64,000 bases of DNA, taken from an uncultured Phycisphaerales bacterium. GTDB taxonomy: Bacteria > Planctomycetota > Phycisphaerae > Tepidisphaerales > Tepidisphaeraceae. Made by a program: the position numbers and the translations under genes. This document shows, piece after piece, positions 1 to 64,000 of the stretch. The stretch covers positions 928,001 to 992,000 of the forward strand of contig CAWJPJ010000007.1 of the NCBI GenBank assembly GCA_963844715.1, given 5' to 3'. The notes beneath the pieces are model-generated. The model had not been told where the DNA came from. It made no database searches and saw only the letters and a program-made list of their open reading frames with translations. Position 1 is the first letter of the stretch. Each line of letters begins with the position of its first letter.

Positions 1-3000
1 TTACAACACGGCCACCGCAAATGGCGGCGGAATCTGGGGCTGCCGACGGGGGCATTACCATCACCGCCTCCACAATCAGCGGAAATTCAGCGATTTCCGG
101 CGGGGGGATTGGCTGCTACGACGGCGGCGTCACCGCAATCAATTCCACAATCGCCTACAACGTCGCAACCTATGCCGGCGGCGGCGTCTATATCAATACT
201 GCCCCCTCTTGGGGAATCACCGATTGCACGATTAGCGGTAACACCGCGCCTTCGTCCAAGGGCGGCGGTATCTGTAGTACCGCCAGCCCCGGTTCCTATT
301 TACTGGGGACGATTGTCGCCGGAAATTCCGGCGGGGACCTGGCAGGTACCTTCTACAACGCATGGTCCAACATCATCGGTGACGGCTCCGGTGGGCTATC
401 GTATGGCGAAAACTACCTAGGCGTAAACCCTCTTCTATCACCGCTGGGAAACTTCGGCGGGCCGACTAAGACCATGGCCCTGCTTCCGGGAAGTCCCGCG
501 TTGGACACGGGGGGATATTTCTACTATGCGGATGGCAATCCGATTGCATCTGATCAGCGCGGCATAGATCGGTGGCAGGATTACGGGCCCGACATCGGAG
601 CTTACGAAAGCCAGGGCTTCGACATCACCATCACCGGCGGAAACAATCAAACTGCGCCTCTTAACGACCGGTTTTCGCAAAATCTATCCCTCAACGTTAC
701 GGCAAACGATCCGGATTTAACTCAATCCGACCTCGCCGGCGGAATCGTTACATTTAGCGCCTCCATATTGGGGTCCGTTCGCTACATTCGGCCCGAGCGG
801 ATCTACCGGTTATGCAACTCTGGATTCGTCCGGGCAGCGCAAGCATCTCTGCCACCGCAAACGGAACTGGGGGCGTCTATTCAGTCACCGCTTCCGTCGC
901 GCCATACCCGTGGGAGCCCGCCGACTTTACTCTGGCAAATCTACTATCCGCCCCAACTGATCTAGTCGCGAATTCCGAAAATCAACTCGTATCATTGTAT
1001 TGGGATCCGACTCCGGGCGCAGGCTTCCTACAACGTATACCGATCGAATACCAGCGGCAGCGGCTATACACAGATCAACTCTGCGCCCGTGACCGGAACC
1101 AGTTACTACGACCCAAGTTTGACCAATGGGACGACCTATTACTACGTAGTGACGGCGTATAGCCAATCGGTCGAAAGCCCATATTCCTCGCAAGTCAGCG
1201 GCACTCCGGAGGTTCCGCCTGACCTAGTCGTAACTAGCCTCGCGGATGACGGATCCGCGGGTACGCTTCGCTATGAGACCCAACAAGCTGAATATCTTGC
1301 GGGTGATCAGACGATCGTATTCGCGCCGAGCCTGACCCAAGCCGGTCCGGCGACCCTCGTTTTGAACGGAACTACCCTGAGCATTGATGACCCGAGCGGA
1401 ACGCTGACCATCAACGGACCCAGTGCAAACCTGCTGTCGATAACCCAAGATTGGGGTTCTACTCTCGTTAATGACGCTGGCTCTACGGCGGTGATTCTTG
1501 GGCTCAATGTCACCGGCGTTTGTAACGACGGCAGTTTGACGGTCAGCGATTGCACTATGACCGGCAAAAGCACAAACGCGCTTGACAACTACGACGGCGG
1601 CATACTGAACGTCGACGACTGCACGATCAGCGGAAACAGCACTTGGGATGCGGGAGGAGGTATTTACAGCAACGGAACCCTTACGGTGTCAGACTCGACG
1701 ATCACCGGCAATAGCGTTGGGGGGTCCGGCGGCGGCATCTATGCCAAAGGCACGATCTCCATTGTCAACTCGACCATCACCGGCAATACCGCCGGGGAGT
1801 CCGGGGGCGGCATCTATGCCAATGGCACCATCATCGTGGTCAACTCAACCATCGGCGACAATTACGCCGGGATCAGCGGCGGGGGGATCTACTTAGCGAG
1901 CGGGACGACCGCCGATATCACGGATTGTACGATCAGCGGGAATTCCGCGGGCCTGTCCGCCGGTGGCGTCGATGGAGGCGGCCAACTCTACGGCTCGATC
2001 GTCGCCGGCAATACGAAAGGCGATCTTTACGGCACTTTCACCGGAACGAACAACCTGATTGGCGATGGCACCCGGGGCTTATCGTCGGCAACGAATATCC
2101 TGCCCACCGGTGCGACGCCACTCGATCCGCTCCTCGCTCCCTTGGGAGACTACGGCGGTACCACCGAAACAATGCCGCTCATGCCGGGCAGTCCGGCGAT
2201 CGGACACGGTGAATCCATCAGCGGAATTACCACCGATCAGCGTGGCGCGGTTAGGTCGAGTACCGCTCCCGACATCGGCGCTTTCGAAGGATCCGTATGG
2301 GTCGTCAATACTCTCAACGATCAGGTCGATTCCCTGAGTTCCTCGACCGTCTCCTTGCGCGACGCAATAGACCGCGCAAATTCATCCGATGGTCTTTTTG
2401 CGGTGATCATGTTTGCCTCTTCGCTCACAACGGGCGGCCCCGTAACAATCAATCTCACCGGCGGCATATTGCAAGTGGACAGCTCTGAATCGGTCGCCAT
2501 TGATGGATCGGGCGCGAATCTGCTCACAATTAACGCCGACGGCCACAGCGGAGTCTTTTCCGTCGACGCGGGCGTTTCCGCCCAGATTTCCGGCCTCACA
2601 ATTACGGGCGGCAGCGCCGCCACTGGCGCGGGGATTGACAACGCCGGGAATTTGACCATCTCCAGCTGCTCGATTACCGGCGATTCCGCCAGCGGCAACG
2701 GTGGGGGCATTTATAATTCCGCCGATCTGAACGTCTCCTACTGCACGATTAGCGGCGATTCCTCGGGCTCTGGTGACGGAGGCGGGGTGGATAATGTCGG
2801 CGGCGGCGCCGATATCGGCGAATCCGCCGTTTTCGATGATTCCGCCGCGGATGGTGATGGCGGCGGCCTGGCGAACTTCGCCGGCGGGACTCTATTTATC
2901 ACCAACACGACCGTCGCCGATGATTCCGCCGTCTCGGGCGGCGGGATCGAGAATGACCAGGGCGCCGTCAGTCTGATCGACTCGACGGTAAGCGGCGACA

Positions 3001-5535
3001 CCGCGACCGCCGGCAGCGGGGGAGGCATTGCCATCAACGACGCCACCGGCGCATCGCGCCTATCTTTGCGACGCAATCGTCGCCGCTAATACCAACGGCG
3101 ACTGTTATGGCACTGATTTCAGCGGAACTTTCAATCTAATCGGCATCGGCGGTTCGGGCGGTCTCGTCAACGGCGTCGGTAACAACATTGTCGGCGTTGC
3201 CACCGCCGATTTGCTTTTGGGGAGTCTTGGCAACTACGGCGGCCCAACTGACACCATTCCCCTCCTTCCCAACAGCCCCGCTTATCACAAGGGTGATCCG
3301 CTGGCTGGTATGACCGTCGATCAACGCGGGGAAGCTCGATCCGATCACCCGACGGACATCGGCGCGTTTGAAGGCATCCTGTATGTTGTCGACACCACCG
3401 AAGATAACCCCATCAATGATGGAACACTTTCCCTGCGCGACGCGATTAACGCCGCAAATGCAATCGCGGATAATGCCACGATCACATTCGATCCGACGGT
3501 ATTCACGCCGAACGCGACGCATACGATCGATTTGACCGACGGTGAGTTGGGCGTGGACTCCAACGATCTGATCACCATTGACGGACCTGGCGCAAATGTC
3601 CTAACGATCAATGCCCAGGGGCAGAGCCGTATTTTTTATCTTAGTTACGGAGGTTTTGACGTCGAAGGCGTAACCATCACCGGTGGCAACGCGTCGGTCG
3701 GCGGCGGGATATTCAACTCAAACGGCGATTTAACGGTTACCGACTCGACGATAACCGGCAATTCCGCCACGACTATCGGCGGCGGAATCTACAGCGGCAA
3801 AGATCTCGATGTCGTCGACAGTTCCATTAGTGCCAATTCCGCGTCCTACGGGGGCGGGATCGCCACCGCGCCCCATTATTTCGACTTCGACAGATCCGGC
3901 CGTGTCACAATTCAAGGCTCGACACTCACGGGCAACATCGCCTCCGAAAGTGGGGGCGCTCTTTACCTCGCCCAGGTCAGCTCAATTCAGAATTCCACGA
4001 TCTACGATAACGTCGCATCATCTGGCGGCGGTGGCGGCGTGTACGTCTACGGCGGGGTGAATTTCGACAGTACCGATTGCACAATCAGCGGAAATTCGGC
4101 ATCGACTGGCGCCGGTATCGATGGCGGCGGAACCCTCTACGGAACGCTCATCGCCGGAAATCCCGGCGGCGATTTGTCAGGCTCGTTTGCCGGCTTCGAT
4201 AACCTCGTCGGCGATGGCAGCGGAGGCCTGGCAAGCGACGCAAATATCTTGCCGACCGGGTCGATGCCGATCGATCCGCTCCTCGCTCCCATCGGCAACT
4301 ACGGTGGTCCCACCGATACAATGCCTCTTCTCCCTGGTAGCCCCGCCATCGATCAGGGCGTTGCGGCCGCGAACTTAGTCACCGATCAGCGCGGCGAAGA
4401 TCGATCATCCGCCTCCCCTGACATCGGGGCGTTCGCTGGAATTCTGTATCAGGTGAACACCCTCGCCGATCAGACTGATTCATCGGGTTCATCAACTGTC
4501 TCTCTCCGCGACGCCATCAATCGCGCCAATGCATCGGGCGACGATGCCACGATTACCTTTGATCCGACGCTATTCGCTTCCGGCTCATCCGCGACGATGA
4601 CACTCTCCGAGCCGCTGGAACTGAACAACGACTCCGGCACGGAGACCATCGTGGGGCCGGGCGCCGGAACGCTGGAGATCAGCGGCGGAAATACAAACCG
4701 AATCTTCACCATCGACGCCGGCTCGACCGTCGCAATATCCGGTCTCACCCTCGGCGGTGGACTCGCTACCGTCGTCGACGGACTAGCCACCGTGGGCGGT
4801 GCGATCGACAACGGCGGTTCCCTTACGGTGACGGATTCGGTGGTCAGTGGCAACACCGCCAGCGGGAATGGCGGCGGGATTTACAACAGCAGTACCGGCG
4901 CGCTCGATGTCATCGGAACCACGATCAACAATAATATTTCCGGTCAGGACGGGGGCGGGATTTCCAGTCAAGGCGCGGCTGGCATCTACGACTCCACCAT
5001 CGCAGGCAACTCGGCGGAAACCTACGGGGGCGGCGTCTTTGCCGACGGCGCACTTAGGGTTACCAACTCCACCCTTTACGGCAATTCCGCCCAGGAAAAG
5101 GGCGGCGGAATATATACGGGCGACCCCTCACAATTCACGATTACCGACAGCACCCTCAGCGCGAACACGTCCACAACGGGCGGCGGCATATTCGGCGGCG
5201 GAACCATTTCGGGCACGATTGTCGCGAACGACAGCGGCCACGATTTGGCAGGCGCGTTTCAGGGAACCTATGACTTAATCGGCGACGGCTCCGGCGGGTT
5301 ATCAGCGGGCTCCGGCAACATCCTTGGGACTACGGGGACTCCGATCAACCCGCTCTTAGAGCCATTGGCCAACAATGGCGGCCCCACTGAGACGATGGCG
5401 CTTTCGCCCGAAAGCCCGGCAATATCAGCAGGCGCGGTTTTCAATGGGCCTGATGGCGATCCGATCACCGCCGACGAGCGCTCAATTAGCCGGCCGCAAG
5501 TCATGACGCCGGATATTGGGGCTTACGAGACTTTC
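1..5535 (+). repeat. Pmp-type beta-helix (GGGIY / STISGN) repeats with choice-of-anchor-Q-like motifs, plus one FN3
   Basis: Recurring GGGIY and STITGNSA; four copies of LxPLGNxGGPTxTMxLLPGSPA...TDQRG...PDIGAFE; CSLREA-like SLRDAI motifs; FN3-like segment (LTNGTTYYYVVTAY) at about 950-1215. Confidence 0.85.
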
Positions 5536-8500
5536 GACGGTACCGGTTTGGATGGTCAATATTTCACAACCACCAGTCTTATCGGTCTGAGTTTCACGCG
5601 CACGGACCCGACGGTTGATTTTAACTGGAGTAGCGCCTCCCCGGATTCTGCCATTCCGCAAACGTACTATTCGGTGCGGTGGACCGGACAGGTTCAAGCG
5701 CTCTTTACGCAAACCTACACGTTTTATATAAACGCGGATGACGGCGCGCGTCTGTGGGTTGATGGAAAAGAATTGGTCAATGATTGGACTGACGCTGATT
5801 TGACCACGGACACTGGCACGATTTCCCTCGTGGCGGGCCAAAAATATGACATCGAGATGGACTACTACCAACTCGCGGGCAATGCCTTAGCCCAATTGGC
5901 CTGGTCCAGTCCCGGCCAGGTGGAGGAGATAATACCCGAAGCGGCTCTTTATCCGGTTGATTTACCGCCGCCTCCGCCGGTGCCTGTTTCGGCACAGGGA
6001 GTGGGATCAAACGAAGTCGATCTTCAGTGGACCGATTACTCCGCTGGGCAGGCACAATACATCGTCGAGCGGTCGCAAGGCGCTGGCAACACCGATTACC
6101 AGCAAATCGCGCGTCCTTCCCGCGGGAACCACGACCTATTACGACATCGGTCTGACTCCGGGCGACACCTATAACTATGTGGTTTTGGCGAGCGATTCGG
6201 AGGGCAACTCGCTTGCCCCCCCGGTGCAGACCGTTGAATTGCCCGCGTTGCCGTCAGCGGATGTCGCGCCGTTGATTACTCCGGAAACCGACGACTCGAC
6301 TACGACCGGATCAGACTTGTGGGTCGGCATGCAGTTCACTACGGGGAACTATGCGTTAACGGTGACGGCACTGGGCCGCTACGTCATATCCGGGGACACA
6401 GACGTCGATGAAGTCTATCTGATCGACAATAATCCAGCCCCCGGCGTCACACCTGTATGGGTGGACGTCGACACATCAGAGGGGACGCCCGGGCAATTCG
6501 TCTACACGCAACTGCCTTCACCGGTTACCCTTCTTCCCAATCACGTTTATGACCTCGTTACTTATGATCCCGAGCATCATGACGCATACTATGAAAGCCA
6601 TTCGACCGCTACCGCAGGTGGTGACGTCACGCTCGACGGGGAGCTCTGGGGGTTTGACGAGGAGGGATTTCAGGGCGACGTTTCTACTCTTAACGGAGGA
6701 GAAACGTACGGTTTCGTCAATCTTGAATATTCCACTGCCATACCCGCCGCGCCGAGCGGGCTGACTGCAACTGCCGGTGTGGGCGGCGTTTACTTGACCT
6801 GGAACTCGGATGACACCACCAATGTGGGCGGGTTCGAAATCGAGCGAAAGGATGGGGCCAACGGCACCTACAACGTCATCACCCCGCCGATTTCCGATTC
6901 GAGCGCTACCTCCTATTTCGATGAGAACCTGACTCCCGGAACGGATTATTATTATCAAATTTGCGCAAGTGGACTTACGGCCGATTCCGGTTTTTCAAAT
7001 GTAGCGGACGCCGTCCCAACCGCCGCGCCGCTTCCATACAGCGATGATTTCGATCGCGCCGACAGCACGGGTCTCGGTGATGGGTGGTACCAGTTGCCCG
7101 ATGAGGCTCCCAACGACTGGAATATCTCAAACGATGAAGCGGTTTCGACCGGCGGTCCTGGCAACAACACGTTTTCAATCGTCAATGGACTCAGCGCGAC
7201 CGATGTGGAAGTCACCGCCACGTTGACGCCGGGCGGAGGCATCGCTACCGCCGCCGGGTTGACCGCCGCACATGACGAGTGAGGGAGGATATATCGCGGA
7301 CCTCAGCAATCAGTATGGCGGATACGGCGCTGAAATTTGGAAGATCGTAAATGGGCAAAAGACAACCATCGCTACAGGGGGTTTTTCCTATGTACCGGGG
7401 CCGCTGGCATTGGAGTTCCAAATTGTCGGCGATGAGTTGGGGTTCTATGTCAATGGCAATTTGATTGCTACCGGCGTCGATTCGACATTCACTGGACCGG
7501 GAACCGTCGGACTTTGGGCCAACGGCGGCAGCGAAACGATGCAGGACTTTTCCGCGCAGATATCAGAACCGCCCGCGCCGACATACTCGGGGTTACCTTT
7601 CAACGACGACTTCGGTCGTCCGGACAGTCTGTTCGTAGGAACCAACTGGACGGTCCAGCAGGGCCTGTTCGCCATTATCGACGACCATGCTGAAAACATC
7701 GCTAATTCCTATTCTATCATGATGGCCAACGGCCCTAGCCCCAGCGATGTAATTTTGAGCGGCGACGTCAACGTCAACGGCGGATGGCTATTCGGCGGGG
7801 ACGTTGCCGGGCTCATGGCGCGAATGAACGGCAACACCGGTTACATGGGTGAACTCTCTAACGAAAACGGCACGGTCTATGCCGTAATTCTCCGCGACGA
7901 CGATGGAACCTGGGTGACCCTGGATTCCCGGTCGGTCTCGTCAGGCAACGGTACCCTGCGTTTCGAGGTTCAAGGCTCCAGCCTTGACCTTTATTTGAAC
8001 GGCGCTCCGGTCGCGCAAGCCACCGACGGCACCTACACCGGCACGGGTCGATTGGATTCACGGGCGGGCCTCAACAATATGTTGTCACGCTCACCAACTT
8101 TTCCGCCATCGCTCCCGATCTCCTCACGGCCGCAAACGCTTCCCTCCCGTTCAGCGATAATTTCAACCGACCCGACAACAGCCAAATTTCACAGTATTGG
8201 ACCGTGGTCTCCGGCAACGCCGCGGTCGGCAATGAGTTGTTCGCGGGCAATGGCGAGCTCATGACTCTCGATCAGGGATCGAGCGAGGCCATCGTCAACG
8301 GCCTCTCCGCCTCAGACGTCGAAGTTACGGCCGACATCAATATGAATTTCGGCGGTTCGACGGTCGGGCTCGATGCCCGAGTGAACGGAGATACCGAATA
8401 CCGCGGAGAGATTATCTGGAGTTCTAGTTACGGCTACACCGCCGAAATCCTCAGCGAAATAGACGGAGTTTGGACGACTCTCGACGCGCGACTTTGGAAT

Positions 8501-11500
8501 TGGCCGATCGATGCAAATCTTCGTCCGACCGATCTCGGACTGGGAAATTTGAGATTCGAAGTCGACGGCTCGCAACTGGGGCTCTATCTGGGCAATCAAT
8601 TGGTCGCTGCCGCGATTGACGGCAGTATCACGGCGCCTGGAACCGTCGGAGTGTACGGGGATGGAACTGTGGCCGTGGATAATTTCACGGCCAGCGCATA
8701 TGTGCCGCCCACGCCGCTATACGCAATTCTCACCACCTCAAGCCCCTTCAACGACAATTTTGGTCGCGCGGACAACGCCATTTTCCTGGGCGATCCCGAC
8801 GACCAGGACTGGACCCAGCAGACCGGCGGCATGGCGATTCTCGATCAGCAGCTTGCCGCGATGGCAAGCGGTACTTCTATCGCCACGCTCACGGGGATCT
8901 CCGAGTCCGACGTTATCGTCATCGGCCAAGTCACTCTTTCGCCGAACACATACTCGAACCAGTCCATGGGCTTGGTCGCGCGGTACAGCGGCTCCGGCGA
9001 CAACGCGAGCTATTATCAGGGCGAGCTGACTAGTGATACGAGCGGCGATGTAGTCGCGCAAATTTGGGCAATCGTCAACGGTGTGGCTACGACCAGCATG
9101 CCATTGGCCAGTGCCACCGTCGCGGCGTCGTCGGGCGAGTTGCGTTTTGAGGTTATCGGGTCGCAACTGCAACTCTTCTTGAACGATGTGATGGTTGCCA
9201 GTGCGACCGATGCGACCATAACCGCCGCGGGGATGGTTGGGGCGGCCGGCTCGGGCGGAGTCCCGGTGGATTATCTCGGAAATCCATACGCAACCGTCTA
9301 CACACCACCCACATTGGGCGATTTCGAAGCTCAGCTGCCCCAAGCCGTCGCAAATTCCTGGCTTTCGCTGCCTACCCAGACCAGCGGCTTGTCCATAAAC
9401 TATTGGACCCCGGGGAGCTTTTTGAGCGACGTCCAATCCGGCGATTTCAACGGCGACGGCAAGAGCGACTTCGTGGGTCTCGATCCCGCGACCGGCAATC
9501 TAGTCGTCGGATTATCGAACGGCACGACGGGGTTCACCACCCAGGTTTGGGGAAGTCTGTCGACGTCGACGACCTGGTCGAACGTGGTGACCGGCGATTT
9601 TTCCGGAAATGGACTCACCGATGTCGCGGCCTATGATGCGGCCACCGGTCAATGGACCGTCGCGGCTTCCAGCGGGTCCTCGTTTACCACAAGCGTATGG
9701 GCCACGTGGAACCCCGAAGACAGTTATCAGGACGTACAAGTTGGCGATTTTAACGGCGACGGGCGCGTGGATCTTGCCGCCTGGGATGTCACCACAGGAA
9801 CCTGGCAAGTTGCCATTTCCAACGGAAGCTCTTTCACAACGTCAAGCTGGGGCGAAGGCACCGCCGGCGCAAATTGGCAGTTCGTTGTAGTCGGAGACGT
9901 CAACGGCGACGGCCGCTCCGATTTAGCGGCGCTGGACCCCACGACCGGGCATTGGCACGTCGAGCAGTCTACCGGCACGAGCTTTATCGATTCCGTTTGG
10001 TCTACCGCCAATTCTTCCGACTGGACCTCGGCCCAAGCCGGAGACTTTACCGGGAACGGCCTGACCGACCTCATCGGCACAGTCGCCGGCAATCCTGCCT
10101 GGCAGGTGGCGCTTTCGACGGGCACTGGCTTCACAATCTCAAGCTGGGGCGATCAGGCGGAAAATCTGACCAACGTGGTCGTGGCCGATTTTGACGGCGA
10201 CGGCAAGGCAGATCTCGCCGGCGAAGTCGCCGGCACCAATGACTGGCGCCAGGAAATCTCCACCGGCTCGGGTTTCACCGACGCCGATTGGTTCTATTCC
10301 TCTGCCGCCGTTCAGATTCTGGGCGCCATAGCCGGGAACACGCTCGGACTAACGCTCGCGGCTGCAAAGGATTTCGAAACGGTCTATAACACCATTCAAT
10401 ACCAGCCCTACGCCGGCGAAATGAAAGGGCCGCTGGCAACGGAAGAGAGCGGCGCAGGCAACGATTGGGATCAGGATGCCCTCCTTTCGCAACTGCTCAA
10501 CGAAGACGGCATCCAGACCAGGTACGTGTATGGCGTGGTCGAGGCACCTGCGACCGAAGTCGAAAACTGGCTGGCCGTAAAGGATGATACCGCCGCCGAG
10601 ACGGTTCTAAACGACGCCGGCTTAAACGCGACAATTGTTCTCGCCGATGGCTCCATCCCCGAACAAATCCAATTCGACCACGCCTGGATCGAGGCCTATC
10701 TGCCTGGTCCAAATGGGCTCTATTGGTATGCGATGGATCCCTCCTTCAAGCTCAATACGATTCAGCCGGGCATCGCCGGACTCGCCACCAACGAAGCGTC
10801 GGAATTCAATCAGCTCACGTATCTTTCCGCTGAAACGAGCGAATCGCCGATCGAGTCGTACGAAGACCAGATAGTCCAATACTTACAGGAACACGACGCA
10901 ACGCAGTCGATCGCCGAGGTTCCCTACAGCGGAACGAACATCGCCAAACAATTTGCGACGATTCCTCCCTCCCTGCCCTACACCGTCGTAAGCAGCCAAA
11001 CCCCGACGACTTCAATCCCCTGGTCGATGCAGGAACGAATCGTCATCAACGTTCAGGACGGCACGTGGGTCGGCGGCGGGTCGCTCTTCTTGCCCGACGT
11101 CGAATTTACCTACGAATTCTCTCTCCCGCAGGTATCGCTCGATACGATCATGCTCACCTATACGTCGATCGGCGGGGGGCTCTATTTGCCAGAGCTGCGC
11201 CTCAACGGTGTCACCGTCGCCTCAGGGCTCGAAGCCTGCGGCTTGTGGCCTCCATCATTTAACAACGGCATACAAATCGAGATCGATTCTTTTAATGCCG
11301 GTAACACAACCGATACGCAAGGCAACTACGCACCCGACGGTGCCCCCACGTATATCAACAGCCCGGGCGTTCCCGTCGCCATCGGCATCGATGTCGATCA
11401 GTTCTCCGAGGCTTCCCTCATCGCCTTGCAAGGCAAGGTCAACGCCGACAGCCTCGCCTACGAAACGGGCGAAACCACCGACCCCATGCCCGCCTTTTAC

Positions 11501-14500
11501 GACGGCATGTCCCTGGCGATGACGCAGTATCTCTATTCTGTCGATCAATCCGACCAAGTTATCGCCGGCCTGAATGGACTGATCGATATTCACAGCGGCG
11601 TCGGCACCGGCACGCTCGCCTCCGATCCCACCAACGGCCAAATCCAATATAACTGGGGCAACCCGGTCCCCATCGCCTCGGTCAACACCTCCTTCAACGT
11701 CGGCGGCGGCGGCCAGACCTTCGATCTCAATTATACGCCCGCCACCGGAAGCACCGCCCTCCACGACACCCTGCTGGAAACTTACGAACTCATGGCCTTG
11801 AACAACTCCGATTTCGAATCGCGCAGCCTTAGAAACCGTATTCAACGGCGTCGCCGTCTCGGCTGTCAATGGAATCCAATACGCCAACGCCAGCGGCAGC
11901 GACAACACCGTCATCACCATCGCCCCCGATGACGACGCAGCGGTGAATGGCCTGAATATTTCCTCGCAGGACAAGGGCTACATCCAGCAGTTCGTCGATG
12001 GCGGCGACACTGTCATCGTCCCTGAAAACATACTTAACATCGGCGACTTTTCCGGAGTCGTCTTCATTTACGAGAATATCGGCCCGGACACGTTCTCCGA
12101 AGGCGATGGCGTTTTGGGAGGGGATACGCCTACGCATGGGGCTTATCTGGTATCGATCGTGAATGCAATTATTCACGCGGTGGTTCCTGGTCAAACAAAC
12201 TCCGGTGACCCCGTCAATCTTGGGAGCGGCTCGTTCGTCCGAACGGAAACGGATATCTCCGTACCGAATGTCGGGCTGCCGTTGGATTTTGTCCGATACT
12301 ATGTCTCCGGAAGAACAGCAGACGATGGCTTTGGAGCGGGCTGGACTGATACGTACAGCGATACCATGGTCACTCAAATGGGCGGAGATGTCCTCTGGAC
12401 CGACTCTCAAGGAAACCAGTGGACTTTCACGCCGAATGGCGGCGGATACACGGATCCGGCCGGAATTTTCGGCGCCCTGACCATGGGAACCGACGGATTT
12501 ATCTACACCGATACCGACGGTACCGCGCTATTTCAATTCCAGCGGCCAACTTGAGAAAATCGAGGATCGGAACGGCAATGCGCTCGACATTACGTACGCC
12601 GATGGCTTGATCGCGGAGGTTTACGATAACGCCGATCCCTCCAGAAGCCTCGCCTTCACTGCTACCGACGGCCATATCACGTCGATCACCGACTTCACGG
12701 GCCGTACCTGGAGCTATACGTATGCGACGGCCGCCAATCCAAATACGGATGAGACCACGTATTTCCTGGCTTCTGTAACGACCCCGTCCGATGACAGTAC
12801 CCCCGCGAATACGCTTTCCTATACCTACAGCACGTCCGCGCCCCTGTTCGGTTTGATGACGGCCATCACCGAGTCATCGGACAGCAAGTCAATCCAAGTC
12901 GGCTACTATCCCAACGGGCAGGTCTTCAGCGTTACCGACCCGGAAGGCAACGTACAATATTTCTTCTATGACTCGGCCCACAATTCGGCCACATATGTCA
13001 ACGGAGATGATCAGGCCACCGTCAGCGAATTCGATTCAAACGGCTTCACGATCAAGCAGATCAATCCCGATCTCACCCAAGTTAAATCCACCTATTCCAC
13101 CAGCGATGAACTCCTTTCGCAGACCAATGCGATGGGCCAGACCGAAACCTTTACCTACGATTCCAACGGCAACATCACCGCGTCCACCGCTTTCGACGGC
13201 GTCACCACGGATGCCACTTACAACTCGTTTGCCGAGCCGATCGAGGTGACTCTCCCTGGCAGTCGCATCACCACCTACACTTACGATTCCAACGGCAACA
13301 TGCTCTCCATGACGGACGCCGTGGGAGACGAAACCACATTCACTTATTATTCCGACGGACTGGCGGAGACCGTCACCGCGCCCAACGGAAACGTCTCCGG
13401 CGCGATACCCGCCGATTTTACCACCACGTACACCTACAATGCCGCGGGGCAGGTCCTCACCACCACCACTGGCCTGCCGTCGGCCGCGGTCATCGTTAAC
13501 ACCTACGACGATCAGGGCGACCTGACCAGCACGGCTCACGTCGTCGGTAATACCACGTCGTTTCTCACTTCGTATGCCTACAACCTCTTGGGCCAGCTCC
13601 TCTCCATCACCGGCCCTAATCCAGACGTCAACGGCGTCACCGGCGAATCTCAGGCCGTCTCGTCCGTGACATACGTCCCTTCCGAAGATGAGACGATCAC
13701 GACCGACCCCAATGGCAATTCCACGGAAACGTTCCTCAACGGAAACAATCAAGTTGTCAAGGTTGTGAATCCCGACGGGTCCTTCGTCACCTACGCGTAC
13801 GATGCGGCCGGAAACCTGGTCGCCATGACGGATGCGCGGGAACACGACGAAGTACGTCTACAATTCCATGGGGCAATTGATTCAAACTCTGAACCCCGAC
13901 CCCGCGCACGGGACAGGCGGGAACCTCGACTTCGTCGACGTATAATGCGGACGGCCAGGTCACCAGCACGACCGACGCTGATGGGAACACAACCTCTTAT
14001 ACCTATCAATCCAACGACTGGCTTGCATCGGTCACCGACCCAGATAGCGGCGTCACCACCTACACATATGACTCGCTCGGCGACGTGGCCGGTGTTACCG
14101 ATCCCGATGGGAACGTTACCTCTTACACCTACGACGACGATGGCCGGGTTCTGACCAAAACGGTCGGCTCAAGCATCTGGACCTACTCCTACGACGCGGA
14201 TGGCAATCTGGCCTCGACAACCGACGCCGATGGTCGCACGATCGACTACGTCTACGACTCGCTGGACCGCCTCACGCAGGAAAACTGGATGGGGTCCGGC
14301 GACTCGATCGTCAACAGCATCGACTACACCTACAACGCCGACGGGCAGGTCACCAGCGCTAGCGACGATCAAAGCGCCGAGTCCTACACGTACGACGGGG
14401 ACGGAAACGTCTCGTCGGTCAGCAACTCCGGAACGCCGGATGCGCCCACTGTCGTCGAGAATGAGCTTTATGACCCCGATGGCAATCTGCTTTCGCTTTC

Positions 14501-16205
14501 GGCCGCCGTCAGCGGCACGACCGAACTCACCAACGACTACCAGTACAACGCGCTCGATGAAATGACCCAGGTGACTCAGACCGACCTGGGCGCGGATGCC
14601 GAGCAGGCGAACTTCACGTACAACACGGATGGCCAGTTCGAGGGGATCGACCTATACGATGGCGGCGCGGGCGTCGCCTCCGCCCACTATCAGTACAACT
14701 CACTTGGTGAGGTCACCTCCCTCGACTGGGTGAATGCGAGCGACCAAAGCGCCATCAATTCATACGGCTACACATACGATCCCAACGGTCAAATCACGAG
14801 CTTTACCTCTACGGATGGAACGATCAACTACACTTACGACCATGATGGGGAGCTTGTTGGCGCCACCGGTACCGGTCTGCCAAGTTCGGACTCTTACGCC
14901 TACGACGCCAACGGGAATCGGAACAGCACGGGTTACACGACTGGAACCGATAACGAGCTTACTTCCGATGGAACCTATGACTATGCGTACGACGCGGATG
15001 GAAATCTGATCACCCAAACGACCATCGCCACGGGCGCCACCGAAAACTTCACCTGGGATTACCGCAACCGCCTCACCGAGATCACCTACAAGAATTCGAG
15101 TGGTACGACCACGGGGACGGTCCAGTACACGTACAACGTCTTCAATCAACGGATCAGTCAGAAAGTCACGAATGGGTCCGGGACCGTCACGCTGGACGAA
15201 GATTACATTTACGACCTATCCGGCAACCTCATCATGGTCACGACTCCCTCGGGCACTATTACGGACCGCTACCTATTCGGTCCCGGTACAAACCAGGCCC
15301 TGGCCGACACAACCTCTTCGGGCACTACCTCATGGATGCTGGCCGACCAGCAGGGGACGGTTCGCGATGTAATCGATTCCGGAGGCTCGGTGACCGATCA
15401 CATTGTTTACGATCCGTATGGAAATATCCTCAGCCAGACCAATCCCGCGAACCAGCCGCGTTTCGGGTTCGATGGCATGCAATTGGATCAAGCCACTGGA
15501 TCGTATTACGACAACGCCCGCTACTACGATTCGTCGACCGGAACATTCATCAGCCGGGATCCGCTCGGATTTGGCGGGGGAAGTTCCAATCTGTACGATT
15601 ACGTTAGCAATAAGCCGACGAAGCTTAGTGATCCAACCGGGATGGGCGAAGTCTTAATTGGACTTGGGGGAATATTTGGTTTCGCCGATCCTTTCGGGTG
15701 GGAAGGAAATGGCACCGCTGACTTCGCCATCGGATGGGGGCCGGGCGGCGTCACAGTTGGCGCCTTGGAAAGTATCGCAACCGGTCCAACTGTCGGAGCC
15801 GCGTTACCCTCCGGAGGTGCCGGGGTAGATGTGGGATATTATCCTAGCGTAACGAACGTCACCCAACTTTCCGGATTAGGGTGGGCGGTTGGCGCCGCCG
15901 GGGGACCAGGAGATAGTGATGTTTGGTGGGAACCACCCGCTGGTCAACCTGGTGGTGTTTGGGTTGGTACACCGGTCGGCGTGGGAGCTACTGCTGGAGC
16001 GTACGCCACTGTCGCCGGATCATACACATGGACACAAGACCTGACTCCGGGCGTCAAAGCGTTCTTTCAAAGTCTTTCGAATGTGCTTAATCAGGCTTCA
16101 ACTGTAGCGCAGATTGAGTCACCACTTCCTATCCCCGGCCCAGCCGCTGTCGCTCTTCAATATGCAAGCTCGGCACTCAAACACGTCGCGCGTGTGTTTA
16201 AATAG
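1..16205 (+). CDS. Giant multidomain adhesin-Rhs polymorphic toxin, 5'-truncated by the window edge and split by about 10 frameshifts
   Basis: Consecutive overlapping + strand ORFs (21-965, 812-1162, 1089-3089, 3028-6174, 5957-7282, 7272-8264, 8204-11932, 11943-12554, 12607-14154, 14085-16205) continue the same repeat types across the frame changes. The protein ends in YD repeats and an Rhs core (YYDNARYYDSSTGTFISRDPLGFGGG...SDPTG). Confidence 0.85.
5540..5955 (+). other. PA14 domain
   Basis: GTGLDGQYF...RTDPTVDFNW...YSVRWTGQVQALFTQTYTFYINADDGARLWVDGKELVNDW...KYDIEMDYYQ...AQLAWSSP. Confidence 0.9.
5975..9300 (+). other. FN3 domains, a DUF4082-like domain and four ConA/laminin-G-like beta-sandwich repeats
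   Basis: FN3: GLTPGDTYNYVV and LTPGTDYYYQI. DUF4082-like: VGMQFTT...VTALGRY...LPSPVTLLPNHVY. Four repeats start PF/YxDxFxRxD at about 7035, 7595, 8147 and 8743, each containing LxFxxxGxxLxxYxNG. Confidence 0.65.
9430..10290 (+). repeat. FG-GAP/VCBS repeats (beta-propeller)
   Basis: Six GDFNGDGxxD-type motifs (GDFNGDGKSD, GDFSGNGLTD, GDFNGDGRVD, GDVNGDGRSD, GDFTGNGLTD, ADFDGDGKAD). Confidence 0.9.
10365..10755 (+). other. Transglutaminase-like domain lacking the catalytic Cys
   Basis: VYNTIQYQPYAGEMKGPLAT...GNDWDQDALL...TRYVYG...HAWIEAY...WYAMDPSFK. His and Asp are retained; the Cys position reads Asp (GNDWD). Confidence 0.75.
12205..15641 (+). other. DUF6531 + YD repeats + Rhs core of the main toxin
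   Basis: GDPVNLGSGSFVRTETDISVPNVGLPLDFVRYY...GFGAGW, many TYTYDxxGN repeats, core ending in DPTG at 15630-15641. Confidence 0.9.
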
Positions 16206-16214
16206 GCTTTATCA

Positions 16215-16535
16215 ATGACATATAGACTTCCAAAATATGCAAAGGTCTTCGTTTGGTGCATCTTTTTGTTCTGGTTGCCAGGTATGGCTCTTTATTGGAA
16301 TTTGTCCTCGCCATCCCACGAGGCGCGGACGAACCCTGACCAAATAGAGTGGCACAACAAGGGTCGGGTCTTTTACGTAAACCGTGTCGAGCTGGTTTCG
16401 TGTGAGGTTTTGTTTTGGGTGTCGTTTTCTTTGACGGTCCTGCTTGTTGTACCTCTGGTAGTCCACCGCCATGTCAAGAAGGGGAAAGATGGGGGAAGTG
16501 CCACGGAGGAAAAGTCCGGATGGGATAAGTCCTAG
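16215..16535 (+). CDS. Putative immunity protein with two TM helices
   Basis: 106 aa ORF starting 9 nt after the Rhs stop, lower GC, two hydrophobic segments (VFVWCIFLFWLPGMALYW; VLFWVSFSLTVLLVVPLVV). Confidence 0.65.
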   Translation: MTYRLPKYAKVFVWCIFLFWLPGMALYWNLSSPSHEARTNPDQIEWHNKGRVFYVNRVELVSCEVLFWVSFSLTVLLVVPLVVHRHVKKGKDGGSATEEKSGWDKS

Positions 16536-16686
16536 GTATTGAAGTGGCTGTAATGGCCCAGGACGTTGTCGGGTGATTTTGTTCGGGAGAATTTCGGGAT
16601 TTTGGATATGTGCATGACATTGATTGAGGATACAATTGATGCGAATGGTCTCAGAACAGCGACTTTGGGGAGTTATTTTCTGATCC

Positions 16687-19600
16687 TTGCGCGAGGAAGA
16701 CGATATTTCCATCCCGAATATTGGCCTGCCCCTCGATTTTAGCCGCTATTACTATTCCGGCTCGACCACCGACGTTGGCTTCGGCGCCGGCTGGACCGAT
16801 AGTTACAGCGACACGATGGTCACGCAGGAAAATGGCGACGTCCTTTGGACCGATTCCCAGGGTGATCAGCACACCTTCACGCCCGCCACCGGCGGTGGTT
16901 TTACCGACCCCGCGACCATCTTTGGAACTCTCTCCCTGGTGGACGGCCAGTACATCTACCGCGACACTGACGGAACCGAGCCGCATCTTCAATGCCTCGA
17001 CGGGCCAGCTTGTCGAAATCGAAGACGCCAACGGCAACGCCCTCGATATCACGTACAACGAAGATGGAACGCTCGCCTCCGTCTACGATGCGGCCGATCC
17101 CTCGCGCAGCCTGACCTTCACCGACACCGGCGGACACATTACCGCCATCACCGACTTCACCGGCAGGATCTGGAAATACTGTTATCAAACGGCCGTTAAT
17201 CCCGTGACTGATCAAACTGTGTATCTGTTGACGTCGGTCCACACTCCGTGCGACTCCAACACGCCGGCGCAAACCACTAACTATGGTTATGACACATCCG
17301 TTTTCGGCTACAGTTCCGCCGCCGGCAGCATCAATGCGTCTTCGCCTCTCTTCGGGCTGCTCAGCTCGGTTACAAATGTCTCCGATGGCGCATCAGTTCA
17401 AATCAGTTACTACCCCGACGGGCGAGCGTTTACCGTTACCCTGCCCGACGGCGGAATCGAATCGGTCTTCTATGACACGTATCACGATACATCCACCTAC
17501 GTCAATGAACTGGGACAGCCGACGCTTGTCGAAATGAATTCCGCTGGCGATGTCGTCAAGCAGATCAACCCCGACCTGACTCAGATCGATTCCACCTACA
17601 ACGCCAACGGCGAGCTTACCTCCGAGACCAACGCGATGGGTCAGACCGAAACGTTTACCTACGACTCCAGCGGCAACGTCACCTCATACACGGCCTTCGA
17701 CGGCGTCACGACGGATGCGACCTACAACTCGTTTGCCGAGCCGACGCAGGTCACCCTCCCCGGCGGACGCGTCACGACTTACACCTACGATTCTCATGGC
17801 AATCTTCTCTCCATGACGGATGCCGCCGGCGACGAAACGACCTACACTTATGTCCCCACCGACGGCACGGATCACACCAACGGCCTGGTTGAAACCGTCA
17901 CAGCGCCCAACGGCAACGTCGAAGGCGCAACCGCCTCCGACTTTACCACCACATTCACCTACAACACCGCCGGGCAGACGGTTACCGCCGCAAACGGCTT
18001 GGACCAAACCGTCACCAACACCTACGACTCCGCCGGCGATCTGACCAGCATGACCGACGCGATGGGCAACACGACTTCATATACCTACAACCTGTTGGGT
18101 CAGCTGCTGTCCACCACTTCCCCCGACCCCGGAGTCACAGGCGAGACCCAGCCGGTCTCCAATATCGCCTACGACCTAGCGGACAATTCAACCACCACCA
18201 CGGACCCCAATGGCAACATCACGCAGACTTTCTTCAATGGCGATAACCAGGTCATCAAGGTCGTCAACCCCGACGGGTCATTCATCAGCTACGCGTACGG
18301 CGCCGCCAGCAATCTCGTCGCGATGACCGATTCGCGCGGGAACGCGACGAAGTATGTTTACAACTCCATGGGCCAACTAGTCGAGACGTTGAATCCCGAC
18401 GGCACCTCCACGACCCAGACGTACAACGCTGCCGGCCAGGTGACCAGTTCCACCGATGCCGACGGGAACACCACCTACTACTCGTATCAATCCAACGGCT
18501 GGCTGGCGTCGGTTACTGATCCGAACGGCAATATCACGACCTACGGCTACGATTCCGTCGGCGACGTCACCAGCGTAACCACTCCCTTAGGTACGACGAC
18601 GTACACGTACGACGACCTCGGCCGCGTCACTCAGTCCGAAGATCCCACCGGTCTTGTAACCGAGACTACTTACGACGCCGACGGCAATGTCACCCAGCAA
18701 ACTCAGTACAACGTCTCCGACCCAAGCGACACGCACGCGACCACCACGGTCTACGATGTGCTGGATCGCCCGATCGAAGTGACCGACCCGGCGGGGAATC
18801 ATACCGACACTTCCTACAACGCCGATGGAGAAGTCATCAGCACCACCGACGCCGCGGGGGCGACGACCAATTACGCCTATGACGATGACGGGCGCTTGAT
18901 CTCCACCACCGGTCCATCCCCCGACGGCGGTACCACGCCGGGCCCGGTTACCAGCTATCTCTACGATGCCGACGGGAACCAAACGGAGGTAACTGACCCC
19001 CTCGGAAACACGACGGCGTATATCTACAACAACATGAACGAACTGATTTCGGAAACCGATCCCGCCCCCAGCACCGGCGCGGCCGCCCCGGTTACGACGT
19101 ATCAGTACAACACGGATGGCGAGCAGACCGCCATCACCGATCCGGACGGGAACACCACCTTCTACCAGTTTAACTTCATGGGCGAGCAGGTCTCGGAACT
19201 GAACGCCGCGGGATCGAAGTGGACCTGGCAGTATGATCCCAACGGCAATCTCATCTCCGCCACGGACGCCGACGGCCGCACCGTCGACTACACCTATAAC
19301 TCCCTCGGCGAGGTGACCAGCGAAAACTGGGTCGGGGGCGACTACACCATCAACTACACATACAACAGCCTCGGCCAGCTCACCCAGGTTACCGATCCGG
19401 ACTCCACGTACAATTACACGTACAACAGCGTCGGCCAGGTAATCCACGCGAACAACTCCGGCACGCCTGGCGTCCCCACAACCACGTTGAATACCAGCTA
19501 CGACGGTTTCAATAACCTCGCCAGCCTGAGCGCCCTGATCGGCTCAACCACCGACTTTACAAATTCATATAGTTACGATTCACTGGCCGATATGACCCAG

Positions 19601-21514
19601 GTCGCCCAATCCGGCTCCGCCGTCACCTCGAAGCAGGCGAACTTCACGTACAACGCTTTGGGCCAAATCACATCCGAGCAATTATCCGCGTCATCCGCGG
19701 TGGCAAACGCTTCTTTCGGTTATAACGACGCAGATCAACTTACTTCACTTACGTACACTCGCGCCAGCGATTCCTCCACGATCAATTCCTACGGCTTGAC
19801 CTACAACTCCGACGGACAGATCACCGCGGAGACCAACTCCGACGGCACGATCGACTATACCTACGACCACGACGGCCAGCTGACGGGCGCCAGCGGCTCG
19901 GGCCTGCCGTCGAGCAACTCCTATTCCTACGACGCGAACGGCGACCGCACGTCCACCGGCTCCGCCGCCGACACCACCGGCACGAATAACGAACTGACCA
20001 GCGACGGGACATACGACTATACCTACGATGCCGATGGCAATCCGATTACGCAGACGACCATCGCCACGGGCGCGACGGAGAACTTCACCTGGGATTACCG
20101 CAACCGCCTGACGGGTATCGTATTTAAAAATTCCTCGGGCGTAGTTACCGAGGAAATCTCGTACACTTACGACGCGTTCAACCAGCGGATCAGCCAGACG
20201 GTGAAAAACGGCTCGGGTACGGTGACGTTCGCCGAGAACTACGTGTATGACTCGGCGGGCGACTTGGTGATGACCCTGGACGCCTCCGGCAGCGTCACGG
20301 ATACCTTCCTCAATGGACCCACGGGGCAAACCCTTGCCGCCGACGCCGGCAGCGGCAATGTGACCTGGCTCCTGGCCGACCAGCAGGGATCGGTCCGGGA
20401 TGTCATCAATGACTCTGGCGCGGTTGTCGACCACATCGTCTACGACTCCTACGGCAACATCGTGAGCCAGAGCAGCTCCGCGAACCAGCCGAGATTCGCG
20501 TACGCGGGAATGCAATTGGATCAAGCCACCGGCTTGTACTACGACCACGCGCGCTATTACGATTCGTCAACCGGAACATTCATCAACCAGGATCCGACCG
20601 GGTTTGGCGGAGGGACGACGGATTTGTATGACTATGTCGGCAACGACCCGGTCAATTTCGACGATCCGACGGGGACGTTTTCATACCGGCTTCAGATGGT
20701 GGAAGAACAGGCCGCGCAGGGAGATCACGATGTGCTCACGCAGCTGCAAAACCTGATGCTTGTTCCACCCACGCAAAGTCCGGCCTGCTTCTCGGGGGAT
20801 GACAACGGCGCGACGACAGGTTCGAACGGAGGCACGGTATTCTCGAACGCGCAACAGGGCGATTCATGGTGGTCGAACTTCTGGAATGCCGGGACTAACC
20901 CCAATTCTTATGGGGAGGCGTCGAACGTAACGCAGCCGAATTCCATTGTGTATACGTCAGCGGCACTTCGCGCGGCGGGAGTGGTTTTGGTAACATACGG
21001 CACGGGGGGCATCGCGGCGGAGGTGTATGATGCGTACGTTAGTGCCGAGGAGGCGGGAATCGCCGCAAGTACAGTGGCAAGCGCTGTGGGAAATGCGGCG
21101 ATACAAGCCACTTCCGGACAGCCCTTCTCTTGGACTTCGTTTGTAGCGAGTACAGTTACGGGCGCTGGTGCTGGAGTGGCTGCAAACGTGGTAGGCAACA
21201 TGCTTGCCGCAGAGAGTGAAGGCGCTGCCGGAAGCACGCCGGTAGGCCGTTCGGGTTCTCCCCTCGGGTCGGTTCAGGGGAATGCTGACGCCACAATCGG
21301 CGGTCGTACCTTTAGCGGCCACGCACTTGACGGAATGCAGGCCGACGGTATTCCCCCGTCCGTTGCCGAGAACACGATCCAAAACGGCTCGTCGATGGTG
21401 GGTAAGAATCCTGGGACGACCGCGTTTTATGATCCGGCTAATAACGTCACCGTCATAACTAACTCAACTACGGGCAAGGTGGTTACTGTCTCCCGTGGTC
21501 TGATCAAGCAGTAG
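16687..21514 (+). CDS. Second (orphan) Rhs cassette: partial DUF6531, YD repeats, Rhs core and RNase-like C-terminal toxin; one frameshift near 16980
   Basis: Starts mid-DUF6531 (REEDDISIPNIGLPLDFSRYY) with no ATG or RBS, and is homologous to 12240-15641. Core ends DDPTG at about 20674. Tip: TPVGRSGSPL...TIGGRTFSGHALDGMQADGIPPSVAENTIQNG...FYDPANNVTVITNSTTGKVVTV. Confidence 0.85.
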
Positions 21515-21528
21515 AAGGCAGGTCCGTC

Positions 21529-21912
21529 ATGGCTGAGGATTGGAAGAAGGAATACGACCAACGTCAATATCGGTTGATGGCTGACCAATTGCAGCGGTTT
21601 GAAGAAGGTCAACTCGGTCTTGTCTCTCTGATCGGCAGCCTAAAGTCTTTGCTTTCAGTTCTTGAAGCAACAGATGAAGCGTGGAAAGACGACTTCCGAA
21701 GTGAGTGGGGAACTTTGGAGGTGGCATATGCCATGATGCTTGACCAGAAGGGAGACGGCCTCGTGCCAAACGAGCAGGCGGCGCTTAATGATCTCGCCAA
21801 CCGTGCAGATATCCGTCAAGCAGTCCGGAACATGCAGCGGCTTGTGCAGGAGCGCATTGACACGACGGCTGGCGCGGAAACTGACGCCGGGGACGGTGCG
21901 ATTGCCGGCTGA
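21529..21912 (+). CDS. Putative cytoplasmic immunity protein, copy 1
   Basis: 127 aa acidic, helical-looking ORF 14 nt after the toxin stop; paralogous to the next ORF. Confidence 0.7.
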   Translation: MAEDWKKEYDQRQYRLMADQLQRFEEGQLGLVSLIGSLKSLLSVLEATDEAWKDDFRSEWGTLEVAYAMMLDQKGDGLVPNEQAALNDLANRADIRQAVRNMQRLVQERIDTTAGAETDAGDGAIAG

Positions 21913-21934
21913 AAGCGACTAAAGGTGGGTCGTC

Positions 21935-22318
21935 ATGGCTGAGGATTGGAAGGCGGAATACGATCAACGCCAGTATCGGTTGATGGCCGACCAGTTGCAG
22001 GGATATGAAGAAGGCAAGTTAAACCTCGCCTCTTTGGTCAGCAGGTTGGAAGCGTTGCTCTCGGCTCTAGAGGCACCCGATAAAGCGTGGAAAAATGACT
22101 TCTGGAGCAAGTGGGGAACCTTGGAGACGGTGTACGCGGTAGCGCTTGACCGCAACGAACAAGGTCTCGCGCCGGATGCCCAAGCGACGATCAATGATCC
22201 CTCTCACCGGGCGCTCATCAACGAGGCAGTCCAGAATCTCCGGCGGCTCGTACAGGACCGCATCGACACGACGGCCGGCGCGGAAACGGACGCCGAGGAT
22301 GGCGCGACCGCCGGCTGA
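21935..22318 (+). CDS. Putative immunity protein, copy 2 (tandem paralogue)
   Basis: Same length and collinear (MAEDWKxEYDQRQYRLMADQLQ...WGTLE...RIDTTAGAETDA). Confidence 0.7.
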   Translation: MAEDWKAEYDQRQYRLMADQLQGYEEGKLNLASLVSRLEALLSALEAPDKAWKNDFWSKWGTLETVYAVALDRNEQGLAPDAQATINDPSHRALINEAVQNLRRLVQDRIDTTAGAETDAEDGATAG

Positions 22319-22680
22319 AAGCCACCCATTGCAAACCCGGTAGGTTGACGGATCGCGCTAACTTCCCGCCCTGTCGGGAGTTGCCGGCGTCGTTGCCGCC
22401 GCGCAAGGTGTAAACACCTTGCCTCATCAGGTCACAGGTTGCGCCAGATCATTGTGGGACAGAGACTTACAAAAAGCGCACCTTGGTTCCTTTTACCTTG
22501 CCGTCTGATGTTTGTATGACCTTCTGCCCCCAGGTCAGCGCTGCAAGTGCCGGAATTCGCTGCAAATACCGACAAAGCTCATACATCCCTTTTATCTTGT
22601 ATTCCATGAGCAAACTTCTCCTGGGTTAGATTCTCCGGGAGTGTCGAGACCCGTTGGTCCCTTTTTGCGGGAGGTTTGCC

Positions 22681-23828
22681 ATGGTATTCGTTGGATTGGA
22701 TACGCATCATGAAACGTCGACCTGTTGCGTGCTGGATGATCGAGGCCAGCGACTGGAGGGTCGGACGATCAAGGGTTCTTGGACGGAAACGGCACGGTAT
22801 CTTCAGGCGCTGCAACAGCGTGATGGTCGGCCGATGGCAGTCTGCTACGAGGCATCGTGCGGGTACGGAGCGTTGCACGATCACCTGCGGACATTCTGCC
22901 AGCAGGTGGTGGTGGCGCATCCTGGCCGGGTGCGATTGATCAGCCGATCCAAGCGGAAGAATGATCGGGTTGACGCCCAGAAGCTGGCCAAGCTGTTGTA
23001 TCTGGACGAGGTTCCGCAGGTGCATGTTCCATCGGCCGAGGTTCGTTCGTGGCGGGAGCTGATCGAGCTGCGTCGTCGCCAGGTGCAGACGCGCACTCGG
23101 GTGCAGAGCCGGATCCGCGCGTTGCTGCGGACGTACAACGTGTGCATTCCCAAGCAGGGAAAGGAACCCAATCGCCCGTCTCGGAGGTGAAGTCTGCCGT
23201 CGTTGCGAGTGAAGCGTGCGAGCCGTTTAAGATTCTGTGGACGGATCGGGGCCACCGCTGGCTCAAGTTGCTGCAATGGCCAACGCCGGCGGTGGCGTTG
23301 CGGTGCGAATTGTTGGTCGATGAGTTGGAGCAGACGGAACGCGCCATCAAGCGGGTGACGGCGGAGTTGGACAAGATGGCGGCCGGAAACGCCGGCGTGC
23401 AATTGCTGTGCACGATCCCCGGCGTGGGATGCCGGACCGCCGAGGCGGTGGTGGCGTATCTGGACGATCCAGATCGTTTTGCCCGATCCAACCGGGTGGG
23501 ATCGTACGCGGGTCTGGTGCCGTGCCAGGACAGTTCCGGGGGCACCGATCGACTGGGCCATATCACCAAGGAGGGCCCGGCGACGATGCGCTGGCTGCTG
23601 GTGCAATCGGCCTGGCAGGTGGTGCGGCGCGAGCCGTTCATGCGGGCGTACTTTCATCGCGTGGCCGGCGGGCAGAAGGAAAATCACAAGAAGGCGCTGA
23701 TCGCCACGGCGCATAAGCTGCTGCGTTGCATGCATTCGATGCTGCGAACGGGCGAGGTGTGGAATCCGCCGAAGGACGATGCCGCGAACGAGGCGAAGTC
23801 CGCCGCGACGGAAGAGAAGAGCGGCTAA
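22681..23828 (+). CDS. IS110-family DEDD recombinase/transposase (1-nt frameshift near 23160-23185)
   Basis: GGGAGG RBS; motifs VGLDTH, YEAS and KNDRVDA (DEDD); C-terminal LCTIPGVG...YAGLVPCQDSSG...HITKEG...KKALIATAHKLLR. Confidence 0.92.
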
Positions 23829-23849
23829 AGGAAAAAGATGGACCCTTGT

Positions 23850-24035
23850 AGGCATCGGTAAGCGCCGATGATCGAGATGGGCACGGGATTGATAACCGGA
23901 CTCCGCGGCAAGGCATGGGACCATACCCAGGATCCCGATACCTTGAATGGAGCCGGTTCGGATCACGAAGAGTGGCACGCCGTCGATAAGTGTTTTGACG
24001 GATGATGCCGGATAGATGCGTGGAACATCCCGAGC
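23850..24035 (+). ncRNA. Predicted IS110 bridge RNA (5' hairpin, target-binding loop, donor-binding loop), copy 1
   Basis: Stems AACCGG-A-CTCC/GGAG-CCGGTT and CACG/CGTG close two internal loops. These contain GGCAAGGCA and TACCTTG (target match) and GAGTGGCA and ATAGATG (donor match). Folded by eye; ends approximate. Confidence 0.7.
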
Positions 24036-24577
24036 CTGAATCTCGTCCCCGTCTTGACACGGTTTGCTCATAGATGCCGTCTGATGTTTGTATGACCTTC
24101 TGCCCCCAGGTCAGCGCTGCAAGTGCCGGAATTCGCTGCAAATACCGACAAAGCTCATACATCCCTTTTATCTTGTATTCCATGAGCAAACTTCTCCTGG
24201 GTTAGATTCTCCGGGAGTGTCGAGACCCGTTGGTCCCTTTTTGCGGGAGGTTTGCCATGGTATTCGTTGGATTGGATACGCATCATGAAACGTCGACCTG
24301 TTGCGTGCTGGATGATCGAGGCCAGCGACTGGAGGGTCGGACGATCAAGGGTTCTTGGACGGAAACGGCACGGTATCTTCAGGCGCTGCAACAGCGTGAT
24401 GGTCGGCCGATGGCAGTCTGCTACGAGGCATCGTGCGGGTACGGAGCGTTGCACGATGTCGCGGGTGCGCCAAAACCGGCCATCAATGGGCGCTCGAAAA
24501 CCGGCCAGTGTTGTGACGCTTCGTATACCTCATCCGTTCAGTTCCATGCAACTTTCTGTTGAGTTATTGGCCCCGCA

Positions 24578-25455
24578 TCAGGACGCCTGATCGGCAGGCA
24601 CCCCAGCACCAGAAGATACTGGCTTTCTGCCACGGTGTCTTCCGGAGGGGAGGCCCTTCATCGTCGGCGGTACTCCGCCGTCCTTTTGAATTTGCCTTTG
24701 TGGAAGGCTTCGCCTCCACGGCCTCCCCGTGCCGCCGTGGCGCAGGCGATAGCTTTTGCCGGTGATGTTGATGATGGTGGCGTGCTGCAGGAAGCGGTCG
24801 AGGATCGCCGTGGCGGCCGGCACGTCGCCGATCAGTTTGGCCCAGTCTTCCAGCGGCCGGTTGCTGGTCATCATCGTCGAGCGGTTCTCATGGCGGCGCA
24901 TGATGATCTCCAGCAGGCATTCGCCGGAGCGACGCGGAAGTTGCTTCATGCCCATGTCGTCGATGATGAGCAGGTCGGGCTTGAGATAACGATTCAGCGT
25001 TTTGTCCTGCTGGCCGAGTTCCTCGTCGCCGAGGAAGTCGCGGGCCAGGTCGAAGATGGAGCGGTACAGCACCAGGAATCCGGCTTTGATCGCCTGATGC
25101 CCGATGGCCTGGACCAGGAACGTTTTGCCGACGCCGGGTGGGCCCAGCAGCAAGCACATCGGCTTTCTCGCGGATGAACTGACAACCGGCCAGGTCGTGG
25201 ATCTGCTTGCGCTTGATCGACGGGTTGAAGGAGAAGTCGAACTCGTCGAGGTTTTTGACTTCGCCGAACAGGCGGCCTTGACGCGGCGGCTACCAATCGG
25301 CTGGACCGCACGTTCAGTTCATCCTGAAGAATCAGTTCCAGAAACTCGGCGTGATCGAGCCGATTGCCGGCTGCCTCGCTCAGGCGGACTTCAAGGCTCT
25401 GGGCCAGGCCCGAAAGCCGAAGCTGTTTGAGCGTCTGCAACAATGAAGGTCTCAT
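24578..25455 (-). CDS. istB: IS21 helper ATPase IstB (frameshifted)
   Basis: LKQLRLSG; Walker A GPPGVGKT; Walker B LLIIDDMG; TSNRP...ILDRFLQH...GKSYR. Start overlaps the istA stop. Confidence 0.92.
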
Positions 25456-26994
25456 GGGATGGACTCCTGTGAAGGTGGTTGTTGGGTAATGGCCTGTCGC
25501 ACGAACTGCCCGTAATCGCCCAGGTCACGGATGATCGGATGTTCCTGGATGAACTCGAAGTTCTGCTGAATGGCGGGCGGATTCTGTTGTTCGATGAGTT
25601 GCCGCAATGAACGCAGGTGATACGCCCCATGGCCCTGGGCGACTTGGCAGGCCTGCTCGATGACGCGGCGGGAATGCTTGTTCGTCAGGGACAACAGCCC
25701 CATGAGCACGCGCACGCCTTCGATGCCGCGATTCTGGAGCATCGACTGCGCCCACTGCGTGGCGTGCGGGCCGATGGATTCGACCCGGCGCAGCAGCCAG
25801 GCCGTTCCGCGTTCGATGCCGCTGATCTTCTCCGGCAGGATGTGGGCATCCAGCGTGGAGAAGGTTCCCGGCGGACGCTGCACATGCACGGCGATCGGCC
25901 GCATCTTCTGATCCAGCAGTCGGACCAGTCCGGCCATCCCAGCGCGCCCAGAGCTGCTGGCCCAAAAACTCCGGCGGCACCGAGTAGTACGCGCCCTTGA
26001 TCTCCACGTGCCCATCCCGATGCACGCTCCGCAGCGCTTCTGGAAACAGATCGAACCGGGCCGCCGGCAACGGCAACAGCGCCGGCTTCTCCGCCTGCTC
26101 GAAGACTTCCTTCACCTGCCGGCGCGTCGTGCCATGGATGCGCGTGTCGGCGACGGTCGCTTCCCAGGTCTGCAGATGCTGGTTCTGCTCGGCCAGGAAG
26201 TGAAGGTCCGTCCCTTGAGGGCGTTGCCCTTCACATAGCCGATGCCCCGTTCGATCTTCCCCTTGTGCCGCGGCGTGTACGGCTTGGTCGGCAGGATGGC
26301 GATGCCGTAATGCTCGGCAAACGAGCGGACCTTGGGACACAGCTCCGGGTCGAACCAGTCCGCCCGCCTCACCGCCGCCCGGAGATTGTCGATCACCAGC
26401 GTCCTCGGCACGCCGCCGAAGTGCGCGAAGGCATTCTCCAGGCAACGCAGAAAGTCATCGGTGGTCTGACGATGCACCGCCTCGGCGTACCCCTTGCGGC
26501 TGTGGGACAGCACGATGCGGAAGACCCAGGTGCTCTTCCGTTTGCCATCCGGCACCGACGATGGGCGCGCCCCGGCCAAAGTCCACCTGCGCCTCGGCCC
26601 CCGGCTCGCATTCCATCCGCCGGAACGGCGCCGGCGCCGCCGCAGGTCAACTTCTTGACCAGCCGGCGCACGCTGTAATAGCTGCCGGCATAACCGTGGT
26701 CGGAGCAGAGGTCCTGATAAATCCGCTGGGCGGTCAGCCCCATGCTCCAGCTTCTGAAGAATCACTTCACGCCAGGGCGCTGGCGGCGCGTGACCAACCC
26801 GGTGGGCGACGCCTCTCCGAGCCGAGGGGGGCGCGCTGGCCGGTTTTGAATCTTCCCTGCGCCGCCAGCCGAAGATGGCGTCCGACCGTCTCCCGGTGAA
26901 CGCCAAGTTGCCGGGCGATGTGCCGGTTGGACCAGCCATTGCGTGCAAGTGCCAGAATTGCTTGTACTTCCGCCATCTTGAGTTGATTCGCCAT
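25452..26994 (-). CDS. istA: IS21 transposase IstA (frameshifted)
   Basis: HTH GWSNRHIARQLGVHRETV; FAHFGGVPRTLVIDNLRA; PRHKGKIER; YSVP. Confidence 0.9.
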
Positions 26995-28089
26995 CGTACC
27001 GTCGTCTCCCGGCGAGAGCCGGAAGCCAACGGTAATGAACAAATCTCCTGTGCCTCAAAATGGCCGGTTTTGGCGCGCCCCTCAGCTGGCCGGTTTGTGC
27101 GCGCCCGCTGACAGCACGATCACCTGCGGACATTCTGCCAGCAGGTGGTGGTAGCGCATCCTGGCCGGGTGCGATTGATCAGCCGATCCAAGCGGAAGAA
27201 TGATCGGGTTGACGCCCAGAAGCTGGCCAAGCTGTTGTATCTGGACGAGGTTCCGCAGGTGCATGTTCCATCGGCCGAGGTTCGTTCGTGGCGGGAGCTG
27301 ATCGAGCTGCGTCGTCGCCAGGTGCAGACGCGCACTCGGGTGCAGAGTCGGATCCGCGCGTTGTTGCGGACGTACAACGTGTGCATTCCCAAGCGGGGAA
27401 GAAGATTACCGCTCGACCGTCCGGAGGTGAAGCCTGCCGTCGTGGCGAGTGAAGCGTACGAGCCGTTTAAGATTCTGTGGACGGATCGGGGCCATCGCTG
27501 GCTCAAGTTGCTGCAATGGCCAACGCCGGCGGTGGCGTTGCGGTGCGAATTGCTGGTGGAGGAACTGGAGCAGACGGAACGGGCCATCAAGCGGGTGACG
27601 GCGGAGTTGGACAAGATGGCGGCCGGAAACGCCGGCGTGCAATTGTTGTGCACGATCCCTGGGGTGGGCTGTCGGACCGCCGAGGCGGTGGTGGCATATC
27701 TGGACGATCCAGATCGTTTTGCCCGATCCAACCGGGTGGGATCGTACGCGGGCCTGGTGCCGTGCCAGGACAGTTCCGGGGGCACCGATCGACTGGGCCA
27801 TATCACCAAGGAGGGCCCGGCGACGATGCGCTGGCTGCTGGTGCAATCGGCCTGGCAGGTGGTGCGGCGCGAGCCGTTCATGCGGGCATACTTCAATCGC
27901 GTGGCCGGCGGGCAGAAGGAAAATCATAAGAAAGCTTTGATAGCCACGGCGCATAAGCTGCTGCGTTGCATGCATTCGATGCTGCGAACGGGCGAGGTGT
28001 GGAATCCGCTGAAGGACGATGCCGCGAACGAGGCGAAGTCCGCCGCGACGGAAGAGAAGAGCGGCTAAAGGAAAAAGATGGACCCTTGT

Positions 28090-28276
28090 AGGCGTCGGTA
28101 AGCGCCGATGATCGAGATGGGCACGGGATTGATAACCGGACTCCGCGGCAAGGCATGGGACCATACCCAGGATCCCGATACCTTGAATGGAGCCGGTTCG
28201 GATCACGAAGAGTGGCACGCCGTCGATGAAGTGTTTTGACGGATGATGCCGGATAGATGCGTGGAACATCCCGAGC
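28090..28276 (+). ncRNA. Predicted IS110 bridge RNA, copy 2
   Basis: Same sequence as 23850-24035 except one stem A>G change and a 1-nt loop insertion. Confidence 0.68.
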
Positions 28277-28319
28277 CTGAATCTCGTCCCCGTCTTGACA
28301 CGGTTTGCTCATAGATGCC

Positions 28320-28911
28320 CTGCGTTGAGAACAGAATTTCCCCGATTGTCACCGATTCTTTTTTACCCATGTCGATGTGCGACGAAGGGTCTGATTCATC
28401 CGCGAATGAAAAACTGATGCCGACTTTGCGGTACACGCCTAGGACTTGATCGGTATGGATTGGGCCGAAGTAGCGGCTATCGAAGCTGCGTACGGCGGCG
28501 GAGCCGACGAGCAGTTCATCGGCGGCGAGTCTGCGCGGCTGACCAGTGCGGCAGCGGCCGACCAGCGGAATCGAAAGCGGCAATGGGACCTACACGAAAG
28601 CCGTTGACGCGCAGCTCGCCGTCCAGCGTCGAGACAAAGTCGCCGCCGGCGGCCAGCACGTGCTTAAGCAGGATCAGATTCGTCGGCTCACCCCGCAGAC
28701 GCGTATAGGAATAGGCGCTGGCGGGCAGCGCAAACGCGACAATACTGCCGCGCTGAATACGACCGCCATGGTAAAGATAGAAGCCAATTGGAACACTCGG
28801 CGTGCGGTTGTAAATCACCAGCGGCGGATGCGGCAGCGACGCGCTGGCAATCAGCGCAGCGATAACGCCTGCGATGACCCGCATACGGCGGAGGCCTCGA
28901 TCAATTCTCAT
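28320..28911 (-). CDS. traF: TraF-like conjugative S26 peptidase (frameshifted)
   Basis: IYNRTPSVPIGFY...LLKHVLAAGGDFV, then in another frame SFDSRYFGPI...VLGV; N-terminal TM helix. Confidence 0.8.
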
Positions 28912-29387
28912 GGGTTTGCTCCTGCAAGAATCGCAACAGGGAATCCCGATTCAGCCGCCTGGGCTCTTGGCCGGCGCAACGACTGGGCCGCAAGACGGTA
29001 ATAAATCAGCGGAACGCGGCATGGATCGATCCGCGACTGCTGAATCTCGCCAATCAGTTGGTCGGCTCGGTCGACAACGCCGCGGTCTTTGCCGATGCAG
29101 CGGCAATTCAGGAACGCGTGCACGTTCACGGCTGGGTCGATGCACGGCAGCCGAAAGCCGCTCTGCCCTCTCTCCCGGGCCTGGGCGACAGCAAAGGCGG
29201 CGAACTGCCGCCGCGGCGAGACCCGCGCCCACCACAACACAGCAAACGCCTCGTCGGCGCGGAACCAATAATGCGTCAAACCATCATCAATGCGCCGCAC
29301 CTGAACCGGGCTTCCGAAGCGCAGGCGAACGCTGAAGCGGTCCTTAACCTGACAAGCGGTCAGCCGTGTCCAATCTGAGTGGGTCAT
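28908..29387 (-). CDS. DUF2840-like ICE protein
   Basis: LRFGSP...FAVLWW...LPCIDPAVNV...IGEIQQSRIDPCRVPLIYYR; lies directly upstream of traF, as in Tn4371-type ICEs. Confidence 0.7.
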   Translation of the reverse strand: MTHSDWTRLTACQVKDRFSVRLRFGSPVQVRRIDDGLTHYWFRADEAFAVLWWARVSPRRQFAAFAVAQARERGQSGFRLPCIDPAVNVHAFLNCRCIGKDRGVVDRADQLIGEIQQSRIDPCRVPLIYYRLAAQSLRRPRAQAAESGFPVAILAGANP

Positions 29388-30163
29388 GACGGGTTTCGCA
29401 CGGATGGGTTGAGACTGGCGTGAGCGGGCTGGGTTGGATGCAGGTATGGCAGCAAAGCAGCGGCCTGCATGGGCAATCGCGGCGGAAGACGCAGGTGGTT
29501 CTTGGCCGCGTGCGCCCGAGCCGGCCCCGTGTAAATCACCCGATGATCGTGCGAAGCATCTGCGTGCGTTGCCGCCGAAGACCTCTCCTCATGCCGGCGA
29601 TTGGCATGGGTGGCGAAAAGCACCTCGTCACACCAGGCTTGAATGCGCGCCGAGGTTTGGTCATTCAGCGCGGGCTCATACCTCTGGGTAAGCGATCCGC
29701 CATGCAGTGGGCTGGCGGGCCCACGGAGCTGCGCATGGCCCACCAAAACGATGTGCAAGCCGACACCACCGCGCAGTAGATCCAGCCGACGGAGCAACTT
29801 TTGCCAATGCGCCAGCGCCAAGGCCTGTCCGTCGGGAATCGCCGCAAGGTGCTCGGCATTGCGCCGCCGGCACAATTCGTCCCCAATCGATAGCTCCACG
29901 CTCTCCAGGGAGTCGAGGATGACCGTGGCATACTCGTGCAGCCCAACGTACAGGTCTTGCAGCGCCTGCATAACTTGATCGAAGCGGCGGCATACCGGAA
30001 ATCGAGTGCAAGCAATATGGTTGGTGCTCTCGTCAGTGGGAATGAGCACCGGCGCCCGCAGGCCCGCCGCCAAAGTCGAGGTGCCGATTCCGCGAATGCC
30101 ATAGAACAGAATCCGCCGCGGCCGCTTGACTGAACGAGTGTGGATTTGATCGAACAATTTCAT
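29384..30163 (-). CDS. AAA_24 / Sak4-like phage P-loop protein with degenerate Walker A
   Basis: RRILFYGIRGIGTSTLA; YATVILDSL; IVLVGHA; WCDEVLFA; AKNHLRLP; GGAGG RBS. Confidence 0.8.
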   Translation of the reverse strand: MKLFDQIHTRSVKRPRRILFYGIRGIGTSTLAAGLRAPVLIPTDESTNHIACTRFPVCRRFDQVMQALQDLYVGLHEYATVILDSLESVELSIGDELCRRRNAEHLAAIPDGQALALAHWQKLLRRLDLLRGGVGLHIVLVGHAQLRGPASPLHGGSLTQRYEPALNDQTSARIQAWCDEVLFATHANRRHEERSSAATHADASHDHRVIYTGPARAHAAKNHLRLPPRLPMQAAALLPYLHPTQPAHASLNPSVRNPS

Positions 30164-30361
30164 GTAGACCTCCTACCTGCATTGGTGAACGCCTCTTGTC
30201 CGTTACGACCGGACCAAAACCGCAGAGCATGGGCGAGGGCTGTGCGCGCTCGGTGGTGATGGAAGTGCGATTTGCGCGGACTGAAGGGATGAGGAGCAGG
30301 TTCTGTCTGAAGCGAGAATCCGCTCAGAATGTGCTTGACAATTTAGCCACGAGTTAGGTAA

Positions 30362-31549
30362 ATGTACGGTATCGCGTTCCTGCCCAGGACGGAGCTTGGG
30401 TTCATCGATACCGCCGTTTGCCGACCGAGCGCTGGGCGCGGCGCGATTGTTTGCACTACGGGAGGAATTGCCATGTTGGGCGCTGCTCTTTCTGAAGAAT
30501 TGCCTGCGGCCTCACTGTTTGGGCCTGCCCAAATGGCGTTGGAACGGGCGCAACGATTGTTTCGCCGCGCCCAACGCAGCGTGACCCATACCCTTCGCAT
30601 TGCCTCCCGTGGTGATTTGATGGGTCCAACTCCGCAAGCCAGGCAAATACGGTTTGTGCCGTGCACGTGGGGCATGCGACGAGACGACTACCGCTGGCGC
30701 GGCGATGCCAATCGCGATTTTGCCGCGCTGCGGAGCGGCGCTTCAACGATGGGCTGGGCGCTGGTTCATGCGCCGCTGCGCAACTGGAGCGAACTGTTGC
30801 CAGGGACGATGCCGGATGTCATGGGCACGCGATCGGACCTCTACCTGGCGGACTACTGGCTGCTGACGGTGCATTACTTGGTCTGGTCCAAGCGTCTGCC
30901 CTATCCAATCAAGGCCAATTGGCTGCACGGCGCGAGCATTCACGATCGGCCATTCAGCTTTACCAGCGAACTGCCAACCGATTTGACGGAAGCATCGCTG
31001 GATGCGCTGATTTTGTTTCGTGAGGCGGCAGTGACTCTGCCCCGAAACGGCGGGGATATCCCGATCGCGCCCGCTGAGCCGCCCGTGCTTCACGATGGCC
31101 ACTGGCATTTGATGACCCGCGAGGTTCCAACCAGCGCGGCGAATCAAACTCTACCCACTGCCGAATCCCTGGAGCCGCCGCCTCAAGCCGCCGTTTTGAA
31201 AGAGGCAATGGACGGAAGTGACGTTCTTCCCGAATTGAATGACCAGACCTTTACGGTCTGCTGTGGTGGCAAAAAGTATCGCTTTACCGCTCGGAACAAA
31301 CAGTTGTTCGCCCTCCTGGATCGAGTCCGCCGTCGCCCTGGTCATCGGGTCTCCTTCGACGATCTGCGCACCACCGGTGACGTTTGGGATGGCTCGCGGG
31401 TGGAAGACAGTTCCATCCGCGGTGCAGTCGCGCGGCTTCGCAAGCTGCTCAAGAACCATGGCATGAGCGCTCTGGCCGAGCGGGTCACGACCGGTACGTA
31501 TCAAGGCCGCGGCTATGTCGTTTTGCAGACGGCAGAAGGACACGACTGA
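30362..31549 (+). CDS. Hypothetical protein with C-terminal winged-helix DNA-binding domain
   Basis: C-terminus LFALLDRVRRRPGHRVSFDDL...VWDG...SIRGAVARLRKLLK is OmpR/wHTH-like. Confidence 0.65.
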   Translation: MYGIAFLPRTELGFIDTAVCRPSAGRGAIVCTTGGIAMLGAALSEELPAASLFGPAQMALERAQRLFRRAQRSVTHTLRIASRGDLMGPTPQARQIRFVPCTWGMRRDDYRWRGDANRDFAALRSGASTMGWALVHAPLRNWSELLPGTMPDVMGTRSDLYLADYWLLTVHYLVWSKRLPYPIKANWLHGASIHDRPFSFTSELPTDLTEASLDALILFREAAVTLPRNGGDIPIAPAEPPVLHDGHWHLMTREVPTSAANQTLPTAESLEPPPQAAVLKEAMDGSDVLPELNDQTFTVCCGGKKYRFTARNKQLFALLDRVRRRPGHRVSFDDLRTTGDVWDGSRVEDSSIRGAVARLRKLLKNHGMSALAERVTTGTYQGRGYVVLQTAEGHD

Positions 31550-31568
31550 TCAAGCTAAAGGAGAAGCC

Positions 31569-32289
31569 ATGTCAATATTCACGGATAAACGAGGGACCGC
31601 AGCGCCACGAACCGTCAAGATTCGCGGCGAGCAGTTTACGCGGCTTTGGCTTACGACCTCCATGTCCCAGGAGACCTTCGCGGCCCGCATCGGAATGAAG
31701 CGCTCCGGGGTATTCCGCCTGCTGCGGCCGGGCGTGCACGCCATGTTCAGCGATAACTTCGCCCGCGTCGCCCAAGCCCTGAACATGACGCCGCGGGAAT
31801 TGAAGGAGCGCATCGGGGTTGGAGAAGTCGTGGTGCGATCGTCCGATGCGGCGTGGCCCAATCTACCAATCGGGCATCAAGGGCCCGGCGCAGCCGCTGG
31901 TCGAGGTCACAAGGTTTCACGGGATCAGCGCGGGTAGCCGCGCCGAGCGCCTGGATGTGGAGCACGGGACGGTGAAGGTGCCCGAAGGGTGGGGGGATTT
32001 CTTCGTGCGCGTGGATGGGATTTCCATGCTTCCGGACTATCCGGATCAATCCGTCGCCGCCTTCGAAACGGTCGAGGGACAACAGTTTATTTATGGCAAG
32101 GACTATCTGATCTGGTTCACGGATGGGGAGTGCTATTTCAGCAGAGTGCATGAGAGTGACGAGGACCGCGATGTGCTGGTGCTTCGTAAAGTGAACCCGG
32201 ATCGCCGGCAGTTCCCGGATCGGTATGTCCATCGACGGGAGATTGAGCGCATCGCTCGCTGCGTTGGTGTAGCGATCGACAGGAGTTAG
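31569..32289 (+). CDS. XRE HTH + S24 peptidase (CI/LexA-like) repressor, frameshift near 31850
   Basis: AGGAG RBS; MSQETFAARIGMKRSGVFRL; GISAG cleavage-site-like segment; VRVDGISMLPDYPD. Confidence 0.8.
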
Positions 32290-32327
32290 ATCATCGAGTA
32301 GCAGAAATTCATGATGGGAGAAAGACG

Positions 32328-33023
32328 ATGTCGAGGCTCGTACGGTGGCTCGACCATCGCATGGAGGTGGTGGGAATCGAAAAACGGAAGGATCTGGCGG
32401 AATTGACCGGCATCCCGCTCGACGTTTTCCGCGAAATCCGGGACGTCGGCTCGCTGGAAATCCTCAGCAGAACCCAAAGGCGCCTGCTCGCCGCCGCCTT
32501 GCGCGTATCGCTTCGCAATCTGGAACAGCTCAGCGACCACCTGGTCGATTGGATTGAAGACGATCACGTGTGCGACGCTGAAGGTTGCGGCCGACCGCTT
32601 CCTGGCCGGAAGGGTGATCCGGCGTACCGGGTGCCGCGGGAATTACCGCCCGAAGACCGGGGCACGCCTCTGATCGGGAGAATTCGGCTCGGCGGCCAAG
32701 CCGAGTTAGACGAGGATTGGCATCAGGAATGGGGAAAACACATTCCCCACCGATTCGGCAATGGGCACAACGTCTTCGCCCTGGAAATAGAGTCCACGTG
32801 TACCTCGGTCGTGCTGCGAGTGATAGCGCCCTGGGAGTTTCGCGAAGGAAGAGCGGCGGTCTACTGCTGGAATGGGTGGGAGGCTCAGGCGTGGTTCGGT
32901 CGTGTGTGCCTACAACCCAAGGCATATGTCGTAACGGCGGACGGGCAGCGACATAACCTGGAACTACCGAATGTCATGCGCATTGGCAAAGTGGTGGGCC
33001 AGTGGCCCACCGGACCTGCCTGA
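32328..33023 (+). CDS. HTH protein with degenerate S24-like C-terminal domain
   Basis: RKDLAELTGIP; PLIGRIRLGG; VFALEI; MRIGKVVGQW. No SM catalytic motif. Confidence 0.55.
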   Translation: MSRLVRWLDHRMEVVGIEKRKDLAELTGIPLDVFREIRDVGSLEILSRTQRRLLAAALRVSLRNLEQLSDHLVDWIEDDHVCDAEGCGRPLPGRKGDPAYRVPRELPPEDRGTPLIGRIRLGGQAELDEDWHQEWGKHIPHRFGNGHNVFALEIESTCTSVVLRVIAPWEFREGRAAVYCWNGWEAQAWFGRVCLQPKAYVVTADGQRHNLELPNVMRIGKVVGQWPTGPA

Positions 33024-33098
33024 CGCCCCGCCCGACTCCGGGCGCAAAAACAAACCCGACGGGGGAACGGACGGTCCCCAGCCGGGTTGTGCGAGCCG

Positions 33099-33344
33099 CT
33101 ACTTGGACTCGCTCTTTTGTTGCAGTTCGTGGATCGCCTCGAACGTCTTATCCGCGACCTTTGCCAGCACCAGCAGATCGTCGCGGCCGAAACTGTCGGT
33201 GCTTTGCCACGTGCCTTCATCGCCGCGGTACAGCCGCTGAAACGTCACGTTGTACCGAGCGCCGCTCTCCGTTTCGTTCTGCCAAATGGCGGCTTTAACC
33301 GTGCCGATCCGGACTTCGCTAATGGGTTTCTGCTTCGTAGCCAT
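33099..33344 (-). CDS. Small mobile-element protein, probable ssDNA-binding
   Basis: KPISEVRIGTVKAAIWQN...YNVTFQRLYR...WQSTDSFGRDDLL; GAGGAG RBS. Confidence 0.65.
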   Translation of the reverse strand: MATKQKPISEVRIGTVKAAIWQNETESGARYNVTFQRLYRGDEGTWQSTDSFGRDDLLVLAKVADKTFEAIHELQQKSESK

Positions 33345-33876
33345 GTGAGACTCCTCTCTAAAAGGGTTTGATTGGTCCGTTCACCTCGGCGTGACGGACA
33401 ACAAACCCTTATGAGGAGTCGGAAGCCAGTCCGCAGCGGCAAGCGCCGGGAGCGAAAAACAGCGAGGAGAATGACAGGCGCGGCGTGCGACAACACGTGC
33501 AAAGCACCGGCGCAGCCGGCAAGCCTGGCGTGAGCATCGCGGTGGAGCGACCAGAGCGATAGCGCAGGGCCGGCGGTACATGGCAGCGCAGCAGAAATAC
33601 TTTCGCTGTCCGAGTCGGCATTCGGCCGGCGTCTTCAGAACGAGTAGCGGCCGGCGGTTTCATGTGCGGCGCGGCGAACCGGCAGGGCGGCGAAGTCGCC
33701 GTTGGCCAGCGCTATGATCTGCGGGTGCAGGCGGAGCGATGGTAGCGCCTGGCGTCCACGAACTGCCGCGCAAGAGCGTGCGAGCTTACAGCCGGACGGT
33801 TGGAGCGCCGTGAAAGGAAGCGAACATGACCGAGCGGACAGATTTTCTGGTCGTCCAACGGCCGGCTTAAGATCCA

Positions 33877-33903
33877 TTGGTCAGTTGGTCACTGAATTGG
33901 TCA
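33877..33903 (+). repeat. Three TTGGTCA direct repeats, candidate integrase arm-binding sites
   Basis: TTGGTCA at 33877, 33885 and 33897, about 130 bp before the att-like tRNA fragment. Confidence 0.5.
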
Positions 33904-34031
33904 GTCGTCATGTGATGGTGACTGTTAATGGAGTTGTCAGTGACCTCTTAAACAAGCTGCAAGCCTTAAAATGGGCAGAAAATGCAGCAACAAACCAACG
34001 CTGAGACTAAACTTATGCGCCGCATTTTAGA

Positions 34032-34073
34032 CTTCGGAACCGAGGGTTGGGGGTTCGACTCCCTCCGGGTGCA
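34032..34073 (+). other. att-like 3' fragment of tRNA-Arg(UCG)
   Basis: CTTCGGA anticodon loop + GGGGGTTCGACTCCC T-arm + CGGGTGCA acceptor 3' strand; no 5' half. Confidence 0.85.
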
Positions 34074-34370
34074 TTGAGTCCCGGACTATCGGGACGGTCC
34101 ACTGCTGTACTTTCTATTGCTCAATTCGAACACGCCTTCGGCCCCGATGCAGTTCTCAACCGCGTAGCCGCCGAACCGCGTTTATTCGCGCGACAACGCG
34201 GGTTTGCAAACCTTGGGATCCTTCGGGTGTCTCACTGGTGGCCGGATGAATTCGGTCACCAGGAGCCCGCGGAAATGGTTTTGACTTCATTCGCCCTGGT
34301 ATGCTAAAGATGTGAGGGAAGCCAATCGGTCCTGAATGGTCCTTTTACAATGGATAGGAAGGTTGACTCT

Positions 34371-34607
34371 ATGCGCAGCAAATCATCTCACGGGTTGTGT
34401 CATTGCAGTTGTGGCTCATCGCATGAATCTTCCGGCGCGACGGCGGTTTTGGAGCCGGCGATTAAAGGTCGGCCGGACGATCGTGATTCGACGGATGTGC
34501 AGGCAGGTTACGGCAATTGCACCGTCTCGGGGTGTGACTGCCCCGCTTTCATGGGACAGGATCAGTTGTGTGGCAACTGCGGTCACAACTATGAATTCCA
34601 CAACTGA
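34371..34607 (+). CDS. Small Cys/His-rich peptide (78 aa)
   Basis: AGGAAGG RBS; HGLCHCSCGSSH near the N-terminus and CTVSGCDCPAF-x6-CGNCGHNYEFH at the C-terminus. Confidence 0.65.
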   Translation: MRSKSSHGLCHCSCGSSHESSGATAVLEPAIKGRPDDRDSTDVQAGYGNCTVSGCDCPAFMGQDQLCGNCGHNYEFHN

Positions 34608-34748
34608 TCGTATCTAAAAGAAGCGGCTCGTCCGCGGCCATGAATCAATTGAACCGACGCACGCCGCTGGTATCGCCATACCGGCGGTGTTTTTCTTTTG
34701 TCTTGAGGGGACGTGCAAATCTGGTTCGGGGCGCGGATTATACGGCCT

Positions 34749-37700
34749 ATGACACTTCAACGGTTGATTTTCAGCCGCGCATCTTCGCGATGGCGGCTGG
34801 TCGCGCTCTGGATGCTGGGGGTGCTTTCGGTGGTTTTGTCGCTGGTGATGCCGCGTGAGGTGGGCAGGCTGACAAACCTGTTCACGTCGGGAAAGGTAGT
34901 ATCCTGGGGAACGGCGCGGAATGCAGTGTCGGCGATGATGGCGGCACAACTGGCAATTTCGCTATTGAGTTATGTGCGCAGCCGCTTGCAGGTGGTCACG
35001 ACGGAATACATGACGCGCACGCTGACGCTGACCCTCTTCGGGAGGGCGATGAGATTTTCGCCGGATTTTTTCCGAAATTCGGAAGTGGCGAAGATCAACA
35101 ACCGCATTTTGGATGACAGCGCGCTGGTGTCAAACTTTCTCATGCAGGGCGCGGTGGCGTTTCCGCTCGCGGTCCTCAGCGTGATTTTCTTCGGCGGAGT
35201 AATGATCGCGCGGAATCCACTGCTGGGGGCATGCATGGTTCCGCTGTCGCTGCTGAGCGGATATTACCTATTTTTCGACCGGCGGATTCAAAACGTGAAT
35301 CGCACGGCGCGGCGAACATTCGACGAAATCCGCACCGATGCCAATGAGATGGTGTCGAGCGTCTCCGAGTTTCGACAGCACAACGCATTTGAGTACGGTC
35401 GGGATATTCTCAATCGCCGCCTGTTGAAATATCAGGGCGTGATGATGGACATCGGAAAGCTGACGGCGATGTTCCAGGCGGCCAGCCCGCTGGTCGGCTG
35501 CATCCAGACCGGAGTTTTGTATTTTATCGGCGCGGTGCTCTGTATTCGCGGGACCATGCACTGGGGAGACGTGATTTCCTTTTTGCTGGTGGCGCAGCTT
35601 TTCCAGACGCCCGTGAGCAATATCGCGGGATTCGGGCTGACGTGGCGGATGTCGCGCGAGAGCATGCGCCGGATTGAGGAGATTCTGGAGCGGCCTTGCG
35701 CCTTTGAGCCGATCCCGGCGGCGCCGCCGGCTCCGCCCGACCCGGAAATTTCGTACGAACAGGCATCGGTGAAGTTTGAATCGGGCGGGTTGATCCTTAA
35801 CGGGTTTACGCAGGCGATCGGCGCCGGAGAGCACGTGGCGTTTTGTGGACCGGCGGGTTGTGGGAAGACGACGGCGGTTTCGCTGGTGGCGCGCAATGCG
35901 GAGCCTTCCGCGGGGCGAGTGGTGATCTCTGGAAAACCGATCGATGCCTACGATCTGGATTCACTGGCGCGGGCGATCGGTTTTGTGCCGCAGAAGCCCG
36001 TGATATTGAACATGTCACTCAGAAATAACATTTTGCTCGGTCTGCGGCGTAAGGTGGAGGGGGCGATGACGGATGTGGAGGGTCCGGTGGATCTCGTGGG
36101 GCTGGAGGGGATTGGCTCGGCGGATGACGTAAATCGGCGGCTGATCGAGGTTGTGCGGCTGGTCGGTCTGGAGAGCGATATTTTTAACAAGTGCATCGAC
36201 CTGCCAGCCGAGTCGATGGGAAACAAAGGGGAAATGATCAATCGGCTGCCGGAGCTCGGGCGGCTGACGCGCGATCGGCTTAAGCTGGTGGAAGGGGATC
36301 TCATCGGGTTGTCGGCGGATCGGTATTTTCCGGGGACGGTCGGTGAGAATCTGTTCGGCCCGCACTTCGAGCAGGGGATGTCGCTGGAGTCGGCGGCGGA
36401 TATTTTGCTGCAGGGCGGGGCGGAGTCGCCGTACCTCTTGGATCTGCTGGAATTCGGATTGAGGCGGCTGCGGCAGGAGCATGCGCTAGCGGTCAGGGCG
36501 CTGAATCGAGCGCCGCGGCTGGCGGAAGTTCTGGATTTGCATCCAATTGAAACTGGGCCGGGCATCGTGTTGGATCCGAGCGAGGCGGATGCGTCTGCGC
36601 TCGCGCGAGATGCCGCGGGGGCTGTGGCGTTTGCTGCTGCAATCGGCGCTGGAGGCGGAAGCGCTGGGGGATTTTGGTCTGCCCCGATCGGGTGATTTGT
36701 CGGGTCGGATCGTGCAGGCGCGGAAATTGTTAATCGAGCGCGAGCCGAGAGTGAGGGAAAGATGGGCGACGTTGGAATCAGCGGGCGTGATCGGTGCGCT
36801 GACGGTTCGCGAGAATCTGCTGCTGCGCGGTGTGATCCGCGCCGGCGCGATGCGCTGGAGCAGACGGATATAGCGATCGCGGCTGTGCTGAACGAGCAGC
36901 AGCAGATGGGCCAGGCGCTGCTCCAGGGACTGGAATGCCGGGCCGGTGAAGACGGGAATCTCCTATCCGGGGGACAGAGGCAGAAGCTGGCGATCGCCCG
37001 CGTGCTGATGAAAAATCCGCGCGTGCTGCTGCTGGATGAGGCAACCAGCGCAATGGACGAGATTTCCCAAAGGCAGATCGTGGAGGTGATTCGCTCGCAA
37101 TTCGCGGGGAAGACGGTTTTGTCGATTTCGCACCGGTTTTCAACGATCCGGGATTTTGATCGGGTGCTGATGCTGGATCGCGGCCGGCTGGTCGAGTCGG
37201 GGCCGTTTGAAGAATTGGCGGTGAAAGGTCGAATGCTTCCGCAAATGCTCAGGCAGGAGTCGGGCGGGTCGATTCGCGGCGCGAAAGATGATGTGGGGCG
37301 GGAGCCGGGATCGGTGGCGAGTGAGCCGGAACCCGCGGGTCCGCCGGAGTCGGGGCAGGCGGGGGATTCGATGTCGGAGATTGCGCGGAAATTGACGCTC
37401 TGTCCGCTGTTTGCGGGAATGTCGAGCGATCGACTCATTCTTCTGTCCCGCTCGTGCGCGAATTTCATTTCCGCGAGGGGGAGCTGCTGTATAGTCAGGG
37501 CGATGCAGGAGACGAAATGTTTGTGATTTTGCAGGGGCAGGTAGAAGTCTTCAATCCGGACGGCGGGACGAAGGAGAGGATTGTTGCGCGGTACCGCTCC
37601 GGGAAGGCGTTCGGGGAATTGGGGATGTTCGGCCAGGGCGTTCGGTCTTTGAGCGCGCGGGCGTCGACGGACACGCGGGTGGCGTCGCTGACCCGGGAGA

Positions 37701-37816
37701 AGATGATTCCGATCATGGCGGCCGAGCCGCAAATTGCGCTGACGCTGCTTAAATCACTATCGAACATGATCGTGCATCTCGATGAACAGATTTCCCAGGC
37801 GGCTCGGAAAAGGTGA
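34749..37816 (+). CDS. ABC exporter: TMD + NBD with large insertion + C-terminal cNMP-binding domain (about 3 frameshifts)
   Basis: ABC membrane region; Walker A GPAGCGKT; Q-loop FVPQ; LSGGQRQKLAIAR and LLLDEATSA about 900 nt later; LYSQGDAGDEMFVILQGQVEV...FGELG...RSLSARA. Confidence 0.85.
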
Positions 37817-37993
37817 AAGATGTGATTTGGGGCGGGTGGTTGCGACGTCCGGCGGTGTGGGTACTCTTTTTGGCGGGCTCCTGCGGCAACCCCTTCGACG
37901 TCGCGACACAGGTTTTCTTGTAACTGGATGTATTTCAGCGTATCTCGATGCGCGGAAATCTCGATTTTCGGCCGCAAAAACGCTGTTCTCGAG

Positions 37994-38038
37994 GGTCTTC
38001 GGAACCGAGGGTTGGGGGTTCGACTCCCTCCGGGTGCA
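37994..38038 (+). other. att-like 3' fragment of tRNA-Arg(UCG), second copy
   Basis: Identical to 34032-34073, plus GGT of the anticodon stem. Confidence 0.85.
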
Positions 38039-38100
38039 TTTTAAATCGCTTTTGATTTTCGAATATCCCGTCAATCACTGGCTTGCATGATTAGGCCACA

Positions 38101-41100
38101 TCAATCGACTTCCACTTCCACCAGGTGTTCCTTCCGATCATCATTCATTCGCAATATGCCGCTCGGCTGATCCACTCCGTCCGCGGTCAGACGCTTGATT
38201 TGTTTTCCGCCGCCTTGGTTGTGGAAAGTGATGTGGTAGAACGTCTCGCGGAAACGATAGTGAATTTTAAACTCCTTCCAATCCGCGGGCAGGCAGGGGG
38301 CGAAACGCAATTGGTCCACTTCCAGATTGAGACCAAGCAGCGATTCGGTGATCAGGCGATACATCCAACCCGCTGATCCGGTGTACCAGGTCCAGCCGCC
38401 TCGGCCGGCGTGCTGCGGATTGAGATAGACGTCCGCGGCCATGACATATGGTTCGACTTTGTATTTCCGGATGGCCGAGTTGCTGTTGCTGTGTCTTATC
38501 GGATTAATGAGCTGGAATAACTCCCATGCCTTGGAGCAATCGCCCGCGGCGGCGAAAGCCATCACGGTCCAAATCGCGGCGTGTGTGTATTGCCCGCCAT
38601 TCTCGCGAACCCCTGGCACGTATCCTTTGACATAACCCGGATCGAGCGTGGATTTATCAAACGGCGGATCGAACAATTGGATGACGCCTACGTCCCGTTT
38701 GACGAGCAGCCGGTCCACGGCCGCCATCGCCTGGCGGGAGCGCCTCGGATTCCCCGCGCCAGAGAGGACGGACCAGCTTTGGGGGATCGAATCGATACGG
38801 CATTCGGGGTTCGATGCGGAGCCGAGCGGCTCGCCATTATCGAAATAGGCTCGCCGATACCATTCCCCATCCCATCCGTTTGCCTCGATATTCTGGCGCA
38901 ATTTCACGGCTTCGGTTGTGCAAAGAGTTGCGACGACATCATCTCCCCGTTTTTTGGCGATGGTTTCGAACTGTTGGAGCACGTCCTGGAGGAAAAAGGC
39001 GAGCCAGACGCTTTCGCCTTTGCCGTGTTCGCCGACGAGATTCATTCCGTCGTTCCAGTCGCCCGTGCCCATGAGGGGAAGCCCGTGTTCCCCGAATCTT
39101 AATCCGTGCCGGATTGCGCGGACGCAATGTTCGTAAAGCGCGGCGGATTCGTCCGATCGATTAGGCAGGTCGTAATAGCTGTCCTCCTCGGGCTTCACGG
39201 GGCGGCCGTCCAAAAACTGAATTTTCTCGTCGAGCACTCCGGTGTCGCCGATGGCGGTGACGTAGCGGCATGTGGCAAAGGGGAGCCAGAGAAAATCGTC
39301 GGAGATTCGAGTGCGAACGCCGCGACCAGACGGGGGATGCCACCAATGTTGCACATCTCCCTCGCGGAATTGCCGGGCAGCGCAGCGCAAAATTTGCTCG
39401 CGGAGGATTGCCGGCTGTGCGTGGACGAGCGCCATGGTGTCCTGAAGTTGGTCTCGGAATCCGAACGCGCCGCCGGATTGGTAGTAGCCACTGCGCCCCC
39501 AGACCCGGGAGGCGAGCGTTTGATAGAGGAGCCAGCCGTTGGCCAGGAAGTTGACGGAGGCGTCGGGAGTTTCGACGTGCAGGACTCCGAGGGTTCGGTT
39601 CCAAAAGTTCCAGACCGATTCCATCGCCGTGCGGGCGGCGGCCAGGCCGCGGAAGCGATTCACTAGATTTCGGGTATCGGCCAAATCCCGGCCGGTGCCA
39701 AACGTGAAGACGATCTCGCGATCCTGCCCATCAGCCAGATCGACATAGACCTGCACGGCCGCGCAAGGATCGATCCCCGCTCCCACTCGTCCCGACAAAC
39801 GGGTGCGCCCGAGGCAGGCGGGGTCGGCGGGAGTTCCGTTGCGGCCCAGAAATTCGCCGCGATCGCCGGTAACCGTTCGTTTGGATTCGCTTGAATCGAG
39901 AAAGACGACGCGACTGGCAAACTCGCTGTTGTAAGTGTTCCTTGCCAGCAGGGCGCCGGTCTTGGGATCGACTTCCGTCACGATATTGGGGGCGTGCATT
40001 TCCCGCCGATCCCCCAATTGCAATTCGAAATAACCCGTGACCGATATCCGTCTGGCTCTGCCCGAGACGTTGCGCACCTTGAAGACGATGAATTTCACCG
40101 GCGCGTCGGTTGCGACGTAGGTTTGCATTTCCGTTGCGACGCCGCCGTCGGTGTATTCAAAGATGCTGTAGCCAAACCCGTGGCGAGTCGTATAGGGCAT
40201 AGGCCCGCGTGCCGGCAGGGGGGCCGGGGACCAGAATCGCCCGCTTTCCTCGTCCCGGATATAGAAGGCTTCACCGCTGGCGTCGCCGACAGGGTCGTTG
40301 TTCCAGGGCGTGAGCCGGAATGAATAGGCGTTTTCACACCAGGTGTACGCGCCGCCGCTTTCGCTGACGACCGTGCCGAACCACGGGTTGGCCAAGACGT
40401 TCACCCAAGGCGCGGGGGTGGGTGATTCGGGGGTGGTGGTGATGACGTATTCGCGCCCGTCTTGCGTGAATCCGCCGATTCCATTGAACTCCGCCAGGTC
40501 GTGCGCCGGCATCTCGACGCCGACGGGGATCTCCCCCCTGCGCCCGCGGACGGAGCGGAATCTCGGCACGGGGATTTCCAGTCCCGCGCGCCGTTCCAAC
40601 TGCTCGGCAAGAGTCCCGGCGGTGTCGCTGATAATGACGCGTGCGACCGTCTGCATGAGCACTTTGTCTTCGTCCGGAATTTGCTCGAGCCGGCGAATGA
40701 AAATCCCGCCCGGTTTATCGAGCAGGTTCGCTTCTGCGCGGGAGGTGATCACGCCGGTGATCTGATCCTGCAATTGTTGGCGGTATCCGGATTGATCTTC
40801 GTTCCAGATGACCAGATCGACCGCCAATCCGTGCACGCGCCAATAGGCGTGGGCTTGTACGAGTTGACGCACCAGGTTGATTTGCGCGGGGTCACCGATG
40901 CGCAAGAGCACGATCGGCAGATCGCCCGAAATACCATAGGCCCACAAGCCGGATTGTCCGCGATGATTCCGCGCAATCACGCTGCCGGAAGCTCGCAACA
41001 AAGGATTGGCGTAAAGAATATTGCTGGCGAGGCGTCCGAAGAGTTGCGCGTCGGCCTCGGCCGCGTCGAGCTGCCGAAGCACGACCTGACTGTGCGTCCA

Positions 41101-44100
41101 TGCGAGGTCGAAGACGCGGTCGGCCAGCCGGCGGTCATGATACTTCTCAACGAGCGCAATCGCCGCCTCGTGTGTCTCGGCGGCTCCAGTCACGAGGTGC
41201 AGCCGTACGGTCTCGTCCGGCCCGACAACCACCGTGTTGCGAATGGCGACGATCGGGTCGAGCACTGATCCTTCACTGTCGGTCAGCGCAGTGCGGTGCA
41301 TCGCCGCCGGGTCCGAGAGCGTACGGCCCCTTCCGACGAATTCTTCGCGGGCTGTTTCGTAGGTCGTCGGCGCGGCGGAATCCCCGTGGACTGTCATCAG
41401 GTGCAGCATCCAGGGCGGCTTCTCACCGGCGGAACGCGGACGACGCGTGCACAGGATCGCCTGCCGGTCTCGAACGAGTTGTGTTTGAACGAATAAATTG
41501 CTGAACGCCGGGTGCGCCGCGTCCGCCGCCGGCGGCGCAAGCACGACCTCCGCATAACTGGTTAACTCGATTGTGCGCGGGAATCGGCTTCGATTCGTGA
41601 TGTTGATGCGGCGCAACTCGATGTCATCCTCCGGGGAGACGCTGATTTCCATGTGAGTTTCGATGTCCGCGTCGCGGCGGCGAAACTCCGCTCGCCCCTG
41701 CGAATAAATGGCTTCGTAAGAATTGGGCCGTTTGATCGCCGGTTGCTGTGCTGCCGACCAGAACTCGCCGCTTTCGACGTCGCGGAGATAGCAAAATGTG
41801 CCCCAGCAATCGCGTGTGGAATCTTCCCGCCAGCGCGTGACGGCCAAGCCGCGCCAGCGGCTGTAACCGCCCCCCGCGGCCGTGACCGCAACGTGATAGC
41901 GGCTATTGGAGAGGAGATGCACCTCGGGCACGACGGTTTGCGGCGTAGTGAAGACGCGGAAGTTCGCGCCTGACTCGACGGACTGTCCGATTTCGAGAGA
42001 AACTTCCGCGGGATGCGGATAGATGGACGCCGCTTTGGGGACGCGCTCCTGTAATAGTGAATCGGTCGCCCGAAAAGCGGGGTCCAATTCGAAGCGGCGC
42101 TGCATGGGCCGATCCAGCAACAAATGCGCCAGCGATAAAAGGGTCATTCCCTGATGATGCGCCATATACGACTCGACCGTGACGCTCTCCTGCCCCGGCG
42201 GCAGACGCGACGGAGAGTAATCCGCCGCTTCATAAAACCCGTAGCCCTTCAGCCGGCCTTCGCGGGCCAGGCGGCGAAGGTTCGCGCATGCCTGCTCCGG
42301 AAGGACCATCAGTGCCAGCGCGCTGGCGTACGGCGCAACGACCAAATCGTCGGCCAATCCGCGCTTGAATCCCAAACCCGGAACCCCGAACGCGCGATAT
42401 TGGTAGTTGAGCTGCGCATCGGTTTTGCTGTATCCGGACTCGGAAATCCCCCACGGCACGCCGCGCTCCCGCCCGTACTCGATCTGCCGGCGCACCACCG
42501 CGCGATACGTTTCATCGAGGAGCGTATGTTCGTAAGTCGGCATGACGAGCAGCGGCATCAGATATTCAAACATCGACCCGCTCCAGGAGAGCAGTGCCAT
42601 GCCTCTTCCCGCGTTGGTCAGCGACCGCCCGAGGCTAAACCAGTTTTCCTGCGGTAGTTTGTCCTGGGCAATGGCGATGAAGCTTGCGAGCCGCGCTTCG
42701 GATGCGAGCAAGTCGTAGAAGCCGGAATCGAGGCGTCGATTGGCGACGTCGTAGCCGATGCTAAGGAGGTGCCGATCCTTGTCGTAAAGAAAGCTGTAGT
42801 CGATATCCGCCAGTTCGCGGCAGCGAACCGCCAGTTGTCGCAAGTCTGAAATGCGTTTCGCGGCAATTTCGGAGGCCGCGCGTAACGGCGCTGCGAAGCG
42901 TTGCCACATTCCCATTGCCCGAATCGGTCGCGGAAAGTGGCGTGGATTCCGATTGTGCAACCTGGGATAGGGAGGGTAGGTTGTGGAACCCGGATAGATC
43001 GATCTCCGCGGAAGAGGCCAACTCGTCCAGATCCTGCAAGAAGGTGTGACACTGCTGCTCGACGGCGCGAGGCCACCATTTCAATTCATCGTCGGCATTG
43101 GGTCCTAATGTGCTCGCCAGTTCATTGCTCGCGTTCGCCACCTGCTGGAGGAGCGTTCGGCAGTCCGCCAACGTTTTCGCCGGCGTCCGCAGTTTGTCGC
43201 GGAGCCGCTCCAGACGGGCGATCACTTCCCGGCCGGCTGGGGCGGCAGAGGTCCGCGCTGTCTCAAGCAGCGCTTCCAGCGTCCAACCCAATCCCGCCAA
43301 CGCGACAGCGGGGCGAAAAATTTTATCGTTGGCCAATTCGTCCAGTCCCGACGCGAGCGTAAGCAGATGTGCGGCGAGGTTTCCGCTGTCGACGGTCGAC
43401 ACATACAGAGGCCGAAGGGGTTCCAGCGTGCGCGTGTCGTACCAGTTATAGAAATGTCCCCGGTAGCGCTGAAGCTTATCCAATGTGGCCAGGGTCCGAG
43501 TGGTTCGCTCGATCACGCCGGTGACGGGGATATACCCGAAATCGTAAGCGGCCAGATTCGCCAGCAGCGACATGCCGATGTTTGTGGGTGAGGTGCGATG
43601 CGCCACGCCTTTGGGCGGGTCTTCCTGGAAATTGTCGGGTGGAAGGTGGTTGTCGTCGGAATCGACAAAAGTTTCGAAATAGCGCCAGGTGCGCCGTGAG
43701 ACCATTCCCAGGAACGACAAATCCTCGGCCGTCAGGTGCGGGCGCGGAGCCCTGATCGGGCGGCTCAACAGGAACGCGACCGCCGGCGCGACGAACCACG
43801 ATCCAATCACCGGCGCCGCGATCGCCAGCGCGTCGCGGCGGGCGAGACTGATCACCAGCAGCGCAAGGGCTGCCGTCAGCGGCGCGATCCACATTAACGA
43901 GTAGAACCCGGCAAGATCGCTGCGCACGGAGCGCTGCGCCTCGCGCGCGGTGCGCCACTCGAGCAAACCGCGGCCGGTGAGCAGTAATCGGAAGAGTGTT
44001 CGACGGATCGCGTCAAGACTCACCGTCGCGTCATACGGCAAACTTGCCAGCACAAATGCCTGCTGCAAAACTTGCCGCGTTACGGCGTATGCAACTTGCC

Positions 44101-46739
44101 GCGCATGAAACATGATCGGCAGGTCCGCCGGTCGGCGCCTCAGTTCGGCAGCGCCATTGAGAACCGCCGGAAGTAGCAGAATCGCCGCCACGATTACCGT
44201 GCATAACAGCGCAGCGCCCGGCAGCAGCCAGCCAAGAACGAGCAGTCCCAGCAGCGCGGCGGGCATCAAGCTCCGGCGGATGTTGTCCAGAATTTTCCAT
44301 CGCGATAGCCCGGAAAGCGGATTTCGTACTCGTTGCCCGTGGCCATCACGCACGCGCGGCATCAGCCACGGCGCGATCTGCCAATCGCCGCGAACCCAAC
44401 GCGACCGCCGGCTCATATCGGCCGGATAGGACGAAGGATAATCCTCAAACAGCAGGACATCGCTGACCAGTCCCGAGCGCGCGTACCCGCCTTCAAGCAG
44501 ATCGTGGCTGAGAACGCGGTTCTCGGGCAAACGCCCGCCCAGCGAGCGCCTGGAACACGTCCACGTCATAAATTCCCTTGCCGATAAACGACCCTTCCTC
44601 GAAAACGTCCTGGTAAACATCGGAAACCGTTCGGGTGTAGGGATCGATGCCCGCCTCGCTGGCAAAGAGTCGTGCGAAATGCGACCGGTTTGCGCTGGGC
44701 ATGCTGATGCCCACGCGCGGCTGAAGAATGCCATACCCGTCGGTTACCCGGCCGAGCTGCTGGTCATAGCGCGGGCGGTTCAGAGGATGAGCGAGCGTGC
44801 CCACCAGCGGCCAGGCCGAATCGCGCGGGAGCTGCGTGTCGCTGTCGAGCGTGATCACATAGCGCACGCCGGCCAACCGATCCATTTCGCCGACGATCGT
44901 GGCGAAGGCGTCGGTTTTTCCGCGCAGGGCCTCGTTGAAGTTTTCGAGTTTGCCGCGCTTTCGCTCCCAGCCCATCCAGACATTCTGCTCGGCATTCCAA
45001 CGGCGCGGCCGATGGAACAGGAAGAAATGTTCGCCGGGGTATTTGGCGTTAAGCCCTTCGATCCCGGCTCGCGCCTGTTGCAGCAGGTCATCGTCGCCGG
45101 CGGCATGTTCTTCGGGAGCGTCGGGAAAATCGGTCAGCAGCGCGAAGTCGAGATTGTTGTCCCGATTGGCCAGGAATCGAACTTCCAACGCCTCCACGAG
45201 TTCGTCGATCTCCCGGGGGTCGGTGATGATCGTGGGGACGGCCACGATCGTGCGGTGTTCCGGTGGGATTCCCGTGGAAAAATTCATCCGCGGCAGGATG
45301 CGAGGACGCACCAGCAACATGACCGCCCAATTGACGAGCGCGACTGCCAATTGGCTCGCGCAGAGACAAATCAGAATCCCCAGAATCACCATTTCCCAAT
45401 GCGCCAAGCCGTGGCGCGCCGACCACCACAGGGCAAACAGCGTCATCAACGCTGTCGCGGCGGCGATACTGCCGACATAGCGGGTCAATGGGAATTGCCC
45501 GCAAATTCTCCGTAAGGACGCGCCGACGGTGGGACGCATTTTGGCGGCGCGTTCCAGCGCCTGCCGGCCTTTGCCGACCAGAAAATATCCAACGTGTGAT
45601 TTGCGAGTTTCATCCAGCGCGCCATCCCCGTTGCCATCGCCGGTGGCGCCGTCACGAGTCAGTTCAACGGCTCGCTGGGCCACGTCGAGTTCGCCCAGGG
45701 GGCTATGCCTGGCGATCTGCTCGACGGCGTGCCGGTAATAATCGCGCGTCGCAAAATCCATTAATGGGTAAACCCCGCTCGGATCGCCCCGGAGGACCTG
45801 CTCGACGCCGCTCATCGTTTCGACGAAGTCGCGCCATTCCACGGCGCCAAGGAATCGAAGACTCCCGATGCTGTTGCCGATGGAGACCTGATCCGCCGCC
45901 TGGCTCTGGCTCGCCTGCTGGAAGACGATTTCAATTGTTTGCCCTTGCTCGGCGACCCGGTGCTCCAGCCAGGTGATCGGGAAGATCAGAGCCGAGCCTT
46001 GCCCCTGCATTCGGCTGGCAAATTCGGCGATGAAGGCGTTCGAGAGTGGCGGGTTCTCCTTCACCATCTCCGCCAGAACCAGCACCACGTCGGCCGGCGC
46101 CGTCTCGGCGACCTCCTGCATGCGATCAATCCAATAGGCCGCTTGCTCGCGATCCCGGCGCCCCTCGGCAACCCGGACCACCACACGCCGTAAATTCTCC
46201 AGCAACGCCAATCGCAGCATGATCGGAATCGCCCAAAGCTCGCCTAGCCGCAGCGGGGTCACCGTCTGGTATGAAGCTACAAACGCGCGCAGGCTCTCGG
46301 CGTCCAACCGCCCATCGACGTGCGAAATCAATTCCAGCGCAATGGCGTAAGCCCGCGGATACCCCGCGCTTGGGCCGCTCTTCAGCCGCGGCAATTCCCG
46401 GCTGTAACCGCGCGGCAGATGCCGCCGCGCCGTGCGAACTTGTTCTTCGATGAGGTGGTAGTTGTCTAGAAACCACTCCGCCGCCGGGGTGACGCGGCGC
46501 CCGCGCTTCACCGCATCGGTCACCAGCCCGTAGGCCTCGCGGAGCAATAATTCATTTGCCGAGAGACGCCGAAGCAGCCGATCCGAACCCCGCCCGCGCC
46601 CCCCGTCCACGACCTCGTGCGACGCGGCCAAAGTCTTGGCATGTTGATCCAACTGATCGACGCTGAACAACTCGTCGCGCAGCGGCTGCTCGTCGCTTGG
46701 CGTTAATGTGCCGCGGTTCCGATCCTGCGCAGGCGCCAC
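38101..46739 (-). CDS. ndvB: Cyclic beta-1,2-glucan synthase (GT84 + glucoamylase-like + GH94), frameshifted; start uncertain
   Basis: AAEWFLDNY; WMGWERKRGK; VITLDSDT; LSHDLLEG; PPDNFQE...RTSPTNIG; YDLLASEARL; YQSGGAFGFRDQLQD; GDWNDGMN; RENGGQYTHAA; GRGGWTWYTGSAGW. Confidence 0.93.
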
Positions 46740-47293
46740 CCTTTGAAGGGTATCAATCTTCGCGTGACTTTCGGCAGGTCAAACAACAATTCGGTTGCAC
46801 TCCATTTTGCTCAAACGCCGGTTTTGTCGCATCGGTTTTCTGCCGGATAAAGGCAGAACCTCGCCCTTGCCCGGCCGTTCACGGCCAGAGCGGTATTCGC
46901 CAGTCCGAAATATAGACTAACCTGCCCGACAACTTATGTGTACGCAGAATAAGCCTTTGCGCGGACAAAGGTGGAATCAAAGATCCGAAACGGCTTGACA
47001 GGGACATTTGCTGCTTGCGATTTCATTGCTGTAAGCGTTTTAGTCAGCGTCGCGGGCAAGCGATCGCCGGCCAGTTCACAGGGGATGTAACCCATGCCGC
47101 AAGTGCCATCGGCGGTGAGCGAAGGCCGCTTTCGGTTCCAAAGCGGGCTCCGCTGAGGCGCCGAGACAGGCGTTCATGAGTTTACATTGTAGGACTCGCG
47201 GCTAATGCGTCGCCGGCCGCTCCGACACTTCGATTGGTTGTTGCATAATGACAACCCGCTAAGATCGGCAACGGTCCCGAATGTCGAACGCCA

Positions 47294-48131
47294 CTATAGC
47301 CCCATCCGGATCATCAGATATTTCTGTCCGACGTCCGTCCAGACTTTTTGAAAGTGCTCCGAGTGCCACTGGGCCTGCCAGTCGAAGATCGCTTTTCGCT
47401 GCGCTGGATCGTCCGGCAGTTCAATAACCAGTTCCAGCGACATTTTAGAACCGAAGGCGATCACCTGCTTGGCCCCTTCCTTCTGCCAGCGGTCGGCATA
47501 CGTTAAGGCCTGCTCTTCGGACCAGGAGCCCAACATTCGCGATTCATCCTCCTTATACCAATCGTGGATTTCCTTGTGATATTCATCGTTTAGTTTGGCC
47601 TCGATATCGCCGTCTTCCCCCAGTTGCGGACCGGCGGGCGTGCCGGAACCGCGCAAGAACTTGAGGCCGAAGATCGCCCCCACGATCACCACCCCCAGAA
47701 TCGCGACGACCAGCACCATCCTCACGACCTGCGACTGCTCCTCGGCCTTGCGTGCGCTGTCATTCTTAGGCCGATGTAAGGAAGAATAAGCCCCCCGGGA
47801 GCGCTGCGCGGGCGGATCTGCTGCAGGGCCGGAGCGATAAGGCAATACCTGGGGTGAGGCGTTGACCACGCGTTTTTCGACTTTCTCGGGTTCGCGGATG
47901 TCGTATTCGTCGCCGGCCTCCTCGCTTGAAGTCGCAGCGGCGGCCGGCGCGGGGGCGAGTGGCTCCGGGCGCAGCGGCTCAGGCCGATCTTCGGTCGGCG
48001 ACTTCCTGGAGCGGCACCTGAATGATGCCCCCACATTTGCACTTGAGTCTCCTCCCCGCCAGTTCGGGCTTGTAGGACCCGGATCGCCCGCAACTGGGGC
48101 AAACGATTCGGCCGGCCTTGTTTTCTCCCAT
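47294..48131 (-). CDS. Membrane-anchored hypothetical protein with N-terminal Zn ribbon (frameshifted)
   Basis: GGAGGA RBS; MGENKAGRIVCPSCG...LKCKCGG, DEYDI linker, one TM helix. Confidence 0.65.
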
Positions 48132-48244
48132 ATCTTCCTCCGGTGGCAAAACAGGACACTGCGCTGCCGTGATTTTTTCGATCCCGATCAGCCGAGCCGC
48201 TTGGCGGACGGGTACTCCTGCGTTCCAGAAATACGGTCTCCTGT

Positions 48245-50033
48245 TCAGGCGCATGAAAAAATTGCGAGGAGTACGGCGTTCTGTAGAAGGGCGCAAATCG
48301 CCACGGTCAAGACTGCTTCTTGCACATCCAGCGAAAACAGATTCCAGAAAGCCACGGCATAAATCAAAAAAACAAGGTTAATGGCGATCACGTAAGACCG
48401 CATGTCATATCGCAGGGCCACGATGGCCACTGCCCCGGCGGCCATCGAAAACATGCAAATCCCAGCCATCTTCAGAATGGCGGTGCCGATCGAGCCGAAA
48501 TTCGCCGACAGGAGTTTGGAAGCGGCGAGTACACCAGCCAGCATCAGGGCAACGGCCAGTATCATCTGCACTAGAATGATGCCGACGGCGGCGGCCAAGT
48601 TGGAATGGCCGAGCGTGCTGTCGTAAGGGATTTCCGCCAACCGCAGCGCGAAACCACCGGCCAGCATGGCGATCGGAATCACCCGGTCGCGGAAAGGAGA
48701 ATACTCGGTCTCGGTATCATCAACCGCCTGCGGGCGGGCTCTGCGCCTGGATAAAGGCTGGCGCGGGAAGCGGCGGCGTTCGAATTTGCGGGTGTTTGCG
48801 CTGCTCCGCACGGCGATTGCTCAGACGTTTCTGCAACCTCATACGTTTGCAGGTCCAGCGCCTCAGGATCTTCCGTCGTCTGGGGTTTGGGCGGCGCGAT
48901 GAAGATTTTGCCGCACGGGCACTGCATGCTGCGGCCGGCAATTAGAGCATTTCCCAAATTAAACTAGCGGCTGGCGGTAACCGCAATGGCGGAAAAATCC
49001 CGCGGCATCTTCGGTCGTAACGGCGTCCATTGCCGCGAACACAGCCCGGACCAAGGTGTCGAACGTTCTGGGCTCCGCCGAGCGGATCAGTTGCTTCGCT
49101 TTGCTCCACATCATCTCGATCGGATTCAAATCCGGCGAGTAGGGTGGCAGCAACCACAGTTCGCAGCCGGCGGCTTCGATCAGGCGTCGCACTTCTGAAT
49201 GTTTGTGCGGCTGCAAATTGTCCATCACCACGATGTCCCCGCTTCGCAGGCTGGGCACGAGCGCTTCACGCACCCAGGCGACAAAAACATCGCTGTCCAT
49301 CGCCCCTTGAACAATCGCGCCGGCGGTCGCGCCGTCGAGCCGAACCGCGGCGATCATGGTGGTCGTGCTCCAGTGTCCGGCCGGGGTCTTGCACAACAAC
49401 CGTTCGCCGCGGCCGCACCGGCCACGCAATCGGGTGAAGTTCGTCTTGGCCCCGGATTCATCCACAAAAACAAGACGCTCGGGATCGACGTCCTTCAGCC
49501 GCCGACGCCACTGCGTCCGCGCGGCGGCGACGTCGGGCCGATCCTGCTCGGACGCGTGGAGAGACTTTTTTTAAAGGAGAGGCCCAGCTTCCTGAGCCAA
49601 CGGTCGACCGTCGACAGCGACACGTCCAGCGCCAACTTCTCTTTGATCTCGTTGAGCGTGGCATCCGGCCGGGCGGCCACGAACCGACTCAAACGAGTCT
49701 TCAACTCGCCGGTCAACTTCCCCTTGCGGCCACGAAGATGAAGCAGCGGTTCGGCCGTCCCCCGTTCACGTTCATCCTGTCGCACGCGGCGGACGGCCGA
49801 CTCGCATCGGCCGAAGATCGCGGAAATCTCCTTCGTGCCTTTGCCGGCACGATACGCCGACATGATCCATCGACGGGTCAGAGCGGTTTGCGATGCCATG
49901 GCAACCTCCTTGTTGAATCGGAGATTAGCAAAACAGCATCGATGGCGCTAGTTTAAAATGGGAAATGCTCTAGATCGGTGAGCGCGAATCTCGCGCCGCA
50001 GGCCGGGCAGGGGAAATTGACGGAGGCGGTCAT
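48245..50033 (-). pseudogene. Zn-ribbon multi-TM hypothetical protein disrupted by IS630
   Basis: Removing the IS and one TA restores MTASVNFPCPACGARFALTDLIAGRSMQCPCGK in frame; C-terminal TM helices lie in ORF 48245-48811. Confidence 0.8.
48945..49970 (-). mobile_element. IS630-family insertion sequence
   Basis: IRs GAGCATTTCCCAAATTAAACTAG / GAGCATTTCCCATTTTAAACTAG, TA duplication (48943-44, 49971-72), orfA HTH (49495-49899), orfB DDE (VFVDESG, VVMDNL, LPPYSPDLNPIE), A7G slippery site at 49565-49572. Confidence 0.95.
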
Positions 50034-50232
50034 ATTCGAATAAGCAAAAGTGGCGCTTATATTTTATAGTGGAGAGAGGAAATGGGTAGGCCAGGCAATC
50101 ATGGCCCGCGCTGAAGCCCGGACAGACGTTGGGCGATTTTCTGTCAAATTTGATAAAGAGGGCCAGATCCCATTTTGTCCACCTCCCGCCTTTCTGAGAT
50201 CATCGCGTGGCCTGTTTCGGCAGCGACTGAAC

Positions 50233-50420
50233 ATGCTTACCGACGTAGTGTACCACAACCTCCATCGCGGAAACAGACGAACGTGAATCTTACGAAAACG
50301 GGCGGAATACGACGCTTTTGTGAATAACTTGAGGCAGGTTCTGCGAAGATTTGGAATAGAGTTCCTCGCCCGGCGTGTTATGCCGCATCATTGGCATGAG
50401 GTGGTTCTGAGTCGGGAAGA
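50233..50420 (+). pseudogene. Remnant of a REP-associated (Y1/HUH) tyrosine transposase
   Basis: VVYHNLHRGNRR* then VMPHHWHEVV, resembling YHVxNRGNxR...LMPNHWHLV; has a stop and frameshift. Confidence 0.6.
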
Positions 50421-50535
50421 CAGCCAGGGCAGTGGACAAAAAAGGGGAACAGACACTATGCGCGCCCACGAACGAGTTCATGCGCTTTTTATCAGATCAA
50501 AAGGAGGATTGAGACAGAGCCCCGACATCCCGGTT

Positions 50536-52902
50536 TCATTGCCCCGGAATTCGCTGAGATCTACCGGCCTGTTTCTTCCGCCGTGGAACAACCAAGAACA
50601 CGATACCGAATGCCGCCAGTAAGGGGGCGTTGATACCCAACATCCAGAGCATCCTCAATCGGGCGCTCGGCAGCACCGGCTCGTTCACACCCAGGTCCGC
50701 CAGAGTGAACTTTTCCTCGCCGATGGGGCCAAAATTGATGGAGTCGACGGAAATTTTGGTCTCTGCCGTGCGGCTTTCCGGCTGCCACTTCTTCGTCTCC
50801 CATCGATCGATGGATTTTATTTGTGGCGGATCGCTACCCAGATATTCAATGCGTTGCTCAATTGACGGGTGGGGGCCATTGGGACTCATACTCCCGGAGA
50901 GCTCGGGCCAGGTAAACCCTGCCAGGGCCCAACTGTCCGGCAGGAAATAGAACTGGACTTGATTATGCGGCTGGCCGGAATAATTTACGTCCGCCACAAT
51001 ATCCACCACTGAAACGCCATCAAGAAACATAGTCTTGGCGGATACCAGAGTGACGGCGGGGTCGCTTATAAAAGTTCGCACATCGACCGCGTCAACGTGG
51101 CAAATCCCATACAGGGGAACGCAATCGGTCGCACCTCTTTTCAAAAACTCATCTTCTTCGATGCATCCAAAGGCGGTAATCGTGAAATGCCGCTCGGCGC
51201 CGGCTTTCTGAATATCAAAGAATTTTTCGCTGCTTCCTCCCAGCACCCTGACGGCGCTATAGGTTGGAAGGGATGGATCTCTACCCACAAATGTTTGAGA
51301 TTTTCTAAAGTGATCGCCATCGCGCAAGTATTCGCAGTGAAATTGCCACTTAACGCCGCCATTATCATCAAAAACCGTTTCCGTCGTTTGAATATCTACC
51401 TGGCCGTAGGCCGCATTGAGCTTGTTGGCTGCCGCCGGATATTCCTGGCGAAATCGATCGAGGAGGTCGGCCTTGCACTCCTCGGGCGCGGCCATTGTAA
51501 TCCAACCGGCGAGGAGTACGACCGATAGCGCTCCGAGTTTGGGGACGATGATCGCCTGACGACCAGGATGCCTTGGCGCGCTACCGGCGTGCAAAGACGC
51601 GAAGCACCGGCGGTGGATGGGAGACCCGCGATTCTTGGCAGTTTTCGGTGTTCCGGCGTTCTTGGTATGACGATTACGACCGGGCAATTCCAACGGCGAT
51701 GCAGAGGAGGTTTGCCAAGCCCTTAGGAAACAGTACAGGCTCAATAACGCAAGGCAGGTGGCCCTCAAGATCAAGAGGTTCTCCACCGCGTACAGGTGCT
51801 GCCAGGATTTCAACTGCAACAGATTATCGTAACACCAGGGATAGACCGCGCCGGTCACCGCAAAGATGGTTAAAACCAAGAACCGAACTGTTGCGGTCTG
51901 CAGCGCGTTTTCTGCGGCGGGCAGGATGATTAACATCGGCAGAATAAAGATGAAGTACTGTGGAGAGAGGACTTTGCTGAACAGCAGGGAAGCCAGGAGT
52001 ACGCCGCAAAGCAAAAATGAAAGCGAGCCGGAATTCATTCGTCGCCGCACCGCCATCAAAGCGCTCAACAATACAACGGCGGCCAGCAGCGCCACGGAGC
52101 CGTGAATTAAAAGCTGCTCATAGGGCGTATGAAGATTTGCGCTTCCGAAGTCGTCGGTGACCTCGCCGGGCACGCCGAACCACATCAGAACCATTTCGAC
52201 TAATGCCGGAGTCGATTCAAGTTGGATTCCCCGGTTGAAATGATATTCGAGGAGCCATTGAAAATGGTAACCGCCCATTGCCGCGACGATAGCGAAGGAA
52301 AGAATGGTGGGCAGGAAAAGCAGCGCGGCGCATTTGACCAAAGATTTCAGGCCATGTTTGAGCTCGAATGCCAATATCGCCGGGGCTAAGACGATCGGGA
52401 CGAACTTGAATGCGATACCCAATCCAAGTGCCAGATGAAAAAGGTTATTTCGCCCTTTGAGAAGGGCCGCAAACGCGACAAACAGCATACCGCCCAAGAC
52501 GATGTCAACGTGGTCATAAAACAGATGCCCAATGGCCGTGGAACACAAAATGTAAAGGATGAGATTTCCCTTGCTCGTTCTGCATACGTGAAGCAGGTAA
52601 ATCCAAATCCCGCAGTCCACCGCGCAACACATGATGCGGAAAAGCGGGAAATACCACTTCAGCGACTCGTCCAGCAGGGCCGGCAGAATTGTGAACGAGA
52701 ATACGAGCGGCGGATACTCGGGAAAGAAATCTCGAAACGGGAGGGCTCCCCGGTTAATCTGCGCGATATAGCCGGCATGAACATTCAGATCAGTGCCATA
52801 TCCTGCCAGGAATAAAAAGATGATCGCTCGCGACACGACGAACAAAATCCAAAGCCAGACTGCCGGATATCGTGCAAAGAAAGATATAAACGATTGGCGC
52901 AT
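50536..52902 (-). CDS. GT87/DUF2029-like membrane glycosyltransferase, read in frame into a second secreted membrane-anchored hypothetical protein (probably two genes)
   Basis: PFRDFFPEYPP, KFVP, RGIQLES and SKVLSPQY in the first about 400 aa; then a low-quality linker, a new signal-peptide-like stretch (LGALSVVLLAGWITMAA) and a C-terminal TM followed by RRKK. Confidence 0.7.
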   Translation of the reverse strand: MRQSFISFFARYPAVWLWILFVVSRAIIFLFLAGYGTDLNVHAGYIAQINRGALPFRDFFPEYPPLVFSFTILPALLDESLKWYFPLFRIMCCAVDCGIWIYLLHVCRTSKGNLILYILCSTAIGHLFYDHVDIVLGGMLFVAFAALLKGRNNLFHLALGLGIAFKFVPIVLAPAILAFELKHGLKSLVKCAALLFLPTILSFAIVAAMGGYHFQWLLEYHFNRGIQLESTPALVEMVLMWFGVPGEVTDDFGSANLHTPYEQLLIHGSVALLAAVVLLSALMAVRRRMNSGSLSFLLCGVLLASLLFSKVLSPQYFIFILPMLIILPAAENALQTATVRFLVLTIFAVTGAVYPWCYDNLLQLKSWQHLYAVENLLILRATCLALLSLYCFLRAWQTSSASPLELPGRNRHTKNAGTPKTAKNRGSPIHRRCFASLHAGSAPRHPGRQAIIVPKLGALSVVLLAGWITMAAPEECKADLLDRFRQEYPAAANKLNAAYGQVDIQTTETVFDDNGGVKWQFHCEYLRDGDHFRKSQTFVGRDPSLPTYSAVRVLGGSSEKFFDIQKAGAERHFTITAFGCIEEDEFLKRGATDCVPLYGICHVDAVDVRTFISDPAVTLVSAKTMFLDGVSVVDIVADVNYSGQPHNQVQFYFLPDSWALAGFTWPELSGSMSPNGPHPSIEQRIEYLGSDPPQIKSIDRWETKKWQPESRTAETKISVDSINFGPIGEEKFTLADLGVNEPVLPSARLRMLWMLGINAPLLAAFGIVFLVVPRRKKQAGRSQRIPGQ

Positions 52903-52948
52903 CGGCTAAGGGAGGTCATGGGAAGTCAGCCTGGTTAGGCACGGGCAT

Positions 52949-53149
52949 TTAGCCTTTGCCGCCATCCTTCTTTTCCGATTGCTGGATGAGATATTCCATC
53001 ATACGCCTCACTCTTTGTGCATCCTTCCGCACTTCGTCGCGCTGGGAATCTGTCCAGCCACTCATCGGGCCGGCCTTCAATCTTTTTGCGACTCGCTCCT
53101 GAAGCCCTTCCAATTCCCTTTGAAAGTCAATCGAATTATTATAATCCAT
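52949..53149 (-). CDS. Small hypothetical protein
   Basis: AGGAG RBS before MDYNNSIDFQRELEGLQERV; helical. Confidence 0.45.
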   Translation of the reverse strand: MDYNNSIDFQRELEGLQERVAKRLKAGPMSGWTDSQRDEVRKDAQRVRRMMEYLIQQSEKKDGGKG

Positions 53150-53287
53150 AAAGCGCTCCTGCACCCGAAAACGGCGGAATTCTAGCCCAGGATCATTAAT
53201 TAAACGACTAAATGTCAAACTGATCCACTACCGCTTTGCCGCCGCCTTTGAAGATGGGCGGAGAGATCGGTAAGTTGCTTGATACGC

Positions 53288-55111
53288 ATGAAGGCGACGT
53301 GGAAATTCACAATCCTGCCGGGGGCGCTGCTTGCTTTGATGATTTTTGTTTCGTATTGGCCGGCGATGCGCGGGGGGTTTACGTTTGATGATTGCGCGCT
53401 GATCTCGCAAAACCAGTTGATTCATGCGGACAATGGTTTGTATCGAATTTGGTTCACCGCCGATGCGGTGGACTATTGGCCGATCACCTACTCGGCGTGG
53501 TGGTTGCAATGGCGGCTGTGGGGAGGGAAGGCCGCCGGGTTTCATGCGGTCAATGTGGGGTTGCATGCGATCGACACGATTTTGGTCTGGATGATCCTGC
53601 GGCGGCTGCGGGTTCCAGGGGCGTGGGCGGCGGCGGCGCTGTTTGCGGTTCACCCTGTCAATGTCGCGACGGTGGCGTGGATCGCCGAAACGAAAAATAC
53701 GCTGTCGATGCTCTTCTACTTGTGCTCGATTCTCGCCTACCTGCATTTTTCCGAAAAAGGATTTTGGAAGTGGTACGCCGTTTCACTGCTCACCTTTGCG
53801 CTGGCTCTGTTGAGCAAGACTTCGGTGGTGATGGAGCCCGTGGTGCTGCTGGGGCTTGCATGGTGGAAGTGCGGGCGCATCAGCGGCAAGGATGTGCGCT
53901 GCGCCGCGCCGTTCTTCGCCCTTTCGCTGCTCGGCGCGTGCGTGACAATCCTGCATCAGCATTCGCGGCTGCTGTACGAAAGCCCGGGGCAAGCGACCGG
54001 ATTCGCGGGTCGACTGGCGGTCGCGGGTTGGGCGCTTTGGTTTTATCTCTACAAGATCGTGCTGCCGCTGAACCTGATGCTGATTTATCCCAACTGGAAA
54101 GTCGATGAGGCGTGGTGGATCTCGTACGTCCCGGCGGCGGCGTTCATTGGCGCGCTGGGAATCCTTTGGTGGAAGCGAAGAACCTGGGGCCGGGCGGGGC
54201 TATGCGGCGTTGGCTATTTCGCGGTCATGCTGTTTCCGGTTTTGGGTTTTTTTCATCAATACTGGCAGATCTACTCGCGCGTGGCGGATCAGTGGCAGTA
54301 TTGCGCCATGATCGGCGTGCTGGCGTTATTGACGGCAGGGGCGGCGAAGGCGGGGGGGCGGATGAATATTCCCGGGAGATCTATGGGAGCGATCATCGCC
54401 GTCGCGGTGTTTGTGTTTCTGGGCGTGGGGACGTGGAAGCGCAGTGCGCTGTTTGCCGATGAGGAATCGTTGTGGCGCGATAACATCGCAAAAAATCCCC
54501 AGGCATGGGTTGCGTACAATAATCTGGGCGGCTTGCTTGGGGCGCAAAACAGAATCGACGAAGCGATCCAAGTGTTCAACGAGGCGATCCGGGTCAAGCC
54601 AGATTATGTCGAAGCATATAACAACCGTGGAAACGCGCTGGTTGTTGCGGGAAAGATCGATGAAGCGATGGCGGATTATCGGCACGCATTGAGTATTTAT
54701 CCGGCGAGCGCCGACGCGATGATGCATATCGGGGAGATTTACTGGCGACAGGGCCACGCGCGGGAAGCGATCGAATATTGGAAAGAGGCGCTGGAGTACG
54801 AGCCGGATTCGATCGACGTGGTGAATAACCTCGCCTGGGCGTTGGCGACGGCCGATCCGAGCGACGGCGGCGATCCGTCGCAAGCCGTTACGCTCGCACG
54901 GCACGCGTGCGAGCTGACGGATAATCGGGAGGCGACGTATTTGGACACGCTGGGCGTCGCTTACGCGGCCGATGGAAAGTTTGGCGACGCGGTGGACACG
55001 GCCCGGAAGGCGATTGACCTGGCCCGGTCGCACGGGGACGAGCAATTGGCCAGCAGAATCCAAGGGCGGTTGGATTTGTATCAGGCCGGGAAAGCTTACC
55101 GCGTGCGATAG
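53288..55111 (+). CDS. TMTC-like GT-C protein O-mannosyltransferase with TPR repeats
   Basis: GFTFDD, YWPIT, FHAVNVGLH, LFAVHPVNVATVAWIAE, LLSKTS, ADQWQY, then TPRs (AYNNLG, AYNNRG, NNLAW). Confidence 0.88.
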   Translation: MKATWKFTILPGALLALMIFVSYWPAMRGGFTFDDCALISQNQLIHADNGLYRIWFTADAVDYWPITYSAWWLQWRLWGGKAAGFHAVNVGLHAIDTILVWMILRRLRVPGAWAAAALFAVHPVNVATVAWIAETKNTLSMLFYLCSILAYLHFSEKGFWKWYAVSLLTFALALLSKTSVVMEPVVLLGLAWWKCGRISGKDVRCAAPFFALSLLGACVTILHQHSRLLYESPGQATGFAGRLAVAGWALWFYLYKIVLPLNLMLIYPNWKVDEAWWISYVPAAAFIGALGILWWKRRTWGRAGLCGVGYFAVMLFPVLGFFHQYWQIYSRVADQWQYCAMIGVLALLTAGAAKAGGRMNIPGRSMGAIIAVAVFVFLGVGTWKRSALFADEESLWRDNIAKNPQAWVAYNNLGGLLGAQNRIDEAIQVFNEAIRVKPDYVEAYNNRGNALVVAGKIDEAMADYRHALSIYPASADAMMHIGEIYWRQGHAREAIEYWKEALEYEPDSIDVVNNLAWALATADPSDGGDPSQAVTLARHACELTDNREATYLDTLGVAYAADGKFGDAVDTARKAIDLARSHGDEQLASRIQGRLDLYQAGKAYRVR

Positions 55112-55271
55112 AGCGGGCGTCGCGATCGAAACTTTCGCCCGGCCTTTCGAAAAATCAACCGTTTAGGCCGGCGGAGCCTTCTCCGAACACCGCCCCGCGA
55201 CTTAACATTATGCGGTTGGAAATCGCCGCCTCCGAATCGATGCCGCGGGTGATCCCGTTGTGCAGTCGGGG

Positions 55272-56461
55272 TCATCGAACCGCGGTATATCCCCCGCGCA
55301 CGCCCTGTTTCGATAGGACGACTTGCCAAAGCTGATACTTGCGGCATCGAAACGCCCCGGCACAACTGTGTAGGTAGTATTTCCACATTCGATAAAAGCG
55401 CGGGCCGTATTTTTGCTCGATCGCCGGCCAGCCCCGCTCGAAATTGGCGAACCACGCCATCAGCGTGGTGTCATAATCCGCGCCGAAATTATGCAGGTCC
55501 TCGATCACGAAAATACCGTCGATGGCCGCGCCGAGGTGTTTGAGTGACGGCATGACCGCGCCGGGAAAAATGTGTTTTTCGATCCAGGAAAGTTCGCGAT
55601 CCTGGGTATTGGGATAGGTGTTTCGGGAGGCGATGAAGTGCAGCAGGAATAATCCGTCATCCCGCATACAGCGATGGGCCGTTTGCATAAAGCGGCGATG
55701 ATTTTTTGGTCCGACATGCTCCATGCATCCGACGGACACGACGTGGTCGAACGTCTCGTTGACATCGCGATAGTCCTGGAGCCGCACCTCCACCGGCAAT
55801 CCGCGGCACGATTCGGTCGCGTACTTAACCTGTTCGCTGGAGACGTTAATCGCGGCGACCGCCGCCCCATGCCGCTCGGCCGCATATTTGGCGAATCCTC
55901 CCCAGCCGCAGCCGATATCCAGAACCCGCTGCCCCTTGCGAAGGCCGATTTTTTGGCACGTCAGTTCCAGCTTGGCTTCCTGCGCCTCGTCCAGCGTGCG
56001 CGCGTTCTTCCAATAGCGCAGGTGTACAACATGCGCGGATCAAGCATGATCTGAAATAGATCGTTTCCCAGGTTGTAATGGGACTCGGCGTTGCGTCGCG
56101 CGCGGCGCGGGCCTTGAACGTTCCACAGTTTTTGAAGCAGATACGAACCCGTGGCTCGAAGATCGAAAGGAAGCCGGCTCGCAACATTGGCCCGAAGCGC
56201 GCGATCGAAAAACTGGTCGAGCGCATCGCAATCCCACCACTGATCGATATATGCGTCACCCAGCGCCGTCACGCCGCCGACGAGCACCCGGCGAAACAGG
56301 CGCGCGTCGTTGACGCGAATGTCCCATGGCCGGTCGCCCCCGATGCGAATATCGGCGGTCGCCAGCACATCGTTCACGCGCTGGGCCCATCGGGGCGTCG
56401 CCGCTCCGGGGGAAATTTCGCCGGCTTGGGCCACGCTGTACGAGGCCGTATTCTCTGCCAT
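55272..56461 (-). CDS. cfa: Cyclopropane-fatty-acyl-phospholipid synthase (frameshifted)
   Basis: ALGDAYIDQWWDC; HYNLGNDLFQIMLDPRMLYTC; VLDIGCGWGG; FDHVVSVGCMEHVGPKN; WIEKHIFPG; RMWKYYLHSCAGAF. Confidence 0.92.
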
Positions 56462-56483
56462 GGGCTACCATCCTTTTCCAGCT

Positions 56484-57332
56484 TTACACTGAAACGCTGT
56501 CGTTGCTGAGCGCGGTATTCTTTTTGGCGGTTGGAGTTAGTTCAGTTGGCTCGCCCTTGACGGTAAGACGGGCGGGGTGCCCGAACCAGCCGCGTTGGCC
56601 GTGGGCATACTTCGTTTCCATCGTCGCGACGACTTCAGCCAGGGTTCCATCGGCCGGCGCCCATCCCTGCTCGATATCGGGAAAATCGACGGCGCAATTC
56701 GCGCATTTCTTTTCGCTGGAAAAACGGATCGGACACCAGTACGACTCGACGTTACGAAGCATTTCCGAACCAAGCGACCAGACCCCGGTCATCCAATCGC
56801 AATATAAACACCAGATCAAGTCGTGCCCGACCAGGCCGCTGAACTTGTGCCGCGAGACGTTGACCCAATCCGCGCCGCGGTAGCTCGGCAGCCCCACGAG
56901 CCAGGTGATCGGTGGCCAGACAACGACCTCGGCGACTCGAGTCAGCCAGAAGATCGGGGTGACTGTCGCGGTGAACCAAAGGGCGGCCATATTCCGCCAT
57001 GGGCTGCTCAGGCGATTGCTGAGTTTGACGATCCGCGGACCGCGCCGCGCAGCGGGATTTGCCAGTTCGTGAAAAGCGGTCCAGATCATGGCCCCGGCCA
57101 CCTGCCCCGCGATCGCCGCAAAAAAACCGCGCCAGTCGGCTACTGCCAGCCCGGCGACAAGAGGCGCGATCATGAAATAGGTGACTACCCAATCCAGCCC
57201 CGGTGCCCTGCAAAGGGCAGCCGAAAGGCGCGCTCCTGGCCGTCCCATACGGGGAATCAGATGTAACACACCCGCCCCCAAAACCATCGCTGCCGCGGTG
57301 CAACCCGCCACCGCAAAGAAGGGATTTAACAT
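56484..57332 (-). CDS. Conserved hypothetical membrane protein with Cys cluster
   Basis: TM helices, then WCLYCDW...VESYWCPIRF...KCANC. Confidence 0.7.
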   Translation of the reverse strand: MLNPFFAVAGCTAAAMVLGAGVLHLIPRMGRPGARLSAALCRAPGLDWVVTYFMIAPLVAGLAVADWRGFFAAIAGQVAGAMIWTAFHELANPAARRGPRIVKLSNRLSSPWRNMAALWFTATVTPIFWLTRVAEVVVWPPITWLVGLPSYRGADWVNVSRHKFSGLVGHDLIWCLYCDWMTGVWSLGSEMLRNVESYWCPIRFSSEKKCANCAVDFPDIEQGWAPADGTLAEVVATMETKYAHGQRGWFGHPARLTVKGEPTELTPTAKKNTALSNDSVSV

Positions 57333-57487
57333 GGCGAATTCGGAGTATATCCACCGGCGGCCAAAAACGTACCATCCGGCCCGGCGAACGACAGGCGATG
57401 TAGGCTATCCGCCGGCGGACGATCCGCTGCTCGACACCGCCCGGCTGCCGCTCATCCGGCGATACCGATTCGACCGATAATTTGGGT

Positions 57488-58230
57488 ATGCTGCAAGCCG
57501 CTACCGCTGCTTCTGCCACGGAGTTCCAGCGCATCCGCCGGCACCTTCATGGCGTGTCTCCCTTCGAGGGTCTGGATGTAGGCAAATACCCGCTCGACCT
57601 GCACGGCTTCGGGCAGAACGCCCAGTTGTTCGACGAACTCGTTGGCGAACTGTCGCCCGGGTTGATCGTCGAAGTGGGAACCTGGTATGGAAAGTCGGCG
57701 GCGACCTGGGCGCAGGCGATTCTCCAGACCAACGCCGTGCGCAACAAGCAGGGGGGCGTATTGTGCGTCGACACCTGGCTGGGGCGCGGGAGATGTGGGA
57801 GCACCAGGGGGGCGCCGAAGGATGGTGGTCGTGCGCCGATATCTCCAATGACCGCCTGGCAAAGTCGCACGAGCGGCTTCGCCTCGTCAACGGCTACCCG
57901 CAGTTCTATCAGCAATTTCTAGCCAATATGGTTCATATGCATTTAGACGATGTGGTCGTCCCGTTTCCGACCACGTCCGTGATTGGCGGCCGATTCTTGC
58001 GCGACCATGGGTACAGCGCCGAGATCGTCTACGTCGACGGCTCGCATGAATACGACGATGCGCTGGCCGATCTGGAGCTTTACTGGCAAATCGTGGCCCC
58101 AGGCGGGGCGTTGGTCGGCGACGACATCTGGATCGACGACGTCCGCCGGGCCGTCGAGCGCTTCGCGTCCGCCGAAAACCTCACCCTCATTCCGGCTCAT
58201 CCCTGCTGGTACATTCGTAAGACCGCTTAG
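57488..58230 (+). CDS. Class I SAM methyltransferase (Methyltransf_24-like), frameshifted
   Basis: IVEVGTWYGKSA; LCVDTWLG; VYVDGSHEY; PGGALVGDD. Confidence 0.85.
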
Positions 58231-58238
58231 ATACCGAA

Positions 58239-58312
58239 GCAAGCGCAATTCCGTTGGGCAAAGCGCGGAACTTCGGAATCGAGGGTTGGGGGTTCGACTC
58301 CCTCCGGGTGCG
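58239..58312 (+). pseudogene. Decayed full-length tRNA-Arg(UCG) copy / old att site
   Basis: 74 nt. The 3' half nearly equals the two fragments; the 5' half keeps tRNA spacing (GCAxxCG...GTTGG..A.AGC), but the acceptor, D and anticodon stems are mismatched. Confidence 0.65.
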
Positions 58313-58315
58313 TTA

Positions 58316-58990
58316 CTACACGCCGCCCTTGTGTGATCGCTTTCGCTTTTTCAGCCGTGCAAGATGCGCGTCCTGCTTGGCTCGATTTCCACAGACGGCC
58401 ATGCTGCACCAGCGCCGCCCATGGCGTCGCGTTTGATCGAGGAAGAAGAGAATGCAGTTCTGACCCTGGCATGCCTTGACGTAGCGAAAATCCGCCGTGG
58501 AAATGAATTTGGCGATCTCTTCGGCGATCGGTGAGAGCAATAATTCCGGCTTCCGCCATCGACGCCGCGCTCGCAGGTGAGAAATCGCCGGAGTTGGCTT
58601 GCCCGGGTTTGGGTTTGATGAGGGGGCGGGCCCGGGGGCGAGCGACCAATAGATTTCATCCATTGCCAAAAGCTCGTTAAGCGGCGCTAAATCATTCATA
58701 GCCCGCGGGTTGAGCGGCCGGCCCATGTGAGCCGTGACAAAGTCTCGGAACCACGTTCGCAGCCCTCGTGCCTTGGCGGCGACGCGGTCGAGTTCTTTGT
58801 GGGAGATGCTCGACTTGATCACGGCAATATCGTCGACGGTGAGCAGCCCCGCCTGCTTCATCCAGGACAAAAAGTCGCAGCCGTTGTCGATCCAGTCCAC
58901 TTCGTCGTGCACGGGCCTGGCCAGGGAATTCAGGAAATCCAAGCCGGTCATACCTGCGACGAAGATGGCGGGAGGAAGTGAAGTTTCCAT
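58316..58990 (-). CDS. ABATE domain / CGNR zinc-finger regulator
   Basis: GLDFLNS; VKACQGQNCILFFLDQTRRHGRRWCSMAVCGNRAK. Confidence 0.93.
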   Translation of the reverse strand: METSLPPAIFVAGMTGLDFLNSLARPVHDEVDWIDNGCDFLSWMKQAGLLTVDDIAVIKSSISHKELDRVAAKARGLRTWFRDFVTAHMGRPLNPRAMNDLAPLNELLAMDEIYWSLAPGPAPSSNPNPGKPTPAISHLRARRRWRKPELLLSPIAEEIAKFISTADFRYVKACQGQNCILFFLDQTRRHGRRWCSMAVCGNRAKQDAHLARLKKRKRSHKGGV

Positions 58991-59043
58991 GTTTACTCTA
59001 CTCCCCTGCGAATCGTGAATGGCTGAATCGGATCAGATCTGAT

Positions 59044-59091
59044 TAACCTGTAAAAAAGTCGCTTGACCGGTTAGAGTAGTGGGATTATGGT
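59044..59091 (+). promoter_or_regulatory. Sigma70-type promoter overlapped by an inverted-repeat operator
   Basis: TTGACC (59063)-17 bp-TATGGT (59086); IR TAACCTGTAAA (59044-54) / TTGACCGGTTA (59063-73). Confidence 0.65.
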
Positions 59092-59131
59092 TGCGCATCG
59101 CTGACCTGTTCTTCAAACTCGAAAGGTTAAC

Positions 59132-60000
59132 ATGACCATCAATTACAGAACCGCGAATGTCAATGGCATTAAAATTTTCTACCGGGAGGCGGGCAGTCCA
59201 AGCGCCTCCCACCTTGTTGCTGCTGCACGGATTTCCAAGCTCCAGCCACATGTTTCGCGAATCTCATTCCGATGCTGGCCGAGCAGATATCATCTCGTCG
59301 CGCCCGATTTCCCCGGCTTTGGGCAGTCCGGCATGCCGGATCGCAGCAAGTACCAGTACACGTTCGCGAACATCGCCGACACCATCGCGGGATTTACCGA
59401 CGCGGTCGGCCTTAAGAAGTTTGCCATTTATATCTTCGATTACGGTTCTCCGGTGGGCCTTGCGCATGGCCCTGAAATTTCCGGATCGAATCTCCGCCAT
59501 CATCTCCCAAAATGGAAACGCCTACGAGGAAGGGTTGAGCAATGGATGGGATCCGATCCGAGCCTATTGGAAGGACCCCTCCCAGGCCAATCGCGACGCT
59601 TTGAGGGCGTTCCTTAAACCTGAAACGACGATCTTCCAGTATACCCACGGCGTCGCGGACACCAGCCTGGTCTCGCCTGACGGCCGCTCATTGGACGACT
59701 TTTATCTCGCGCGGCCCGGCGCGGACGAAATCCAGTTGGACCTTTTCAAGGATTACGCCAGCAACGTCGCGCTTTATCCGCAGTTTCAGGAGTATTTCAG
59801 GAAGTCACCAGCCGCCGCTGCTGGCGGTTTGGGGGAAGAATGATCCGTTCTTTCTTCCCGCCGGCGCGGAGGCGTTCAAGCGCGATATCCCAAAGGCGAC
59901 GGTGCAATTCTTTGACACGGGACATTTCGCGCTCGAAACGCACTGCCGCGAAATAGCCGACGCGATTGTCCCGTTTCTGGCCGGAGCCGTTGGCAACTGA
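59132..60000 (+). CDS. Alpha/beta hydrolase (epoxide hydrolase/dehalogenase-like), frameshifted
   Basis: LLLHGFPSSSHMFR; APDFPGFG; FDYGSPVG; QNGNAYEEGL; WGKNDPFF; GHFALETH. Confidence 0.9.
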
Positions 60001-60025
60001 TCGACCGTCGCGTGGGAATCTGGAT

Positions 60026-60729
60026 ATGCCTAATTCCAAAATAACCGTCGTTCTGGTTCACGGCGCCTGGGCGGAATGCGCGAGTTGGGCCGAAATCATT
60101 CTTCCTTTGCAAAAGCAGGGACTCGGAGTGGTCTGCGCGCCGATTCCGCTGACGAGTCTTAAGGATGATGTTGGCCGCGCTGGATCGAGTCGCTGGCCCG
60201 GATTGAGGGCGACATCGTCCTCGTTGGGCATGCATATGCCGGCGCCGTCATCGGCGCCACGAAGAATGAGCGCGTAAAGCTGCTCGTTTATGTGGCCGCC
60301 CTCGCGCCGGACGAGGGAGAAACCGTGGCGGATGTGTTTTACCGGGAACCACCCCACGCCCAGGCCCCAAAACTGGCTCCCGATGAGCGACGGATTCATT
60401 TGGATGCCGCCCGAAGGCTTCGAGCACGCGTTCGCCCAGGATGCGGCCCCCGAAATGAAGTCGGTACTGCTCGCCACGCAGCGGCCGATCAACGTCGAAG
60501 TGCATTCAGGAGAAAGCTCCCCGGCCGCTTTGGAAGGACAGGCCGGTCGTGGTTCCTCGTCGCCGAGAATGATCGAATGATTCCCGCCAAGACCCAGCAT
60601 TTCCAGGCCGGGCGCATGGGGGCCACGGTGCGCGCTCATGCCGTCGATCATTCGCCGATGCTGACGGCTCCGGGCACAGTCGTCGAGGTTCTCCTCGAAG
60701 CGATCCGAACCATCTGGAAAGACGCATAG
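60026..60729 (+). CDS. Alpha/beta hydrolase (Abhydrolase_6), frameshifted
   Basis: VLVHGAWA; LVGHAYAG; LVYVAALAPDEGE; DRMIP; HSPM. Confidence 0.85.
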
Positions 60730-60754
60730 ACGTCTTATCGCCGAAAGGGGAACC

Positions 60755-61526
60755 ATGAAAAGCAATGTTGCCATTATCACCGGGGCCAGCCAGGGCATTG
60801 GCCGCGCGACCGCTTTGCGACTGGCCAAAGATTTTTCTTCCATCGTACTTGCCGCCCGCAACGGCGATGCGCTGAAGGAAGTGGCCAAGGCGGTAGACTC
60901 AAGCGGGCGCGGAGGCATTGCCGTTGCCGCTCGACCTTCGCGAACCGGCCGCGGACAAGACGCTCGTGGACGAGGCATTGAAACGATTTGGAAGGATCGA
61001 TGCGCTGGTCAATATCGCCGGCGCTGTTCCGCAAATCGATATTCTGGAGATGACCGATGCCCAGTGGGACGACGGGATGGCGTTGAAACTGCATGGCGCG
61101 CGTCGCATCACGATTCATGCCTGGAATGCGCTGAAGGAGTCCAAAGGGTCGGTGGTTTTCATGTCGGGCAACTCCGCTCAGGCTCCGAAATCGGCCTACG
61201 CGGCAGTCGCGACAATCAACGCGGCGATCGTCGCGATGGCTCGCGCATTTGCCGAGCGAGGCATCAAGGACGGGGTGCAGGTCAACAGCGTGCTCCCGGG
61301 TCCTGTCCTGACGAATCGCCGCAAAACCTACATGGAAAAGTACGCGCCGGCCCACAACATGACTTTCGACGAGGCTATGGAGAAGTTTCCCTCCCAGGCG
61401 GGAATCAGCCGCTACGGGCAACCCGAAGAGATCGCGGACCTCATGGCGTTTCTTGTGTCGCCACAAGCAAAATGGATGACGGGAAGCGCGGTGCGCATGG
61501 ACGGGGGCGAGATTAAAGGGGTCTGA
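60755..61526 (+). CDS. SDR family oxidoreductase, frameshifted
   Basis: ITGASQGIGRA; IDALVNIAG; VNSVLPG; WMTGSAVRMDGG. Confidence 0.9.
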
Positions 61527-61609
61527 GCGATCGTGAAAGCCACTCCTTCCGGCTGGGTCCTGGCCTCCCCGTGACCTGGGGAGCGAGATTTGATATTTAA
61601 ATATCGCTT

Positions 61610-62188
61610 ATGCGTATCGTGCTCACCGGCGGCCCCGGGTCCGGCAAGACGGTCATCTCCGCCGCTATCGCCCGCGCCAATCCGGATCGCATCGTTGCGG
61701 TGCCTGAGGCCGCCACGCAGGTTTATTCCGCCACCGGGACGCGATGGCATTTGTGCGAGCCCGAACTAAAACGTCAATTGCAACGCCGCATTTACCAGCT
61801 TCAGATCGAGCAGGAGGAACGGTACGCTCGCGAGAACCCCGACAAACTGCTCCTTCTGGACCGAGGAACGATCGACGGCTCGATCTATTGGCCGGATGGA
61901 GAGGCCGCTTACTGGTCCGCGATGAAAACAACCTTGGGAAAGGAACTGGCCCGGTACGACCGCGTCATCCTTCTGCAATCCGCCGCCGCGATCGGCATCT
62001 ATGACGGGTCGGAATCCAATTCCGTACGGTTCGAAAATGCGGCCGAGGCGATTGCGTCCAGTGAAGCGCTGGAGGCAGCGTGGGGCGGGCATTCTCGGCT
62101 GACTCGCGTGGCCGCGACTCAATTGCTGGCGGACAAAATAGTGCGAGTGTCCGAGCTGGTCGCGGAGGCGGTTGGGAATCGAGTCTAA
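61610..62188 (+). CDS. AAA_28 (NadR-type) P-loop ATPase
   Basis: IVLTGGPGSGKT; VPEAA; LLLDRGTIDG. Confidence 0.85.
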   Translation: MRIVLTGGPGSGKTVISAAIARANPDRIVAVPEAATQVYSATGTRWHLCEPELKRQLQRRIYQLQIEQEERYARENPDKLLLLDRGTIDGSIYWPDGEAAYWSAMKTTLGKELARYDRVILLQSAAAIGIYDGSESNSVRFENAAEAIASSEALEAAWGGHSRLTRVAATQLLADKIVRVSELVAEAVGNRV

Positions 62189-62201
62189 AGAGAGATTTGC
62201 G

Positions 62202-64000
62202 TTACGCCGCCTGGGAGGCGGATTCGCTGCGTGAGTCGCGGGAAAATTCCGCGACGGTTTGGCGGATGGAAGGCCAGGACTGGTCGTTCTCGGCGGTCAT
62301 CAAGAGCCTCGCCGCCTGGGCGGCCAAATCTTTCAAACCAGCGGCGGCGGCTTTGCCGAGGACCAGTTTGGCTACTTCCTTGACCACCTCGCGGTCCTGA
62401 CGTTCGATGGCCTGTTCCATCTGGGCCAGTTCGGTGGGGAGGTCCTGATAGAACTTCTGCGCCAGCGCGGCGCGCTTCGCCGCGGCTGAGGCGTCTTCCT
62501 TTGGGGCCTCTTTGGGGATGGGAGCGACTTTCAGATATCTCCCCATGGCCTTGATGAGTTTCTGCATTTCGATCGGCTTGGTGACGAAATCATTGCACCC
62601 CGCATCGAGGCACTTGGAGCGGTCACGCTCCATCGCGTTGGCGGTCAGCGCGATGATCGGGCCGCGATAACCCTTGCCGCGAAGTTCCAGCGTGGCGCTG
62701 AAGCCGTCCATGACGGGCATTTGCACGTCCATGAGAATCAGATCGAACGGCTTGTCGCAATTGGCGGCGGCCAGAGCCTTTTCGCAGGCGATTTTCCCGT
62801 TGTTGGCGATCTCGACCTTCAAGCCCATCTCGCGGAGGCGGGTGGCGATGAGCGCCTGGTTATCGATGCCGTCTTCGGCGACGAGAACCGAGCCGCTGAC
62901 GCGGACGCGCGGGTGCGTGTAATCGTCATGGGCCTGCATCGCCTCTTCCGGGCGTTCCTGAATGGCGGCGTCGACCAGAGAGCCAGTGCCGACTGTGACG
63001 CCGAAAGTGCTTCCCTGTCCTTCTTCGCTTTCGACACAGACATCGCCGCCCAGGGCTCGCGCGAAATGCTGCGAAATCGCCAGACCGAGGCCTGAGCCGC
63101 CGTAGTGACGGCTGATGGTCGTGTCCGCCTGGACGAAGGGCTTGAAGAGCGCTTCGAGTCGATCCGGTGGAATTCCGATCCCGGTGTCCTTGATTTCCAC
63201 TTGGAGCAGCGGCTCGGCGCTGCGCAGCGAAGGCTGGATCGAGACGGTCAGCGTCACGCCGCCCTGTTTGGTGAATTTGATCGCGTTGGAGACAAGATTG
63301 ATCAGCACCTGGCGAAGGCGCGTCGGATCGGTGCGGATCATCTTCGGGATCGGGCCCCTGAAATTTACATCCAGGGTCAATCCCTTCTCTTTTGCGCGAT
63401 GACGCAGGAGCGAGAGGACCTCGCCTACGACGCCGGCGGGATTGCACAGGATCTCTTCGACGGTCATCCGGCCCGCTTCAATTTTCGACAGATCGAGAAT
63501 ATCGTTGATGAGCGTAAGGAGATGCTCCCCGTTGCGGCGAATGATCCGCGCATCGGCGAGGCGCTCCTCTTCGGATCGCTCGGGATTGAGGAGAAGTTCG
63601 GCAAAGCCGTTGATCGCCGTCAGCGGCGTGCGGATTTCGTGGCTGATGTTGGCGAAAAAGAGCGATTTGTATCGATTGGCGGCTTCGGCTCCATCGCGTG
63701 CCAGTTTTAGTTGGTCCTGCACTTCGCGGCGCTGGGCGTCCAGCCGCGCCAGCTTTTTCAGGTTGTGCCAGACCACCAGCCCGAAGGCGATGGCGACCGT
63801 GTAGACGAAAATGATGAAGCAGCTATCCCAGCGGTACCAATGGCGATAGATACCGATGAAAAGCGCCCACCAAAGAAGGGTGGGGACCAGGAAGCAAGCC
63901 GGGAGCAATTGACGCGCGACCATGCGGGTGATCGCATCGTTCTGGAGTTTGATTCGCCCGCGCTGCTGGCGCACCATTTCGGTGGCGTTGGGGGCGAGAT
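62202..64000 (-). CDS. Hybrid sensor histidine kinase (TM, HisKA, HATPase, REC, Hpt-like); 5' end beyond the window
   Basis: ANISHEIRTPL; NLVSNAIKFT; DTGIGI; GSGLGLAIS; ILMDVQMPVMDG; KPI. Confidence 0.93.
   Translation of the reverse strand, partial: LAPNATEMVRQQRGRIKLQNDAITRMVARQLLPACFLVPTLLWWALFIGIYRHWYRWDSCFIIFVYTVAIAFGLVVWHNLKKLARLDAQRREVQDQLKLARDGAEAANRYKSLFFANISHEIRTPLTAINGFAELLLNPERSEEERLADARIIRRNGEHLLTLINDILDLSKIEAGRMTVEEILCNPAGVVGEVLSLLRHRAKEKGLTLDVNFRGPIPKMIRTDPTRLRQVLINLVSNAIKFTKQGGVTLTVSIQPSLRSAEPLLQVEIKDTGIGIPPDRLEALFKPFVQADTTISRHYGGSGLGLAISQHFARALGGDVCVESEEGQGSTFGVTVGTGSLVDAAIQERPEEAMQAHDDYTHPRVRVSGSVLVAEDGIDNQALIATRLREMGLKVEIANNGKIACEKALAAANCDKPFDLILMDVQMPVMDGFSATLELRGKGYRGPIIALTANAMERDRSKCLDAGCNDFVTKPIEMQKLIKAMGRYLKVAPIPKEAPKEDASAAAKRAALAQKFYQDLPTELAQMEQAIERQDREVVKEVAKLVLGKAAAAGLKDLAAQAARLLMTAENDQSWPSIRQTVAEFSRDSRSESASQAA

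Follow-up and report, generated by a model that had tools for sequence, protein, structure and literature searches.

The window analyzed here, a stretch of 64,000 nucleotides, carries an insertion sequence (IS) of the IS110/IS1111 type whose left end could be placed at either of two TG dinucleotides, an outer one (22499-22500) and an inner one (22598-22599), separated by 97 bp. Where does this element begin, and to what do the 97 bp belong? A sequence-only reading of the locus had proposed two nested left ends, with about 97 bp of captured DNA travelling with the element. It offered two models: (i) the ancestral end is the inner one but the element now mobilizes from the outer site together with flank DNA, or (ii) a 99-bp tandem repeat is the real target and each repeat junction received an IS. 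We compared the locus with other copies of the element, with related genomes and with conjugative elements.

Organization of the locus

The window contains, in this order, a flank ending in TTTTACCT-TG (22499), 97 bp, TTTTATCT-TG (22598) and a first copy of the IS (copy 1, 22600-24074). On the 3′ side of copy 1 follow a TG, an identical 97-bp sequence (22501-22597 is repeated at 24077-24173), a TG (24174), a second copy of the IS (copy 2) split by an IS21-like element, a TG (28316) and DNA of an ICE. The motif TTTTAYCTTG occurs three times in the window, compared to 0.05 expected, and these occurrences lie at junctions. The features are as follows.

22400..22500, + strand: left half of a putative orphan oriT, ending in the outer target core TTTTACCT-TG (TG 22499-22500); homology to relaxase-linked oriTs
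22501..22597, + strand: 97-bp spacer, read as host and not IS DNA, right half of the outer site plus left half of the inner site; IS-free in G036
22598..22599, + strand: TG core, taken as the true left junction; register common to L044, L011, L107, L108 and L116; contig of run X1
22600..24074, + strand: IS1111-type element, copy 1, 1475 bp, apparent mosaic
22600..22607, + strand: left end TATTCCAT, resembling oriT positions +1 to +8; weak −10 box in the putative circle
22606..22615, + strand: left sub-terminal inverted repeat
22681..23828, + strand: DEDD transposase gene, frameshifted (−1) near 23165-23185 in copy 1
23829..24074, + strand: long non-coding right end, predicted to encode a bridge/seek RNA; fold stability above that of shuffles (z −2.84), no match in an Rfam search
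23909..23916, + strand: candidate right-target guide slot CAAGGCAT, reads TG-CCTT on the target; covariation
23937..23945, + strand: candidate left-target guide slot GATACCTTG; weaker covariation
23970..23977, + strand: GAGTGGCA, stem segment, not a guide
24012..24018, + strand: candidate left-donor guide ATAGATG, matching the right end (7/7 in 5/5 elements) and following its changes in L011 and L012
24054..24071, + strand: conserved −35 TTGACA and right sub-terminal inverted repeat
24075..24175, + strand: TG, identical 97-bp spacer (second occurrence), TG; copy 1 is joined on its right to the right half of the outer site
24176..28315, + strand: IS copy 2, interrupted at 24457-27113 by an IS21-like element (6-bp duplication)
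28316..33485, + strand: leading region of an ICE (traF-like S26 peptidase, DUF2840, AAA_24), beginning exactly at the putative oriT core; 99.8% identity to C7:917485-922654; Pfam assignments from the copy at C7:917 kb

The transposase has the domains PF01548 and PF02371 above cut-off (IS110 N-terminal and Transposase_20; DEDD), and its closest named relatives, at about 50% identity, come from Phycisphaerae. Its gene is followed by 246 non-coding nucleotides on the right, compared to 81 on the left. No copy in the assembly carries an intact gene. A programmed frameshift as a family trait is not supported, since copies 1 and 3 need unlike shifts (−1 just 3′ of an in-frame G GGA AAG heptamer in copy 1, a different one in the C6 copy) and copy 2 and the L044 copy are in frame. 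A short hypervariable stretch of the transposase (23156-23185) differs in length among all the copies (window, C6, L044 and runs X1, X2 and X5).

Other features of the surroundings can be listed. The insert at 24457-27113, which we take to be IS21-like from its ORF content, has four relatives in the genome at 92%, and in run X5 an end similar to that of this element sits inside the 97-bp unit, at 22593. Two tandem genes of 127 aa, with 71% DNA identity to each other, lie 3′ of an Rhs gene (21529-22318); the first has no Pfam match, and they are probably immunity genes. A 1033-bp element at 48941-49973 has 13 more near-identical copies in the genome.

The element has a single left end

The assignment to the IS1111 type agrees with the domains, the sub-terminal inverted repeats and the long right non-coding end. 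The repeats are located as first described: GTTTGCTCAT lies at 24062-71, 3 nt before the TG at 24075-76, and its partner ATGAGCAAAC lies at 22606-15, 6 nt after the TG at 22598-99. They exceed chance, none of 2000 shuffles giving a perfect 10-mer inverted repeat less than 30 nt from both ends. The similarity between the inner and outer 14-mers (12/14) was also confirmed and likewise exceeds chance: of 20000 random 14-mers, 58 had an equally good match at a distance of 50-150 bp. A second proposed pairing, GTCTTGACAC with GTGTCGAGAC, does exist (9/10) but is borderline, being reached by 92 of 2000 shuffles and asymmetric in its spacing.

In a circle closed at the inner end, TTGACA would be 17 nt from TATTCC, as had been claimed. 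The −35 box TTGACA is conserved and TATTCC matches 3/6 of the −10 consensus, without its last T. A promoter scan of 23900-24300, which covers the real junction and not that of the circle, found nothing, and no circle joint occurs in contigs from four runs. The element is predicted to form a circle with a junction promoter and to express the RNA.

The register of the inner TG is kept in five other elements, L012 being offset by one base. The comparison of ends thus points to one left end, the inner TG at 22598-99, as the sequence-only reading had it for the ancestral state; an outer end carrying flank DNA does not supersede it, and the outer site is best described as an empty target.

The 97-bp unit is flanking DNA between two targets

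All three copies found outside the tandem (C6:17641, L044 and the X1 contig) lack the 97 bp. The C6 copy begins G-TATTCC. L044, the single match in the metagenome scan, reads AAGCCTTTTATCT-TG-TATTCC at its left and AGA-TG-CTCTCC at its right. In the X1 contig, TG-TATTCC follows the outer flank immediately and without mismatch; this junction has 26 letters on its short side and comes from one of the four runs whose contigs were compared, out of 22 listed, runs with a small share being left aside. A contig of X5 that extends four letters into the 97 bp was not counted; other target halves also start with CCGTC. The boundary of these copies was the check proposed with the idea of an element moving from the outer site with the 97 bp; none of the three carries the 97 bp, and that idea therefore fails this check.

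An empty allele was also looked for and was found in G036, a genome of another genus of the same family, where the flank, a single 97-bp unit and TTTTATCT-TG-CCATCC succeed one another without any IS (89% over 267 bp). Among 140 genomes of the family, it is the sole match across the whole unit. A contig of run X6 ends with the same letters as this IS-free allele and is possibly not independent of G036. TG-CCCTGCG belongs to a different site, the ICE oriT at C7:917477. The flank with the 97 bp had no match in plasmids, the right end of the IS had none in viral contigs, and no match to the native right flank of the inner site turned up in G000.

The distribution of the unit indicates that the 97 bp are host DNA between two target copies and not part of the element. 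The idea of a repeated target is nearer to the data than that of a mobile 97-bp segment, because the unit consists of host DNA and is bounded by targets. However, the allele of G036 has one unit between two target motifs and no tandem repeat. Concerning the properties of cargo-expanded IS110 elements, extra DNA accompanies the element at none of the three independent loci; a one-sided donor match at a repeat boundary does exist, at junction 24075, where ordinary insertion at the outer site predicts the same.

That the 97 bp are a hairpin target or a MITE was also considered and rejected: their folding does not surpass that of shuffled sequences (z −0.98 and −1.41), and G036 lacks their likeness to the right end of the IS (GCTCATACATCC). 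The copy at C6:17630-17645 in G000 has an off-pattern left junction, CAACTA-G-TATTCC, and a normal target half at its right junction; the left junction looks like an adjacent deletion or an off-target join.

The target is apparently the core of an oriT

The target, TTTTAYCT-TG-CC, is present at both boundaries of the 97-bp unit. The right flank of copy 2 corresponds to C7:917485 onward (99.8% over 5172 bp), a stretch that begins exactly at TTTTATCT-TG-CC, between the gene of a traF-like S26 peptidase and that of a DUF3363/VirD2-like relaxase, itself followed by a coupling protein (Pfam at C7:917 kb: DUF3363/Relaxase, T4CP and S26). This 5172-bp leading region is duplicated 39 kb apart (28316-33485 and C7:917485-922654).

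Homology to the window flank was detected at 29 loci, and the motif could be located in 24 of them: 12 carry a relaxase on the 5′ side, and the remaining 12, among them the loci nearest to the window, have none in the 1.5 kb compared and count as orphans. When loci were picked by relaxase alone, the strict motif was found in 16/34, 275-417 nt upstream of the matched segment and on the expected strand, compared to 1/68 control stretches. Most of the loci missing it belong to family f5, in which the canonical TATCCTG-C is at the same place in five of the eight inspected. With a widened pattern, the motif is present in 41 of 45 relaxase loci (11 of which had been picked by motif), 250-450 nt upstream of the query-matched relaxase segment, and missing from four. 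These loci are kin and not independent, so their counts are descriptive; L005 and L139, from the unpublished G004, are the same locus and enter each count once, and none of the conclusions rests on this locus. In this class of motif, the relaxase gene is 5′ of the presumed nick and the target motif is upstream of the VirD2-like relaxase. The two sites of the window have no adjacent relaxase, their neighbors being the Rhs gene and the two 127-aa genes, and are read as orphan oriT copies.

The oriT of Tn4371 was mapped to the traF-traI gap (PMC11448139, available text). The sites studied here resemble that of this ICE family in their position between traF and relaxase genes and in the block CTTTT..CTTGCCTTCC; the conserved CTTTTGTCTTGCCTTCC of that text, which presumably is its 20-bp conserved block, matches the relaxase-linked form found here at 15/17. 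They differ in that the sites of the window are orphans and deviate from the MOBP nick consensus, (C/T)ATCCTG(C/T) in the part of PMC3772185 available, by one mismatch (inner site) or two (outer site). The relatives of family f5 carry the exact consensus, TATCCTG-C, at the same position. Nicking is assumed here to occur after the G of the consensus, as in RP4. On this assumption, the TG core of the IS would be the last two bases before the nick. The target is thus apparently the core of an oriT of MOBP/Tn4371 type, a point that the sequence-only reading had missed.

Orphan oriT cores also occur in tandem, 99, 163, 129, 178 and 189 bp apart, in L002, L082, L095, L100, L101 and L104; in the genome of the window, they adjoin arrays of Rhs genes. 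They are possibly relaxase scars or mobilization sites for toxin-immunity modules. In L004 (G034, 1296-1900), two oriT cores about 300 bp apart have opposite orientations; a relative of the 97-bp unit (71%) lies before one of them, and an apparent IS110 transposase remnant is nearby.

Guides of the predicted bridge RNA

The slots of the right end were compared with the flanks of five elements, L044 and L116 being omitted as near-duplicates and the more distant relatives in G074, G032, G109, G082, G153 and G154 because their right ends are broken or without anchors. The slot at 23909-16 matches its own right flank over 9, 9, 7 and 9 letters in four relatives and other flanks over 2-5. For the window element, it matches the outer, ICE and X2 flanks over four letters (TG-CC), the C6 flank over six and that of L044 over three (TG-C); its matrix value of 5 corresponds to a second register. 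The slot at 23937-45 matches its own left flank at 6-7/9 and others at up to 6, the row of L012 being misregistered by one base. This covariation argues, less strongly for the second slot, that 23909-16 and 23937-45 are the target guides of the bridge RNA. The complement of the top strand comes first, as in the IS1111 family according to the available text of PMC11187229. The sequence-only reading had proposed GAGTGGCA as donor guide; because it covaries neither with flanks nor with left ends, it is not considered as such. Inspection of the right end did not reveal a right-donor guide. A related IS1111 element with an AG core is present in G153, as 12 copies in a dispersed repeat (L113, L119, L123, L126 and L128-L135), which would lend themselves well to the mapping of guides.

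Origin of the tandem

Between copies 1 and 2, there are 3 differences in the 558 positions that precede 23156 and 27 in the 671 that follow 23190 (p 5e-5). Such a shift is not found between copy 2 and the C6 copy (24/558 and 17/671; p 0.11). In its 3′ part, copy 1 shares 13 informative sites with L044, compared to 0 in its 5′ part. The distribution of these differences indicates that copy 1 is a mosaic, and the tandem was therefore probably generated by homologous recombination.

These data can be assembled as follows. The element, which is 1475 bp long and belongs to the IS1111 family, would have its only left end at the inner TG. Its right end would encode a bridge RNA recognizing (T)ACCT-TG-CCTT through its target loop, i.e. 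the oriT core, with the TG just before the inferred nick, and the circle of the element would insert into this motif. Two orphan motifs being 99 bp apart, an IS at the inner one would mimic a second, outer end; the outer site would be an empty target, and in another sample it does contain the IS. If a sister or incoming allele carried a diverged IS at its outer site, a single homologous crossover with the IS at the inner site would duplicate the 97 bp and make copy 1 a mosaic; it would produce the duplication, the mosaic and the 24075 junction together. We consider this explanation as a whole, with its single-ended element, oriT-core guide and recombined tandem, to be quite probable. Its last step taken separately, the formation of (97 bp + IS) × 2 by a single crossover, is favored with less assurance.

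Another process may have shaped the flanks. Strand transfer by relaxases between nick sites could have built the orphan oriT arrays and the hybrid site of copy 2, made of the left half of the inner site and the right half of the ICE site; homologies that begin or end exactly at the core are in its favor. However, the joins that involve the right end of the IS lack the left half of an oriT and cannot be products of a relaxase, and identical hybrid flanks would result if two IS copies recombined. This possibility deserves consideration but is somewhat less likely than its negation; it is compatible with the crossover described above, with which it competes only over how the flanks arose. Copy 2, flanked by halves of two different sites, may owe this arrangement to IS-IS recombination or to relaxase-mediated joining.

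A softened form of the capture proposal, in which the right end pairs with the outer target by a half match and the IS and the 97 bp are excised or duplicated as a unit, in the way reported for expanding IS110 loci, would account for the identity of the two 97-bp units. The 24075 junction is moreover a left-donor-only boundary, a class described as enriched at repeat units in the available text of Hu et al. (bioRxiv 2026.08.14.744561), and half-match excision is reported for IS621 in that of 2026.08.31.748434. However, such a capture predicts identical copies, so that the 3′ part of copy 1, which is 4% divergent and L044-like, needs an additional conversion. Furthermore, the 97 bp accompany no copy elsewhere (0/3), and ordinary insertion at the outer site, which was observed, gives the same right junction. 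This scenario appears unlikely.

Still less credence can be given to the model of a repeated target as it was written, i.e. an IS-free tandem of two 99-bp units whose junctions each received an IS independently. The boundaries of the unit are indeed targets, and tandem oriT cores 99-189 bp apart exist in several loci. Nevertheless, the sole IS-free allele (G036) has one unit, the other arrays consist of different sequences and not of identical repeats, and gene conversion has to be invoked for the identity of the 5′ parts of copies 1 and 2. Finally, an assembly artefact joining alleles of a mixed population could be invoked, as the genome is incomplete (85%), the region rich in repeats and no spanning read was seen, but it is the least plausible source of the tandem, given that all junctions are precise and that the differences between the copies fall on real, shared-lineage sites, and the ends and the target would stand even if it were true.

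Resemblance of the left end to the nick context

The left junction reads TTTTATCTTG-TATTCCAT, and some oriTs of the same genome read CTTTATCTTG-CATTCCAT. When compared, post hoc, with a profile of positions +1 to +8 of 31 distinct oriTs, TATTCCAT ranks among the best 0.6% of 8-mers, inside the range of the native sites. The scores of seven relatives that have other left ends are low, at least 56% of 8-mers being better (0.79-1.0 at 8 letters). Position +1 is a C in 31/31 native sites, and TATTCCAT is unlike them at this position. Given the fit to the profile, insertion may rebuild the nick context: the left end would stand in for the downstream half that it displaces (CATTCCAT / CCTTCC), the origin would remain functional and the IS would lead the transferred strand. 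We put this forward tentatively and lean against it; the TAT of the left end may instead be kept as −10 box of the junction promoter. If the rebuilding were true, the recipient would receive the IS before any other DNA, a form of hitch-hiking that was not found in the literature searched.

Comparison with known systems and implications

The element shares with IS1111 members such as ISEc11, ISKpn4, ISPa11 and ISPst6, in the available parts of PMC11187229 and PMC11208160, a DEDD transposase, sub-terminal inverted repeats, a short left and a long right end, a −35 box at the right end and a guide RNA encoded there, the top-strand complement preceding the bottom-strand match. It differs from them in its target, the putative oriT core, in its distance from named relatives (about 50% identity), in lacking an identified right-donor guide and in having no intact gene copy in the assembly. 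According to titles in the reference lists of these two sources, the IS1111-attC group and IS4321/IS5075, which target the terminal repeats of Tn21, insert at sites of other mobile elements. Like them, the element studied here would insert site-specifically at a cis-acting site of another mobile element; the difference is that this site is a conjugative nick region and that the left end resembles the displaced sequence. Because IS1111 members aimed at sites of mobile elements are known, we regard it as a further member of this known kind. No IS110 or IS1111 element reported to target an oriT was found in full-text searches of the literature or in the supplement of PMC11187229 (files 1 and 5 excepted); subscription papers, ISfinder and bioRxiv supplements may hold one. 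As an IS1111-type target, the oriT thus seems absent from the print sources searched.

Expanded IS110 loci (2026.08.14.744561 and 2026.08.31.748434, available text) resemble the present one by their tandem IS110 modules and by a repeat boundary matching a donor half only. They differ from it in that the extra DNA of the present locus is not enclosed by the ends as cargo, and no case of it travelling with the element was found. The presence of ISPpu10 at amplification boundaries (2026.03.19.712850, available part) is a loose parallel; further background is found in the accessible parts of PMC13626964, PMC2789088 and PMC11208160.

The nested ends were a misreading, and this locus consequently reveals no new capture mechanism. 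Tandem target motifs can mimic the boundary of an expanded IS110 element, which calls for caution in surveys of cargo. This IS would be a naturally occurring bridge recombinase that seems to be directed to the oriT core common to many MOBP/Tn4371-like elements, and its insertion would either disable conjugative transfer or ride at its front.

Follow-up and report, generated by a model that had tools for sequence, protein, structure and literature searches.

RNA-guided recombinases of the IS110 and IS1111 groups are under development as genome-editing tools that act without double-strand breaks. In IS621, the guide is a bispecific bridge RNA whose target-binding and donor-binding modules each provide one guide per DNA strand, the core dinucleotide being included in both (PMC11208160; structures 8wt6-8wt9), and the recombinase combines a DEDD/RuvC-like domain with a Tnp domain. 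For the IS1111 group, whose elements have long subterminal repeats, Durrant et al. (2024) assigned 93% of the members a predicted bridge RNA in the right end and remarked that the donor-binding nucleotides of many of these RNAs lie outside a simple internal loop (PMC11208160); Siddiquee et al. (2024) showed seekRNAs experimentally for four IS1111 members (PMC11187229). As described in the latter report, the seekRNAs of ISEc11, ISPa11, ISKpn4 and ISPst6 come from the long non-coding stretch that follows the recombinase gene; the complement of the top strand lies 5′ of that of the bottom strand, which is the reverse of the IS110-type order, and the matches overlap at the insertion point. The same source gives subterminal inverted repeats, a right extension of 3 bp, a left extension of 7 or 6 bp, no target duplication beyond a shared dinucleotide, recombinases of 330-350 aa with the C-terminal motif GL-P----S(t)G, and a junction promoter for IS1111-type elements (PMC11187229). 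For IS1111-type elements, both the mechanism and the placement of the RNA in the right end are published, and the system considered here is of a kind already described.

The locus lies in a window of 64,000 nucleotides (the whole stretch of DNA that was analysed) from an uncultured Phycisphaerales bacterium; positions are those of the window, and the IS copies, their gene, ends, RNA and guides, as well as the host sites, are given on the + strand. The region 23873-24045 and its twin near 28113-28286 are very probably a gene for a bridge RNA (seekRNA), carried by an element of 1479 bp that belongs to the IS1111 type of the IS110 family. This reading is carried by the fold, its conservation and the covariation, in about 50 relatives with different targets, of three guides and weakly of a fourth with the element's flanks and ends. 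The relatives were drawn from three sources: 33 loci from species genomes, 14 of 141 same-order genomes (some with many copies) and 80 metagenome loci with 49-57% protein identity. The location of the RNA, the order and overlap of the guides, the subterminal repeats, the 3-bp right extension and the lack of any target duplication beyond the shared dinucleotide are the same here as reported for IS1111 members, and the bispecific RNA with a core-including guide for each strand is shared with IS621. IS621 differs in having its RNA in the left end, the reverse guide order and a CT core, as against a right-end RNA and an NG core (TG in this element) here. Compared with ISEc11-type elements, the recombinase shares only about 30% identity with any named IS and carries an insertion of about 23 residues. 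By the characters tested, the element belongs to the IS1111 group, with a protein longer than is typical and a left extension whose count is ambiguous.

Two copies of the IS110-family element follow each other directly, with a period of 1576 bp; 22499-22798 is identical to 24075-24374, and TGCC is shared at all three borders. A preliminary description of the locus took this period for the element, with a left end at 22499 (or 22501), two copies in tandem within a single target, and a second loop that reads CATAGA-TG-CCGTCTG through GAGTGGCA and ATAGATG. That version agrees with the period, with the TGCC borders, with the 7/7 match of TACCTTG at 22494-22500 and with the CACG/CGTG pairs of a single-sequence fold; it is nevertheless extremely unlikely in view of where related elements end. 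A right terminus ..CTTGAC..GGCTTGCTCAT(A/G)GA followed by NG is common to 73 of the 89 oriented loci examined, and in 72 of these 73 elements the left end follows one rule: core, 3-4 nt, then an inverted copy of the right subterminal repeat. The relatives' left end is typically NG plus 3 nt before the repeat, as in TG-AAA-CTATGAAGCAAGCC, with CTATGA(A)GCAAGCC at the repeat position. Applied to this locus, the rule gives TG at 22598-99, the 4-nt extension TATT (22600-03) and the repeat CCATGAGCAAAC (22604-15). Of its 12 positions, 11 agree with the right subterminal repeat GTTTGCTCATAG (24062-24073) read as reverse complement, in keeping with the 11-13 bp or so usual for IS1111 elements (PMC11187229, PMC11208160). 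The repeat thus lies about 100 bp inside the boundary first proposed. A third copy of the IS (L003), on another contig of the same genome, begins its homology exactly at the left end that the rule gives and shares nothing left of 22599. An empty-site contig from run X19 carries the sequence of 22520-22599 (74/80 identical) and continues with the non-IS sequence CCTTCACCC.. in place of the IS. Because of the family rule, the start of homology in L003 and the empty-site contig, the left end is placed at TG 22598-99 and not at 22499. For the relatives, a core 7-9 nt before the repeat was considered and rejected, as the 3′ target guides of L041/L055 and L042 fit a core plus 3 nt.

The right end of copy 1 was set from three right junctions; here the subterminal repeat is followed by A and the TG core, a right extension (A+TG) of 3 bp. 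With the core counted at both ends (22598-99 and 24075-76), IS copy 1 spans 22598-24076, or 1479 bp. The left extension, 3-4 nt after the core in this clade (TATT here, 3 nt in most relatives) versus the 7 or 6 bp reported for IS1111 (PMC11187229), becomes 5-6 bp with the shared core, depending on where the core is counted. The non-coding ends are of unequal length, 81 nt on the left (22600-22680) and 248 nt on the right (23829-24076), the longer lying downstream of the recombinase gene as in IS1111-type elements; the preliminary description, which placed the RNA there as in IS1111-type elements, was right in this respect. Near the right end, TTGACA (24054-24059) contains the (C)TTGAC found at a fixed distance from the end in all 73 elements, a presence that reflects selection, as the motif belonged to the right-end search pattern. 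The motif may be the −35 box of a circle-junction promoter; the circle junction of copy 1 would read CATAGA-TG-TATTCCATGAG. A consensus scan of 22400-24500 for sigma-70 promoters and intrinsic terminators returned no sites and no complete promoter at TTGACA, and a search by eye for TTGACA combined with a −10 box in the left end gave no convincing junction promoter.

With the left end corrected, 22501-22597 is host DNA: a 97-bp segment, termed A, between two near-identical host sites, with an identical second copy at 24077-24173. Host site 2, CCTTTTACCT-TG-CC (22489-22502), is an unoccupied copy of the preferred target motif and lies where a repeated host element ends; host site 1, CCCTTTTATCT-TG followed by CCCTGCG, is occupied. 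The DNA left of 22505 belongs to the repeated host element, every copy of which, found in the same genome, in one same-genus genome and in one unpublished genome (G062), ends in ..GGTTCCTTTTACCTTGCC. The host motif CCTTTTACCTTGCC occurs in the genome as three exact copies and three with one mismatch, and the right flank of the third IS copy belongs to the same host repeat. In a comparison of segment A with the same-genus genome G138, BLAST similarity was significant only up to 22505; a local alignment with this genome runs past that point and takes in a block of 15 nt whose spacing is unchanged, no more than a suggestion of homology. Upstream of the IS lie a gene for an RHS-repeat protein and two paralogous ORFs of 127 aa. 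The apparent tandem is therefore a twofold repeat of 97 bp of host DNA plus the IS. Since 22501-22597 is host DNA, neither the target nor the donor can be as first described: in the proposed target TTTTACCT-TG-CCCTGCG, the left half comes from site 2 (22489-22502) and the right half from site 1 (22590-99 and 28318 onward), and the proposed donor CATAGA-TG-CCGTCTG is not a circle junction but the place where the right end of the IS meets the right half of site 2. Tandem copies and neighbouring duplicate target sites can thus mislead the inference of both boundaries and donor guides.

IS copy 2 (24174-28317) is interrupted by a decayed IS21-type element (24458-27113), which carries IstB, rve and Mu-transposase C-terminal domains and is flanked by a 7-bp duplication, GCACGAT. 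The IS copies form a mosaic: copies 1 and 2 show 100% identity in nt 1-500, 94-97% in nt 600-1200 and 84% in the variable region; in nt 700-1200 their identity is 94-96%, against 98-99% between copy 2 and the third copy. The twofold arrangement most likely goes back to an exchange in which the neighbouring host site 2 was used a second time. If a further IS copy had inserted at site 2, its unequal homologous exchange with the one at site 1 would yield the observed mosaic; alternatively, recombinase-mediated exchange between the right junction and site 2 would have been followed by gene conversion. Under either route, CATAGA-TG-CCGTCTG represents a true right junction formed at host site 2. The arrangement could also be read as an assembly artefact in which strains with the IS at site 1 or at site 2 were collapsed, a reading suggested by the metagenomic origin of the genome (85% completeness, 4% contamination), by the mosaic of the two copies and by several variants within DNA run X1. 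The assembly has, however, only 8 contigs for 4.55 Mb and resolves the IS21 insertion inside copy 2, which argues for reads longer than the repeat, and such a collapse is in our judgement unlikely. Even in that case CATAGA-TG-CCGTCTG would be a real right junction, so that the conclusions on the RNA are unaffected.

The fold of the right end was derived as an RNAalifold consensus from a MAFFT alignment of 60 right ends, to which the outer stem was added before testing. Five alignment outliers with large insertions (L083, L120, L128, L136 and L144) were left out of alignment A3, and L041, L070, L071, L074, L080 and L097 additionally of alignment A4. The structured core (23873-24045) consists of an outer stem in two parts, P0b (23873-77/24041-45; weak, with 58.6% of cells paired and double changes in 4/5 pairs) and P0a (23884-89/24027-32; 79.8%, 7/8), and of three inner helices, P1 (23895-905/23948-57; 97.8%, 9/10), P2 (23916-20/23933-37; 94.3%, 3/5) and P3 (23973-81/24001-10; 94.4%, 5/8). 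Over all helices of the 60 right ends, 87.8% of cells are paired, compared with 77.4% after shuffling and 31.6-50.7% with slid partners, and double changes occur in 28 of 36 pairs. In 500 shuffles the observed value was never reached for four of five measures, and for the fifth, further pair types, it was reached five times. The right end thus has a conserved secondary structure with compensatory changes. A 5′ hairpin, CAUCGG/CCGAUG (23853-23870), lies upstream of the conserved core.

A covariance model of homologous right ends, proposed earlier as a check, was built from 53 relatives with this element excluded (model R1). Its sole matches in the window are 23886-24024 and 28126-28265 (72.2 bits, E 3.1e-19), and it matches the third copy at 72.3 bits. 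The bridge-RNA-like layout of guide, hairpin and guide, recognized at the outset in the non-coding right end, is supported. Members of a more distant clade score weakly (G124, 30.5 bits; G125, 22.3 bits; L049, 9.9 bits). A search of 22300-28500 against Rfam 15 with E up to 1 gave no match and is uninformative, no bridge-RNA family having been matched. The RNA gene of copy 2 is intact, and the two differences between the right ends of the tandem copies are structure-neutral, as previously noted: A/G at 23854, an A-U or G-U pair in the 5′ hairpin, and 1 nt near 23987 in the P3 loop. The fold provides a covariation-supported structure for a little-studied subfamily from Planctomycetota and from soil and peat metagenomes. 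Two details of the earlier fold are changed here. The stem of the first loop is present, with its limits moved from 23894-904/23949-58 to 23895-23905/23948-23957. The CACG/CGTG stem thought to close a second internal loop (23965-68/24019-22) occurs in the minimum-energy fold but was not predicted by RNAalifold from the 60 relatives, and a stem-closed second loop is not conserved among them. Unlike that of IS621, the donor module seen in these 60 relatives has guides on either side of a hairpin, and no conserved stem that closes it was detected; both sides of one candidate closing stem, CCGA/TTGG, are nearly invariant.

The loop closed by P1 contains strands that match both strands of the target and overlap at the core. 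The 5′ target guide, GGCAAGG-CA (GGCAAGGCA, 23907-23915), is complementary to the top strand of the core and right target; as first observed, it agrees at 7/9 positions with the reverse complement of TG+CCCTGCG, and over the 8 nt used for testing it agrees at 6/8 with the element's own right flank at site 1. The 3′ target guide, UACCU-UG (23939-23945), follows the internal hairpin, as already seen in the sequence, and corresponds in sense to the left target and core, with 7/7 positions agreeing at host site 2 (22494-22500) and 6/7 at the occupied site 1 (22593-99, TATCTTG). Hand counts of the 5′ guide against the three observed right flanks give 6/8, 4/8 and 5/8, with CC-T in all, and the left flank of the third copy agrees with the 3′ guide at only 4/7. 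The 3′ guide of this element was likewise scored by hand, its 4-nt extension placing it outside the automated register.

The guide matches exceed chance only when tested across relatives, and that test, which the preliminary description had called for, is strongly positive. Among relatives, the 8-9 nt before P2 track the reverse complement of the core G plus right flank (at least 6/8 in 48 of 60 elements; 54 distinct guides), with a mean match of 6.45 compared with 3.39 for cross pairs. The 7 nt before GAAUGG track the left flank (at least 6/7 in 46 of 55 elements; 48 distinct guides), with a mean of 5.96 compared with 2.96. In neither case did any of 10000 permutations reach the observed mean, figures that overstate the significance because related sequences are not independent. 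Elements with no recognisable left end or too little flank, G124, G125 and L049, and the near-duplicates L003, L085, L093 and L119 were left out of these counts. Some 50 natural guide/target pairs are thereby available, giving the guide lengths and registers in use.

The second module reads the element's own ends, exactly at the right terminus and weakly at the left. The 3′ (left-)donor guide, AUAGA-UG (24012-24018), occupies the 7 nt directly 3′ of P3 and is identical to the right terminus plus core (24070-76), which upholds the match of ATAGATG reported before. A parser found a candidate for this guide in 68 of the 73 relatives; in 60 of these 68, its last six letters repeat those of the right terminus with core, in the classes TAGATG (24), TGGATG (22), TGGACG (10), TAGACG (2) and TAGAAG (2). 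Of the eight misses, four are due to faulty parsing, and the others (L079, L089, L093 and L148) differ only at core position 1.

The fourth guide is less certain. The 5′ donor guide first proposed, GAGTGGCA (23970-77), had been matched to host DNA and consists mostly of a strand of P3: UGGCA (23973-77), within GAGUGGCA, is the 5′ strand of that conserved helix and pairs with 24006-10. As this helix has 94% of its cells paired and compensatory changes in 5/8 pairs, it weighs, together with the third copy, the empty-site contig and the repeated host flank up to 22505, against the 1576-bp version of the element; the claimed donor guide failed because the left end had been misplaced. The target loop and the 3′ donor guide thus read the element's own flanks and terminus, and of the four guide matches originally put forward two do not stand in the form given. 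A candidate right-donor guide, GAAGAG (23967-23972), lies immediately 5′ of P3 and pairs at 4/6 positions with GTATTC of the left end (22599-22604). In relatives, pairing of the corresponding 6-mer with core, extension and C has a mean of 3.88/6, compared with 1.08-2.94 in eight slid registers, and was not reached in any of 5000 permutations. In 47 of 51 elements, one position of this guide forms a Watson-Crick pair with the base that precedes the left repeat, the two changing together (A-T 30, T-A 17, other 4; MI 0.87, reached in 0 of 500 permutations). These tests suggest a real but weak left-end guide in the 6 nt 5′ of P3, and since the left end is almost invariant in the clade, covariation has little power here. 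A guide sought by eye in the linker between P1 and P3 was inconsistent, the weak signal coming only from the mutual-information and register tests. A weak left-end guide beside P3 fits the remark of Durrant et al. on the donor-binding nucleotides of IS1111 RNAs (PMC11208160).

A conserved structure at the right end could instead serve recombinase binding, mRNA stability or termination, with the guide matches reflecting shared ancestry in shared repeats; many of the relatives are indeed kin to one another, some lie in repeated host sequences (G125), and the RNA-library contigs that cover the region carry no strand information. Shared ancestry is nonetheless a highly improbable explanation for 48 and 54 distinct guides that each track their own flanks, at two loop positions and in the correct antiparallel sense, or for single-base changes of the right terminus (A/G, and T/C/A at the core) that are mirrored in the 3′ donor guide; published experiments in the same family, moreover, found the RNA to be required and programmable (PMC11187229, PMC11208160).

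As read from the junctions, the core is TG in this element and NG across the clade: the second base is G in 73 of 73 right junctions and the first may be T, C, A or G. The CA/TG core proposed earlier in place of CT therefore holds for this element, the rule for the family being NG. In several relatives (L008, L079, L089/L093 and L148), the 5′ target guide, the 3′ donor guide and the junctions disagree at core position 1, and where the 5′ target guide specifies a first core base unlike that of the donor guide, the two junctions differ (L008, L089/L093 and L148). These relatives are evidence that the first base of the NG core need not be the same in target and donor. A possible, though rather doubtful, extension of this observation is a relaxed scheme in which only the second core base, G, is fixed, the left end is read mainly through its subterminal repeat, and the programmable guides number three, not four. 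Target and donor cores could then differ at position 1, the left end would be read by the protein or otherwise, and the RNA guide there would be a vestige of 4-6 nt. If true, the scheme would imply a more permissive choice of target than in IS621. On the same reading, the repeated unit of host DNA plus IS would be a natural trace of guided recombination with a second target 99 bp away.

Independently of the relaxed scheme, the bridge-RNA reading suggests how the system would work. The outer stem P0 encloses two modules, the first an internal loop closed by P1 with the guide GGCAAGG-CA, hairpin P2 and the guide UACCU-UG, and the second hairpin P3 with GAAGAG on its 5′ side and AUAGA-UG on its 3′ side. 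Transcribed as a discrete RNA and bound by the DEDD recombinase, this molecule would, by analogy with IS621 and ISEc11, pair its two loops with the host motif ..TTTTACCT-TG-CCTT.. and with the junction of the circular IS, and catalysis of strand exchange would fall at the NG dinucleotide. Contigs from three metatranscriptome runs (three studies) cover 23741-24082, and one RNA-library contig of 194 nt aligns to 23855-24045, nearly coinciding with the predicted RNA; as such contigs show no strand, ends or level and RNA libraries may contain DNA, they give a weak hint of transcription. Differences in the RNA-library contigs fall, like those between the genomic copies, in the 5′ hairpin and the P3 loop.

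The recombinase gene (22681-23828) has the domain organization of the IS1111 group, with an N-terminal DEDD (RuvC-like) domain, DEDD_Tnp_IS110 (PF01548, E 6.3e-21), and a C-terminal Transposase_20 domain (PF02371, E 1e-23), each recognized by Pfam in one of the two ORF pieces into which a frameshift in the variable region (about 23160-23190) divides it. The translation contains GLVPCQDSSG, which conforms to the C-terminal IS1111 motif. With about 382 codons, the gene lies outside the 330-350 aa reported, which is a typical range and not a strict criterion; the protein alignment shows the insertion of about 23 residues to lie in the variable region, and the recombinases of the closest relatives have 340-374 aa. 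The nearest named IS belongs to the ISHvo10 family (31.6% identity). The best match of solved structure, the ISCro4 transposase (PDB 9t56, E 5.9e-12), is a distant one that covers only the C-terminal domain, the N-terminal domain not being significantly aligned, and the sequence match to IS621 (E 3.1e-8) is confined to the C-terminal domain as well. The RNA genes are intact in the assembly while all three recombinase genes are broken, those of copies 1 and 3 by frameshifts in the variable region and that of copy 2 by the IS21-type insertion; no intact recombinase for this element is present in the assembly, which is 85% complete, and the guide-RNA/recombinase system may be dead in this genome. 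The programmable recombinase orthologue announced in the preliminary description is accordingly not intact here. Relatives are intact and multicopy, with 2 copies at 99.9% identity in G122, 12 in G124 and 4 in G125.

Upstream of the insertion sequence (IS), positions 16721-22505 of the window hold, in order, the gene of an RHS-repeat protein of 1597 aa, two 127-aa ORFs that are 71% identical to each other, and a host element of ~180 nt that is repeated in the genome and terminates in the IS target motif. A Pfam scan of the first 127-aa ORF gave no match. From this arrangement, together with a further occurrence of the ~180-nt repeat close to the third IS copy (contig C6), it appears that the IS targets a sequence associated with polymorphic-toxin cassettes. 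If the IS copies are removed, a candidate minus-strand reading frame (22470-22597 and 28318-28372), read by eye, begins with an ATG near 28372, continues uninterrupted through the 33 codons of segment A (the 97 bp of host DNA at 22501-22597) and meets a stop near 22470.

The flanks of the third copy were examined at positions 1-275 and 1749-2070 of its locus (L003). The right flank is part of the host repeat, unlike the left flank (..GGACTCAACT-AG), which lies outside it and matches the guide poorly; this suggests a rearrangement next to the copy. A direct repeat of ~125 nt is present on both sides (35-160 and 1940-2070), and ~7 kb away is a second, different IS110-family recombinase gene (contig C6, 10322-11086, minus strand), 38% identical and with an open frame of 395 aa.

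Alignment of the three IS copies reveals, within the variable region of the recombinase gene, a segment of ~30 nt that is wholly unlike in both sequence and length (33 nt within 23160-23195 in copy 1, 34 nt within 27399-27435 in copy 2 and 26 nt within 835-865 of L003), while the copies are 92-100% identical outside it. The segment disrupts the reading frame of the recombinase in two of the three copies, and the DNA sequencing run X1 contains at least two more length variants at the same position. Copy 2 also carries an IS21-type element (24458-27113) flanked by a 7-bp duplication (GCACGAT), with multiple terminal repeats of the GGCCGGTTTTGGCGCGCCC type and with istA and istB on the minus strand, each split by frameshifts.

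Among the relatives, the first base of the core dinucleotide is unequal at five loci (L008, L079, L089, L093 and L148): the left junction disagrees with the right one, or the target guide with the donor guide. At L008, for example, the left junction has AG and the right junction CG, and the 5′ target guide specifies AG while the donor guide specifies CG. Four copies of a relative in one genome, G125 (L046, L057, L062 and L065), are located within a palindromic, REP- or MITE-like repeat whose inverted ends are 13 bp long (TTCTTGGCGCTCT / AGAGCGCCAAGAA); repeats of this kind are known insertion sites of other members of the IS110 family.
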